Assembly (NCBI GenBank): GCA_024709845.1
Contig: JANJVX010000146.1
Span: 1 to 56,946, forward strand
Length of the DNA: 56,946 nucleotides
Direction of reading: 5' to 3'
From: Burkholderiaceae bacterium
GTDB lineage: Bacteria; Pseudomonadota; Gammaproteobacteria; Burkholderiales; Burkholderiaceae_C
Under the pieces are notes generated by a model. It was not told where the DNA came from. It searched no databases and saw only the letters and a list, made by a program, of their open reading frames with translations. Position numbers and translations under genes: made by a program. Positions 1 to 56,946 of the stretch are shown here, piece by piece (position 1 is the first letter of the stretch; every line of letters begins with the position of its first letter).

Positions 1-240
1 GGTCTTGCCCAGCCCCGGCGGGCCGAACAAGAGCACATGGTCCAGCGCCTCTTCGCGCTTCTTCGCCGCACCAATGAAGATCTCCAGCTGCTCGCGCGCC
101 TTGGCCTGGCCGACATATTCCTGCAGCAGCTTGGGGCGCAGGGCGCGTTCGAGGGCTTCTTCGTGCCCCCCTTGTGCACCGGGTGAAATCACCCGGTCCA
201 CCCCCTCCGATCGGACAAAAGAATCCGTGGTAACCGTCAT
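1..240 (-). CDS. ruvB: Holliday junction branch migration helicase RuvB, 5' part (runs off window)
   Basis: Manual translation from ATG 240: MTVTTDSF...[33 protein letters not shown]...[15 protein letters not shown] (RuvB N-terminus and Walker A); purine-rich SD upstream; not in ORF track. Confidence 0.95.
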
Positions 241-261
241 CCTGTCCTTTTCACCGCAAGA

Positions 262-2190
262 TCACTGTGTCGCTATCCATGCGTGATAGGCAACGCCTTC
301 GTAGCGGAAGTCGGGATAGTTGGCGATCACGAAATCCTTCTCCGTTGTATTGACAGTATAGAAATGAGTGCCCGTCGAATTTTTGAAAAATCGATGCATT
401 GGCACGGATCCTTCCGTAGCCGTCGTCTGCGCATACCACGCTGCGCCCTCATATTTGAATTGCGGATAAGTGCTCTGAACCATGTCGCGCTCAGCCAGGC
501 TAATGGTGTAAAAGTGCGAACCACTGTTCATATTAAAAAACCGGAATACCGGACTCTCTCCGTTCTGCGCAGCGGCATACGCATAAAAGGCAATACCCTC
601 ATAAGAGAAGTCATGATAGGTGGTTTTCACATAATCGCGCTCAGCCGGATTGGGGGTGAAAAAGTGCGCTCCGGTTTTAATGTTGAAGAAGCGATACACC
701 GGAGCTCGTGTGCCGACCGGCAGTTGACCAGAGAGCCACTCCTTCAGTCCAGCTTCGTATGCAAGGTCGAAGCGCCCATACACCTCAGGCGCTGCACTGG
801 TCGTACAGCTAGAGCTCCCCCCGTACAGGGTCCCGATCACATGACTCCCCCCCTTGAACAGGGCCGACCCACTGCTGCCGCCTTCGGTGGTGCCGCGCAT
901 CCAGTTAACGCGGTAAAAATTTCCCGTATCTTCCCCTGCAGTACCGCATTGAAATGTATTGCCAGTTCCCGGGGTACAAGCCAGGAAACTGGTGATATGC
1001 CCCAAGCTCAGCTTCAACAGATCCCCTGCGGGGTGGTGCAGCCCCACAACGGAAGTGCTGATCCCCTGCTTGGTAGCATCCCAACCGGCAAAGAAGGCCC
1101 CAACGGGGGCTTCATCGTTGAGCTTTAGGAACGATACGTCGTTGCTGGAACTGTTATAGAGCAATTTCCCACCGTTATACCGTTTGGTGGATGCACTGGA
1201 TAAAGTGCGTGAATTGCACGTAGGAGAACGATAAAACCAATCCGTTTGCAATGTGGATGCCACGGTCTGACTGGAAATGCAATGGTTGGCCGTCAGAAAA
1301 TAGGGGATCCCTGAAGATGTGGCATCGTTCAGCAAGGTACCGGTGCACAAATAGGACGAGCCATTCGAGGTGAACACCATGCGAGCCACAGCATTGCGTT
1401 GGTTGGCGTAGGTGTCATCACAGGTGGCATCCTGCTCGCAGGCCTGGGATTCATTGATCTTGGCCTGCATTTCGTCTTCGGCCTGCACAGACAGGTCGGC
1501 AAAGATGTGCGAAACCGACGGAATCGCGATGCGCAACGCATCCTTGGGCGTGCCGGCAGGCAGCTCGATCTCCAGCGTCGCTTCCTGGGTGCCCATGTCC
1601 GGCGTCCACCAGGTCCGTGCAGCATCGGTCTTGTCCCCTGCTTGCATATTTGTCTGGATGCGCTGCAGGATTTCCTGCCCGGAAATCTGGAACACCACTT
1701 CGGGCTTCTCCTGGCTATACACCCGCAAAGCAGCACTTCCGGGAAGCGACTCGATCAGCACGCCCAGACGCAAGCCATGCGCACCCTCCGCCGAATAGCT
1801 GATGGCTGCCACCGCATTGCCATAAGCGCCCTCCTGCCATTTCAGCAGGCCACCGACAGCCGCTCCGGACAGGGACTTCGGGCTGGTTCGGGCAACACCA
1901 ACCAAGCGCGGACCTCCGGAGGTTTCCTGCGCGAGTTTTTCCTGCGCCAGAGGCCCCAGGGTAATCTTGGCCGGAGCAGGCGCATGCATCTGGAGGGAAC
2001 TGCGCATCCGGATATGCAGGGATTGCTGCTGCCCAACGCCTGCGGGCTGCTGCCAGCCATCGACCTTGAGCACGGGCCCCACGGAATTGGCGGCACTCAT
2101 GGAGCCTTCACCACCGCCACAGCCCACCACCGTGAACGCCGTGAGCGCAATCACAAAGGCGGAACATCCACGCCATGATTTTCTCAACAT
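262..2190 (-). CDS. Predicted lipoprotein serine protease (S1, lysyl-endopeptidase-like) with three C-terminal DUF5648-like repeats
   Basis: GGAGG then ATG 2190; lipobox-like FTVVGC; triad motifs LTANHC, DVSFLKL, TEGGSSGS; three repeats PVYRFFN..GAHFFT / PVFRFFN..GSHFYT / PMHRFFK..GTHFYT. Confidence 0.85.
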   Translation of the reverse strand: MLRKSWRGCSAFVIALTAFTVVGCGGGEGSMSAANSVGPVLKVDGWQQPAGVGQQQSLHIRMRSSLQMHAPAPAKITLGPLAQEKLAQETSGGPRLVGVARTSPKSLSGAAVGGLLKWQEGAYGNAVAAISYSAEGAHGLRLGVLIESLPGSAALRVYSQEKPEVVFQISGQEILQRIQTNMQAGDKTDAARTWWTPDMGTQEATLEIELPAGTPKDALRIAIPSVSHIFADLSVQAEDEMQAKINESQACEQDATCDDTYANQRNAVARMVFTSNGSSYLCTGTLLNDATSSGIPYFLTANHCISSQTVASTLQTDWFYRSPTCNSRTLSSASTKRYNGGKLLYNSSSNDVSFLKLNDEAPVGAFFAGWDATKQGISTSVVGLHHPAGDLLKLSLGHITSFLACTPGTGNTFQCGTAGEDTGNFYRVNWMRGTTEGGSSGSALFKGGSHVIGTLYGGSSSCTTSAAPEVYGRFDLAYEAGLKEWLSGQLPVGTRAPVYRFFNIKTGAHFFTPNPAERDYVKTTYHDFSYEGIAFYAYAAAQNGESPVFRFFNMNSGSHFYTISLAERDMVQSTYPQFKYEGAAWYAQTTATEGSVPMHRFFKNSTGTHFYTVNTTEKDFVIANYPDFRYEGVAYHAWIATQ

Positions 2191-2290
2191 AAACCCTCCG
2201 AACCAGAATGCCGACCAAGCAGATATTGGGCAAACCATTCCCGCAACATATTTGCACGGCAAATCGACACCCAGACCGAATCCGGCCATC

Positions 2291-2866
2291 CTATCGTGCC
2301 AATGCCTTCAGCGCCAGCTTGATCCCCTCGCTGACGCCCACATCCTGCGGCAAGGCCATCAAAGCCGCCGCAGCTTCCTTGTCGTTGTAGCCCAAAGCCA
2401 ACAGTGCCTGCAGGATATCGGCCTGCGCCTCGGTGGTGGCGTGGACATGGGCGCCGCCCATGTCGGCACCGAGTTTGCCCTTGAGTTCGAGCAACAGCCG
2501 CTCGGCCGTCTTCTTGCCGATGCCCGGCACCTTGACCAGGCGCCCGGCCTCCTGCAGCGTGACGGCCTGCGCCAGGTCCTGCACGCCCATGCCGCTCAGG
2601 ATGGACAGCGCCGTGCGCGGCCCCACGCCCGAAATCTTGATGAGTTCACGAAAGGCAGCGCGCTCGGGCGCCGTGCCAAAGCCGTACAGCAGTTGCGCAT
2701 CCTCGCGCACGATGAACTGCGTGAGCAGACTCACCCGTTCGCCGATGGCGGGCAGGTTGTAGAAGGTGCTCATGGGCACCTGCACCTCGTAGCCGACGCC
2801 ATGGCAGTCCACCAGCACCTCCGGCGGGTTCTTCTCCAGCAGCTGACCGGTCAATTTGCCTATCAT
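2291..2866 (-). CDS. ruvA: Holliday junction branch migration protein RuvA
   Basis: [12 protein letters not shown]...GVGYEV...[11 protein letters not shown]...[10 protein letters not shown]...[12 protein letters not shown]...LLALGY; start reassigned to ATG 2866. Confidence 0.97.
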
Positions 2867-2912
2867 TGGTGTCCTTTGTCGCCGTCCGGCGCATTCCGAC
2901 GGAATTATCAAC

Positions 2913-3866
2913 GTGATCCTGCGCCACACCTTCACCCCCCATAACAACACCCGCCTCACGCACCTGTGCGGCCCGGCAGACTGCCACCTGCGCACCATCG
3001 AGGCCGCCTTGCAGGTCAGCATCGCGCACCGGCACGAGCAGTTCAAGGTGGACGGCCCCAAAGCGCGCGCGACGCAGGCCATGGAAGTGCTGCAGGCCGT
3101 GTATGAAATGGCCGAGCGGCCCATCACCGAAGAACACCTGCAGCTCATGCTGGTGGGCGACAGCGCCCTGGCCGCCGAGACCGAAGGCGGCCCGGCCCCG
3201 CTGAACACCCGCCGCGCCGACCTGCGCGCGCGCACGCCCACACAGGCCCAGTACCTCGACAACATCGCCACACACGACATCACCTTCGGCATCGGCCCGG
3301 CCGGCACCGGCAAGACCTACCTCGCCGTGGCCTGCGCGGTCGATGCGCTGGAGCGCAGCAACGTGCAGCGCATCGTGCTCACGCGCCCGGCGGTGGAGGC
3401 GGGCGAGCGCCTGGGCTTTCTGCCCGGCGACCTGGCGCAGAAGGTCGACCCCTACCTGCGCCCGCTGTACGACGCGCTCTACGACCTCATGGGCTACGAC
3501 AAGGTGCAGAAGGCCTTCGAGCGCAACGCGCTGGAGATCGCGCCGCTGGCCTTCATGCGCGGGCGCACGCTGAACAACGCCTTCGTCATCCTCGACGAGG
3601 CGCAAAACACCACCCCCGAGCAGATGAAGATGTTCCTCACGCGCATCGGTTTCGGCGCCAAGGCCGTGGTCACCGGTGACGTGAGCCAGATCGACCTGCC
3701 CAAGGGCCAGCTCAGCGGCTTGATCGACGCCGAGCGCGTCTTGAAGCGCGTCAAAGGCATCGCCGTGACCCGCTTCACCACCGCCGACGTGGTGCGCCAC
3801 CCGCTGGTGGCGCGCATCGTCGATGCCTACGACGCCCAGCGCAGCCGGCGCGGCAGCAGCGAATAA
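2913..3866 (+). CDS. PhoH-family ATPase (YbeZ-like)
   Basis: GPAGTGKT Walker [33 protein letters not shown]; probable GTG start 2913; upstream of ybeY. Confidence 0.93.
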
Positions 3867-3928
3867 CTCCTGAATTCATAGCTGCTCGCGCAGTAAAGGC
3901 GGGCCCTGGAGGCAAAAATGGCTTTAAA
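3866..3928 (+). repeat. Repeat family A (~63 bp) copy 1; fills phoH-ybeY gap and contains the ybeY SD and ATG
   Basis: actcctgaattcatagct + 27 nt + ggcaaaaatggctttaaa; aligns without gaps to other copies. Confidence 0.75.
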
Positions 3929-4376
3929 CCACCTCACACTTTCCCTGCAATTCGCCCGTGGCGATGAAACGGTGGCCCACCGTGCCGTGCTGCCGCGCCA
4001 CAAGGTCACGCGCTGGATCCGCCACGCCCTGGCCCAGGATGCCGAAATCACCGTGCGCATCGTCGGCCAGGACGAGGGCCGCCAGCTCAACCGCGACTAC
4101 CGGCACAAGGACTACGCCACCAACGTGCTGACCTTCGATTACACGCAGGAGCCCCTGGTGACGGCTGACCTGGTGCTCTGCGCCCCGGTGGTCGAGCGCG
4201 AGGCGCACGAGCAGAACAAAAGCCTGGAAGAGCACTACGCCCACCTGCTGGTGCACGGCACGCTGCACGCCCAGGGCTGGGACCACGAGACCAGCGAAGC
4301 AGATGCGCAGGAGATGGAAGCCTACGAGACCGACATCCTGCGGGAGCTGGGCTTTGCCGATCCGTATGCCGCGTGA
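3918..4376 (+). CDS. ybeY: rRNA maturation endoribonuclease YbeY
   Basis: [17 protein letters not shown] and [15 protein letters not shown] (H3xH5xH) motif. Confidence 0.96.
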
Positions 4377-4518
4377 TGCCCCCGGAAAAAAAACGCATTC
4401 CGGCAAAGCAATTGATACTTTTTATGCAGCAATGAACGCCTGATTTTTAAATATCTCCACCTAAGATACGCACAATAATCCCGGGACGCGTTGCCAGCCC
4501 GGGCCTGGAGGAGATGCC

Positions 4519-5256
4519 TTGGACACCGCCCTGCTGCTCGCTGCCGCCTTCATCGCCGGCGCCCTCAATGCCGTCGCCGGAGGCGGCAGCTTTCTGACCC
4601 TGCCCGCCCTCGTCTTCACCGGCGTGCCCCCCGTGGCGGCCAATGCCACGGGCACCGTGGCACTGCTGCCGGGCTACATCGCCGGGGCCTGGGGCTTCCG
4701 TGAAGACACCGCCCCGCCGCCGGGCCTGTCGATGCGTCTGCTGGTGGTGCTCTCGCTGATCGGCGGCGCGGCGGGTGCGGCGCTGCTGCTGGTCACGCCC
4801 GACGCCACCTTCCGGCGCGTAGTGCCCTGGCTGCTGCTGGCGGCCACGGCGCTGTTTGCCTTTGGCCCGTGGCTGCGCGCGCGCCTGGCGGGCGGCAAAC
4901 CCTCCACGGCCCGCGCCACCATCGGCGTGCTGGCCGTGGCGGGCTATGGGGGCTACTTCAACGGCGGGCTGGGCATTCTGTTGCTTGCGCTGTTCGGCCT
5001 CTTGGGCCAGACCAACCTCAACGCCATGAACGTCCTGAAAAACTGGGTATCGGCCCTGCTCACGGCCATCGCCGTAGCCATCTACGCCGCGGGCGGCGTG
5101 GTGCACTGGCCCCAGGCGCTGCTGATGATGCTGGCCGCCACCGCGGGTGGTTACGGCGGCGCACGCGTGGCGCGCAAGCTGCCTGCGCCGGTGCTGCGCT
5201 GGGGCATCGTGGCCACAGGCCTGGTGATGGCCGGGCTGTTCTTCTGGCGCCAGTGA
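4519..5256 (+). CDS. TauE/SafE (TSUP) family membrane transporter
   Basis: AGALNAVAGGGSFLTLPAL and YGGYFNGGLG motifs; hydrophobic; GGAGGAG then TTG start. Confidence 0.88.
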   Translation: MDTALLLAAAFIAGALNAVAGGGSFLTLPALVFTGVPPVAANATGTVALLPGYIAGAWGFREDTAPPPGLSMRLLVVLSLIGGAAGAALLLVTPDATFRRVVPWLLLAATALFAFGPWLRARLAGGKPSTARATIGVLAVAGYGGYFNGGLGILLLALFGLLGQTNLNAMNVLKNWVSALLTAIAVAIYAAGGVVHWPQALLMMLAATAGGYGGARVARKLPAPVLRWGIVATGLVMAGLFFWRQ

Positions 5257-6515
5257 GCAGCCACACCACGCATCCCCCCGGCCCAGGACACACGGGCGAG
5301 CGCGCGCTCTGGGTCATGCTGCTGGCGCTGCTCAGCGGCTTCGCGCTCAGCCAGGCCTTCCGCACCACCACGGCCATGATGGCCCAGGGGCTGACGGCGG
5401 AGTTCGGGCTGTCCGCCCAGTCGCTGGGCGCCTTCGCCGGGCTGTTCGGCCTGTCCTTCGGCGTGGCCCAGCTGCTGATGGGCGTGGGGCTGGACCTGTA
5501 CGGCCTGCGCCGCACCGTGCTCATCGCCTTTCCATTCACCATCGCGGGCTCCGCGCTCTCCGCCCTGGCGCCCGGCTATGCCTGGCTGATGGCGGGCCAG
5601 TTGCTGATCGGCATGGGCTGCTCGCCCGCCTTCCTGGCCTGCACGCTGTTCATCGCGCGGCACTTTCCGGCGGATCGCTTCGCCTTTCTCTCGGGCGTGG
5701 CCATGGGCGTGGGCGGGCTGGGCCTGCTGTTCACCGGCACGCCGCTGGCCTGGCTGGTGCAGCACGGCGGCTGGCGCACCGGCTACGCGGCGCTGGCCGG
5801 TTTGAGCGCGTTGTCGTGGCTGCTGATCTACCTACGCGTGCACGAGCCACCGCTGCCTGCCGCTCCTGTGGCCGCGCGCGAAACCTGGGGCCAGGCCCTG
5901 CGCGGCTTTGCCGAGCTGCTGCTCCTGCCCCACACCTGGGGCATCCTGCTGCTGGGCATGTCGGGCTACGCCGCCTTCCTGTCGCTGCGCGGCCTGTGGC
6001 TGGCGCCGCTGCTGATGGACCGCTTCCACCTCACGCTGGTGGACAGCGGCAACGTCGCACTCGCCCTGTCGCTCATCGCGCTGTTCGCGCCCGGCCTGTC
6101 GGGTCGGCTGGACCCCGGCACCGCCAAGCGCCGGTTCTGGATCGCCAACGCCTCGCTGCTGATGGCCGGGATGTTCGTGGCGCTGGCACTGCTGCGGCAG
6201 CACACGGGCGCCAGCGTGGCGCTGATCCTGCTGATGGGTCTGCTGTCGGGCTACGGCGTGCTGCAGTACGCCGACGTGCGCACCTCCTACCCACCCGCGC
6301 TGACGGGCCGCGCCCTCTCTGCGTTCACCATGGCCATGTTCCTGGGCGTGGCGCTGATGCAGTGGTTCACCGGCATCGTCGCCACCTGGGCCGTGCAGCG
6401 CGGCACAGACCTGCACACCGCCGTGATGCTCGCCATCGCCGGGTGGCTGGCGCTGGCGTCGATGGGGTTCCGGTGGCTTCCGGTGTCACCGTTGGTGGCG
6501 GCAAAAAATCAATAA
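5253..6515 (+). CDS. MFS transporter
   Basis: GTGA overlap with upstream gene; motif-A-like GVGLDLYGLRR; about 12 hydrophobic segments. Confidence 0.88.
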   Translation: MSSHTTHPPGPGHTGERALWVMLLALLSGFALSQAFRTTTAMMAQGLTAEFGLSAQSLGAFAGLFGLSFGVAQLLMGVGLDLYGLRRTVLIAFPFTIAGSALSALAPGYAWLMAGQLLIGMGCSPAFLACTLFIARHFPADRFAFLSGVAMGVGGLGLLFTGTPLAWLVQHGGWRTGYAALAGLSALSWLLIYLRVHEPPLPAAPVAARETWGQALRGFAELLLLPHTWGILLLGMSGYAAFLSLRGLWLAPLLMDRFHLTLVDSGNVALALSLIALFAPGLSGRLDPGTAKRRFWIANASLLMAGMFVALALLRQHTGASVALILLMGLLSGYGVLQYADVRTSYPPALTGRALSAFTMAMFLGVALMQWFTGIVATWAVQRGTDLHTAVMLAIAGWLALASMGFRWLPVSPLVAAKNQ

Positions 6516-6568
6516 AAATCGACTCCAACGCTTACATGGTAATCGTTGGAAGCTATCATTTTTGAATC
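6506..6568 (-). repeat. Repeat family A copy 2; contains the MFS stop codon
   Basis: Reverse complement gattcaaaaatgatagct-tccaacgattaccatgtaagcgttgga-gtcgatttttattgattt; central stem tccaacg/cgttgga. Confidence 0.8.
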
Positions 6569-6622
6569 AAAAACCCGCCCGCTCGTACGGCAGAGCGCCC
6601 AGACATGGCAGCTGGGCGCCCC

Positions 6623-6936
6623 TCAGCGCGGCTGGAAGGCAATCAGCGCCATGCCCAGCAAGGCGACCGCCACACCGGCCACATCCCAGGCGGACGGACG
6701 CACGCCGTCCACCGCCCACAGCCACACGATGGCCGCGCCGATGTAAACGCCGCCATAGGCGGCATAGACCCGGCCCGACGGGGTGTCGTGCAGGGTCAGC
6801 AACCAGGCAAACAGCGCCAGGCTCGCGGCGGCCGGCAGCAGCAGCCACACCGGGCCGTGCTGACGCAGCCACAGCCAGGGCAAATAGCAGCCCACGATCT
6901 CCGCCAGCGCCGTGGCCAGGTAAAGGACAAAGGTTT

Positions 6937-6940
<4 letters not shown>
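6623..6940 (-). CDS. YnfA/UPF0060 family small membrane protein
   Basis: [16 protein letters not shown]...[12 protein letters not shown]...WLWAVDG; GTG 6940 overlaps the dtd stop. Confidence 0.9.
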
Positions 6941-7400
<460 letters not shown>

Positions 7401-7404
<4 letters not shown>

Positions 7405-8351
7405 TTCACTTCCTCCTTGGGGTTGCCTGCGAGGTCATCAAAATGCGCTTCCACATCGGTGGGCAACAGCTCGATGGTGGCGCGCAGGCCGGGCACGGCG
7501 GCCATCAGCGCGCGCTCGACCTGGCCGCGCAGTTCGGCGGCGTGGCGCAGGGTCCAGTCGGCCGGCATGTGCATGTGCATGTCCACGAAGCGGCGCTGCC
7601 CGGCGCGGCGTGTGGACACATGGTCAAAACGCAGCGCCCCCGGAGGCTGGCCCTGCACGAAGCGCTGCAGCGTGGCCTCGATGGTGGACTGCACCTCGGG
7701 CTCGGCGGCCTCGTCCATCAGACCTTGCGAGGAGCGCCAGACCAGCTCCACACCCTCCTTGAGGATGTTGAGCGCAACGATGATGGCCGCCACGGCATCG
7801 AGCCACAACCAGCCCGTGAGGGCTGCGCCCACCAGGCCCACCAGCACGCCGGCCGAGGTCCAGACATCGGTGACGAGGTGGCGCGCGTCGGCCTCCAGCG
7901 CGATGGAGCGGTGCTCGCGCGCCGCGCGGAACATCACCCAGGCCAGCAGGCCATTGAGCGCCGAACTGAGCACCGACAGCCCCAGGCCCCAGCCCACCTG
8001 CTCCAGCGGCTGCGGGTCCAGCAGCCGGTGCACGGCCGCCCACAGGATGCCCGCCGACACCCCCACGATGAGGATGCCCTCGAAGCCCGAGGAAAAATAC
8101 TCGGCCTTGTGGTGGCCGTAGGGGTGGTTGTCGTCGGCGGGCAACTGCGCCACTGTCACCATGGCCAGGGCGAACACCGCGCTGGCGAGGTTGACGAAGG
8201 ACTCCATGGCGTCCGACAACAGGCCCACCGAGCCCGTCACGTACCAGGCCAGGGTCTTGAGCGTGATGGTGAGAATGGCCACGCAGACCGACGCCCACAG
8301 CAGGTTGCGGGGCGTGAGCCAAGGGCGCGGCGAAGATGCGGTGGATGACAT
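7401..8351 (-). CDS. Cation diffusion facilitator family transporter (FieF-like)
   Basis: [37 protein letters not shown]-terminal dimerisation domain. Confidence 0.92.
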
Positions 8352-8391
8352 GGCCCCGGATTACACCAGACTGGCATGCCAGAATCCCGCC

Positions 8392-9879
8392 ATGAACAAG
8401 GCATGGCACCGCCGCACCGCCGCCACGCTGGCCTGCCTGCTGGCCGCCGGCAGTGGTGCCGGGTGGCTGGCGCATGCACGGCTGCAGCAACTGCAGGCGG
8501 CCTTCGAGACCGATGCGCGCATCGTGCACCGCCTGCTGAGCCAGCGCATGGTGCAGCACGACGCCATCCTCTCCACCCTGGCGCTGCTGCAGCCCGCCGA
8601 GCCCGGCCTGGGCGGCGCCGATGCCGCGCTGCCGCGCCTGCCCTCGGTGTACCCGCAGATCCTCGAAGTGCTGCGCCGCCCGGCCGACGGCACCTGGCCC
8701 GCCGCCGCGCGCGCGCCGCTGGAAGCCGCCGAGGCTGTCTCGCGCGCCACGGGTCACGCCGCGCTGGCCCGCCCCGACATTGCCGCCGGGCGCTACCACC
8801 TGGTGCTGGCCAGCGCGCCTACCAGCTACGCGCTGCACATCGACCTGCACGCCACCGTGCCGCACGACGAATGGCCCATGGACCCGGTCACCAGCCCCGT
8901 CCGCGTAACGCTGGAACATGCCGACCAGGCCTTCACCGTGCAGCCCGGCCGCACGCCGGACCGCGGCTGGAGCTACGGCTTTCGCAAGACCCTGGCCTCG
9001 CCGAGCCAGCCGCTGGACGTGGTGGCACAACGCGTGGTGGGCTGGGACGAGCTGCCCTGGCTCGCCATGCTGGGCTGGTGCGCAGCCACCGCCGCCGCCG
9101 CCGTGGCCATGCGCATGCTGTGGCGCCACCGCGTGGCGCGCCGGCGCGCCGAGGAGCTGCTGCGCCTGGGCCAGGTGGCGCGCCTGAACACCCTGGGCGA
9201 GCTCGCCGCCGGCATGGCGCACGAGCTCAACCAGCCCCTCACCGCGCTGCTCTCAAGCACCCAGGCCGCGCAGCGCCTGCTGGGCGACGAACCGCCCGAC
9301 CTGGATACCGCGCGCACCGCCATGGCGCGCGCCGTGGAGCAGGCACGCCGCGCCTCCGACGTGGTGGGCCGGCTGCGCCGCCTGGTCGAGCGCCCCGACC
9401 TCGCCGGCCAGGCGCAGCCGCTGCAACTGGCCACCGCCGTGCACGACGCGCTGCACCTGCTGGAACCCGAATGCCGCGCCCGCGCCGTGGTGCCCGAGGT
9501 GCATGCCGAGCCCGGCCTCCCCGCCGTGCTGGCCGAGCCCGTGGCGCTGCAGCAGATCGTGCACAACCTCGTGGTGAACGCGCTGCAGGCGCTAGAGCAG
9601 GTCCCCGCCACCGAGCGCCGCCTGGAGTTGCACCTGGCCATGCCCACCCCCGGCCAGATCCAGCTCACCGTGCGCGACCACGGCCCCGGCATCCCGCCCG
9701 AGGCGCGCGAGCGCCTGTTCGAGCCCTTCTTCACCACCCGCGCAGGCGGCCTCGGCCTGGGCCTGCCGCTGTGCGAAAGCCTGGCCCAGGCCATGGGTGC
9801 CAGCCTCCAGCTCGCCCCCGGCAACGGCCGGGGCGCGGCCTTCGTGCTCCTGCTGCCCGCCGCCACGCCCACACCATGA
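8392..9879 (+). CDS. Membrane sensor histidine kinase
   Basis: H-box AHELNQPL, N-box NLVVNALQA, G1 DHGPGI, F-box FEPFFTT, G2 GLGLGL; two hydrophobic segments. Confidence 0.93.
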   Translation: MNKAWHRRTAATLACLLAAGSGAGWLAHARLQQLQAAFETDARIVHRLLSQRMVQHDAILSTLALLQPAEPGLGGADAALPRLPSVYPQILEVLRRPADGTWPAAARAPLEAAEAVSRATGHAALARPDIAAGRYHLVLASAPTSYALHIDLHATVPHDEWPMDPVTSPVRVTLEHADQAFTVQPGRTPDRGWSYGFRKTLASPSQPLDVVAQRVVGWDELPWLAMLGWCAATAAAAVAMRMLWRHRVARRRAEELLRLGQVARLNTLGELAAGMAHELNQPLTALLSSTQAAQRLLGDEPPDLDTARTAMARAVEQARRASDVVGRLRRLVERPDLAGQAQPLQLATAVHDALHLLEPECRARAVVPEVHAEPGLPAVLAEPVALQQIVHNLVVNALQALEQVPATERRLELHLAMPTPGQIQLTVRDHGPGIPPEARERLFEPFFTTRAGGLGLGLPLCESLAQAMGASLQLAPGNGRGAAFVLLLPAATPTP

Positions 9880-10514
9880 ACGACAGCGCCTCCTCCCTCT
9901 CGCCCCTCATCCACCTCGTGGACGACGACGCCGCCGTGCGCGAGGGCCTCTCCCTGCTCATCGCCACCGTGGGCCTGCGCGTGCAGGCCTGGGCCGACCC
10001 GCAGGCCTTCCTGGCCGGGTTCGACCGCGCCAGCATCGGCGCCATCGTGCTCGACGTGCGCATGCCCGGCACCAGCGGCCTGACCGTGCTGGAGCAACTG
10101 CAGACCCAGGGCGCGGACCAGCCCGTGGTCCTGCTCACCGGCCACGGCACGGTAGACATGTGCCGCCGCGCCTTCAAGGCCGGAGCAGCCGAGTTCCTCG
10201 AAAAACCCGTGGAAGACGAGGTGCTCATCGAGGCCCTGCAGAACGCCGTGCGCCAGCATGTGCGCTCGCGCGAACGCCACCAGGCCGACCAGCAGGCGCG
10301 CGAGCGCCACGCCCAGCTCTCGGCGCGCGAACGCGAGGTGCTGGGCCTGATCGTCGAGGGGCTGACGACCAAGGAGATCGGCCGCGCGCTCGAACTCTCA
10401 CCGCGCACCGTGGAAACGCACCGCGCCAACCTGTTCGCCAAGCTCGGCGTGGACTCGCTGGCCCAGCTCATCCGGCGCTACGCCGCGCTCGTAGATACCC
10501 ACCCAGACCCGTGA
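9876..10514 (+). CDS. FixJ/NarL-family response regulator (REC + LuxR HTH)
   Basis: ATGA overlap; VDDD, LDVRMP, FLEKP, LSAREREVL..SPRTVETHR. Confidence 0.94.
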   Translation: MNDSASSLSPLIHLVDDDAAVREGLSLLIATVGLRVQAWADPQAFLAGFDRASIGAIVLDVRMPGTSGLTVLEQLQTQGADQPVVLLTGHGTVDMCRRAFKAGAAEFLEKPVEDEVLIEALQNAVRQHVRSRERHQADQQARERHAQLSAREREVLGLIVEGLTTKEIGRALELSPRTVETHRANLFAKLGVDSLAQLIRRYAALVDTHPDP

Positions 10515-10536
10515 AACACCTTTGACTTCGCCAGTG

Positions 10537-10636
10537 GCCACCGCTCAAGGGCCGCCCCGCCGCGCTGGTGGCGTCCCCCTTCCCGCCTCGCGCAGCGGGG
10601 CGAGAGAAGGGGGAAGGCGCGTAGCGCCACAGGGGG
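10537..10636 (+). repeat. Repeat family B (multi-hairpin, ~100 bp) copy 1
   Basis: Shares gcgctggtggcgtcccccttcccgc...gcgagagaagggggaag with 42187-42297. Confidence 0.8.
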
Positions 10637-10643
10637 TTGCCTC

Positions 10644-10681
10644 CTCCGTAGAACTACGGAGCCCTGCGCGTAGCCGTCCGC
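10644..10681 (+). promoter_or_regulatory. Palindromic operator CTCCGTAG-AA-CTACGGAG plus a degenerate second site 22 bp downstream
   Basis: Perfect 8-2-8 inverted repeat 10644-10661; GCGTAG at 10668; -10-like TACAGT at 10706-10711 upstream of the heme-binding protein gene. Confidence 0.6.
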
Positions 10682-10765
10682 ATGGCGCGGCACGGCGGCT
10701 TTTTCTACAGTTCTCCCCACGGCGCCGCAACGGGTGGCGCCGAAGGACCACCACCGGAGAACACC

Positions 10766-11257
10766 ATGCACCACGGCCTCAAGACCACCGCCTTCGCCCT
10801 CGCCTTCATCGCCACGGCCGCCAGCGCCGAAGGCGTGCGCACCGAGCGCAACATGTCGCTCGACCTGGCCAACCAGATCGCCGCGCACACCGTGGCTGCC
10901 TGCACCGCCGGCGGCTACAACGTGACGGCCACCGTGGTGGACCGCGCCGGCACCGTGCGCGCCGTGCAACGCGCCGACAACGCCGGCCCGCACACGCTCG
11001 AAGCCAGCCGCCTCAAGGCCTACACCTCGGCCTCGGCCAAGAACACCACGCTGGCCATCATGGAAGGCGCGCAGAAGAACCCCGCCGCCGCCAACCTGGG
11101 CCAGATCCCCGGCTACCTGCTGCTGGGCGGCGGCGTGCCGGTGAAGGTGGGCAACGAGGTCATCGGCGCCGTGGGCGTGGGCGGCGCGCCCGGCGGCCAC
11201 CTGGACGAGCAGTGCGCCATGGCGGCAATCGCCAAAGTCCAGGATCAACTCAAGTAA
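10766..11257 (+). CDS. Secreted GlcG/HbpS family heme-binding protein
   Basis: Signal peptide ending ASA; VTATVVDRAG, KAYTSAS, GGGVPV..VIGAVGVGGAPGG..DEQCA; GGAG SD. Confidence 0.88.
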   Translation: MHHGLKTTAFALAFIATAASAEGVRTERNMSLDLANQIAAHTVAACTAGGYNVTATVVDRAGTVRAVQRADNAGPHTLEASRLKAYTSASAKNTTLAIMEGAQKNPAAANLGQIPGYLLLGGGVPVKVGNEVIGAVGVGGAPGGHLDEQCAMAAIAKVQDQLK

Positions 11258-11270
11258 GCAGGCCCCCGCC

Positions 11271-11969
11271 ATGGCACAGCGCAAGCTTCTGTCCTGGGTC
11301 TTGCTGGCGGCGCCCCTGCTGCTGGTGCTGCCCGCACAGGCCCAGGTGGCGCCCACGGCCAGCGAGACCGCCGCCTACCAGGGCCTGCACGCCGCCGCCG
11401 CACGCGGCGACACCGCCGGGCTGCAGCGCCTGCTGGCCGCGCGGCCCGATGTGAATGCGCGCGACGCCCATGGCCGCACGCCGCTGCACGTGGCCACCTT
11501 CGCGCGCCAGCGCGAGGCGGTGCGCCTGCTGGCCCAGGCGGGCGCGGCGCTCGACCTGCTGGAGAACGACCGCTACGACGCGGTCACCATCGCCGCCGTG
11601 GCCGATGACGAGGAAACGCTGCGCCTGCTGCTGCAGCTGGGCGCCAGCGCCAAGCAAGTGACCAGCCGCTACGACGGCACCGCACTCATCGCCGCCGCCC
11701 ACCTGGGGCATGCGGGCGTGGTGCGCCAGCTCATCGCCGCCGACGCGCCGCTGGACCATGTGAACAACCTGCACTGGACGGCGCTGATCGAGTCCATCGT
11801 GCTCGGCGACGGCGGGCCGCGCCACCAGGCCACGCTGCAGGCGCTGCTCGACGCGGGCGCCAGCACCCGGCTCGCCGACCGCCACGGCAACACGCCGCTG
11901 CAGCTCGCGCGCCAGCGCGGCTATGACGCCATGGTGAAGATGCTGGAGGCGGCCGGCGCGCGCCCGTGA
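11271..11969 (+). CDS. Exported ankyrin-repeat protein
   Basis: Signal peptide ending AQA; GRTPLHVA, GTALIAAA, WTALIES, GNTPLQLA repeats. Confidence 0.9.
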   Translation: MAQRKLLSWVLLAAPLLLVLPAQAQVAPTASETAAYQGLHAAAARGDTAGLQRLLAARPDVNARDAHGRTPLHVATFARQREAVRLLAQAGAALDLLENDRYDAVTIAAVADDEETLRLLLQLGASAKQVTSRYDGTALIAAAHLGHAGVVRQLIAADAPLDHVNNLHWTALIESIVLGDGGPRHQATLQALLDAGASTRLADRHGNTPLQLARQRGYDAMVKMLEAAGARP

Positions 11970-11983
11970 GGGCGGCGCAAAAC

Positions 11984-12036
11984 GCTATTGAATCAATAGC
12001 TTGTAGCGCTTATGGGTAAAGCGCTACAGGCCGATT

Positions 12037-12046
<10 letters not shown>
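11984..12046 (+). repeat. Repeat family A copy 3; contains the dbpA stop codon
   Basis: gctattgaatcaatagct-tgtagcgcttatgggtaaagcgctaca-ggccgatttcattcaaga; two clean hairpins. Confidence 0.9.
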
Positions 12047-13455
<1,409 letters not shown>

Positions 13456-13582
13456 GGGCGGGATTATCCGGCCCGGCCGGGATCCCGGTGGCCCCACCGC
13501 GCTGCGCGCGCGCCACGGCGCATGGAACGGGCACCACCCAGACCAGCGCCCGCGCGCAAGGGCCGCCGCCTCCGAGGGGTGT

Positions 13583-14848
13583 TCACCCCCACAGTGCCAT
13601 GACCCCCACGAAGGCCAGGGTGTGCGCCACGATGCCCGGCGCCACGGCCAGCGCGTAGCGCCAGCCGCCGCTGGCCAGCGCCACCGCGCTCTTGCTGCCG
13701 GCATGCACCAGCAGCGCCGCCATCAGGGCCTGCGCCACGGCCGGGGCCATGGGACTCGCCGGGCCGCCCTGCACCAGCAGGGCCGCAGCCGCCGCATGCA
13801 CATCGGCCAGCGCGGCGAGCAGCGCGCCCACCAGCATGCCGGCATCACCCTGCCAGCGCGTGAGCAACAGCACACCCACTTGCACCGCCGTCAGCAGCGC
13901 CGCGATGAGGGCCGCGTCGCGCAGCTTGAACATGGCCGTGTCGGGCGGGAGTTGAGGACGGGCCTTTCCATCCTCGGGGCCTGCCGTCGCACCCCGCACC
14001 CGCCACCAGCCCCAGGCACCCGCCACAACGGCCCCGGCGAGCGCCGGCGCCCAGAGCCGCGCCAGCCAGGCGGGCTGCACGGCGGCCGCGACCACCACGA
14101 TCTGCGCCATGGTGGCGACGCATGAGAGCACGGCCGCGCCGGTCTGCGCGCGCACGGCCGCGGGGTTCTCGCGCGCCTCCATGCCCAGGCTGGCAATGGT
14201 GGCCGTGCTGGAGATGAAGCCCGAGGCCAGCGCCGACAGCGCCATCGCCTGGCGCGCCTGCAGCAGGCGGCGACCCACGTGCGCCAGCGACTGGATCACC
14301 AGCAGCACCAGCAGCAGGCGCATGACGACGTGCGGGTTCAGCAGCCCCTGCCACAGCGGCGCGTTCGGCACCAGCGGCGCCACCAGCAGCAGCAGCGCCG
14401 CCAGGATGAGGCCGCTGCGCACCTCGCCCGGCTGCAGCCAGTCGCGCGAGAACTGGTGCAGGCTGTCACGTGCCGCCAGCAGGCCCGTGGCGGCCACGGC
14501 CAGCGCGGCGGCGAGCATCTGGTCGCGCGCGCACAGCAAGCCGATCAGGTAGGCCAGCAGCAGGGCGATCTCGGTGGTCACGCCGGGGTCGCCCGAGCGG
14601 TCGCGCGCATAGGCCGTGACCGCCAGCGCCGCGATGAAGACGCCCCCCACGGCCACCAGCGCCGGGGAGCCGATCAGCGCGGCCGCCGCGCCGCTGAGCG
14701 AGGCCAGCGCGAACGAGCGCACCCCCGCGAGCGCGCGAAAAGGCCCGTCGCCCTTGCGCCGCTCACGCTCGATGCCCATGAGCAGGCCGCAGCCCAGCGC
14801 ACTGGCCAGCACCGCCATGGCGGCCGAAAAATCGCCCCACTCCTGCAT
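13583..14848 (-). CDS. MgtC/SapB family protein with DUF4010-type C-terminal membrane domain
   Basis: LGCGLLMGIERE..AGVRSF, DPGVTTEIA, GFISSTAT, LADVHA motifs. Confidence 0.82.
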   Translation of the reverse strand: MQEWGDFSAAMAVLASALGCGLLMGIERERRKGDGPFRALAGVRSFALASLSGAAAALIGSPALVAVGGVFIAALAVTAYARDRSGDPGVTTEIALLLAYLIGLLCARDQMLAAALAVAATGLLAARDSLHQFSRDWLQPGEVRSGLILAALLLLVAPLVPNAPLWQGLLNPHVVMRLLLVLLVIQSLAHVGRRLLQARQAMALSALASGFISSTATIASLGMEARENPAAVRAQTGAAVLSCVATMAQIVVVAAAVQPAWLARLWAPALAGAVVAGAWGWWRVRGATAGPEDGKARPQLPPDTAMFKLRDAALIAALLTAVQVGVLLLTRWQGDAGMLVGALLAALADVHAAAAALLVQGGPASPMAPAVAQALMAALLVHAGSKSAVALASGGWRYALAVAPGIVAHTLAFVGVMALWG

Positions 14849-14998
14849 GCACGCTCCTGCAAACCGTTCCCGGACATGCCCCGATGCTGCCAGAAACCGC
14901 CCGCCCACAGGCCGCCACGCCGCCGCTGAATGCGGACTTGCCCCTAGCCAGGCGTGCCCGGCAATCGGCTATAAAGGACACAAACCGTGCGGCTTGAC

Positions 14999-17062
14999 AT
15001 GCCAGACACAACGAACCACGCCCAGACCCCACCGCCCAGCGAACACCATGACGCGCTGCTGCGGCTGATCGCGGATTCCGTGCCTGCGCTGATGGCCTAT
15101 TTCGACCTTCCCGGCCTGCGCTGCCGCTTTGCCAACCAGGGCTATGCCGCGTTCAACGGGCACAGCGTCGAGTCCATCCTCGGTCTCACCGTGCGCGAGG
15201 CCATCGGCGAGCGGGCCTGGCGGGCCATCGAGCCCCACGTCGAACGCTGCATGCAGGGCGAGCGCGTGAAATACGTGCGCGAGCAGACCCTGCCCAAGGG
15301 CGAAGTGCGCGTCATCGAGGTCAACCTCATCCCGCACGTCAGCGGCCCGGGGCAGCTGGCCGGCGCTTTCGTCCTGATCACCGACATCACCGAGCGCTGG
15401 CGCGCGGAAAACGCGGTGCGCCAGAGCGAGGAGCGCATGCGCAAGTTCGCCGAGGCCACCGACGAGGCCATCGTGTTCCACCGCAACGGCATCATCATCG
15501 ACGGCAACGAGGCGCTGCAGCGCCTCACCGGCTACACGCTGCCCGAGGTGCTGGGCCTGTCGATCTTCAGCTTCATCACCCCCGAATGGCGGCCGGTGGC
15601 GCTGGAATACACCCGCAGCGGGCGCGAGGACCCCTACGAGGTCACCATCACCCACAAGGATGGCCGCACCATCGCGGTGGAGGCGGTGGGCAAGACCATG
15701 CCCATGCGCCACGCCGACTACCGCATCGTCGTCCTGCACGACCTCACCGCGCGCAAGAAGGCCCAGGAGCGCGAGGCCTTCATCGCCCTGCACGACCCGC
15801 TCACGCACCTGCCCAACCGGCACCACCTGATGGAGCAGTTCGACCTGCTGCTGGCGCAGGCCAACCGGCGCCAGGGCCGCTGCGCGGTGCTGTTCATCGA
15901 CCTGGACCATTTCAAGACCATCAACGACTCGCTCGGGCACCACGCGGGCGACCAGTTGCTGTGCGAAGTGGCCGCGCGCATCAAACAGTGCGTGCGCGAC
16001 ACCGACGTCGTGGCCCGCCTGGGAGGCGACCAGTTCGTGGCCGTGCTGACCGATATCCATACGCCGGACGACGCCGCCCTCGTGGCCGACAAGCTGCTGC
16101 ACGCCATGCAGGGAGCGTTCACGCTGGACCACCAGCCCATCACCATGTCCCCCTCCATCGGCATCAGCCTCTTTCCGGACGATGGCGGCACTGGCGAAGT
16201 GCTGCTGCGCTGCGCCGACGCCGCGATGTACCACGCCAAGGAAAGCGGCCGGGGCAACCGCCAGTTCTTCCAGCCCGGCATGGACGGCCGCGCCATGGAG
16301 GTGCTGCAGCAGGAGCGCCTGCTGCGCGAGGCCATCGCCGCGCAGGCCTTCGTGCTGCACTACCAGCCCCAGGTGCGCCTGGCGGATGGCTCGCTCCAGG
16401 GCTTCGAGGCGCTGGTGCGCTGGCAGCACCCGCTGCGCGGCCTGGTGGGGCCGGACGAATTCATCGGCTTCGCCGAGTCACGCGGACTCATCGCGCCGAT
16501 TGGCCGCTGGGTGCTGCACGAGGCCTGCCGCCAGCTCAAGGCCTGGCAGGACGAGGGCCTGGCGCTGGTGCCCATGGCCGTGAACCTCTCGGCGCTGGAG
16601 TTTCGCCAGCGCAACCTGGTGGCCGAGGTGGCCGCCATGCTGCACGCCACCGGCCTGGAGCCGCGCTTCCTGGAGATCGAACTCACCGAATCGGTGCTCA
16701 TGCACCAGACCGGTCCCGTGCTCGACACGCTCAACGACCTCAAGGCGCTGGGCGTGGGCGTGTCGGTGGACGACTTCGGCACCGGCTACTCGTCCCTGAG
16801 CTACCTCAAGCGCTACCCGATCGACAAGCTCAAGATCGACCGTTCCTTCGTCATGGACACACCCGGCGACGCCGACGACGTGGCCATCGTCACCGCCATC
16901 ATCCAGATGGGCCACAGCCTGCAGCTCAAGACCGTGGCCGAGGGCGTGGAAACCGCCGCGCAGATGGCACTGTTGCGCCAGCTGGGCTGCGACCTGGCAC
17001 AAGGCTACCTGGTGTCCGAACCCATGGACGCGCAGGCCGCCCTCCGCTGGCTCCAGAAGTGA
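14999..17062 (+). CDS. PAS-PAS-GGDEF-EAL c-di-GMP signalling protein
   Basis: Two PAS-like domains, HDPLTHLPNR, DLDHFK, GGDQF, FEAL, DDFGTGYSS, AEGVE. Confidence 0.93.
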   Translation: MPDTTNHAQTPPPSEHHDALLRLIADSVPALMAYFDLPGLRCRFANQGYAAFNGHSVESILGLTVREAIGERAWRAIEPHVERCMQGERVKYVREQTLPKGEVRVIEVNLIPHVSGPGQLAGAFVLITDITERWRAENAVRQSEERMRKFAEATDEAIVFHRNGIIIDGNEALQRLTGYTLPEVLGLSIFSFITPEWRPVALEYTRSGREDPYEVTITHKDGRTIAVEAVGKTMPMRHADYRIVVLHDLTARKKAQEREAFIALHDPLTHLPNRHHLMEQFDLLLAQANRRQGRCAVLFIDLDHFKTINDSLGHHAGDQLLCEVAARIKQCVRDTDVVARLGGDQFVAVLTDIHTPDDAALVADKLLHAMQGAFTLDHQPITMSPSIGISLFPDDGGTGEVLLRCADAAMYHAKESGRGNRQFFQPGMDGRAMEVLQQERLLREAIAAQAFVLHYQPQVRLADGSLQGFEALVRWQHPLRGLVGPDEFIGFAESRGLIAPIGRWVLHEACRQLKAWQDEGLALVPMAVNLSALEFRQRNLVAEVAAMLHATGLEPRFLEIELTESVLMHQTGPVLDTLNDLKALGVGVSVDDFGTGYSSLSYLKRYPIDKLKIDRSFVMDTPGDADDVAIVTAIIQMGHSLQLKTVAEGVETAAQMALLRQLGCDLAQGYLVSEPMDAQAALRWLQK

Positions 17063-17136
17063 CCCGCCCCCCGGCGGGACCGGCACCGCCGGAGACATGT
17101 CACATGCCGGTGCCCGGGCTTGTGGACAATAGCCCC

Positions 17137-18618
17137 ATGCCCCAGATTCCCGACTTCATCGCACCGACCCGCCACACCGACCCCGCCGACGCCCTGGCCC
17201 AGGTGCAGCGCATCTACCAGCAGCAGATCGGCCACCTGCGCGGCGCCATGCACCGCTTCGTGGCGGGCGACACTCCGCCCGCCCCCGTGCGCGCCTTCTA
17301 CCCCTTCGTGCGCGTGCACACCACCACCGTGTCCCGCGCCGACAGCAAGCTGGCCTACGGCTTCGTCGAAGGCCCGGGGCGCTACGAAACCACGCTCACG
17401 CGGCCCGACCTGTTTTCCGACTACTACCTGGAGCAGTTCCGCCTGCTGCGGCGCAGCCACGGCGTGGAACTGGAGGTGGGCACGAGCACGCACCCGATTC
17501 CGATCCACTTCTCGTTCGCCGAGCACGACCATGTCGAAGGCCAGCTCGGCCCCGAGCGGCGCATGCTGATGCGCGACCTGTTCGACCTGCCCGACCTCTC
17601 CGCCATGGACGACGGCATCGCCAATGGCACGCGCCAGCACCACCCGGGCGAGGCACAGCCACTGTCGCTGTTCACCGCGCCGCGCGTGGACTACTCGCTG
17701 CACCGGCTGCGCCACTACACGGGCACGCAGCCTGAGTGGTTCCAGAATTTCGTGCTGTTCACCAACTACCAGTTCTACATCGACGAGTTCGTGCGCCTGG
17801 GCCATGCCGAAATGGCCAGGCCCGACAGCGAGTACATCGCTTTCATCGAGCCCGGCAACGTGGTCACACGCCGCGTGGGCCTGGCGGCCGAACCCGGTGA
17901 CGAGCTGGGAGCGCCGCCGCCGCGCCTGCCGCAGATGCCCGCCTACCACCTGATGCGCGCGGACCGCAGCGGCATCACCATGGTGAACATCGGCGTGGGC
18001 CCGGCCAACGCCAAGACCATCACCGACCACATCGCCGTGCTGCGCCCGCACGCCTGGCTGATGCTGGGCCACTGCGCCGGCCTGCGCAACAGCCAGCAGC
18101 TGGGCGACTACGTGCTGGCCCACGCCTATGTGCGCGAGGACCATGTGCTCGACGAGGAGCTGCCGCTGTGGGTGCCCATTCCCGCGCTGGCCGAGATCCA
18201 GGTGGCGCTGGAGCAGGCCGTGGCCGACATCACGCGCATGGGCCGCGACGAACTCAAGCGCATCATGCGCACCGGCACCGTGGCCAGCACCGACAACCGC
18301 AACTGGGAGTTGCTGCCCGACAACCTGCCCCAGCGCCGCTTCAGCCAGAGCCGCGCCGTGGCGCTGGACATGGAGAGCGCAACAATAGCCGCCAACGGCT
18401 TTCGCTTCCGCGTGCCCTACGGCACCCTGCTGTGCGTGAGCGACAAGCCGCTGCACGGCGAAATCAAGCTGCCCGGCATGGCCAACCACTTCTACCGCGA
18501 GCGCGTGGACCAGCACCTGCGCATCGGCATGCGCGCCATCGAGATCCTGCGCGGCGGCGGCGTGCAGCGCCTGCACAGCCGCAAGCTGCGCAGCTTTGCC
18601 GAGGTGGCCTTCCAGTAA
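17137..18618 (+). CDS. amn: AMP nucleosidase
   Basis: RVDYSLHRLRHYTG, LFTNYQFY, PQMPAYHL, NIGVGPANAKTITDH, DMESATIAANG, VSDKPLHGE. Confidence 0.96.
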   Translation: MPQIPDFIAPTRHTDPADALAQVQRIYQQQIGHLRGAMHRFVAGDTPPAPVRAFYPFVRVHTTTVSRADSKLAYGFVEGPGRYETTLTRPDLFSDYYLEQFRLLRRSHGVELEVGTSTHPIPIHFSFAEHDHVEGQLGPERRMLMRDLFDLPDLSAMDDGIANGTRQHHPGEAQPLSLFTAPRVDYSLHRLRHYTGTQPEWFQNFVLFTNYQFYIDEFVRLGHAEMARPDSEYIAFIEPGNVVTRRVGLAAEPGDELGAPPPRLPQMPAYHLMRADRSGITMVNIGVGPANAKTITDHIAVLRPHAWLMLGHCAGLRNSQQLGDYVLAHAYVREDHVLDEELPLWVPIPALAEIQVALEQAVADITRMGRDELKRIMRTGTVASTDNRNWELLPDNLPQRRFSQSRAVALDMESATIAANGFRFRVPYGTLLCVSDKPLHGEIKLPGMANHFYRERVDQHLRIGMRAIEILRGGGVQRLHSRKLRSFAEVAFQ

Positions 18619-18627
18619 TCCAGCGCC

Positions 18628-19785
18628 ATGCAACTGGATTTTCTGACGCTGCTGGCCACCACGGCCATCAGCCTGTTCCTGATCTCGGCGTCGCTGCCGC
18701 TCATCATGGGCCGGAACATCAGCGCCGCCGCCCGCTACGTGCAGGCCACGCTGCTGCTGCAGGCCATGGCCTGGGTGGCCATCATCGTCTCCAACTTCGC
18801 GCCCACCCCGCTGTCCGACCGCGTCATCTCCACCGTCTCCATCGGCTGCGGCATGGCCGCGCAATGGATGAACTACCGCGCCCTGGCCGGCTGGCTGGGC
18901 CCCCGGCCCTGGCCGCGCCTGTTCCAGGTGCTGGCCGTGGCCGCGCCGCTGGGCTACTTTCTGGGTTTCGACAGCTACGCCTTCCGTGTCGGCTGGGCCA
19001 ACATCCTGCTGGCCGCCGTGACGCTGCTGGTGGCGCGCGCCGCGCTGTGGCCGCAATTGCCTGCGGAGGCGGGCTGGCGACGGCTGGTCTTCGCGAGCAT
19101 GCTGACCATGGCCGGCCTGACCCTGGCGCGCGGCGTCCTGGGTGCCTTCACCGACCAGTACCCGCACTTCAGCACGCCCCACCCGGTCAACCTGGCCTTC
19201 GCGCTGGCGGCCTGCGTGACCGTGGCGCTCAACACCATCGCCCTGCTGGTGGCCTGGCGCGACGAGGCCGAGTTCAAGCTGCGCGAACTGGCCGTGACCG
19301 ATCCGCTCACCGGCCTGCCCAACCGGCGCGGCTTCGAAGAGCGCGCCCAGGCCATGCTGGCCCATGCGCGGCGCCACGAGCTGCCACTCACGGCCCTCAT
19401 GCTGGACCTCGACCATTTCAAACAGGTCAACGACCTGCACGGCCACGAAGTGGGCGACCATGCGCTGGAGCTGTTCGCCCGCCTGCTCAAGGACACGCGG
19501 CGCAACGGCGACCTGGCCGCGCGCCTGGGCGGCGAGGAGTTCTGCCTGCTGCTGCACGACGATGCGGCCGCGGGGGTTCCGCTCGACCAGCGCCTGCGCC
19601 AGCGCCTGCAGCAGGCGGCGCCCGCCGAACTGGGCCTGGCGCTGGATTTCAGCGCGGGCATGGCCACACTGCGGCCGGACGACACCGGCATCCTGCCGCT
19701 GCTGGCACGCGCCGACGCAGCGCTCTACGAAGCCAAGACCGCCGGGCGCGGGCGCCTGTGCAGCGCGGCGCCCATTCGCTCCTGA
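18628..19785 (+). CDS. Membrane-bound diguanylate cyclase
   Basis: Multi-TM N-terminus; DPLTGLPNRR; RNGD I-site; intact GGEEF. Confidence 0.92.
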   Translation: MQLDFLTLLATTAISLFLISASLPLIMGRNISAAARYVQATLLLQAMAWVAIIVSNFAPTPLSDRVISTVSIGCGMAAQWMNYRALAGWLGPRPWPRLFQVLAVAAPLGYFLGFDSYAFRVGWANILLAAVTLLVARAALWPQLPAEAGWRRLVFASMLTMAGLTLARGVLGAFTDQYPHFSTPHPVNLAFALAACVTVALNTIALLVAWRDEAEFKLRELAVTDPLTGLPNRRGFEERAQAMLAHARRHELPLTALMLDLDHFKQVNDLHGHEVGDHALELFARLLKDTRRNGDLAARLGGEEFCLLLHDDAAAGVPLDQRLRQRLQQAAPAELGLALDFSAGMATLRPDDTGILPLLARADAALYEAKTAGRGRLCSAAPIRS

Positions 19786-19840
19786 TTCAATAGCTGCTAG
19801 CGCTTACCCATAAAGCGCCAAAGCCATTTTTGACTATCAA
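19778..19840 (+). repeat. Repeat family A copy 4; contains the stop codons of both convergent genes
   Basis: gctcctgattcaatagct-gctagcgcttacccataaagcgccaaa-gccatttttgactatcaa. Confidence 0.9.
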
Positions 19841-21060
19841 TTTTCTGAGGGCGCTGACGCAGGCCGGGTGCCCTCGCCCGGCTGCAGCAGGCGCACCGCC
19901 TCGCGCGCGGCCACGCGGCCTTCATCGGTGGGCACGACCCAGACCTCGACGGCACTGTCCGGCGCGTGGATCGCCTGGATGGCGCCGCCCCGGGCCTGGG
20001 CATTGCGTCCGGCGTCCATGCGCACGCCCATCCAGCCGAGCTGCTCGCACACCTGCGCGCGCAGGATGGCGTCGTTCTCGCCAATGCCGCCGCTGAAGGC
20101 CAGCACATCCAGGCCGCCCATGCTGGCCGCCATGGCGCCCGACTCGCGCACCACACGGTAGGTGAACTGGTCGATGGCACGCTGGGCCGCCGCGCTGCCG
20201 TCGGCGCGCAGGCGCCGCATGTCGGCCGAGATGCCCGAGACGCCGAGCAGCCCGCTCTGCTTGTAGAGCAGCTTCTGGATGCGGTCGTGGTCCCAGCCCT
20301 GCTCCATCAGGTAGAGCAGCACGCCCGCATCAAGCATGCCGCTGCGCGTGCCCATCATCAGGCCGTCAAGCGCCGAGAAGCCCATGGTGGTGGCCACGCT
20401 GCGCCCGCCGCGCGCCGCGCACAGGCTGGCGCCGTTGCCCAGATGGGCCATGAGCACGCGGCCTTGCGCGCGCGGTGCGCGTTCGCGCAGCGTGTCCATG
20501 ATGTAGTGGTAAGACAGGCCGTGGAAGCCGTAGCGGCGCACGCCCTGGCCCGTGAGCGAAGCGGGCAGCGCAAAGGCGCTCGCCACCTCGGGCAGGCTGG
20601 CGTGGAAGGCAGTGTCGAAGCAGGCCACCTGCGGCAGCGCCGGAAAGGCCTGGCGGAAGGAGCGGATGCCCGCCAGGTTGTGCGGCTGGTGCAGCGGCGC
20701 CAGCGAATTGAACCGCGCCAGGCGTTCGAGCACCGCATCGTTGATGAGCACGCTGTCCTGGAACTCCTCGCCGCCATGCACCACGCGGTGCGCCACGGCA
20801 GTGATCCGGGGGGCGCCCTCCAGGCCCGCGAGCAGTTCGCGCAGGCGGTTCAGTGCCTGCACAAAGGGCGTCTCGCCCGGGCCGTTCACGGCCTCACGGC
20901 GCTGCTGCCCGGCAAAGGTCCAGTCCATCCCGGGCTGGCCGCCGGGCTCCAGCCCCTCGATGGTGCCGCCCAGCACGCTGGGCTGCACCTGCCCGCCCTC
21001 CACGGGGTGGAGTGAAAACTTGAGCGAGGACGACCCCGCGTTGACGGAGAGAACGGCCAT
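19837..21060 (-). CDS. ackA: Acetate/propionate kinase
   Basis: NAGSSSLKF, HRVVHGG, APLHQP, FDTAFH, RRYGFHGLSY, HLGNGAS, GGIGEN. Confidence 0.93.
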   Translation of the reverse strand: MAVLSVNAGSSSLKFSLHPVEGGQVQPSVLGGTIEGLEPGGQPGMDWTFAGQQRREAVNGPGETPFVQALNRLRELLAGLEGAPRITAVAHRVVHGGEEFQDSVLINDAVLERLARFNSLAPLHQPHNLAGIRSFRQAFPALPQVACFDTAFHASLPEVASAFALPASLTGQGVRRYGFHGLSYHYIMDTLRERAPRAQGRVLMAHLGNGASLCAARGGRSVATTMGFSALDGLMMGTRSGMLDAGVLLYLMEQGWDHDRIQKLLYKQSGLLGVSGISADMRRLRADGSAAAQRAIDQFTYRVVRESGAMAASMGGLDVLAFSGGIGENDAILRAQVCEQLGWMGVRMDAGRNAQARGGAIQAIHAPDSAVEVWVVPTDEGRVAAREAVRLLQPGEGTRPASAPSEN

Positions 21061-21064
21061 GGCG

Positions 21065-22495
21065 TCACACCTGCACGGCGGCCTGCGACTGGCGCTGGCG
21101 GCGTGCGTCGTAGGCGGCCAGCGTGGCCAGCAAGGCCGAGGACACGCGCGCCGTGGGACCGTCAGCGCGGCTGGTCAGCGCGATCGGCACGCGCGCGCCC
21201 AGCACGATGCCCGAGCCCGAGGCGCCCGCCAGGTACTCGAGTTGCTTGGCCAGCATGTTGCCGCTCTCCAGGTCGGGCACGGCCAGGATGTCGGCATCGC
21301 CCGCCACGTTCGACTCGATGTGCTTGATTTCGGCCGCCTGGGCCGAGATGGCGTTGTCGAAGGCCAGCGGGCCGTCGAGCAGGCCGCCCCTGATCTGGCC
21401 CCGGTCGGCCATCTTGCACAGGGCGGCGGCGTCCAGCGTGGACGGGATGTTGGGGCTCACGGTCTCCACCGCCGAGAGGATGGCCACCTTGGGTTGCTCC
21501 ACGCCCAGGATGCGCGCGAAGTCGATCGCGTTCTGGATGATGTCCTGCTTCTCCGCCAGGCTGGGGCGGATGTTGAGCGCGGCGTCGGTGATGAGCAGCG
21601 GCTTGGGGTAGAGCGGCACGTCGAAGCGGAACACATGCGACATGCGCCGCCCGGTGCGCAGCGCGGGCTGCGCCAGCACGGCCTTGATCATCTCGTCGGT
21701 GTGCAGGCTGCCCTTCATCAGCACCTCGACCTCACGGCGCGCGGCCATGCCGGCGGCCAGCTCGGCCGCAGCGTGGCTGTGTTCGACCGAGTGGATCTCC
21801 ACCCCGTCGAGGTTGATGCCTGCTTCAGCAGCCACCGCGCGGATGCGCGCCTCGGGGCCGATGAGCACGGGCACGATGAGACCGTAGTGCGCCGAATCCA
21901 TGGCGCCGCTGAGCGAGCCCACGTCGCACGGGTGCACCACGGCGCAGCGCACGGCGGGCATGCCGTCGGCCAGCGACAGCAGCTCCTTGAAGCGCGCCTC
22001 GGGGTCGAACAGCTGGATCTGCGGTGCGTTCACCTTGGGAATGCGCACCTTGGCCGTGGGCGGCAGCACCCGGGCCGTGCCGTGCAGCACGCTCTGGCCC
22101 TTCTGGTTGGTGACCAGGCAGTCGAGTTCGACACGCTTCTTCTCGTCGTCCTTGCTGGCCACCGTGACCGTCACGGTCAGCGTGTCGCCGATGCGCACGG
22201 GCTTGGTGAAGTGCAGCACCTGCTCCAGGTAGATGGTGCCGGGGCCCGGAAACTGCGTGCCCAGCAGCGCCGAGATCAGCGCGCCGCCCCACATGCCGTG
22301 GGCGATGACGCCGTGGAACAGCGTGTCGTTGGCATATTCATGGTTCAGGTGGGCGGGGTTGGTGTCGCCCGAGACGGCAGCGAAGGCCTGGATATCGGCC
22401 TGCGTGAGGGTGCGCAGCAGGCGCGCACTCTGGCCCACGCTGAGTTCGTCGTAGGTGACGTTTTCCAGCCATTCGGTGTTCGGTGCCATGTTCAT
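21065..22495 (-). CDS. Bifunctional MaoC-like (R)-enoyl-CoA hydratase / phosphate acyltransferase
   Basis: SGDTNPAH..IAHGM hydratase motif followed by MKGSLHT, LSAVE, DGPLAFDNA, ESGNMLAK, LTSRAD. Confidence 0.92.
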   Translation of the reverse strand: MNMAPNTEWLENVTYDELSVGQSARLLRTLTQADIQAFAAVSGDTNPAHLNHEYANDTLFHGVIAHGMWGGALISALLGTQFPGPGTIYLEQVLHFTKPVRIGDTLTVTVTVASKDDEKKRVELDCLVTNQKGQSVLHGTARVLPPTAKVRIPKVNAPQIQLFDPEARFKELLSLADGMPAVRCAVVHPCDVGSLSGAMDSAHYGLIVPVLIGPEARIRAVAAEAGINLDGVEIHSVEHSHAAAELAAGMAARREVEVLMKGSLHTDEMIKAVLAQPALRTGRRMSHVFRFDVPLYPKPLLITDAALNIRPSLAEKQDIIQNAIDFARILGVEQPKVAILSAVETVSPNIPSTLDAAALCKMADRGQIRGGLLDGPLAFDNAISAQAAEIKHIESNVAGDADILAVPDLESGNMLAKQLEYLAGASGSGIVLGARVPIALTSRADGPTARVSSALLATLAAYDARRQRQSQAAVQV

Positions 22496-22597
22496 GTTGC
22501 GGAAATCCTTAAAAAATCAGAGCGGATGCATGCAGATGAGAATTCAACCAGATGACCCGGCGTTGAAAACGGGCGCGACACAGGGGGGCGCTTCATT

Positions 22598-23377
22598 TCA
22601 CGCCACTGCGTGACAGCCGCCATCGACATAGATGGTCTGGCCGGTCATGCCGGAGGATGCATCGCAGCACAGGAAGGCGCTGAGCTGGGCGATTTCCTCC
22701 AGCGAGACCAGGCGCTTGAGCGGTGCCTTGAGCACGGCGTTGGCCATCAGCTCGTCAAAGCTGGCAATGCCCGAGGCCGCCCGTGTCAGGATGGGGCCGG
22801 GCGACACGGCATGCACACGGATGCCCTGCGGCCCGAGTTCGAGCGCCATGTAGCGCACCAGCGATTCGAGCGCGGCCTTCACCGGGCCCATCAGGCCGTA
22901 GTGCGGCACGGCCTCTTCGGCGCCGAGGTAGGTCATGCTCAGCAGGCTCCCCCCCTGGGCCATGTGCGGCACGCACAGCCGGGCCAGTTCGGCGAACGAG
23001 TGGCACGACACCTCCATGGCCCGCGAAAAGCCTTTGCGCGAGCTGTCGGTCACCCGGCCGTGCAGGTCCTCCAGCGGCGCCCAGGCGATGGAGTGGATCA
23101 CGAAATCGAGCCGTCCCAGGCGCTGCGCGGCGTGTGCCACCAGGGCTGCGAGCTCGCCGTCCTGCTCGACGTTGCAGTTCACCAGCTCCACCTCCAGCGG
23201 ATCGGTCAGCGGTTCGACGTAGCGGCGGGCCTTTTCGTTGAGGCAGGACACCACCAGCTCGGCGCCCATCTGGCGGGTCAGCTGGGTGCAGCCCCAGGCG
23301 ATGCTGCTCTCATTGGCCAGGCCCAGGATCAGGCCCTTCTTGCCCGCCAGGCTGAAGGGATTGTTCTTTTTCGTCAT
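22598..23377 (-). CDS. fabI: Enoyl-ACP reductase FabI-like
   Basis: GLANESSIAWG, HSIAWAP, YGLMGPVKAALE, SPGPILTRAASGI. Confidence 0.88.
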   Translation of the reverse strand: MTKKNNPFSLAGKKGLILGLANESSIAWGCTQLTRQMGAELVVSCLNEKARRYVEPLTDPLEVELVNCNVEQDGELAALVAHAAQRLGRLDFVIHSIAWAPLEDLHGRVTDSSRKGFSRAMEVSCHSFAELARLCVPHMAQGGSLLSMTYLGAEEAVPHYGLMGPVKAALESLVRYMALELGPQGIRVHAVSPGPILTRAASGIASFDELMANAVLKAPLKRLVSLEEIAQLSAFLCCDASSGMTGQTIYVDGGCHAVA

Positions 23378-23462
23378 GTGTTGCGGATTTCAGGAAACAG
23401 GGTCAAGCGCGGCGCCGTGGTGTGACCGATGCACGCACCACGCACGCCAACGCCGGGGGGAG

Positions 23463-23900
23463 TCAGTCTGGGTCGAAAAGCCGCCGAAGGTTGGCGCCGT
23501 CCGCACCCGGCCTGAAGCCTTCGCGCACGAGTTGCTCCTGCGCCGACACCAGGATGTGGCGCGCCGCATCGAAGCCCACGCGGCCCACGTAGCTGCGGGC
23601 CACGCCGTAGCGCAGCACCAGCAGGCCGCGCAGCTCCTCGCGCATATGGGATTTGCGGCGGTCCGTGCTCATGCCGGTGCGGGGCGCAGCGCGGCGGTCG
23701 GGCGTGACCCGCCGGTCCGGCACGGGCACGCGCACGGCGTCGATATGCAGCACCTGCTCCAGCTCGGCGTCGTTGTCCAGGTTCACCCCCAGGGCCACGG
23801 CCAGGCGCGCGATGCGCGCGCTCAACGCGTGCGCCGAGTCGCCCATGCGGCGCAGATGGTCCGCGACCGGATCGTCCCCCGCGTGGCCATCAATCGGCAT
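23463..23900 (-). CDS. Hypothetical protein with DRR repeats
   Basis: Overlaps the phaC 3' end, co-oriented in the operon; PDRRVTPDRRAAPR..TDRRK. Confidence 0.65.
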   Translation of the reverse strand: MPIDGHAGDDPVADHLRRMGDSAHALSARIARLAVALGVNLDNDAELEQVLHIDAVRVPVPDRRVTPDRRAAPRTGMSTDRRKSHMREELRGLLVLRYGVARSYVGRVGFDAARHILVSAQEQLVREGFRPGADGANLRRLFDPD

Positions 23901-25710
23901 AGCGCACCATGACGTATTCACCGGGCGCGTCGCACAGCACTTGGGCCGGGTCCATGGGCGGCGGCGCCACCGGCTTGCCCGAGCGCGCCTTGAGCCAGTC
24001 GTCCATGGCCTCCCACCAGGAACCCTCGCGCACGGGGGCGTTGGCCTCCCACTCGTCAGGGCCGGTCCAGCCGTGGCCGTCTTCGGTGGCCGCGATCTGG
24101 TAGCTGCGCCGGGGGCGGCCCGGCTCGGAAACGATACCGGCGTTGTGCCCGCCCGCGGCCAGGATGAAGGTCACGTGCGTGTCGGTCTGCAGATGGATCT
24201 TGTAGACCGAGCGCCAGGGCGAGACATGGTCGCGCGTGGTGCCCACCACCAGCATGGGCGCATGAATGTCCATGAGCGCCACGCCCACGCCGTCCACACG
24301 GTAGTGGCCCGTGGCCAGCGCATTGTTGAGGAACAGCGACGACAGGTACTCGGAATGCATGCGCGCGGGCAGGCGTGTGACGTCGGCGTTCCAGCTCATG
24401 AGGTCGAAGTCCACCTCGTCCTGGCCCAGCAGGTAGCGGCGTGTGCTGCGCGACCAGACCAGATCGCGCGCATTGAGGAACTGGAACGAACCGGCCATGG
24501 CCTTGCCCGAAAAATAGCCTTTGCGCTCCATGTCCTGGCGCAGCGCCTGGATCTGGTCGTCGTCGATGAAAACGCCCATCTCGCCCGGCTCGCTGAAATC
24601 GGTCTGCGCCGCCAGCAGCGTGACGCTGGCCAGTTCGGGCAGCCGGTCCAGACCGCTGGCGTCCTCGCGCCGGCGATGCGGCGCTTTTCTGTGCTTTGCA
24701 CGGCTGCGGTGCCCCAGGGCGGCGGCCACCATGGCCAGGAAGGTGCCGCCCAGACAGTAGCCCAGCGCATGGATGCGTGGCGCCTTCGTGCGCTCCTGGA
24801 TGGCGGCCATGGCCTCCATCACACCCAGGCGCAGGTAATCCTGCATGCCCAGGTCGCGGTCGGAGGCATCGGGGTTGCGCCACGAGACGATGAACACCGT
24901 GTAGCCCTGGCCCACGAGGTAGCGCACCATGGAGTTGGCGGGCGAGAGGTCCAGGATGTAGTACTTCATGATGCACGAGGGCACGATGAGCAGCGGCTCC
25001 GGATAGACCTTGGCCGTCGTGGGCGCGTACTGGATCAGCTCGATCAGATGGTTGCGGAACACCACCTTGCCGGGCGTGACGGCCACATCCTTGCCCACCT
25101 CGAAGGTGAGCGGTTCCAGTGTCTGCGCCCCGTCCCCCGGCTCGGCACCATGGTGCTTCTTCAGGTCTTCGGTGAACTTCTGGTAGCCATTGAGCAGGCT
25201 TTGCCCGCCGGTCTCGCGTGCACGCTGCTGCGCCTCGGCATTCGTGAACGGCCAGTTGGAGGGCGACAGCGCATCGAGCGTCTGCCGGGTGAAAAACTCC
25301 ACCACATGCTGGTGGTGCCGCGTCATGCCATCCACCTGGGCGGCCTCGCGCCACCAGGCATCGCTGGCCTTGAATCCCTCCTTCAGGGCATTGAAGGGCC
25401 AGAGCTGCCAGCTTTCATCGCGAAAGCGCGCATCCTTTTCGGGCAGGGCAGCCCCCTGCTCATCGGCGGGCGGACGCACCGACGCCAGCCACGCCTGCTG
25501 CGCCAGCGCCAGCGCGCGCTGCCCCAGCACCATCTGGCGCCCCGGCGACAAGGCCAAGTGCATGGCCCAGTCGGCTGCGGCCAGCGCCATGGATACCGGC
25601 GAAAGCCCCATGCTGGCCCGCGCCATCTGGGCCTGAACGCTTTCATCCAGGGCCTTGGCGGTCTGGCGCTGCCGCTCATACAGTGACGCCGGGGAAGCTT
25701 GCTTGTCCAT
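23890..25710 (-). CDS. phaC: Polyhydroxyalkanoate synthase (class I-like)
   Basis: TPGKVVFRN..ELIQY, IMKYYILDL, SWRNP, lipase box GYCLGG, DHVSPW, GGHNAGI, GSWW. Confidence 0.93.
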   Translation of the reverse strand: MDKQASPASLYERQRQTAKALDESVQAQMARASMGLSPVSMALAAADWAMHLALSPGRQMVLGQRALALAQQAWLASVRPPADEQGAALPEKDARFRDESWQLWPFNALKEGFKASDAWWREAAQVDGMTRHHQHVVEFFTRQTLDALSPSNWPFTNAEAQQRARETGGQSLLNGYQKFTEDLKKHHGAEPGDGAQTLEPLTFEVGKDVAVTPGKVVFRNHLIELIQYAPTTAKVYPEPLLIVPSCIMKYYILDLSPANSMVRYLVGQGYTVFIVSWRNPDASDRDLGMQDYLRLGVMEAMAAIQERTKAPRIHALGYCLGGTFLAMVAAALGHRSRAKHRKAPHRRREDASGLDRLPELASVTLLAAQTDFSEPGEMGVFIDDDQIQALRQDMERKGYFSGKAMAGSFQFLNARDLVWSRSTRRYLLGQDEVDFDLMSWNADVTRLPARMHSEYLSSLFLNNALATGHYRVDGVGVALMDIHAPMLVVGTTRDHVSPWRSVYKIHLQTDTHVTFILAAGGHNAGIVSEPGRPRRSYQIAATEDGHGWTGPDEWEANAPVREGSWWEAMDDWLKARSGKPVAPPPMDPAQVLCDAPGEYVMVRYAD

Positions 25711-25802
25711 GCGTGCCCTTTCGCACTTTTTGTTACCGGCTCCTAGTATGCCCGGATTGACAAAGAATTCCCCTATGAAGAATAAGGGAACATCGCCAGC
25801 AT

Positions 25803-25816
25803 TTGATATCCGTCAA
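25803..25816. promoter_or_regulatory. FNR/FixK-type box upstream of phaC
   Basis: TTGAT-ATCC-GTCAA versus consensus TTGAT-N4-ATCAA (1 mismatch); minus-strand TATTCT at 25784-25779. Confidence 0.65.
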
Positions 25817-25840
25817 TGCCGCCTTGCCCCTGGTTTGACT

Positions 25841-25903
25841 GCTATATTATTTGTAGCTTTTTGCGCAAGCGCACAGGGCTTTTACCGCCGATTTCATCCA
25901 CAA
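25841..25903 (+). repeat. Repeat family A copy 5 (degenerate)
   Basis: gctatattatttgtagct + 27 nt + cgccgatttcatccacaa. Confidence 0.6.
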
Positions 25904-25910
25904 TCCCTGC

Positions 25911-26885
25911 ATGGCCGAAACATCCTCCTCGCCCCGCCCCCTGGCCCCGCCCCTGTTCGAGGTTCGTCACCTGAGCAAGCGTTATGGCGAGACCACCGTG
26001 GTCAACGACGTCTCGTTCTCCATGGCCCCCGGTGAATGCCTGGGCGTCATCGGACCCAATGGCGCGGGCAAGACCACCACCATCCGCATGTGCCTGGGCC
26101 TGACGGCGCCCGACGGCGGCAGCATCCATTACCAGCCTGCGGGCGGCGGCCCGCTGCTGCAAATGCCGCGCGACGCCCTGGCCATCAAGGCCGAGATCGG
26201 TGTGGTGACGCAGTTCGACTCGCTCGACCCCGACTTCACCTGCCTGGAGAACCTGCGCGTGTTCGGCCGTTACTTCGGCCTGGGGCCCCAGGTGATGGAC
26301 GAACGGGCACCCCAGTTGCTGGAGTTTGCCGCGCTCACGCACAAGGCCCATGCCAAGCCGGGCGAGCTGTCGGGCGGCATGAAGCGGCGCCTGTCACTGG
26401 CGCGGGCGCTGGTCAACGCACCGCGCCTGCTGCTGCTCGACGAACCCACCACCGGGCTGGACCCGCAGGCACGCCACCTCATGTGGGAGCGGCTGCAGCG
26501 CCTGGTGCAGCAGGGCACCTCCATCTTGCTGACCACGCACTTCATGGACGAGGCCGAGCGCCTGTGCTCGCGCCTGCTGGTGCTCGACCACGGCCGCAAG
26601 ATCGCCGAAGGCGCGCCGCGCGCCCTGATCGCCGAGCACCTGGAGCCCGAGGTGGTGGAGGTGTACGGCGCGGGCGCCCTGGCGCTGGCGCACGACGCCG
26701 CCCTGCAGTCCCTGGCGGCACGCACCGAGGTCAGCGGCGAGACGGTGTTCTTCTACACCCGCGCAGCGCGCCCCCTGCTCGACGCACTGCTGCAGCACCC
26801 GCACCTGCGCACGCTGCACCGGCCGGCGAACCTGGAGGATTTGTTCCTCAAACTCACCGGACGGCAAATCCGGGAGGATGGTTGA
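25911..26885 (+). CDS. ABC exporter ATP-binding protein (NodI-like)
   Basis: GPNGAGKT, LSGGMKRR, LDEPTTGLDPQARH, TTHFMDEAERLC, ANLEDLFLKLTGR. Confidence 0.92.
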   Translation: MAETSSSPRPLAPPLFEVRHLSKRYGETTVVNDVSFSMAPGECLGVIGPNGAGKTTTIRMCLGLTAPDGGSIHYQPAGGGPLLQMPRDALAIKAEIGVVTQFDSLDPDFTCLENLRVFGRYFGLGPQVMDERAPQLLEFAALTHKAHAKPGELSGGMKRRLSLARALVNAPRLLLLDEPTTGLDPQARHLMWERLQRLVQQGTSILLTTHFMDEAERLCSRLLVLDHGRKIAEGAPRALIAEHLEPEVVEVYGAGALALAHDAALQSLAARTEVSGETVFFYTRAARPLLDALLQHPHLRTLHRPANLEDLFLKLTGRQIREDG

Positions 26886-26898
26886 CCGCGCCTGAAAC

Positions 26899-26961
26899 GC
26901 TCCTGAAACAGGAGCTATCAGCGCTTACCAAATAAGCGCTAGAGGCCAATTTAACCCTCAA
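26899..26961 (+). repeat. Repeat family A copy 6; contains the purT stop codon
   Basis: gctcctgaaacaggagct-atcagcgcttaccaaataagcgctaga-ggccaatttaaccctcaa. Confidence 0.9.
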
Positions 26962-28175
26962 ACCTGGCGTGGCCGGACCGTGCCGGCCGCGAGCTTGGGG
27001 TGGGTGCGCGCGGTGTCCACATCGCCCGCGCGCGCCAGCGCGACGCCCATGCGCCGCTTGGCAAAGCTCTCGGGCTTGCCGAACAGGCGCAGGTCGGTGC
27101 CGGGCACGCGCAGCGCCTCATCGACACCATCGAACACGATGCCCGCCGCCTCCACGCCGCCGTAGATGACGGCGCTGGCGCCGGGATTGCGCAGGCTGGT
27201 GTCCACCGGCAGGCCGAGGATGGCGCGCGCGTGCAGCTCGAACTCGCTCTGGTGCTGGGTGCACAGCGTGACCAGACCGGTGTCGTGCGGGCGCGGGCTG
27301 ACCTCGCTGAACCAGACCTGCTCGCCCTGGACAAACAGTTCCACGCCGAACAGCCCCTGGCCGCCCAGGTTGCCGGTCACGGCACGGGCGATCTGGCGGG
27401 CCTTCTCCAGCGCCGCCGGGTGCATGGGGTGCGGCTGCCAGCTTTCCACATAGTCGCCACTCACCTGCACATGGCCGATGGGGTCGCAGAAATGCGTTTC
27501 GATCTGGCCGCCTTCGCCCACAGCGCGCACCGTCAACAGCGTGATCTCGTAGTCGAAGTCGATGAAGCCCTCGACGATCACACGCCCATGGCTCACGCGA
27601 CCGCCGGCCATGGCGTAGTCCCAGGCTTTCTGCACGTCACCAGGGCCGTCGATCTTGCTCTGGCCCTTGCCCGAGCTGCTCATCACGGGCTTGACGATGC
27701 AGGGGTAGCCCACGCCTTTTTCACCGTTCACGCCATCGATCGCGGCCTGCAGCTCGGCCAGCGAGTCGCAGAAGCGGTAGGGGCTGGTGGGCAGGCCCAG
27801 CGTCTCGGCGGCGAGGCGGCGGATGCCCTCGCGGTCCATGGTCAGGCGCGCAGCGCGGGCCGTGGGGATCACGCGCACCACACCCGCGGCCTCCAGTTGC
27901 TCCAGCATGGGCGTGGCGATGGCCTCGATCTCGGGCACCACCAGGTGCGGGCGCTCGGTCTCGATCAGGGCCTTGAGCTGCGCCGGGTCGCTCATGGCGA
28001 TGGTGCGCGCGTGGTGCGCCACCTGCTGGCCGGGGGCGTGGTCATAGCGGTCCACGGCGATGGTCTCCACGCCCAGGCGCTGCAGGGCGATCAGCACCTC
28101 CTTGCCCAGCTCGCCCGCGCCGAGCAGCATGACCTTGGTGGAATGGGGAGTGAGCGGGGTGCCGAGGGTTGTCAT
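26958..28175 (-). CDS. purT: Formate-dependent phosphoribosylglycinamide formyltransferase
   Basis: [61 protein letters not shown]. Confidence 0.97.
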
Positions 28176-28284
28176 GGGGCCGTGGGAGGGAGAAGGATAC
28201 TGGCGCCTACTGTAATCGAGCCCCCACGCCGGCGCGCCGCGCGGGCCGAGGACAGACCGGCAGCAATTGCGCACAATACGCGCC

Positions 28285-29109
28285 ATGTCTTCCATCCCCC
28301 TGACCGGCGCCCCTCCCGCCTCGCACTGGCGCCCGCCCGGCCTCTCGCTGCGCTGGTGGCCGGTGTTCCTGCGCAACCTGCTGGTGTGGCGCAAGCTCGC
28401 CATCCCGAGCCTGGTGGGCAACATCGCAGAGCCGTTGATGTGGCTGGTGGCCTTTGGCTACGGCATGGGCGCGCTCGTGGGGCAGATGCAGGTGAACGGG
28501 CAGGCCGTGCCCTACATCCTGTTCCTGGCCAGCGGTTCGATCTGCATGAGCGCCATGAACGCCGCCAGCTTCGAGGCGCTGTACTCGGCGTTCTCGCGCA
28601 TGCATGTGCAGAAAACCTGGGAGGGCATCATGAACACCCCCGTGGGGCTGGACGACGTGGTGCTGGCCGAGATGCTCTGGGCCGCCTTCAAGGCGCTGTT
28701 CACGGTCACGGCCATCATGGGCGTGATGCTGGCGCTGGGCATCAGCCACAGCCCCAAGCTGCTCGTGGCCTGGCCGGTGCTGCTGTGCGTGGGCATCATG
28801 TTCTCCAGCATCGCGCTCATCTTCAACGCGCTGGCCAAGGGCTACGACTTCTTCACCTACTACTTCACGCTGGTGCTCACACCCATGATGTTCCTCTCGG
28901 GCGTGTTCTTCCCGCGCGAGCAGCTGCCCGCCGTGGTGCGGCACATTTCCGACTGGCTGCCGCTGACCAATGCCGTCGAGCTGGTGCGCCCGCTGTTCAT
29001 GGACCAGTGGCCCGCACACCCGCTGCGCCATGGCCTGGTGATGGTGCTTACCACCGCGCTCGCCTACTGGGTCGCACTGGCCCTGACGCGCCGCCGCTTC
29101 GCCGCCTGA
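28285..29109 (+). CDS. ABC-2 permease (NodJ-like)
   Basis: [44 protein letters not shown]. Confidence 0.9.
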
Positions 29110-29114
29110 GCACC

Positions 29115-29615
29115 ATGACTGCGCCCGCCCTGCTGAGCCCGGAACACATCGCCATGGTGGACCGGGGCGTCTCGGTGATCGTGGCCTCGCGCAACGACGC
29201 GCTGCGCCCCAGCCTCATGCGCGGCGTGGGCAGCGCCATCAGCGCCTGCGGTACGCAGGTCACCGTGTACCTGCGGCGCAGCCAGTCGCGCCAGCTGCTG
29301 CAGGACATCGAGGCCGGGGGCGGGGTCGCGGTGGTGTTCAGCGAGCCGCCCACGCACCGCACGCTGCAGCTCAAGGCCCGCGCGGCCACGCTGCGCCCTG
29401 CTGCACCGGCCGACCAGCCGCAACTGGACCGCTACCTGGCCTCGATGCAGTGCGAACTGGCACCGGTGGGCTACGGGCCGCAGTTCGCGGCCGCCATGCT
29501 CGCGGCACCGCTGGAGGACGTGGTGGCGGTGCAGTTCACGCCTGAAAGCGCCTACGACCAGACGCCGGGCCCCCGCGCCGGCGCCCCGCTGGACGCCCCG
29601 AAGGCCAGACCATGA
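29115..29615 (+). CDS. Small split-barrel (pyridoxamine-phosphate-oxidase-like) protein
   Basis: VIVASRNDALRPSLMR...VAVVFSEP..TLQLK...YDQTPGP pattern; ATGA coupling to the next gene. Confidence 0.65.
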   Translation: MTAPALLSPEHIAMVDRGVSVIVASRNDALRPSLMRGVGSAISACGTQVTVYLRRSQSRQLLQDIEAGGGVAVVFSEPPTHRTLQLKARAATLRPAAPADQPQLDRYLASMQCELAPVGYGPQFAAAMLAAPLEDVVAVQFTPESAYDQTPGPRAGAPLDAPKARP

Positions 29616-30967
29616 CCGCCCCTTCGCTGCACTCCATCCGCCCTTGCCTGGAGGGCGCCATTCCAGCCATCATGGCCACCTGCGCCAGCGACGGCACACC
29701 CAACGTGGCCTACATCTCGCAGGTGGTCTATGTGGACGAGGGCCATGTGGCCCTGTCCTTTCAGTTCTTCAACAAGACACGCGCCAACATCCTGGACAAC
29801 CCGCACGCCTCGGTGCTGCTGCTCGACCCGGTGACGGCGCGTTTTTATCGCCTGCACCTGCGCTACCTGCGCACCGAGACCGGCGGCGCGCTCTTCGAGA
29901 GCATGAAGGCGCGGCTGGCGGGCATCGCCTCGCACACCGGCATGGCCGAGGTGTTCCGCCTCAAGGGCTCGGACGTGTATGCGGTGGAGCACATTGACGC
30001 CATCGACGGCGAGGGCCTGCCGCCCGCGCCCTGCCGTACCGGCCTGCTGCACCGCCTGCGCCAGTGCAGCCAGCGCATGGCCGCCTGTACCGGGCTGGAC
30101 GACCTGCTGCAGACCGCCCTGGCCTGCCTGCGCGATGCGCTGGGCATCGGGCATGCCATGGTGCTGCTGCTCGACACGCCGGCCCAGCGTCTCTACACCG
30201 TCGCCAGTTGTGGCTACGCCACGTCGGGCGTGGGCTCGGAGATTGCACTGGGGCACGGCGTGATCGGCGTGGCCGCGCGCGAGAACACACCGGTGCGCAT
30301 CAGCCACATGACGCACGCCGCCCTCTACAGCCACGCCATGCGCAGCAGCCTGCAGGCCGGCAGCGCGGACGGCCCGGCGCTGGTGCCCGGCACCGAGATT
30401 CCCTACCCCGGCCTGCCCGAACCCCACAGCCAGCTCGCCGTGCCCATGGTGGCCGCGGGCCGCGTGCTGGGCGTGCTGTTCGTCGAAAGCCCGCGCGACA
30501 TGGCCTTCGACTTCGAAGACGAGGACCTGCTGGTGGCGCTGGCCGGGCATCTGGGGGCCGCCATCGACCTGCTGCAGGCCGCGCCGGAGACGGGCGAGGC
30601 CACCGCTCCGGCTACGGCGCAGGCGCCTGTGCTCGGCGGCACCCCTGTGCGCGTGCGCCACTACCCGGCCAATGACAGCGTGTTCATCAACGACGACTAC
30701 CTGATCAAGGGCGTGGCCGGGGCCATTTTCTGGAAGCTGCTGCGCGACTACACGCAGGCCGGGCGCACCGAGTTCAGCAACCGCGAGCTGCGGCTCGACC
30801 CCTCCATCCGCCTGCCCGACGTGGCCGACAACCTGGAAGCGCGCCTGCTGCTGCTGCAGCGCCGCCTGCAGGAGAACAACCCGCCCATGCGCCTCGAAAA
30901 AACCGGGCGCGGGCGCTTCCGCCTGTGCGTGGCCTGCCCGGTGCTGTTGGAAGAGCAGCCGGGCTGA
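29612..30967 (+). CDS. Split-barrel + GAF + C-terminal winged-helix putative transcriptional regulator
   Basis: ATCASDGTPNV..FFNKTRANI (PNPOx-like); GHGVIGVAA..LAVPM..VLGVLFVE..FDFEDE (GAF); FSNREL..NLEARLLLLQRRL..LEKTGRGRFRL (OmpR-like wHTH). Confidence 0.78.
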   Translation: MTAPSLHSIRPCLEGAIPAIMATCASDGTPNVAYISQVVYVDEGHVALSFQFFNKTRANILDNPHASVLLLDPVTARFYRLHLRYLRTETGGALFESMKARLAGIASHTGMAEVFRLKGSDVYAVEHIDAIDGEGLPPAPCRTGLLHRLRQCSQRMAACTGLDDLLQTALACLRDALGIGHAMVLLLDTPAQRLYTVASCGYATSGVGSEIALGHGVIGVAARENTPVRISHMTHAALYSHAMRSSLQAGSADGPALVPGTEIPYPGLPEPHSQLAVPMVAAGRVLGVLFVESPRDMAFDFEDEDLLVALAGHLGAAIDLLQAAPETGEATAPATAQAPVLGGTPVRVRHYPANDSVFINDDYLIKGVAGAIFWKLLRDYTQAGRTEFSNRELRLDPSIRLPDVADNLEARLLLLQRRLQENNPPMRLEKTGRGRFRLCVACPVLLEEQPG

Positions 30968-30971
30968 GCAC

Positions 30972-31703
30972 TCACTGGCCGGCTGCGGCGCCCATCCCCA
31001 GGCCCACCATGAGCTTGGCCCACTCGCGCGCGGTGAGGTGCGGGCGCACCACATCCAGCACCGCGCCGAACGCCTCGCCAGGCACCTGCTGGCGCATGCC
31101 GCCGAGCAGGGCCAGGCGCTCTGCGGGCGCCATGAAAGGCACCATCCAGCGCATCACCAGCATCATCTCGCCGGGCGGAATCGAAGACACCAGCGCGTCG
31201 TGCACGGCCATCAGCTCGCCGTCGGTGTAGTGCTGCCACAGCGCTGCGTTGTGCGCGGTCTCTTCGATGTGCATGTGCTCGAAGTTGTGCGCCACGAACA
31301 GCGCCAGCGCGTGGTACAGCGCCTGGGCGCGCGGTGCGCGGTCGGCGCGCGTGCAGGCCATCAGGTCGGCCACGGCGCGCACCAGGCGCAGGATGGAGCG
31401 CTCATGCTCCTCGTGCTCGTCTGCCACGGCGTGGCTGCCGCCCTGGGCACGGGCTTCGATGGCCGGGTGCACAAAGGTGTTCTCGTGCTCCAGGTGGGCC
31501 TGGCACACATCGAGCAGCTGGGCCACGCGCTGGCAGCTCTGGGCAAAGTCCAGGTCGTCCTCCACGTCCATGCGGCCCAGGCCGAGCAGGGTATCGGCCA
31601 TGAAGGCGCGCAGGGCCTTGTGGATACCGGCGTACAGGTCCACGCGCGGTGCGGCGGACTGGGTGGCGGCGACTTCGGCAATTTCTCGGGGTTCGATCTT
31701 CAT
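30972..31703 (-). CDS. Hemerythrin (HHE) domain protein
   Basis: IHKALR, HLEHENTFVHP, EHEEH, HMHIEE di-iron ligand pattern. Confidence 0.82.
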   Translation of the reverse strand: MKIEPREIAEVAATQSAAPRVDLYAGIHKALRAFMADTLLGLGRMDVEDDLDFAQSCQRVAQLLDVCQAHLEHENTFVHPAIEARAQGGSHAVADEHEEHERSILRLVRAVADLMACTRADRAPRAQALYHALALFVAHNFEHMHIEETAHNAALWQHYTDGELMAVHDALVSSIPPGEMMLVMRWMVPFMAPAERLALLGGMRQQVPGEAFGAVLDVVRPHLTAREWAKLMVGLGMGAAAGQ

Positions 31704-31793
31704 CACGTTCTTTCCTGGCCCGTGGGGCCTGCTTTCGGTGCAGCTTCCGCCGCGCCGGGCCGGGTGCACCATGCACCCGCAACCGTGGAATGA

Positions 31794-31859
31794 AGTCTAG
31801 AAATCGCCGCCTTCGCGCGCTGCTAAAAATCCCTTAACCGAACCCTATTCCATTCTTAA
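31794..31859 (-). promoter_or_regulatory. Putative activator-dependent promoter of the hemerythrin gene
   Basis: -10 TAGACT (31799-31794), poor -35, four pentamers at exact 11-bp spacing (31822, 31833, 31844, 31855). Confidence 0.55.
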
Positions 31860-31892
31860 AAACGCCATCGTCCGTCATTTGCGTGAAATCCA

Positions 31893-33467
31893 TCACACCG
31901 CCGCGCGCACCATGTCTACCGCCTTTTCCGCGATCATGATCGTGGGTGCGTTGGTGTTGCCGCTGACGATGCGCGGCATGATGGACGCATCGACCACGCG
32001 CAGGCTCTGCACGCCGCGCACGCGCAGCTGCGCATCGACCACGTCGTGCTCGCCCGGCCCCATGCGGCAAGTACCCACCGGGTGGTAGATGGTGTCGGCG
32101 TGCTGGCGGATGAAGGCCTCGATCTCGCTGTCGGACTCCAGCACGGGCGCGCTGCCGTAGCGCGCCAGCGCGGGCTGCGCCAGGATCTCCTGCATGCGCC
32201 GGAAGCCATGCACCATGCGGTCCATGTCGGCGCGCTCGCCCAGGAAGTTCGGGTCCACCAGCGGCAGCGCTCTCGGGTCGCCGCTGGCGAGCTGCACGCT
32301 GCCCCGGCTCACGGGCTGCAACAGGCAGACATGGCAGGAATGGCCATGGCCCAGCACCGTCTTGCGGCCATGGTCCACGAGCTTGCCGATGACGAAATGC
32401 AGCTGCACGTCGGGCGCTGTTTCGCAGGGCTGGCTGCGGATGAAGCCCCCCGCCTCGGCGAAGTTGGTCGTCAGCATGCCGCTGCGCCGCTGGCGCCATT
32501 CCTGCACGCCACGCACGATGCGCGCCACGCCGGGCAGGGAGATGCCGAACAGCTCGCTCTGCCCCGGCGCATCGACCACGCGCACCACGTCGGGATGGTC
32601 GTGCAGGTGCGCGCCCACACCCGGCTGGTCGTGCAGCACGGCGATGCCGTGGCGCTGCAACTGTGCGCCGGGGCCGATGCCCGAGAGCATGAGCAGCTGC
32701 GGCGACAGCAACGCACCCGCGCTCAGCAGCACCTCGCGCCTGCAGCGCAGCTGCTGCAGGCGGCCACCCTGGCGGAACTCCACGCCCACGGCGCGGCGCC
32801 CGTCGAACAGCACGCGCGTGGCGTGCGCCCCGGTGAGCACCTGCAGGTTGGGCCGCGCCAGGTGCGGCGTGAGGTAGGCCTTGGCGGCGCTGAAACGTTC
32901 GCCATCGCGGTGCGTGACCTGGTATTCACCCACGCCTTCCTGGGTGGCGCCGTTGAAGTCGCGGTTGTGCGCATGGCCCGCCTGCACGCCTGCTTCGACG
33001 AACACACGGCCGAAGCGGTTGGGCGAGCGCAGGTCCATCACGTTGAGCGGGCCGCCCGTGGCGTGCCAGGCGTCGGCGCCGCGCTCGTTGTTCTCGGACC
33101 TCAGGAAGTAGGGCAGCACATCGGCCCAGCCCCAACCCGGATTGCCCTGCGCGGCCCAGTGGTCGTAGTCCTGCGGCTGGCCGCGCGCGTAGATCATGGC
33201 GTTGATGGAGCTGGAGCCGCCCAGCACCTTGCCACGCGGCTGGTAGCCCCGGCGGCCGCCCAGGCCCGGCTGCGGGGTGGTGTTCAGCCCCCAGCCGTTA
33301 AGCATGTACTTGGCCATCACGGCCAGCCCTGCCGGGCAGTGGATGAGCACGCTTGCGTCCGCCGGGCCCGCTTCCAGCAGGCACACGCGCACGGCGGGGT
33401 CTTCGCTCAGGCGCCCGGCGAGCACGCAACCGGCCGAACCGCCACCCACCACGATGTAGTCGAACAT
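31893..33467 (-). CDS. GMC oxidoreductase (choline/alcohol dehydrogenase-like)
   Basis: GGGSAG, RGKVLGGSSSINAM, SPQLLMLSGIG, YHPVGTCRMG, GNTNAPT; GGAGG SD before ATG 33467. Confidence 0.92.
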   Translation of the reverse strand: MFDYIVVGGGSAGCVLAGRLSEDPAVRVCLLEAGPADASVLIHCPAGLAVMAKYMLNGWGLNTTPQPGLGGRRGYQPRGKVLGGSSSINAMIYARGQPQDYDHWAAQGNPGWGWADVLPYFLRSENNERGADAWHATGGPLNVMDLRSPNRFGRVFVEAGVQAGHAHNRDFNGATQEGVGEYQVTHRDGERFSAAKAYLTPHLARPNLQVLTGAHATRVLFDGRRAVGVEFRQGGRLQQLRCRREVLLSAGALLSPQLLMLSGIGPGAQLQRHGIAVLHDQPGVGAHLHDHPDVVRVVDAPGQSELFGISLPGVARIVRGVQEWRQRRSGMLTTNFAEAGGFIRSQPCETAPDVQLHFVIGKLVDHGRKTVLGHGHSCHVCLLQPVSRGSVQLASGDPRALPLVDPNFLGERADMDRMVHGFRRMQEILAQPALARYGSAPVLESDSEIEAFIRQHADTIYHPVGTCRMGPGEHDVVDAQLRVRGVQSLRVVDASIMPRIVSGNTNAPTIMIAEKAVDMVRAAV

Positions 33468-33563
33468 ATCCGCCTCCTCCGTGTTTGACACACCTTAACC
33501 CAAAGAGAGGGTCAATGCCGCTACGATGGCGGCTGTTGTTTCACTTTGAAGAGAGCACTCCAC

Positions 33564-34412
33564 ATGAGCATTTCCACGGTTGGCATCATCGGCGCAGGCA
33601 CCATGGGCAACGGCATCGCGCAGGCTTGCGCGGTCTCGGGCATCAACGTCGTCATGGTCGATATTTCTGACGCTGCTGTCCAGAAGGGCCTGGCGACCGT
33701 GTCCGGCAGCCTGGACCGCCTGATCAAGAAGGAAAAGATCACCCAGGCCGACAAAGACACGGCCCTGGCGCGCATCAAGACCTCGACCAGCTACGACGAC
33801 CTCAAGGCCGCGCAGCTCGTCATCGAAGCTGCCACCGAGAACTACGAGCTCAAGCTCAAGATCCTCAAGCAGGTCGATGGCATCGTCGGCCCCGAGGTCA
33901 TCATTGCGTCGAACACCTCGTCGATCTCCATCACCAAGCTGGCGGCCGCCACCAGCCGCGCCGACAAGTTCATCGGCATGCACTTCTTCAACCCGGTGCC
34001 GATGATGGCGCTGGTGGAGATCATCCGTGGCCTGCAGACCAGCGACGCCACGCACGACGCCGTGAAGGCGATGGCGCTGGCGCTGGGCAAGAGCCCCATC
34101 ACCGTGAAGAACGCCCCGGGCTTCGTGGTCAACCGCATCCTCGTGCCCATGATCAACGAGGCCTTCTTCGTGCTGGCCGAAGGCCTGGCCACGCCGGAAG
34201 ACATCGACGCCGGCATGAAGCTGGGCTGCAACCAGCCCATCGGCCCGCTGGCCTTGGCCGACATGGTGGGCCTGGACGTGTGCCTGGCCGTGATGGATGT
34301 GTACCTCGCCGAGTTCGGCGACAGCAAGTACCGCGCCTGCCCGCTGCTGCGCGAAATGGTGGCTGCCGGCCGCCTGGGCCGCAAGACGGGCAGCGGCGTT
34401 TACCAGTACTGA
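33564..34412 (+). CDS. 3-hydroxybutyryl-CoA dehydrogenase
   Basis: GAGTMGNGIA, IEAATE, ASNTSS, GMHFFNP, PGFVVNR, GPLALADMVGLD, GRKTG. Confidence 0.93.
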   Translation: MSISTVGIIGAGTMGNGIAQACAVSGINVVMVDISDAAVQKGLATVSGSLDRLIKKEKITQADKDTALARIKTSTSYDDLKAAQLVIEAATENYELKLKILKQVDGIVGPEVIIASNTSSISITKLAAATSRADKFIGMHFFNPVPMMALVEIIRGLQTSDATHDAVKAMALALGKSPITVKNAPGFVVNRILVPMINEAFFVLAEGLATPEDIDAGMKLGCNQPIGPLALADMVGLDVCLAVMDVYLAEFGDSKYRACPLLREMVAAGRLGRKTGSGVYQY

Positions 34413-34430
34413 GCCCCGCGCTCCCCTGCC

Positions 34431-34458
34431 AGGCCGGGCGGTTTCGTCCGGCCTTTTT
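34431..34458 (+). terminator. Rho-independent terminator
   Basis: aggccgggcg-gttt-cgtccggcct hairpin followed by a T run. Confidence 0.8.
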
Positions 34459-34467
34459 CATTGCGTT

Positions 34468-34530
34468 TTCATGATCAAAACGCCCTGTAGCGCCCGCCCA
34501 TCAAGCGCCAATAGCTCTATTTTCAGGAGC
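34468..34530 (-). repeat. Repeat family A copy 7
   Basis: Reverse complement gctcctgaaaatagagct-attggcgcttgatgggcgggcgctaca-gggcgttttgatcatgaa. Confidence 0.82.
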
Positions 34531-34568
34531 ATTTGACGCTATGCCCCTTCATTTCAGAGGGCCTTCCG

Positions 34569-34596
34569 GCAATTCAATTGCACACAATTTAATTGC
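34569..34596. promoter_or_regulatory. Tandem OhrR operators
   Basis: GCAATT-C-AATTGC and ACAATT-T-AATTGC resemble the OhrR box TACAATT-N-AATTGTA; immediately upstream of ohrR. Confidence 0.8.
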
Positions 34597-34613
34597 TGCC
34601 AATAATTCATCCC

Positions 34614-35075
34614 ATGCCCACCGAACACACCACCGACAGCCCCAGCCCCCCCCTCCTGTGGCTCGACAACCAGGTCTGCTTCGCGCTGTATTCGACCTCG
34701 CTGGCGATGACCAAGCTCTACAAGCCGCTGCTCGACGCCATCGGCCTGACATACCCGCAGTACCTCGTGATGCTGGTGCTGTGGGAGCAGGACGGGCCCA
34801 CCGTCTCCGAACTTGGCGAGCGCCTGTTCCTCGACTCCGGCACGCTGACGCCGCTGCTCAAGCGCCTGGAAGCCTCGGGCCTGGTGGCGCGCCAGCGCGA
34901 CCCGCAGGACGAGCGCCGCGTGCGCATCACCCTCACCCCCAAGGGCCGCGCGCTGCGCGATGACGCCGAGAGCGTGCCCGCCTGCGTGCTGCGCGGCAGC
35001 CGCACTGCCCTGCCCGAACTGCAGGCGCTGACGCGCCAGCTGCAGGCCCTGCGCACCCAGCTCGCCCAGGTCTGA
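34614..35075 (+). CDS. ohrR: MarR-family organic hydroperoxide sensor OhrR
   Basis: [43 protein letters not shown]; second C-terminal Cys. Confidence 0.92.
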
Positions 35076-35125
35076 ACCCATTCACCCCCCGCCCGTACCG
35101 GGCACCACCCGCAAAGGAAAGCACC

Positions 35126-35542
35126 ATGGCCTCCCTCGACAAAGTCCTCTACACCGCCCGCGCCCACACCACCGGGGGCCGCGACGGCGCCTCACGCACC
35201 GACGACGGCCGCCTCGACGTGAAACTCTCCTCTCCCGGCACCTCGGGCACCGGCACCAACCCCGAGCAGCTGTTCGCTGCTGGCTACTCGGCCTGCTTCA
35301 TCGGCGCGCTCAAGGCCGTGGGCGGCATGCAGAAAATCGCCATCCCGCAGGACGTGGCCGTGGACGCCGAGGTGGACCTCGGCCCCATCACCGGCGGCTA
35401 TGGCATCGCCGTGCGTCTGCAAGTGCACCTGCCCGGCATGGACCGCGCCGCCGCCCAGGCGCTGGTGGACGCGGCCCACAAGGTCTGCCCCTACTCCAAC
35501 GCCACGCGCGGCAACATCGATGTGACGCTGACCCTGGCCTGA
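35126..35542 (+). CDS. ohr: Organic hydroperoxide resistance protein
   Basis: [33 protein letters not shown]. Confidence 0.96.
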
Positions 35543-35612
35543 TTTCGCCCCGGTGTCGCGCAGGCGGCCCGCCGGGCTTGAGCCCGGGCGCCGCTTGCCC
35601 TACCGTTGCCGC

Positions 35613-36704
35613 ATGAACACCACCACCCTGCTCGTGCGCCAGGACGCCCTGGCCAGCACCACGCTGCGCAGCACCGAACCCGCCCCGCTGGCCGACGGCC
35701 AGGTGCGCGTGCGCGTCGATCGCTTTGCGCTCACCGCCAACAACATCACCTATGCCGCCATGGGCGAGATGCTGGAGTACTGGCGCTTCTTCCCCTCGGG
35801 CGAGCCGGGCTGGGGCATCGTGCCGGTGTGGGGCTTCGGCACGGTGGCCGAATCGCTGCACCCCGATGTGGCGGTGGGCGAGCGGCTCTACGGCTACTGG
35901 CCCATGGCAACCGAGGCAGTGCTCCAGCCCCACAAGGCAACTGCCACAGGCTTTGCCGACGGTGCCACGCACCGTACCGGCCTGCACCCTGTCTACAACC
36001 ACTACCTGCGCTGCGGCGCCGACCCGTTCTACCACCCGGACACCGAAGACATCCAGGCCTTGCTGCGGCCGCTGTTCATCACCTCCTGGCTCATCGACGA
36101 CTTCCTGGCCGACCAGGGTTTCTATGGCGCGGGCACACTGCTGCTGTCCAGCGCATCGAGCAAGACCGCCTACGGCACAGCCTTCCAGCTCGCACAGCGC
36201 GCAGGCGTGCAGGTGGTCGGCCTCACGTCCAGGGCCAACCAGGCGTTTTGCGAAAGCCTGGGCTGCTACCACCGCGTGGTGACCTACGAAGACCTGGAAC
36301 AGATCGCCGCCGAAACGCCCTGCGTCTACATCGACTTTGCGGGCAGCGTGGCGCTGCGCCAGCGCATCCACCAGCATTGCACGCAACTCGCCTACAACTG
36401 CGCCGTGGGCGCCAGCCATGTGGGCGACCTGGGCGGCGCCGGGCAGCTGCCCGGCCCGCGCCCGGTGATGTTCTTCGCCCCCGCACAGGTGAAGAAGCGC
36501 ACGGGTGAATGGGGCACGCAGGGCCTGAACGACCGCCTGGTGGCAGCCTGGCAGGCCTTCAGCAGCGCCGTGCAGGCGCCACCGCAGCCCTGGATCACCG
36601 TGCAGCACCACCAGGGGCCGCAGGCCACGCAAGCATTGTTCCTGGAGCTGCTGCGCGGCCAGGGCGATCCGCGCACAGGCCACATCGCCCGCATGCGGCC
36701 CTGA
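35613..36704 (+). CDS. DUF2855 family protein (MDR-like fold)
   Basis: FALTANNITYA..YWRFFP, PVWGF, LLRPLFITSWL, SSASSKTA, FFAP. Confidence 0.75.
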   Translation: MNTTTLLVRQDALASTTLRSTEPAPLADGQVRVRVDRFALTANNITYAAMGEMLEYWRFFPSGEPGWGIVPVWGFGTVAESLHPDVAVGERLYGYWPMATEAVLQPHKATATGFADGATHRTGLHPVYNHYLRCGADPFYHPDTEDIQALLRPLFITSWLIDDFLADQGFYGAGTLLLSSASSKTAYGTAFQLAQRAGVQVVGLTSRANQAFCESLGCYHRVVTYEDLEQIAAETPCVYIDFAGSVALRQRIHQHCTQLAYNCAVGASHVGDLGGAGQLPGPRPVMFFAPAQVKKRTGEWGTQGLNDRLVAAWQAFSSAVQAPPQPWITVQHHQGPQATQALFLELLRGQGDPRTGHIARMRP

Positions 36705-36740
36705 GCGATCGCCGCTGCGCGCCGTACAGGCGATGCCGAC

Positions 36741-38315
36741 TTAGCCCGCCGCCAGCCGCGCAGACGATGCAAGCGGTACATCGGCCAGTTTGAAACGCCC
36801 CACCAGGCGCTCAAGCACGGCCGCCTGCTCGCTCATGGCACCGGCCGCCGCGGCGCTTTGCTCCACGAGGGCCGCGTTCTGCTGGGTCATCTGCTCCAGT
36901 TCGCCTACGGCGGAGTTCACCAGCTGCATGTCGCCGCTTTGTTCAGCGGTGCTGGCAGTGATCTCCTCGATGATGCCACTGACGCGCTGGACCGATTGCA
37001 CGATCTCCTGCATGGTCTGCCCCGCACGGTCCACCAGGGCCGTACCGGCTTCCACGTTTTCCACCGAGGCAGAAATCAGCGCCTTGACCTCGCGCGCGGC
37101 CTCTGCCGAGCGCCCGGCGAGCGAGCGCACCTCGCTGGCCACCACCGCAAAACCGCGCCCCTGCTCACCGGCGCGGGCGGCTTCCACGGCGGCGTTCAGC
37201 GCCAGGATGTTGGTCTGGAACGCAATGCCGTCAATGACGGCAATGATGTCCACGATTTTCTTGGACGAGCTGTCGATGCGGTGCATGGTGTGCACCACCT
37301 CGCTGACCGACTGGCCACCGCTTTGCGACAAAGTGAAAGCCGAAGCCGCCAGCGCATTGGCCTCGCGGGCCGATGCGGCCGACTGCCCGACTGCGCCGCT
37401 GAGGTGGTCCAGCGTGGACGACGCGCGCTGCAGGTTGGCGGCGGCGGCTTCCGTGCGGCTGGAAAGGTCTTGATTGCCATGGGCAATCTCGACGCTGGCC
37501 GCACCGATGCTGCCCGCCGAGCGCTGCACCTGCCCCACCAGTTCCGCCAGGGATTGCGACATCTGCGCCAGCGCGCGCAGCACCTCGCCCATTTCATCCT
37601 GGCGGCCGGTGACGATGCGCACCGTCAGGTCACCCTCGCCAATGGAGCGCGCCACCTGAACGATGTCGGCCAGCGGCCCGGTCACGCTGCGCTGCACCAG
37701 CCGCGTGCCGATGCACACCGCCACGATGATGACGGCCATGATGCCCGCCACACCCCACACGGTTTTCAGCCGCTCTGTGCCTGCCTTGTCACGCAGCTCG
37801 GTGGCCCCGCGCTCGGTCAGGCGCACCATGTCCTGCTGCGCGCTCTGAAACGCCTTGAGCTTGCCCTGGGTGTCGCTCTGGATGTGCACCTGCAGCGCGG
37901 CAGCGTCGCCCGCGGCCTTGAGTTTTTGCGCGGCTTCCAGCGAAGCCTTCAGCGCCTGCGCCTGCTGGGTGGCGGCGTCCAGCGCGGCGCGCTCCATCGG
38001 GGTGGTGAGCAGCGTGCCCAGCGCCGACTGCACCTGGGCCAGTTCCTGCTGGTCCTGCTCCTGCCCGCCTTGCAGCAGGGCGGCCGAGGCCTCATCGGCC
38101 GCCAGCGCCGCGCCCAGGGTGCGCAGCGCCTGCGCCTCGGCCAGCCCGCGCCAGCGTGCGGACAGCTCCAGCTTGCTTTGCTGGTCGGACTGCTCCTTGA
38201 CCGTGATGGCCTGCGACTTCACCGTGCGCACCGCCGACCCGGCCGACATGAGTACCAGCCCGATACTCACCGCAATGGCAGGCAGCCATATCTTGGTTTT
38301 GATGCTCAACGCCAT
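36741..38315 (-). CDS. Methyl-accepting chemotaxis protein
   Basis: Two TM segments, [34 protein letters not shown]. Confidence 0.95.
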
Positions 38316-38404
38316 GCCTTCCCCTTGTCTCCAGACGGGATATGTAACCATTCGTCAAAAGTATGGCACGGCTTGGGGCGTTGCAGGCCAGCGAAAATGA
38401 GGGC

Positions 38405-39445
38405 ATGCACTCTATTCCTGACGCCTCGCCGCTGCACCCCTTCGCCGCCCTCACGCCCGACATGGTGCTCGACGCACTGGCCAGCGTGGGGCTGCATGGC
38501 GACGGGCGGCTCATGGCGCTGTCGTCTTACGAGAACCGCGTGTACCAGGCCACGCTGGAGGACGGCAGCCGCGTGGTGGCCAAGTTCTACCGCCCCGGGC
38601 GCTGGAGCGAGGCGCAGATCCTCGAAGAACACGCCTTCGCCGCCGAGCTCATGGCGGCCGAGGTGCCCGCCGTCGGCCCCATGGTGCTGGACGGCCGAAC
38701 GCTGCATCCGCACGGGGGCTTTGCGTTCTCCGTCAGCCCCTGGCGCGGCGGCCGCCAGCCCGAACTGGACGACTTCGAGGTGCTCGAATGGACCGGCCGC
38801 TTCCTCGCGCGCATCCATGCCGTGGGCGCCGCCCGCCCCTTCGCCGCGCGGCCCATGCTCGATCTGCAGCAGTTCGGCACCGAGCCGCGCGACTGGCTGC
38901 TGGAACACCACCTGATCCCGCTCGACGTGCAATCCGCCTGGCGCGATGCCTGCGATACCGCTCTTGATTTGATAGCTTCTAACGCAGAATCCACGGGATA
39001 TTGTGGCCAATTTTGCTTGAAAGACGCCACCGTTCTGCGCCTGCACGGCGACTGCCACCCCGGCAACATCCTCTGGACGCCGCTGGACGAATGGGGCCGT
39101 GGCGGCCCGCACTTCGTGGACCTGGACGACGCCCGCATGGGCCCCGCTGTGCAGGACCTGTGGATGCTGCTGTCGGGCGACCGGCGCCAGCGCACGCACC
39201 AGCTCGGCGCCCTGCTCGACGGGTACGAGCAGTTCCGCAGCTTCGACCGGCGCGAGCTGGCCCTCATCGAGCCGCTGCGCACCCTGCGCCTGATCCACTA
39301 CAGCGCCTGGCTCGCCCGCCGCTGGGAAGACCCGATCTTCCCCATCAACTTCCCCTGGTTCGGCACCAGCGACTACTGGCGCGGGCAGGTGGACATGCTG
39401 CACGAGCAGATCGAGGTGATGCAGGAGGAGCCGCTGGTGGCGTGA
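38405..39445 (+). CDS. srkA: Stress response kinase SrkA (YihE/RdoA)
   Basis: SYENRVY, KFYRPGRW..ILEEH, RLHGDCHPGN, FVDLDD, PAVQDLWM, RRWEDP.FP..FPWF. Confidence 0.92.
   Translation: MHSIPDASPLHPFAALTPDMVLDALASVGLHGDGRLMALSSYENRVYQATLEDGSRVVAKFYRPGRWSEAQILEEHAFAAELMAAEVPAVGPMVLDGRTLHPHGGFAFSVSPWRGGRQPELDDFEVLEWTGRFLARIHAVGAARPFAARPMLDLQQFGTEPRDWLLEHHLIPLDVQSAWRDACDTALDLIASNAESTGYCGQFCLKDATVLRLHGDCHPGNILWTPLDEWGRGGPHFVDLDDARMGPAVQDLWMLLSGDRRQRTHQLGALLDGYEQFRSFDRRELALIEPLRTLRLIHYSAWLARRWEDPIFPINFPWFGTSDYWRGQVDMLHEQIEVMQEEPLVA
38960..39022 (+). repeat. Repeat family A copy 8, in frame inside srkA
   Basis: gctcttgatttgatagct + 27 nt + ggccaattttgcttgaaa, encoding ALDLIASNAESTGYCGQFCLK; AT-rich patch in a GC-rich gene. 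Confidence 0.8.
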
Positions 39446-39577
39446 AGGCGGCGGGGTGCGCAAGCAGCCGGGGCAAGAATGTATCCAGCGGTGAATCTTG
39501 CGCCTGGGGATGGTTCGGCCGCCTGGCCTGGGCTATCCTGCGCTTTTCACCGCCACTGCGGGCGTCCGCACCAGCCC

Positions 39578-39877
39578 ATGAAAGATCTCCTGCGCACTGT
39601 TTTCTCCATCCGGCAAAAACGCCGCACCCCGCCCGCCGGTCCCGTGCCGCCTGAAGGCGCCTTCATCATTCGCAAAGAGGTGAAGATGGCCGTCAACCAG
39701 CCCATTCCGCGCGATCTGTGGAACTGGATGGTGCTTTCGGGCTGGCGCACCATTCCGGTCAAGAAGGACCGGCGCAAGTCCATGGAGTTGCCCGCAGATG
39801 CGCTGCTGGAGCTCATCCGCGCCCACCCGGCCGAACGTGACGCCGTGCATGCCCGCGTCCTGACGCAGGCGCGGTAA
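39578..39877 (+). CDS. Hypothetical protein (99 aa)
   Basis: Fills the gap; GC-ending codon usage; LWNWMVLSGWR..KDRRK. Confidence 0.65.
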   Translation: MKDLLRTVFSIRQKRRTPPAGPVPPEGAFIIRKEVKMAVNQPIPRDLWNWMVLSGWRTIPVKKDRRKSMELPADALLELIRAHPAERDAVHARVLTQAR

Positions 39878-39906
39878 CTGACTGCGCTCCCGCTGATTTT
39901 CCAAAG

Positions 39907-39942
39907 AAAAAACGCCTTGCACCCCTTCAAGGGCGCAAGGCG
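39907..39942 (-). terminator. Rho-independent terminator of htpG
   Basis: cgccttgcaccc/gggcgcaaggcg stem with a minus-strand T run. Confidence 0.75.
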
Positions 39943-39967
39943 CTGAGGGTGTTGCGCGCTCAGTCTC

Positions 39968-41920
<1,953 letters not shown>

Positions 41921-41998
41921 AGGGGTTGTAGTGACAAATCCAATGCGGGAGAGGGTTGCGCCGCCCGTCCCAACGGCCAAGCCAGCGCGCAGGCGTTC

Positions 41999-42026
41999 AT
42001 TTGGGGGTGCTTGCGCGGGTTTCAAC
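41999..42026 (-). promoter_or_regulatory. Sigma-32 (RpoH) promoter of htpG
   Basis: GTTGAAA-N13-CCCCAAAT versus consensus CTTGAAA-N13-15-CCCCATNT. Confidence 0.8.
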
Positions 42027-42058
42027 CCTGGGCCGCGCCGAGGTTGGCACCGCACAAT

Positions 42059-42121
42059 TCATCAAAAATGATAGCTGCTAGCGCTTGATGGATAAGCGCT
42101 AGAGGCCATTTTTACTGAAAT
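42059..42121 (+). repeat. Repeat family A copy 9
   Basis: tcatcaaaaatgatagct-gctagcgcttgatggataagcgctaga-ggccatttttactgaaat. Confidence 0.9.
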
Positions 42122-42186
42122 CTGCCGGTTTGCTTGGCGCTGCGCGTCGGTCACGGCCCATGCAAGCAGCGCAGCGCGGACCAGCA

Positions 42187-42297
42187 GCCACCGCGCGAGG
42201 ACCGCCCATGCTCCAGGTTCTGGCGCTGGTGGCGTCCCCCTTCCCGCAAAGTGCAGTTTTGCGAGAGAAGGGGGAAGCGGCGCCACCGCTCTGGGGG
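42187..42297 (+). repeat. Repeat family B copy 2
   Basis: gccaccgcgc...gcgctggtggcgtcccccttcccgc-aaagtgcagtttt-gcgagagaagggggaag...ggggg. Confidence 0.8.
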
Positions 42298-42308
42298 ACG
42301 ATCCCGGT

Positions 42309-43244
42309 CTAGCCGTCGGCGGTGATGCGCTGCACCAGCATTTGCAGCATGGCATCGGCCTTCTCGTTGGCGATCTGGCAGGTGCCTGCGGCGGCGTGGC
42401 CGCCGCCGCCGAATTCGAGCATCAGGTTGCCCACATGGGTCTTGCTGCCTCGGTCCAGGATGGACTTGCCCGTGGCAAACACGGTGTTCTGCTTCTGCAG
42501 GCCCCACATCACATGGATGGAGATGTTGGCCGTGGGAAACAGTGCATAGATCATGAAGCGGTTGGTGGCCCAGATGGTGTCCTCGGGCCGCAGGTCAAGC
42601 ACCACCAGATTACCGATCTGGGTGGCGCAGTTCAGGATCTGCTCCTTGGCCCGGGCCGCGTGGTCGTGGTACAGCGCCACGCGTTCCTGCACGTCGGGCA
42701 GCGCCAGGATTTCCTCGATCGTATGGTCTCGGCAGTATTTGATGAGGTCCATCATCAGCGCATAGTTGCTGATGCGGAATTCCTTGAAGCGGCCCAGACC
42801 GGTGCGCGAATCCATCAGGTAGTTCAGCAGCACCCAGCCCTGCGGGTTGAGGATGTCCTCACGCGAATACTGTGCCGAGTCGGCCTGGTCCACCGCCACC
42901 ATCATTTCTTCGGTGATGCGCGGGAAGGTCGCCTTGCCGCCATAGTGGTTGTAGACCACGCGTGCGGCCGAAGGCGCGTGCGCCTCGATGATGTGGTTGA
43001 CATCGCGCCGGCCGGAGTTGCGCACGGTCTCCGATTCGTGGTGGTCGAACACCAGGTGCGCGCCCGGCACATAGGGCAGGTTGGTGGTGATGTCACGCTC
43101 GGTGATCTCGATCTTTCCGTCCTGCATGTCCTTGGGGTGAACGAACAGGATGTCGTCGATCAGATCCAGCTCGTTGAGGAGCACGGCGCACACCAAGCCA
43201 TCAAAATCACTGCGGGTTACCAGACGGTACTTGCGGTCGCTCAC
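42309..43244 (-). CDS. DHH/DHHA1 family phosphoesterase (nanoRNase/exopolyphosphatase-like)
   Basis: TRSDFDG, VFDHH, GGGHAAAG motifs; AAGGAG SD then GTG. Confidence 0.85.
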   Translation of the reverse strand: MSDRKYRLVTRSDFDGLVCAVLLNELDLIDDILFVHPKDMQDGKIEITERDITTNLPYVPGAHLVFDHHESETVRNSGRRDVNHIIEAHAPSAARVVYNHYGGKATFPRITEEMMVAVDQADSAQYSREDILNPQGWVLLNYLMDSRTGLGRFKEFRISNYALMMDLIKYCRDHTIEEILALPDVQERVALYHDHAARAKEQILNCATQIGNLVVLDLRPEDTIWATNRFMIYALFPTANISIHVMWGLQKQNTVFATGKSILDRGSKTHVGNLMLEFGGGGHAAAGTCQIANEKADAMLQMLVQRITADG

Positions 43245-43377
43245 GAGTTTCTCCTTGTTACACATCACTTCAGAGAGCGATGGTAGCAATATCGGGCATG
43301 CCCATGGCACGCACACCCCAAAAAAAGGATGGACGGCGGCTCCCCGGGCTCAGAAGGCGGGAAGGCATCCGGCCCGC

Positions 43378-44661
43378 TCAGCCAGCCAGCGGCCGTCCCA
43401 GCCATTGGACGAGCTGGCGTGCCACACCGGCATCGCTGAGCAGCGCCAGATGCCCCAGGCGGTAGGCCACATGGCGGCGTGCCCGGGGGAAATCGAGGCA
43501 GCGCGCAGGGTCGTCGTGCACCCCCAGGGCGCTGTGCAGGGGCACCAGCCCGTCGCCCACCAGGCACTCGGCCACCGGCTTGTTGCGTGCCGACAGGGTG
43601 GCGGCCACCGTGAAGCATTCCACCCCGGCGGGCAAGGGCAACGGCGTGCGCCTGTCGGGGCTGCGGCGGAAGCGGTCACGCCCCTGCCAGTCGGCATCGA
43701 GCACATGGCCGTAGCGCAGATCGGTGATGCCCGCGCTGCGCAACTGGCCCAGCCGGGCGAACGGACGGCTGTAGGGCGTGCTGCCCAGCAGCACATCCAC
43801 CCAGTTGCCCGCGCGCTCCAGCGGCGCCCCATGGTGCGGCGTGCCCAGAAAAACGACGCGCCGCAACTGCGCGGGCCATTGATGGCCCGCCTCGGCGCCA
43901 TAGTGGCATGCGCCGCGCACCACCAGCCCGCCCATGCTGTGCACCAGCACGGTGAACTCCTGCACGGGCACGGGCCAGGCGGCCAGCAAGGCCTCGATGT
44001 GGCCGGCCAGGGCGCGCCCGTTCACCGAGGTGTGCTGCCCCGTGTTGTAACGCACATAGACCGGGGTGTAGCCCAGCGCCTGTGCCAGGTGGGTGCCGTG
44101 GTCGTGGCCCTCGCGCTGCCATTGCAGGTCGTTCATGCACAGGCCATGCACCAGCAGCAAGACCTTGCCGGTGGCGGCGCCACTCGCACCGAGTGCGGCC
44201 ACGTCCAGCGGCCGGCCCTGCTGGCGCAGTTCCATGGTGATCGCCAGCGGGTTGGCATCCTGGGCCAGGCGGTCGCCCATGACGCCGTTGAGGGCCGACA
44301 GCACGGCCTCGCGTTCGGCCGGTGGCGTGGCGGCATCCCGTCCGGCCATGCCGCGGTCCAGAAAGGGTTCGAGCCGCAGCAACGCGGCCTGCAGCCCGGC
44401 ATCGACCAGCCGTGTCACGCCATGAATGCCCTGGTAGACCATGCCGGTCAGCCCGCGCGTGCGGCCGGGCTCGGCCCCGCCGGGCAGGCCCATGGTGCTG
44501 AGCACCGACTGGTGCACGCCTTCGGCGATGCGTGCCACGCCTGCCGTGGCCTGGGTGGCCAGGCGCGCCGCGCCCCGCAGGTCGGTGGCGCGCAACTGGC
44601 CCAGGGCCGCTTTGGCGACGCGTGCCGTCTTGCCCGATGAGGGGGGAGTGGTGGATGCCAT
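43378..44661 (-). CDS. Alpha/beta hydrolase (PGAP1-like esterase/lipase)
   Basis: LVHGL, VHSMGG nucleophile elbow, LGTPHHGAPLE, GDGLVP, GHLALL. Confidence 0.82.
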   Translation of the reverse strand: MASTTPPSSGKTARVAKAALGQLRATDLRGAARLATQATAGVARIAEGVHQSVLSTMGLPGGAEPGRTRGLTGMVYQGIHGVTRLVDAGLQAALLRLEPFLDRGMAGRDAATPPAEREAVLSALNGVMGDRLAQDANPLAITMELRQQGRPLDVAALGASGAATGKVLLLVHGLCMNDLQWQREGHDHGTHLAQALGYTPVYVRYNTGQHTSVNGRALAGHIEALLAAWPVPVQEFTVLVHSMGGLVVRGACHYGAEAGHQWPAQLRRVVFLGTPHHGAPLERAGNWVDVLLGSTPYSRPFARLGQLRSAGITDLRYGHVLDADWQGRDRFRRSPDRRTPLPLPAGVECFTVAATLSARNKPVAECLVGDGLVPLHSALGVHDDPARCLDFPRARRHVAYRLGHLALLSDAGVARQLVQWLGRPLAG

Positions 44662-44711
44662 GAATGCTCCGGAAAAAAGGGGATCGGACACCACCCCCGC
44701 TGCGCCCGCGC

Positions 44712-45608
44712 TCAAAAGCGTTCGTGCGCGCCCAGATAGCGCCACTGCCCCACGGGCAGGTTGCCCAGTGTGACACGGCCGATACGGATGCGTTTGAGGC
44801 CCACCACCTTCAGGCCCACCTGCTCGCACATGCGCCGGATCTGGCGCTTCTTGCCCTCGGTCAGCACGAAGCGCAGTTGCTCGGGGTTTTGCCATTCCAC
44901 CTTGGCGGGTTTCAGCGGCTGGCCATCCAGGCTCAGGCCGTGGCGCAGACGTTCGAGCAGTTCGCGCGGAAAGACGGCCTGCACGTTGGTGCTGACGGGG
45001 TCGTGCTCGCTGATTTCCTGCAAGGGCTCGGGGCGTGCGCCCGGCGCCACGGCGCGCACCGGGCCCGGCCCCTGGTACACCACGCGCACGAGGTATTCCT
45101 TGTCCATGACCGAGTCTTCGCCAATGATCTGCCGCGCCACGCGCCCGTCCTGCGTGAGCACCAGCAGACCCACCGAGTCAATGTCAAGGCGCCCGGCCGG
45201 CGCCAGGCCGCGCAGGTGCGGCGGCGTGAAGCGCAGACCGCTCGGGTCGTCGCGCCAGTGCGTGCGCGGGTTGATCAGCGCCACGGCGGGCTCATGCCCA
45301 TCCTCGGCCTGGCCCGACACGTAACCGATGGGCTTGTTCAGCAGGATGGTGACCCGGCTGTCCTGCTGGCGCTGCGCGGCGCGCTCGACGGTGACGCGGT
45401 CCTGCGGCGTGACCTTGACGCCCATGGCGGCCACCTGGCCGTTGACATGGACCCAGCCGCGCGCAATCCAGTCGTCGGCCTCACGGCGCGAGCACAGGCC
45501 GAGTTCGGCCAGGCGCTTGTTAAGGCGCGTGCCCTGGGCCGAAGAAACGGCGGCAGAGGGCACCGGGGGCTGTTGCAGGGTTCGCGGAGCGGGCTTCTTG
45601 GATTGCAT
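44712..45608 (-). CDS. RsuA/RluF-family rRNA pseudouridine synthase with S4 domain
   Basis: RLNKRLAELGLCSRREAD, NKPIG, GRLD, EGKKRQIRRM, LKRIRIG. Confidence 0.92.
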   Translation of the reverse strand: MQSKKPAPRTLQQPPVPSAAVSSAQGTRLNKRLAELGLCSRREADDWIARGWVHVNGQVAAMGVKVTPQDRVTVERAAQRQQDSRVTILLNKPIGYVSGQAEDGHEPAVALINPRTHWRDDPSGLRFTPPHLRGLAPAGRLDIDSVGLLVLTQDGRVARQIIGEDSVMDKEYLVRVVYQGPGPVRAVAPGARPEPLQEISEHDPVSTNVQAVFPRELLERLRHGLSLDGQPLKPAKVEWQNPEQLRFVLTEGKKRQIRRMCEQVGLKVVGLKRIRIGRVTLGNLPVGQWRYLGAHERF

Positions 45609-45626
45609 GGCCCGAATTGTCTCTTA

Positions 45627-45785
45627 GAGCCTGTTCAAAGTCTTTTCATGGTGCCCGTTGCCCCGCAAAAGGCCGCACTCGTCATTGCGCACCTTGCCCA
45701 GGCCGCCAGCATGGCCTGCGGCGCGCGCCTAGATTGCGGCCTTTTGCTGCCTTGCGGGCACCATGAAAAGACTTTGAACAGACTC
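45627..45785. mobile_element. 159-bp MITE (non-autonomous, IS5-family-like ends)
   Basis: 31-bp TIRs GAG(C/T)CTGTTCAAAGTCTTTTCATGGTGCCCG with 1 mismatch; TTA direct repeat on each side; inner inverted repeat gcaaaaggccgca/tgcggccttttgc; no transposase. Confidence 0.88.
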
Positions 45786-45921
45786 TTACCGCCCATGCAC
45801 AGCGCACATATCCGCATGGAAAAGCCACATGACCGCCACCACACACCGCAACGCATTGTCAATACACTCAGTGACCGCTGCCCGCAGGAGTCTGCCAGCC
45901 ACCGGCACAGGAGGTATCGCC

Positions 45922-47628
45922 ATGCCCATCGCACAAAAATTCACCTCGCTCTCTATCGCGGCCCGGCTGCGGCTGGGGTTTGGCTGCTTGCTGGTGTTGA
46001 TGATGTGCATTGCCGCCGGAGGACTGTGGTCGCTGCACACCGTCAACCAGCAGATGCGCGCCATCACCGGCCCTGGCGCAGCCAAGGCCAAGCTGGTCAA
46101 CACCATGCTGGAGACCGTGGGAACGCTTGGCATCCAGAGCCGATCGGCAGCCATGCTCAACGAAATCGATGGCAAGCAGGCGCAGACCCAGATCGCGGCG
46201 TCGCGCAAATCCCTGCAGGACTACCAGCAACAGCAGGCGGCACTGGCGCAGCTTTTTTCCTCGGCAGACACCCGGCCGGAGCAGCAAAAGCTGCTGGGCG
46301 AGATCGAAGCACTGGCCCAGAAGATCCGCCCTGAGCTGGAGATCGCACTCCAAGGCGTCGAGGATGGCGACACCGTGAGTGCCACCCTCACCCTGATGAC
46401 CCGTGCAGCGCCCGCCGAAGCCGCCTGGCGCGCCCGGCTGGCCGAGCTGATCGAGCGGCAAAACCAGCTCAACGCCGAATCGGCCCAGCAGGCCGAGCAC
46501 CTGCAAAGCCAGGCACTCGGCCTGGGCGCCGTGCTGGTGGCATCTGCGGCGCTGCTGGGCTGGTGGATTGCACGGCGCATCACCGCCAGCATCACACAGC
46601 CCATCGGCCGGGCGGTGGTGGTGGCCGAACGCATTGCGCGCGGCGACCTGACCTCGGCCATTGAAGTACGCATCCACGACGAAACCGGCCGCCTGCTCGA
46701 CGCCATTGCCGCCATGCAGGACCGCCTGCGCGCACTGGTGGGTGAAATCAGCCAGGCGGCCGACTCCATCCTCACCGCCAGTTCGGAGGTCGCCTCGGGC
46801 AACCTGGACCTGAGCCTGCGCACGGAGCAAACCTCGCACAACCTCCAGTCCAGCGCCTCGGCACTGGCCGACCTGACGGGCACCGTGGGCCAGAGCGCAG
46901 AGTCCGCCCACCAGGCCAACCGGCTGGCCTCCACGGCCTCGGAGGCCGCCACGCGGGGCGGGCAGGCCGTGTCGCAGGTGGTACAGACCATGGATTCGAT
47001 CAGCGCGAGTTCGCGCCAGATTGCCGACATCACCGGCGTGATCGACGGCATCGCCTTCCAGACCAACATCCTCGCGCTCAATGCCGCCGTGGAGGCCGCA
47101 CGCGCTGGCGAGCAGGGGCGCGGCTTTGCCGTGGTGGCGGGCGAGGTGCGCAACCTGGCGGGCCGCGCGGCCACGGCGGCACGCGAGATCAAGGCCCTGA
47201 TAGGCGCCAGCGTGCAGCAGGTGGAGCAAGGCGGCGAGCTGGTGGGCCGCGCAGGCAGCACCATGAACGAACTGGTCAGTGCCGTGTGCAAGGTGTCGGA
47301 CATCATGGCCGAAATCACCCAGGCCACCCAGGAGCAAAGCCAGCGCATCGTGCTGGTCAGCCAGTCGGTGGGAGAACTGGAGTCCATGACCCAGCAGAAC
47401 GCTGCGCTGGTGGAAGAAGGCGCCGCCGCCGCAGACAGCCTCAAAGAGCAGGCCGGACGTCTGACCGAGGTGGTGGGCGCATTCCGGCTGGAGCGCAGCG
47501 TGCGCGATGACCGCGACTGGCCGGGTCCAAACCATGGCCCTGCAGCGCCAGCGGCTGCGCCGGACCGCCTGGCTACATCCGGCGGCGGCCGCAGCGGCGC
47601 CCGGCAGCTTCCCGCCCTGGAACGCTGA
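45922..47628 (+). CDS. Methyl-accepting chemotaxis protein
   Basis: AGGAGG SD; ARLRLGFG TM1, [34 protein letters not shown]. Confidence 0.95.
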   Translation: MPIAQKFTSLSIAARLRLGFGCLLVLMMCIAAGGLWSLHTVNQQMRAITGPGAAKAKLVNTMLETVGTLGIQSRSAAMLNEIDGKQAQTQIAASRKSLQDYQQQQAALAQLFSSADTRPEQQKLLGEIEALAQKIRPELEIALQGVEDGDTVSATLTLMTRAAPAEAAWRARLAELIERQNQLNAESAQQAEHLQSQALGLGAVLVASAALLGWWIARRITASITQPIGRAVVVAERIARGDLTSAIEVRIHDETGRLLDAIAAMQDRLRALVGEISQAADSILTASSEVASGNLDLSLRTEQTSHNLQSSASALADLTGTVGQSAESAHQANRLASTASEAATRGGQAVSQVVQTMDSISASSRQIADITGVIDGIAFQTNILALNAAVEAARAGEQGRGFAVVAGEVRNLAGRAATAAREIKALIGASVQQVEQGGELVGRAGSTMNELVSAVCKVSDIMAEITQATQEQSQRIVLVSQSVGELESMTQQNAALVEEGAAAADSLKEQAGRLTEVVGAFRLERSVRDDRDWPGPNHGPAAPAAAPDRLATSGGGRSGARQLPALER

Positions 47629-47782
47629 GGCGGAACGGAACAAGGCACCGCGATGGCGCCTTTCCGGCCTGGGGAAGATCTGCAATGCCACAGCCATAGC
47701 GCGTGCTATGGCGGGCATTTGCAACGACGAGCGGGTGTGTATTGGCGGAATGAGCGGGCATGGTGGGTTCGTTCACACCTTC

Positions 47783-50116
47783 TCAGGCCTGAGGCGTCAG
47801 CCAGGCCAGGAAACCGTCCACCGGCAGCGGCCGGCTGATGTGGTAGCCCTGCGCCTCGTCGCAGGCCAGTGTGCGCAGTCGCTCCAGGATGTCGGCATTT
47901 TCCACGCCTTCGGCCACCACGCTCAGGCCCAGATTGTGCGCCAGGTCGATGGTGGAGCGCACGATCTGCGCGTCTCCCTCCCCGGCCTGCATGCCCATGA
48001 CAAAGGACTTGTCGATCTTGAGCTCCTGCACCGGCAGGCGCCGCAGGTAGGCCAGCGACGAGTACCCCGTGCCGAAGTCGTCGATGGAGAGCTTGAAGCC
48101 CTGCTGCGACAGACGGTTGAGCATGGCCTCGGCGCGCTGCGGGTCGTCCATGATGGCGCTCTCGGTGATCTCCAGGCAAAAGCTGGCCGCCCCCACGCCG
48201 TGGCGTGCCAGGATGGCCTCCAGGCGGGTGCAGAGTTCGGGGTCGAGCAGGTCGCGCGTGGACAGGTTGACCGAAACGCGCAGCCCCATCAGGCGCACGC
48301 GCTCCTGCGCCAGCAGGCGTGCCACCGCCTCGAAGACCCACAGCGTGAGCTGGCGCACAAAGCCGGTCTGCTCGGCGAAGGGAATGAACTCCATGGGCGG
48401 CACCAGGCCGCGCTGCGGGTGCTGCCAGCGCACCAGCGCCTCGGCGGCATGCCCTGGCTGGCCGTGCAGCGCCACCTTGGGCTGCAGGTACAGGCGCAGC
48501 TCGTCCCGCTCGACGGCGCGGCGCAGGTCGCCCAGCAGCGTCAGGGTCTGGGCGCTCGCCGAGTCCAGTGCCGGTTCGTACAGCAGCGCCACGCTGAGCT
48601 TGCGCTTGGCGGCGTACATGGCGATTTCGGCGCGGTTGAGCAGGGTGTCGGCATCCTGGGCATCGCCCGGCCAGCAGGCAATGCCGATGCCGGCGCTCAG
48701 GTCCACCGTCTGGTCGTCGAACTCCAGCGGTTTTTCGAAGGAGCGGGCAATGCCCTGGGCCACCTGCAGGGCCTGCGGGCCATCGGTGTCGTGCAGCAGC
48801 AGCGCGAACTCGTTGCCGCCGACGCGCGCCACCAGGTCGCCCGGTGCGTGCACATGCGGGCGCAGGCGCCCGGCCACGGCCTGCAGCAGGCGGTCGCCAA
48901 AGGCATAGCCGAGCACGTCGTTGACATGTTTGAAGCGGTCCAGGTCCAGCAGCAGCACCGCCAGCGGCCGGGCCGGGCTGCGGTGCGTGTGGATGGCCTG
49001 CATGACCGCCGTGCGAAAGCGCTCGCGGTTGGGCAGGCCGGTAAGGCGGTCGCGGTAGGCCAGGTCGCGCACCTTGGCCTGCTGGCGCGCGATGTCCAGG
49101 CGCATGTGGTCGAACGAGCGTGCCAGATCGCCGATTTCATCGACCCGTGCCGTGTGCTCCATGGGCACGCTGTAGTCGCCGCTGGCGAGGCGCCGCGTGG
49201 CGGCCAGCAGCGAGCGCAAGGGCGTGGTCACGCGCCGGGCCATGGTGCCGCTGCCCAGCGCCACCAGCAGCACCCCGCCACCGGTGATGGTGGCCAGCAG
49301 GAACTGCAGCTGCCGGTAGGGCGCCACCACCTCGTCCACCGAGCGCAGCAGCAGCACCTGGACCTCGCCCCCCACCGCGTTCAAGGCGCTGGTACGCACC
49401 AGCAGCGTGCCGGATTCGGTCTGCAGCTCTCCCGCTGCGGCGCCCGGCTGGCGCAGCGGCGCCAGCGCGGCGGCAGGCAGGGTGCCCACCGGCACCGCCA
49501 CGCTGCCATCGGCGGCCCGCACACGCACCGCCACATCGACGGACAGCAACTGGCGCATCTCGTCGGCCAGGGGCTGCCCCACGGGAAAGCCCATGAGCAC
49601 CCAGCCAATCACGACCGGCGCCTTCAGCGGCACCATGACGAACTGGTAGGGCTGCCCCTGCATCACGGCCACCACGCTGCCCTGAGACTGGTCCGACAGG
49701 GCCTGCACCACCTGCGCGAGGGAGCCGGGCATTTGCGGCAAGCCCTCGGCCAGCCGGACCGCGCGCAAGGCCCGCTCCGTGTCCAGCAGCGCCGTGGCCG
49801 CCGCCCCAATGCGCGCGCCATGGTTCTCCAGCGCCGACTGGATGGTTTCCTCGTCGCCCGAGCTGACGGCCGAGCGAAAACCGTAGTCGGCCGCCAGCAG
49901 CGCCGAGCCCTGGCGCAGTCGCTCGGCGTTCTGCTCCAGCAGCCGGTGCCAGACGCGCTCGTCGGTGTCGAGCTCGCGCGCGATCTGCAGGCGCGCATTG
50001 CGGTCGATGCTGCGGTTCACCACGGCGAAACCGGCCACCTGCACGATCAGGAGCAACAGCAGCGACACCCCGACGAGCCGCAGGATGAGGCTGTGCCGTA
50101 TCGGGCGCGTACTCAA
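47783..50116 (-). CDS. Periplasmic sensor-HAMP-GGDEF-EAL protein
   Basis: Two TM segments, HAMP, DRLTGLPNR, GGNEF, AEAL, DDFGTGYSS, AEGVE; TTG start overlapping the upstream stop. Confidence 0.9.
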   Translation of the reverse strand: MSTRPIRHSLILRLVGVSLLLLLIVQVAGFAVVNRSIDRNARLQIARELDTDERVWHRLLEQNAERLRQGSALLAADYGFRSAVSSGDEETIQSALENHGARIGAAATALLDTERALRAVRLAEGLPQMPGSLAQVVQALSDQSQGSVVAVMQGQPYQFVMVPLKAPVVIGWVLMGFPVGQPLADEMRQLLSVDVAVRVRAADGSVAVPVGTLPAAALAPLRQPGAAAGELQTESGTLLVRTSALNAVGGEVQVLLLRSVDEVVAPYRQLQFLLATITGGGVLLVALGSGTMARRVTTPLRSLLAATRRLASGDYSVPMEHTARVDEIGDLARSFDHMRLDIARQQAKVRDLAYRDRLTGLPNRERFRTAVMQAIHTHRSPARPLAVLLLDLDRFKHVNDVLGYAFGDRLLQAVAGRLRPHVHAPGDLVARVGGNEFALLLHDTDGPQALQVAQGIARSFEKPLEFDDQTVDLSAGIGIACWPGDAQDADTLLNRAEIAMYAAKRKLSVALLYEPALDSASAQTLTLLGDLRRAVERDELRLYLQPKVALHGQPGHAAEALVRWQHPQRGLVPPMEFIPFAEQTGFVRQLTLWVFEAVARLLAQERVRLMGLRVSVNLSTRDLLDPELCTRLEAILARHGVGAASFCLEITESAIMDDPQRAEAMLNRLSQQGFKLSIDDFGTGYSSLAYLRRLPVQELKIDKSFVMGMQAGEGDAQIVRSTIDLAHNLGLSVVAEGVENADILERLRTLACDEAQGYHISRPLPVDGFLAWLTPQA

Positions 50117-50742
50117 GGCGCCAGCCCCGTCATGCGCACGGTTGCCGTGGCGCCACCGGCTGTCACGGTCAGCGCCTGCTCCTGCGCGGCGGCCCCCACC
50201 GGCAGGCGGGGATGCCAGGCGCGCAGACGGTAGCTGCCCGGTGGCACCGGGCCGATGGACGCCCCGCCCCCCGTGGCCGGAGTCTGCGCGAAATAGGGGG
50301 TGTCGAGCACCACGATCCAGCCCACCATGTGGTCATGGATGTTGCACCCCAGCACCACCACGCCAGGCTGGTCGAACAGCACCGGCTGGGCCGGTGTACC
50401 GGTGTAGAGCTTGAGCTCGAACTTCTTGGCCGGCGAGAACGAGTACACATGGTGGCGCACCGTGTCGCGGTTGGGGAAGCGCACTTCGGTTCCCACGGTC
50501 AGCACCCGCACTGCGGGGAGGAACTGCTTGTTCTCCTGCGACACCTCCTGCACCTCCAGGGGCTTGACCAGGCGCCGGGCTTCGGCCGATTCCAGAAACA
50601 CCACCGCACCGCCCAGGGGCTGGCCCGCGCCATCCAGCACTTGCACCTGCACGCCGGCCGCCCAGGCGCCCCAGACCAGGCACAGCGCGGGCAGCACCAG
50701 CGCCGTGCGCCAGGCTCGCCGGGACGTGGCCGCAACACTCAT
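50113..50742 (-). CDS. Exported cupredoxin-domain protein
   Basis: Signal peptide; FPNRD..HHVYSFS and GCNIHDHM type-1 copper ligand set; YRLRAWHP C-terminal beta domain. Confidence 0.8.
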   Translation of the reverse strand: MSVAATSRRAWRTALVLPALCLVWGAWAAGVQVQVLDGAGQPLGGAVVFLESAEARRLVKPLEVQEVSQENKQFLPAVRVLTVGTEVRFPNRDTVRHHVYSFSPAKKFELKLYTGTPAQPVLFDQPGVVVLGCNIHDHMVGWIVVLDTPYFAQTPATGGGASIGPVPPGSYRLRAWHPRLPVGAAAQEQALTVTAGGATATVRMTGLAP

Positions 50743-51635
50743 GGCGCGATGGCCAGGCCCCGCAGCGGGCTGCCGTCGCCCACCACGCCCAGCGGAGCGG
50801 CACGGCCGGTTTCCAGGTCCACGGTGTACAGGCGGGTGCGCGGGTCCGTTGCGGTGCGGGCCGCCAGCAGGGCGGTGTTGCCCACGTCGGCGATGTCGAA
50901 CGACGCATCGGCCAACGGCCCCAGGCCCAGCGGACCGACAGTGCGCAGCTGGCCGGTGTTGGGCGAAACGACCGGTGTTGCACCTTCGCGCGACCCCTGC
51001 ATGACGAGCGTGCCGAGCGCGCGGTCGATGGCGTAGTTGGTGGTGAGCTTGTCGTCCTGGGCGTTGTAGGTGTAGGCAGCGGCAGCAATGTCCGGCTCGC
51101 GCCCGGCCTGCCTGTCGCCCCAGGCATAGCGCAGCACGGGGTCGGGCTGCACGCCGTCCAGGGCAGCATCGCCATCGACCACCGCCCCGGTGTCGGGGTG
51201 CAGACGCAGGTTCTGCCCGGCGCTGGAGACCACGCGAATGCGGTCGGCCGCAGGGTTGAAGTCAAACCCGAAAACCGCGCCGCGCAGTTGCAGGGCCAAC
51301 GGCGCCGCACCCACGGGGCTCAGCGCACCCGAGGCGACGTCCAGGGTATAGAGCCGCCCTGTGTGCGACAAGGCGTACAGCACGCCCCGCGCCACCCGGT
51401 AGTCGATGCCTGCCAGTTGCTCGTCCGCAGCCAGCCCGGTGACGGGCCGCCGCTCCAGGATGCGCTGGGGCTCGCCGGCGTTGAACACCAGCAGCTCATG
51501 CTGCGCGGTGACGGCCACCAGCTGTTCCCCCAGACCGGCCGATGGCGGCGGCGGGCTGGCACAGGCCGCCAGAAAGAGTCCGGCCAGAATGCCTGCGGCC
51601 TTGCAGGCACGAAGGGCCATCGGTGTCAGTGCCAT
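50739..51635 (-). CDS. DUF4394-like lipoprotein
   Basis: Lipobox LAAC; GIDYR, GFDFNPAADRIRVV..GQNLR, AAAYT, NTGQLRTVGPLG. Confidence 0.75.
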   Translation of the reverse strand: MALTPMALRACKAAGILAGLFLAACASPPPPSAGLGEQLVAVTAQHELLVFNAGEPQRILERRPVTGLAADEQLAGIDYRVARGVLYALSHTGRLYTLDVASGALSPVGAAPLALQLRGAVFGFDFNPAADRIRVVSSAGQNLRLHPDTGAVVDGDAALDGVQPDPVLRYAWGDRQAGREPDIAAAAYTYNAQDDKLTTNYAIDRALGTLVMQGSREGATPVVSPNTGQLRTVGPLGLGPLADASFDIADVGNTALLAARTATDPRTRLYTVDLETGRAAPLGVVGDGSPLRGLAIAP

Positions 51636-51696
51636 GGCTGCTGCCCCTTGGTTGGAATGCCACCGGGACGCCCCGCCCCTGAAGGCACATCGATAT

Positions 51697-51759
51697 CATT
51701 CAAAAACAATAGCATGCTGCGCTCATCAGTAAAGCGTTTCAGCCCGATTTCATATCAAA
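51697..51759 (+). repeat. Repeat family A copy 10 (degenerate)
   Basis: cattcaaaaacaatagca-tgctgcgctcatcagtaaagcgtttca-gcccgatttcatatcaaa. Confidence 0.7.
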
Positions 51760-51772
51760 TTCCACCCGACCA

Positions 51773-52483
51773 CTATTGCATCACGCTCGACCGGAGCGCG
51801 GCAAGGTCCAGCACCCGCAGGCCGCCGTATTCGACCCGGATGGCCCCTTGGGCTTCGAGCGCCGCCAACGCCTCGTTGACCCGCTGGCGCGACAGCCCCA
51901 CCAGATAGGCCAACTCCTGCTGGGTGATGCGCAGCACCTCGCCCACTCCAGGGTACAGCGCCGAATTGAACAGTGCGGCCAGGCTGCGCGCCACGCGCGC
52001 GTCGGGGTTGTTCAGCCGGTCGATCTCGCGCGCTGCAATGAATTGACCCAGGCGCTCGTTGAGCTGGTTCATGACGTAGCGGTTGAAACCGATGGAGTGG
52101 TCCAGCAGCCAGTGAAACGTGTCGATGGGCAGCCCTGCCACCACGCTCTTGCGCAGGGCCTGCACGTTGTAGCGATACGGCTCACGCTTGACCACCGTGC
52201 CTTCACCAAACCAGCCACCGGGCGGCAGGCCGGCAAAGGTCATCGTGCCGCCGTCCGCGTTGTCGTTGCTCATCTTGAGCAGCCCCTCGATGACGCCGAA
52301 CCAGTAGGTGACGGGCCGCCCGATGCGGCAGACGTAGTCGCCCGCACGGGCATCGCCCACCAGCAGGGCCGCCATGGCGCGCTCACGCTCGACCGGCTGC
52401 AACAGGGGCAGCCAGGGAATACCGGCCAGTTCATCGGGCGTGGGCTGGCGGCGGCGGTGGTGCAATGACAGTTCCTGGTTCAT
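51773..52483 (-). CDS. Crp/Fnr family transcriptional regulator
   Basis: cNMP-binding-like GGWFGE; HTH ITQQELAYLVGLSRQRVNEAL. Confidence 0.93.
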   Translation of the reverse strand: MNQELSLHHRRRQPTPDELAGIPWLPLLQPVERERAMAALLVGDARAGDYVCRIGRPVTYWFGVIEGLLKMSNDNADGGTMTFAGLPPGGWFGEGTVVKREPYRYNVQALRKSVVAGLPIDTFHWLLDHSIGFNRYVMNQLNERLGQFIAAREIDRLNNPDARVARSLAALFNSALYPGVGEVLRITQQELAYLVGLSRQRVNEALAALEAQGAIRVEYGGLRVLDLAALRSSVMQ

Positions 52484-52654
52484 GCCGTGCTGGCCGTGCG
52501 AGGGTTTTCAATGGGGCCCGTGGCCCTGCCGCCTGATTGTCGTTAAAAAACCGGCGGCAAGCTTGGCGCTGGCTGACACAGCCCCGTTGCCCGGCCCTGC
52601 CGCATGGCCCCACCGGGCGCGCCATGCGGCCACGGTTCGGGAATACCATGATTC

Positions 52655-52675
52655 AAATTGTCGTCGGAAAGACAA
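52655..52675. promoter_or_regulatory. Palindromic operator TTGTC-N8-GACAA, copy 1
   Basis: AAATTGTCGTCGGAAAGACAA; 20/21 identical to 53947-53967. Confidence 0.75.
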
Positions 52676-52744
52676 AAAAATTCCAATCACCGTCCGATGA
52701 TGCGGCCGACTGGGCGCCACCGCCCCCCAATTGGAGTTAGCACC

Positions 52745-53917
52745 ATGAACACCCTGCGCCGCCCCCCCATGCGCCCCCCCGTCCTGCTGACCCGCCGGCG
52801 CCTGCTGGCCAGCGCAGCCACGCTGCCCTGGCTGGGCCTGACACCCGCCCTGCGCGCACAGGAAGCTCCGCTGAAAATCTGCCAGTCCACGGCCCTGAGC
52901 GGCCCGCTGGGCGATCTGGGCACAGCCATGCACCAGGGCGCCAAGGCGGCGTTTGCCGTGGTCAATGCACGCGGCGGCGTGCACGGCCGCAAGATCGAAC
53001 TCGAAGTCCAGGACGATGGCTATGACGTCCCGCGCGCACTGGCCAACGCAGAAAAGTTCCTGGCCGACAAGGACTGCTTCGCGCTCTTCAACTGCATGGG
53101 CACACCGATGGTTCAGGCCATGCTGCCCAAGGTGCTTGAGTCGGGGATTCCGTTCTTTGCCCCGTTCACGGGAGGGCAGCTCAGCCGCATCCCGGGCGCA
53201 CGCAATGTCTTCAACATCCGCGCCAGCTATGCCGAGGAAGCCGAGAAATGCGTGCAGCATCTGGCCACGATCGGCATCCGCCGGATTTCCGTGGTCTACC
53301 AGAACAACACCTTCGGCAAGGAAGTGTTCGCAGGGGCGCAAATGGCCATGGAAAACGCCAAGCTGCCCAATGCCGTCACCGCCACCGTGGAGAACGACGC
53401 TTCCGACGCGGCCAGTGCCGCGCGCAAGCTCGCCGAGAGCAACCCCGAGGCCGTGCTGATCGGCCTGGCGGGCAAGCCGGCGCTGGAGTTCGTCAAGGCG
53501 TTCCGTGCATTGCGCCAGGGGGTGTCGCTGTACGCGCTGTCGGTGCTCGGCACCTCGGCCAACGTCAAGGCCCTGGGCACCAACGCCACGGGCATGGCGA
53601 TCTCGCAAGTGGTGCCGCTGCCCACCAACGTGATCACGCCCGTGGTGCGCGATTTCCAGCAGGCCCTGAAATCGCTGGACACGCCTGTCGAGCCCTCGCA
53701 CCTGGCGCTGGAAGGCTATATCAACGCCCGGGTGTTCATCGATGCGCTGCAGCGCGCAGGCAAGAACCCGACACGCGCCGCATTCATCGACGCGACCTGG
53801 AGCCTCAAGAAGGTGGACCTGGGCGGCTTCGACATCCATGCCACCACGCCGGAACGCAATGCTTCACGCTTTGTGGAGCTGACGATGGTGAGCCGCGATG
53901 GCCGCTTTTTGCGCTGA
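52745..53917 (+). CDS. ABC substrate-binding protein (LivJ-like) with probable Tat signal
   Basis: TRRRLLA twin-arginine; QSTALSGP, GGVHGRKIEL..DDGY, FNIRASY; start could be 52769. Confidence 0.88.
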   Translation: MNTLRRPPMRPPVLLTRRRLLASAATLPWLGLTPALRAQEAPLKICQSTALSGPLGDLGTAMHQGAKAAFAVVNARGGVHGRKIELEVQDDGYDVPRALANAEKFLADKDCFALFNCMGTPMVQAMLPKVLESGIPFFAPFTGGQLSRIPGARNVFNIRASYAEEAEKCVQHLATIGIRRISVVYQNNTFGKEVFAGAQMAMENAKLPNAVTATVENDASDAASAARKLAESNPEAVLIGLAGKPALEFVKAFRALRQGVSLYALSVLGTSANVKALGTNATGMAISQVVPLPTNVITPVVRDFQQALKSLDTPVEPSHLALEGYINARVFIDALQRAGKNPTRAAFIDATWSLKKVDLGGFDIHATTPERNASRFVELTMVSRDGRFLR

Positions 53918-53946
53918 TGGGGCGAACCCGATCAGGAGTTTCCCCT

Positions 53947-53967
53947 AAATTGTCGTCGTAAAGACAA
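53947..53967. promoter_or_regulatory. Palindromic operator TTGTC-N8-GACAA, copy 2
   Basis: AAATTGTCGTCGTAAAGACAA; -10-like TACGAT at 53988-53993. Confidence 0.75.
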
Positions 53968-54072
53968 GATGACGTCAAAGTCGGTCTTACGATTGTTACC
54001 AGCTGAGTGGCCATGGGCCACGCTTCCGGCCCCGCCGGATCGACGGACATCTTGCAACTGATAGGAACCGGA

Positions 54073-56007
54073 ATGAAGACCACGTTCCCGCAACTGCTGC
54101 TCAAACACGCAGCCGAGCGCCCCACGGACCCGGCGCTGCGCGAAAAAGAATACGGCATCTGGCAGACATGGACCTGGAAGGACGCATCGGAGACCGTGCG
54201 TCATCTGGCCTGCGGCCTGCTCGCGCTGGGCTTCCAGCGCGGCCAGAACCTGGCCCTGGTCGGCGACAACCGCCCGCACCTCTACATGAGCATGGTGGCG
54301 GTGCAGAGCATCGGCGGGGTGCCCATCCCGCTCTACCAGGACGCCGTGGCCTCCGAAATGGCCTTCGTGATGGAGGACGCTGAAATCCAGTTCCTGTTCG
54401 CCGAAAACCAGGAACAGGTGGACAAGCTGCTGGAAGTGCGCGAGACCGTGCCCGGCATGGCCCACATCATCTATGACGACCCGCGCGGTCTGCGCAACTA
54501 CGACCAGGCGGGCCTGATCAGCACCGAGAAGCTCAAGGCACTGGGCGCTGAGTGGGACCGGGCTCACCCCGGCGCATGGGATGCCCAGGTGGCCCAGAAC
54601 AAGCCCGACGACGTGTCGGTGATCCTCTACACCTCGGGCACCACCGGCAAACCCAAGGGTGTGTGCCAGACCCACGCCAGCTTCATCGGCTCGGCCCAGG
54701 GCGGCGTCGAGGTGGACGGACTGAACCCCCGAGACAACGTGATCTCCTACCTGCCCCCGGCCTGGGTGGGCGATCACCTGTTCTCGCTGGCCCAGTGGCT
54801 GGTGGCGGGCTTCACCATCAACTGCCCGGAGTCGGCGGCCACCGTCTCGATCGATCTGCGCGAAATCGGCCCGACCTACTATTTCGCCCCCCCCCGCGTG
54901 TTCGAAGGCATGCTGACCTCCGTCTCCATCCGCATGGAAGACGCCGCACCCTTCAAACGCTGGATGTATGCCAAGGCCATGGACCTGGCCCGGCGCGTGG
55001 GCTCGGACATCCTCGACGGCAAGTCCGTGGGCTTCATGGACCGGCTGATGTACACCCTGGGGGACATCACCATCTACGGCCCGCTGCGCAACGTGATGGG
55101 ACTGTCGCGCATCCGCGTGGCCTACACGGCAGGCGCCGCCATCGGCCCCGACCTGTTCCGCTTTTTCCGCTCCATCGGCATCAACCTCAAGCAGTTGTAT
55201 GGCCAGACCGAGACCTGCGCCTATGTGTGCATCCAGAAGAACGGCCAGGTCAAGCTCAACACCGTGGGCCAGGCCGCGCCCGGCATCGAGCTGAAGATCG
55301 CCGATAACGGCGAAGTGCTGGTCAAGGGCGTGTCGGTGCTCAAGGAATACTACAAGCGCCCCGACGCCACGGCCGAGGTCATCGATGCCAATGGCTACTT
55401 CCACACGGGCGATGCCGGCGTGCTCGACCAGGACGGGCACCTGCGCATCATCGACCGCGCCAAAGACGTGGGCAAGCTCAACGGCGGCGCCATGTTCGCG
55501 CCCAACTACATCGAGAACAAGCTCAAGTTCTTCCCGCAGATCAAGGAAGCCGTGTGCTTTGGCCATGGCAAAGACCAGGTCTGCGCCTTCATCAACATCG
55601 ACTACGAGGCCGTGGGCAACTGGGCCGAGCGCCAGGGCCTGCCCTATGGCGGCTATGTGGACCTGGCCTCCAAGCCCCAGGTGCTGCAGCTCATTGCCGA
55701 GTGCATTGGCCAGGTCAACGCCGACCTGGCGGGCGAGCCCGGGATGTCCGACACCCAGGTGGCGCGCTTCCTGGTGCTGCACAAAGAGCTCGACCCCGAC
55801 GACGACGAGCTGACCCGCACCCGCAAGGTGCGCCGCAATTTCATTGCACAGAAGTACGGCGTGCTGGTCGAAGCGCTCTACGAGGGGCGCACCGAGCAGT
55901 TCATCGAAACCCAGGTCAAGTTCGAGGATGGCCGCACGGGAAGCGTGAGCGCCACGCTGCAGATCCTCGACGCCAAGATCCATGCGCCTGCCAAGGTCAG
56001 TGCCTAA
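54073..56007 (+). CDS. Long-chain acyl-CoA synthetase (AMP-binding)
   Basis: YTSGTTGKPKG, YGQTE, FHTGD, IIDRAKD, ELTRTRKVRR. Confidence 0.93.
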   Translation: MKTTFPQLLLKHAAERPTDPALREKEYGIWQTWTWKDASETVRHLACGLLALGFQRGQNLALVGDNRPHLYMSMVAVQSIGGVPIPLYQDAVASEMAFVMEDAEIQFLFAENQEQVDKLLEVRETVPGMAHIIYDDPRGLRNYDQAGLISTEKLKALGAEWDRAHPGAWDAQVAQNKPDDVSVILYTSGTTGKPKGVCQTHASFIGSAQGGVEVDGLNPRDNVISYLPPAWVGDHLFSLAQWLVAGFTINCPESAATVSIDLREIGPTYYFAPPRVFEGMLTSVSIRMEDAAPFKRWMYAKAMDLARRVGSDILDGKSVGFMDRLMYTLGDITIYGPLRNVMGLSRIRVAYTAGAAIGPDLFRFFRSIGINLKQLYGQTETCAYVCIQKNGQVKLNTVGQAAPGIELKIADNGEVLVKGVSVLKEYYKRPDATAEVIDANGYFHTGDAGVLDQDGHLRIIDRAKDVGKLNGGAMFAPNYIENKLKFFPQIKEAVCFGHGKDQVCAFINIDYEAVGNWAERQGLPYGGYVDLASKPQVLQLIAECIGQVNADLAGEPGMSDTQVARFLVLHKELDPDDDELTRTRKVRRNFIAQKYGVLVEALYEGRTEQFIETQVKFEDGRTGSVSATLQILDAKIHAPAKVSA

Positions 56008-56025
56008 GACACCGGAAAGCACCCC

Positions 56026-56811
56026 ATGACCCAGAAAAAGATCGGCGACGTCATCCTGGACGTCAAGAACATCAGCCTGCGCTTTGGCGGGGTGAAGGCC
56101 CTGACCGACATCTCCTTCAATGTGAAAGAGCATGAGATCCGCTCCATCATCGGCCCCAACGGCGCCGGCAAGAGCTCCATGCTCAACTGCATCAACGGCG
56201 TCTATACACCGTCTGAAGGCTCCATCACCTTCCGAGGCAAGACCTTTGACCACATGAACAGCCGTCAGGTGGCCGAGATGGGCGTGGCACGCACCTTCCA
56301 GAACCTGGCGCTGTTCAAGGGCATGAGCGTGATCGACAACATCATGTCGGGGCGCAACCTCAAGATCAAGAGCAACCTGTTCATGCAGGCGCTGCGCTGG
56401 GGCCCCGCTGAGCGCGAGGAGATCGCGCACCGCGAAAAGGTCGAACACATCATCGACTTCCTCGAAATCCAGGCCTTCCGCAAGACCCCCGTGGGCCAGT
56501 TGCCCTACGGCCTGCAAAAGCGCGTGGACCTGGGCCGGGCTCTGGCCATGGAGCCGCAGGTGCTGCTGCTCGACGAGCCTATGGCCGGCATGAACGTGGA
56601 AGAAAAGCAGGACATGTGCCGCTTCATCCTCGACGTGAACGACGAGTTCGGCACCACCATCGTGCTGATCGAGCACGACATGGGCGTCGTGATGGACATC
56701 TCCGACCGCGTGGTGGTTCTGGACTACGGCAAGAAGATCGGCGACGGCGCGCCGGAAGAAGTCCGCAACAACGAAGACGTGATTCGCGCCTATCTGGGCA
56801 CCAGCCACTAA
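56026..56811 (+). CDS. ABC transporter ATP-binding protein (LivG-like)
   Basis: FGGVKAL, GPNGAGKS, RTFQN, LPYG, LDEP, IEHD, AYLG. Confidence 0.95.
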   Translation: MTQKKIGDVILDVKNISLRFGGVKALTDISFNVKEHEIRSIIGPNGAGKSSMLNCINGVYTPSEGSITFRGKTFDHMNSRQVAEMGVARTFQNLALFKGMSVIDNIMSGRNLKIKSNLFMQALRWGPAEREEIAHREKVEHIIDFLEIQAFRKTPVGQLPYGLQKRVDLGRALAMEPQVLLLDEPMAGMNVEEKQDMCRFILDVNDEFGTTIVLIEHDMGVVMDISDRVVVLDYGKKIGDGAPEEVRNNEDVIRAYLGTSH

Positions 56812-56827
56812 GGCGGGAGACAAGCAA

Positions 56828-56946
56828 ATGGCATTTTTTCTTGAAACACTGATTGGCGGCCTGATGGCCGGCATGCTGTATTCCCTGGTGGCTCTCGGCT
56901 TCGTGCTGATCTACAAGGCCTCGGGGGTGTTCAACTTCGCCCAGGG
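56828..56946 (+). CDS. Branched-chain-type ABC permease (LivH-like), 5' part
   Basis: Manual translation MAFFLETLIGGLMAGMLYSLVALGFVLIYKASGVFNFAQ; runs off window. Confidence 0.88.
   Translation, partial: MAFFLETLIGGLMAGMLYSLVALGFVLIYKASGVFNFAQ

Follow-up and report, generated by a model that had tools for sequence, protein, structure and literature searches.

Transcription factors of the OmpR/PhoB family bind DNA through a winged-helix effector domain, and PhoB recruits RNA polymerase at pho boxes. The OmpR-type DNA-binding domain also serves without phosphorylation in one-component regulators such as CadC (PDB 5ju7), ToxR (8b4b) and TcpP (9gdr), and the SARPs are likewise one-component OmpR-type regulators. 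These proteins are anchored in the membrane or have sensor domains of other kinds, their winged helix being N-terminal, and ToxR and TcpP need a partner encoded by a neighbouring gene. Two further domain types are relevant here: split-barrel proteins, which are typically homodimers formed across a canonical barrel face, and GAF domains of the PtsP and NifA type, which are metabolite sensors. The split-barrel proteins described so far serve as enzymes, carriers or heme sensors (PMC11602992), and the di-iron centres of the hemerythrin-like proteins BTS and FBXL5 react with O2 (PMC12022348). A literature search, mostly of openly accessible papers, returned no description of a regulator family combining a split barrel, a GAF domain and a winged helix, nor of a split-barrel heterodimer acting as the sensor on a DNA-binding protein.

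The window analysed here is the whole of contig JANJVX010000146.1 (56,946 nt; assembly GCA_024709845.1, Burkholderiaceae bacterium, Burkholderiaceae_C), in which three genes occupy positions 29,115–31,703. On the plus strand, the gene for a small partner protein of 166 residues, a predicted split barrel (29,115–29,615), runs into the gene for a 451-residue regulator (29,612–30,967), the TGA of the first overlapping the ATG of the second as ATGA. A minus-strand gene for a hemerythrin-like (HHE) protein of 243 residues (30,972–31,703) converges on the regulator and ends 4 bp (30,968–30,971) from its stop codon; the ORF coordinates confirm this arrangement as it was given in the first-pass annotation. 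Our preferred reading, to which we assign a probability of about 0.55, is that the first two products form a two-subunit activator that acts on four repeats and turns the hemerythrin gene on, likely upon a change in flavin redox state or an encounter with a redox-active compound. Among 401 genomes of the phylum, the regulator occurs in 13, the hemerythrin in 12 and both in 11; the association is thus beyond chance, and the expectation that the trio recurs elsewhere was borne out, 11 of the 13 regulator-bearing genomes having both. All gene neighbourhoods examined were within Pseudomonadota. The neighbours in the window include NodI/NodJ-like ABC genes, PurT and a GMC oxidoreductase. We rejected the genes for NodI/NodJ, GMC oxidoreductase and Ohr as members of the system, since they are present in 36, 45, 33 and 17 of 80 close loci, which are the best 80 of 521 matches and hence close kin.

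The regulator begins with a split-barrel domain (residues ~1–135; 29,612–30,016, plus strand), matched by PNPOx_N over residues 9–82 (E 7e-9), and continues with a GAF domain (residues ~141–325; 30,032–30,586, plus strand), matched by Pfam GAF over residues 160–319 (E 1e-14), so both domains proposed earlier for the 451-residue protein were found by Pfam. The C-terminal region (residues 342–451; 30,635–30,967, plus strand) has no Pfam or NCBIfam match at E 0.1 and no meaningful match in a PDB sequence search. Modelled alone (pLDDT 93), it is predicted to form an OmpR/PhoB-type winged helix with a recognition helix at residues 408–422 and a wing at R433-G434. Of 48,161 matches in a structural comparison, the first 14 places went to proteins of the OmpR/PhoB type or to the DNA-binding domains of such proteins, with BaeR leading (4b09; Z 10.5, rmsd 2.6, 96 residues aligned), and Foldseek also placed this family first, yet with no E ≤ 0.001. 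Fold comparison thereby upholds the assignment of an OmpR-like winged helix, for which sequence searches alone gave no match: the fold is like that of the effector domains of BaeR, GlnR (8hml), AdeR (5x5l), CpxR (4uht), PmrA (4s04) and PhoB (1gxp), although identity to such domains is 7–17% and Trans_reg_C is not matched.

Unlike OmpR/PhoB systems, the regulator has no N-terminal receiver domain, that part being filled by the barrel and the GAF domain; no histidine kinase gene adjoins it within the window, and its input would come through a split barrel, a GAF domain and a separate partner subunit. Compared with CadC, ToxR and TcpP, it looks cytoplasmic, carries its winged helix at the C-terminus and would pair with its partner through split barrels. 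A homology search for the regulator gave 7368 matches among 7994 candidates; no relative was found in a viral collection, and a metagenome scan with a distant fused protein as query gave two matches, both to unrelated GAF proteins. Several representatives of ~400–640 residues with odd C-termini resemble frameshifts and were excluded as new architectures. The reading as an adenylate cyclase, a label taken from the source, was rejected, no cyclase domain having been found in Pfam domain searches. Free methionine-R-sulfoxide reductase activity, which needs catalytic GAF cysteines, was rejected as well; the GAF domain has a fold match to such an enzyme (3mmh, Z 19.4) but no conserved cysteine. If the present assignment is correct, thousands of proteins now annotated as "GAF domain-containing protein" or "adenylate cyclase" would turn out to be transcription factors with a DNA-binding domain that Pfam does not detect.

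Upstream of the hemerythrin gene, in a promoter region that the first-pass annotation had overlooked, pattern conservation points to a predicted operator of four direct repeats with an 11-bp period (31,822–31,859, minus strand), made up of TTAAG (31,859–31,855), ATAGG (31,848–31,844), TTAAG (31,837–31,833) and TTAGC (31,826–31,822). A predicted −10 box, TAGACT (31,794–31,799, minus strand), stands 22 bp past the last repeat, and the inferred transcription start is at ~31,787. There is no consensus −35 box and, as is to be expected of such a promoter, scanning with the sigma-70 consensus gave no site. In having tandem 11-bp direct repeats beside a −10 box but no consensus −35 element, the promoter is like those of OmpR/PhoB systems, the binding itself being predicted. 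Such an array is found in 72 of 74 hemerythrin promoters, and in 22 of 33 arrays, against ~1.2 expected, the last repeat is followed by a TA at 22–23 bp, the 11 misses including several arrays in which the last repeat was picked wrongly. A CRP-like palindrome, TGTGA-N6-TCACG (31,882–31,897, minus strand), which has its centre 102.5 bp ahead of the inferred transcription start, is a candidate second input; CRP/FNR-family-like sites occur upstream in 22 of the 74 promoters. The source genome, which is 79% complete, yielded no other array and no wider regulon.

In more distant relatives the array heads other genes as well. A matrix trained on comamonads scores at least 24 in 23 of 34 other loci, whereas reversed-sequence controls reached 26.8 once and otherwise at most 18.5. 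These 23 distant arrays head the hemerythrin gene (15), an FMO-like monooxygenase (4), cupin-acetyltransferase operons composed of cupin, arylamine N-acetyltransferase and YceI genes (3) and a receiver protein (1); diheme cytochromes are another target. Because eight of the 23 arrays head other genes, the array appears to follow the regulator rather than the hemerythrin. Since, in addition, 16 of 49 genomes with a hemerythrin of this type have no regulator (several show a different promoter motif), the hemerythrin is, as judged from gene content and promoter patterns, the commonest target of the system but dispensable to it. Ten of 33 loci from regulator-bearing genomes have no array at a score of at least 24 in the matrix scan; one of them neighbours an array-bearing locus and two show three repeats by eye.

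The commonest target matches Hemerythrin (PF01814) over residues 22–148 (E 4e-6) and has the HHE ligand pattern His / HxxxE / His / HxxxE, with H28, H70, E74, H79, H97, H100, H143, E147 and E148 invariant in 60 sequences. The sole PDB matches of its profile are to the FBXL5 hemerythrin-like domain (3v5x, 3u9j; E 2e-8), with which it shares the His/Glu pattern, and it presumably resembles the domains of plant BRUTUS/HRZ proteins too. Unlike FBXL5 and BRUTUS/HRZ, it is a stand-alone bacterial protein with a C-terminal extension of ~70 residues and no ligase part. An inducer of the system would give the first functional clue to this uncharacterised bacterial hemerythrin family.

As for the signal, the regulator barrel was compared with FMN-binding split barrels, where it matches Swol_0183 (3in6, Z 16.6), HupZ (7kpz, Z 14.6) and YviC (7eg5, Z 13.9), with HutZ (3tgv) also among its matches. 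The best PDB sequence match of its profile is the FMN-binding 3in6 (E 1e-5). Its conserved residues are S36, Q51 and K55-T56-x-x-N59; the K-T-x-x-N motif is common to 3in6, while the heme binders HupZ and HutZ have no lysine at that place. A flavin site would be likelier than a heme site. Membership of the split-barrel superfamily need not mean FMN binding (PMC11602992), and in structure HupZ matches the barrel almost as closely as 3in6 does; we consider it an even chance that a flavin is the sensing cofactor. According to the preferred reading, the two barrels would dimerise so that one cofactor site is formed from a K55-T56-x-x-N59 half of the large subunit and a Q85-x-K87 / Q149 half of the small one; a flavin held between them would change redox state or meet a redox-active compound, and contacts of the small subunit with a GAF insertion (residues 234–238) may offer a route for the signal. 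The winged helices would then bind the repeats head-to-tail, with the last repeat at about −39 to −35 replacing the −35 box, and recruit RNA polymerase as PhoB does, while a CRP-family protein would contribute another input in certain species. This would yield a small oxidative or detoxifying regulon, usually of one operon per genome, in which the di-iron protein is commonest. We propose, more tentatively, that this locus may belong to a widespread, so far undescribed class of two-subunit activators in which each of two different barrels supplies half of a flavin site; only the heterodimer would then hold the cofactor, which would control an OmpR-type winged helix with no need of phosphorylation. 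The main target of such a class would be a stand-alone bacterial relative of the iron- and oxygen-sensing domain of FBXL5, and a CRP-family protein would act alongside the activator.

The same activator and operator might instead respond to a small organic molecule (an amine, an arylamine or another substrate of the target enzymes) that occupies the GAF pocket or the cleft of the barrel, in which case the barrel pair would be structural or would pre-process the ligand. This is consistent with the monooxygenase and cupin–arylamine N-acetyltransferase–YceI targets and with a GAF domain whose nearest counterparts belong to PtsP and NifA-type proteins and which has well-conserved motifs (G201-Y202, G208-x-E210, P266-G-L268 and S273-Q-x-A-x-P278). 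However, the gene most often targeted encodes a di-iron protein and diheme cytochromes are another target, which fits redox stress as well, and the barrel keeps the motif common to the FMN-binding 3in6; we regard a small-molecule signal as rather unlikely.

The first-pass annotation had presented the locus as an O2/NO-sensing module, and a heme- or metal-based gas sensor devoted to the hemerythrin would suit the presence of HupZ and HutZ among the barrel matches, the occurrence among the targets of di-iron proteins, heme proteins and enzymes that use O2, and the CRP/FNR-family-like sites. H45 (84%) and H181 (76%) are fairly conserved, and the latter is the best candidate for a heme-ligating GAF histidine of the kind found in DosS/DevS-type gas sensors. 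Across 76 diverse regulators, however, none of the His, Cys or Met positions is invariant, which gives no indication of a heme site for gas binding; H45 lies outside the modelled barrel interface, and the targets extend beyond the hemerythrin. The gas-sensing claim is thus left unsupported, and we judge this explanation improbable.

A partnership between the two coupled genes is suggested by several lines of evidence. The small gene is directly upstream of the regulator gene in 80/80 close loci and in 22/22 further, more distant ones, and the two proteins are fused in 8 of 150 representatives; for one fusion, 13 of the 15 cluster members listed measure 657–663 residues. The coupling reported in the first-pass annotation stands, whereas its label of PNPOx-like for the small protein, which has no Pfam or PDB sequence match of its own, is less secure: it derives from a weak profile match to the regulator barrel (20% probability, E 0.001; 2% in another comparison), from two fused proteins with two PNPOx_N stretches, from an Atlas cluster in which 16% of the members carry PF01243, and from a model of the complex that places the small protein barrel-on-barrel against the regulator. 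Its invariant residues are Q85, K87 and Q149-x-P-G-x-x-A-G156. The complex scored 0.92 in three runs that share at least 90% of their contacts (partner pLDDT 90), against 0.00 for the best of three controls; 116 of 157 solved pairs attained the score mark, as did 2 of 215 mismatched ones, counts that are rough for custom alignments with FMN included. Dimers of split barrels abound in the PDB, so this score may stem from resemblance to homodimers of known structure. The fusions and the model back the barrel heterodimer proposed earlier, and the two proteins very probably pair in this way; a heterodimer joined to a DNA-binding domain would set them apart from known split barrels. Alternatively, the small protein could be an inhibitor that caps the regulator barrel and blocks the homodimer needed for tandem DNA binding until a signal frees the regulator. 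It does sit, in the model, on the face used by split barrels for dimers, and translational coupling fits a 1:1 regulator–inhibitor pair, but the covalent fusions are better explained by a permanent partner, a tethered inhibitor being conceivable, and we find this role more improbable still than gas sensing.

That the regulator binds the predicted array is, from the distribution of the pattern, very likely, and it quite probably acts as an activator rather than a repressor. Among 201 genomes of the family, allowing no more than one mismatch, the array occurs in 21 of the 33 that have the regulator and in 0 of the 168 that lack it; with no more than two, the figures are 25 of 33 and 7 of 168. 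These counts overstate the association, since the pattern was built on loci linked to the regulator and related genomes are not independent of one another. In 5/5 additional genomes, which belong to other classes or families, 6/6 exact pair matches fall at the regulator locus, and three genomes (G012, G880 and G904) retain the array with unlinked targets. Such tracking of the regulator by a conserved array lends credence to the proposed control of the hemerythrin gene. It is highly improbable that an ordinary PmrA/QseB-type response regulator from elsewhere binds the array while the neighbouring protein controls other things: the half-sites match the PmrA box (CTTAAG-N5-XTTAAT; PMC3973317), a PmrA/QseB-like operon in the regulator-less genome G784 carries a TTAAG array, and a weakened array persists in G732, where the regulator pair is deleted (score 31.7; linked arrays, median 55.6, 5th percentile 38.7), but the strict pattern is absent from all regulator-less genomes of the family set, the array moves to whichever gene adjoins the regulator, seven of eight hemerythrin genes from seven regulator-less genomes have none, and none lies upstream of any of the five OmpR-type genes found in the source genome. 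With the partner, predicted operator and −10 box mapped, the system is ready for reporter tests. In one genome, G736, the array faces the 3′ end of the regulator gene itself, with no gene between them.

The small protein and the 451-aa regulator encoded in the window most likely constitute a two-subunit, phosphorylation-free transcription activator, and the literature searched contains no description of a paired-barrel regulator system of this kind. The small partner gene (29115-29615, +; 166 aa) overlaps the regulator gene (29612-30967, +; 451 aa) at an ATGA sequence, and the regulator and hemerythrin (31703-30972, −; 243 aa) genes converge with their stop codons 4 bp apart; the three reading frames, their coupling and this gap, as called in the first-pass annotation, are all borne out by the sequence. 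The Pfam domains are PNPOx_N and GAF for the regulator and Hemerythrin for the 243-aa protein; the small protein and the last 110 residues of the regulator have no match. Close homologues are found in Comamonas, Simplicispira, and Acidovorax. In the window, the pair is probably co-transcribed with a NodJ-like permease gene (28267-29109), because only 5 bp separate the end of that gene from the start of the small gene. The gap between the NodJ-like and NodI-like (25911-26885) ABC genes contains an inserted purT (26958-28424, −) and, in relatives, other genes. Names assigned from the translations read place a MaoC-phosphate acyltransferase fusion with FabI-like and PHA synthase-like genes at 21065-25710 (−); a 3-hydroxyacyl-CoA dehydrogenase-like gene, a MarR/Ohr-like pair and DUF2855 lie at 33546-36704 (+).

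The AlphaFold model of the regulator (pLDDT 91.5, pTM 0.90) resolves into a split barrel (residues 1-135; 3in6, Z 16.6; HupZ, Z 14.6; YviC, Z 13.9), a GAF domain (residues 141-325; PtsP, Z 20.6) and a C-terminal domain that, folded alone as 110 residues, has OmpR/PhoB-type proteins as all of its top 14 structural matches (best BaeR, Z 10.5, rmsd 2.6, 96 aligned), upholding the OmpR-like winged helix first proposed; Foldseek also ranks this family first but does not reach E 0.001. Conservation across the family is highest at the predicted recognition helix and wing. The family is large (7368 matches among 7994 candidates; 464 clusters at 50% identity, E ≤ 1e-30), but its distribution is patchy (13/401 genomes of the phylum, 13/351 of another class, 33/201 of the family), with named records extending to Bdellovibrio and Acidimicrobiales. 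Regulator genes are broken by stops or frameshifts at five loci (L107:5032-6383, L150, L151, L015, and L035) through decay or assembly errors. A single metagenome record (P0254), which may be chimeric, has the barrel and GAF fused to a Ser/Thr kinase domain in place of the winged helix.

The three genes co-occur elsewhere, as initially expected: the small gene lies directly upstream of the regulator in 80/80 close loci (the best 80 of 521 matches) and in 22/22 further loci, and hemerythrin is present in 33/33 regulator-bearing genomes of the family sample, plus 16 regulator-less ones. The small protein is fused to the regulator N-terminus in 8/150 representatives; one such fusion recurs in 13/15 listed cluster members, and most others are single records. 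These fusions and the complex model back the barrel heterodimer suggested earlier: the modeled complex reached 0.92 over three runs with at least 90% of contacts in common (partner pLDDT 90; best control 0.00), a mark reached by 116/157 solved and 2/215 mismatched pairs, counts that apply only roughly here. The modeled interface sets barrel against barrel and includes regulator residues 51-55 and 234-238, the latter in the GAF domain, together with partner residues 85, 87, and 147-157. Split-barrel dimers are frequent in the PDB, so the high score may come from likeness to solved dimers.

The split-barrel superfamily name is no guarantee of FMN binding (PMC11602992). The regulator barrel keeps K55-T56-x-x-N59, aligning with the same motif in FMN-binding 3in6; HupZ and HutZ have no lysine at the K55 position, and the partner lacks the motif and carries invariant Q85, K87, and Q149. 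By analogy with known split-barrel structures, we infer that each set of residues supplies half of a single FMN site. Across 76 diverse regulators, no His, Cys, or Met position is invariant, so a heme-based gas site is not indicated.

Upstream of the hemerythrin gene lies a predicted operator of four repeats with an 11-bp period (31859-31822, −), followed after a 22-bp spacer by a predicted −10 box, TAGACT (31799-31794, −), a layout kept in 72/74 hemerythrin promoters. Activation is the likely mode of regulation, because the last repeat lies at about −39 to −35 and the hemerythrin promoter has no consensus −35. Further upstream, a palindrome (YGTGA-N6-TCACR) that we take to be CRP-like is centered at −102.5 in 17/74 promoters and, one helical turn away, at −113.5/−114.5 in 5/74 (0.03 expected). 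The copy in the window overlaps the upstream gene's stop codon, but the palindrome is also present at a locus where that gene is absent (L013). The window's genome contains nine CRP-family matches, and a CRP/FNR-family regulator lies at 51791-52000 (−), 20 kb from the hemerythrin-regulator locus.

The array is the only one of its kind in the window's genome (79%-complete assembly), and all six exact repeat-pair matches in five whole genomes sit at the regulator locus. A matrix trained on these promoters found arrays in 23/34 other loci, two from the same family (reversed-sequence controls: 26.8 once, all others ≤ 18.5); 15 precede a hemerythrin gene, four an FMO-like monooxygenase gene, three a cupin-arylamine acetyltransferase operon and one a receiver-protein gene. 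A TA-starting box follows the last repeat by 22-23 bp in 22/33 arrays (about 1.2 expected). In the family sample of 201 genomes, the array pattern occurs in 21/33 regulator-bearing vs. 0/168 regulator-less genomes at ≤ 1 mismatch and in 25/33 vs. 7/168 at ≤ 2, counts inflated by kinship and by the origin of the pattern. It also accompanies unlinked targets in G012, G880, and G904.

Other observations speak against pairing the regulator with the array. The repeat resembles the PmrA box (PMC3973317), and in regulator-less G784 a PmrA/QseB-like response regulator-kinase operon (L163:174-2496) has a four-repeat TTAAG/TTAAC array upstream. In G732, a clean deletion has removed the small gene and the regulator from between the hemerythrin and NodJ-like genes (L165:5003-6856); the −10 box and CRP-like site are retained there, and the array is retained but weakened (31.7 vs. 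median 55.6). By matrix scan, ten loci of regulator-bearing genomes have no array, and in G736 an array points at the regulator's own end.

The sequence and models establish the folds, the gene coupling and the repeat array; DNA binding, activation, cofactor and signal are predictions from them. In the proposed activator, the signal would be received by a barrel heterodimer holding flavin, and the GAF domain would relay it or offer a second pocket; the winged helices would bind the repeats in tandem, and the output would be a small redox or detoxifying operon. This action presumably resembles that of PhoB at the pho box, yet the regulator itself is not a response regulator.

The hemerythrin matches only the FBXL5 domain in the PDB (E 2e-8), and its His/Glu ligands are invariant across 60 sequences. 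Eight hemerythrin genes from 7 of the 16 regulator-less genomes include seven with no array upstream; five of the eight match a TGGCYCCTTCRGGCGATG-like motif found in none of 80 regulator-linked loci. This motif, often with ATGGCCC repeats, precedes array-less hemerythrin genes at L140, L164, L170, L177, L178, and L179, and at L177 a 993-aa MalT-like LuxR gene, with homologues in 4/5 genomes tested, adjoins the hemerythrin gene. Array-less genes with another motif, one beside a LuxR gene, indicate that two or more regulators carry the hemerythrin as cargo; the motif and MalT-like LuxR would form a second regulon, as yet unstudied, whose targets overlap with those of the first. In G904, the operon behind the TTAAG array encodes an SO2930-like diheme cytochrome (L160:3263-5185; TIGR03806, below cut-off), and a cytochrome 53% identical to it is encoded in G894 within the hemerythrin cluster next to the LuxR gene (L177:6770-7843). 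Possible hemerythrin-operon members at L097:7088-9044, L100, L027, L075, and L171 are 2-oxoacid dehydrogenase E1 alpha/beta, glycine-rich repeat proteins whose N-termini are signal-like, a DUF5122 beta-propeller and an NmrA-like protein.
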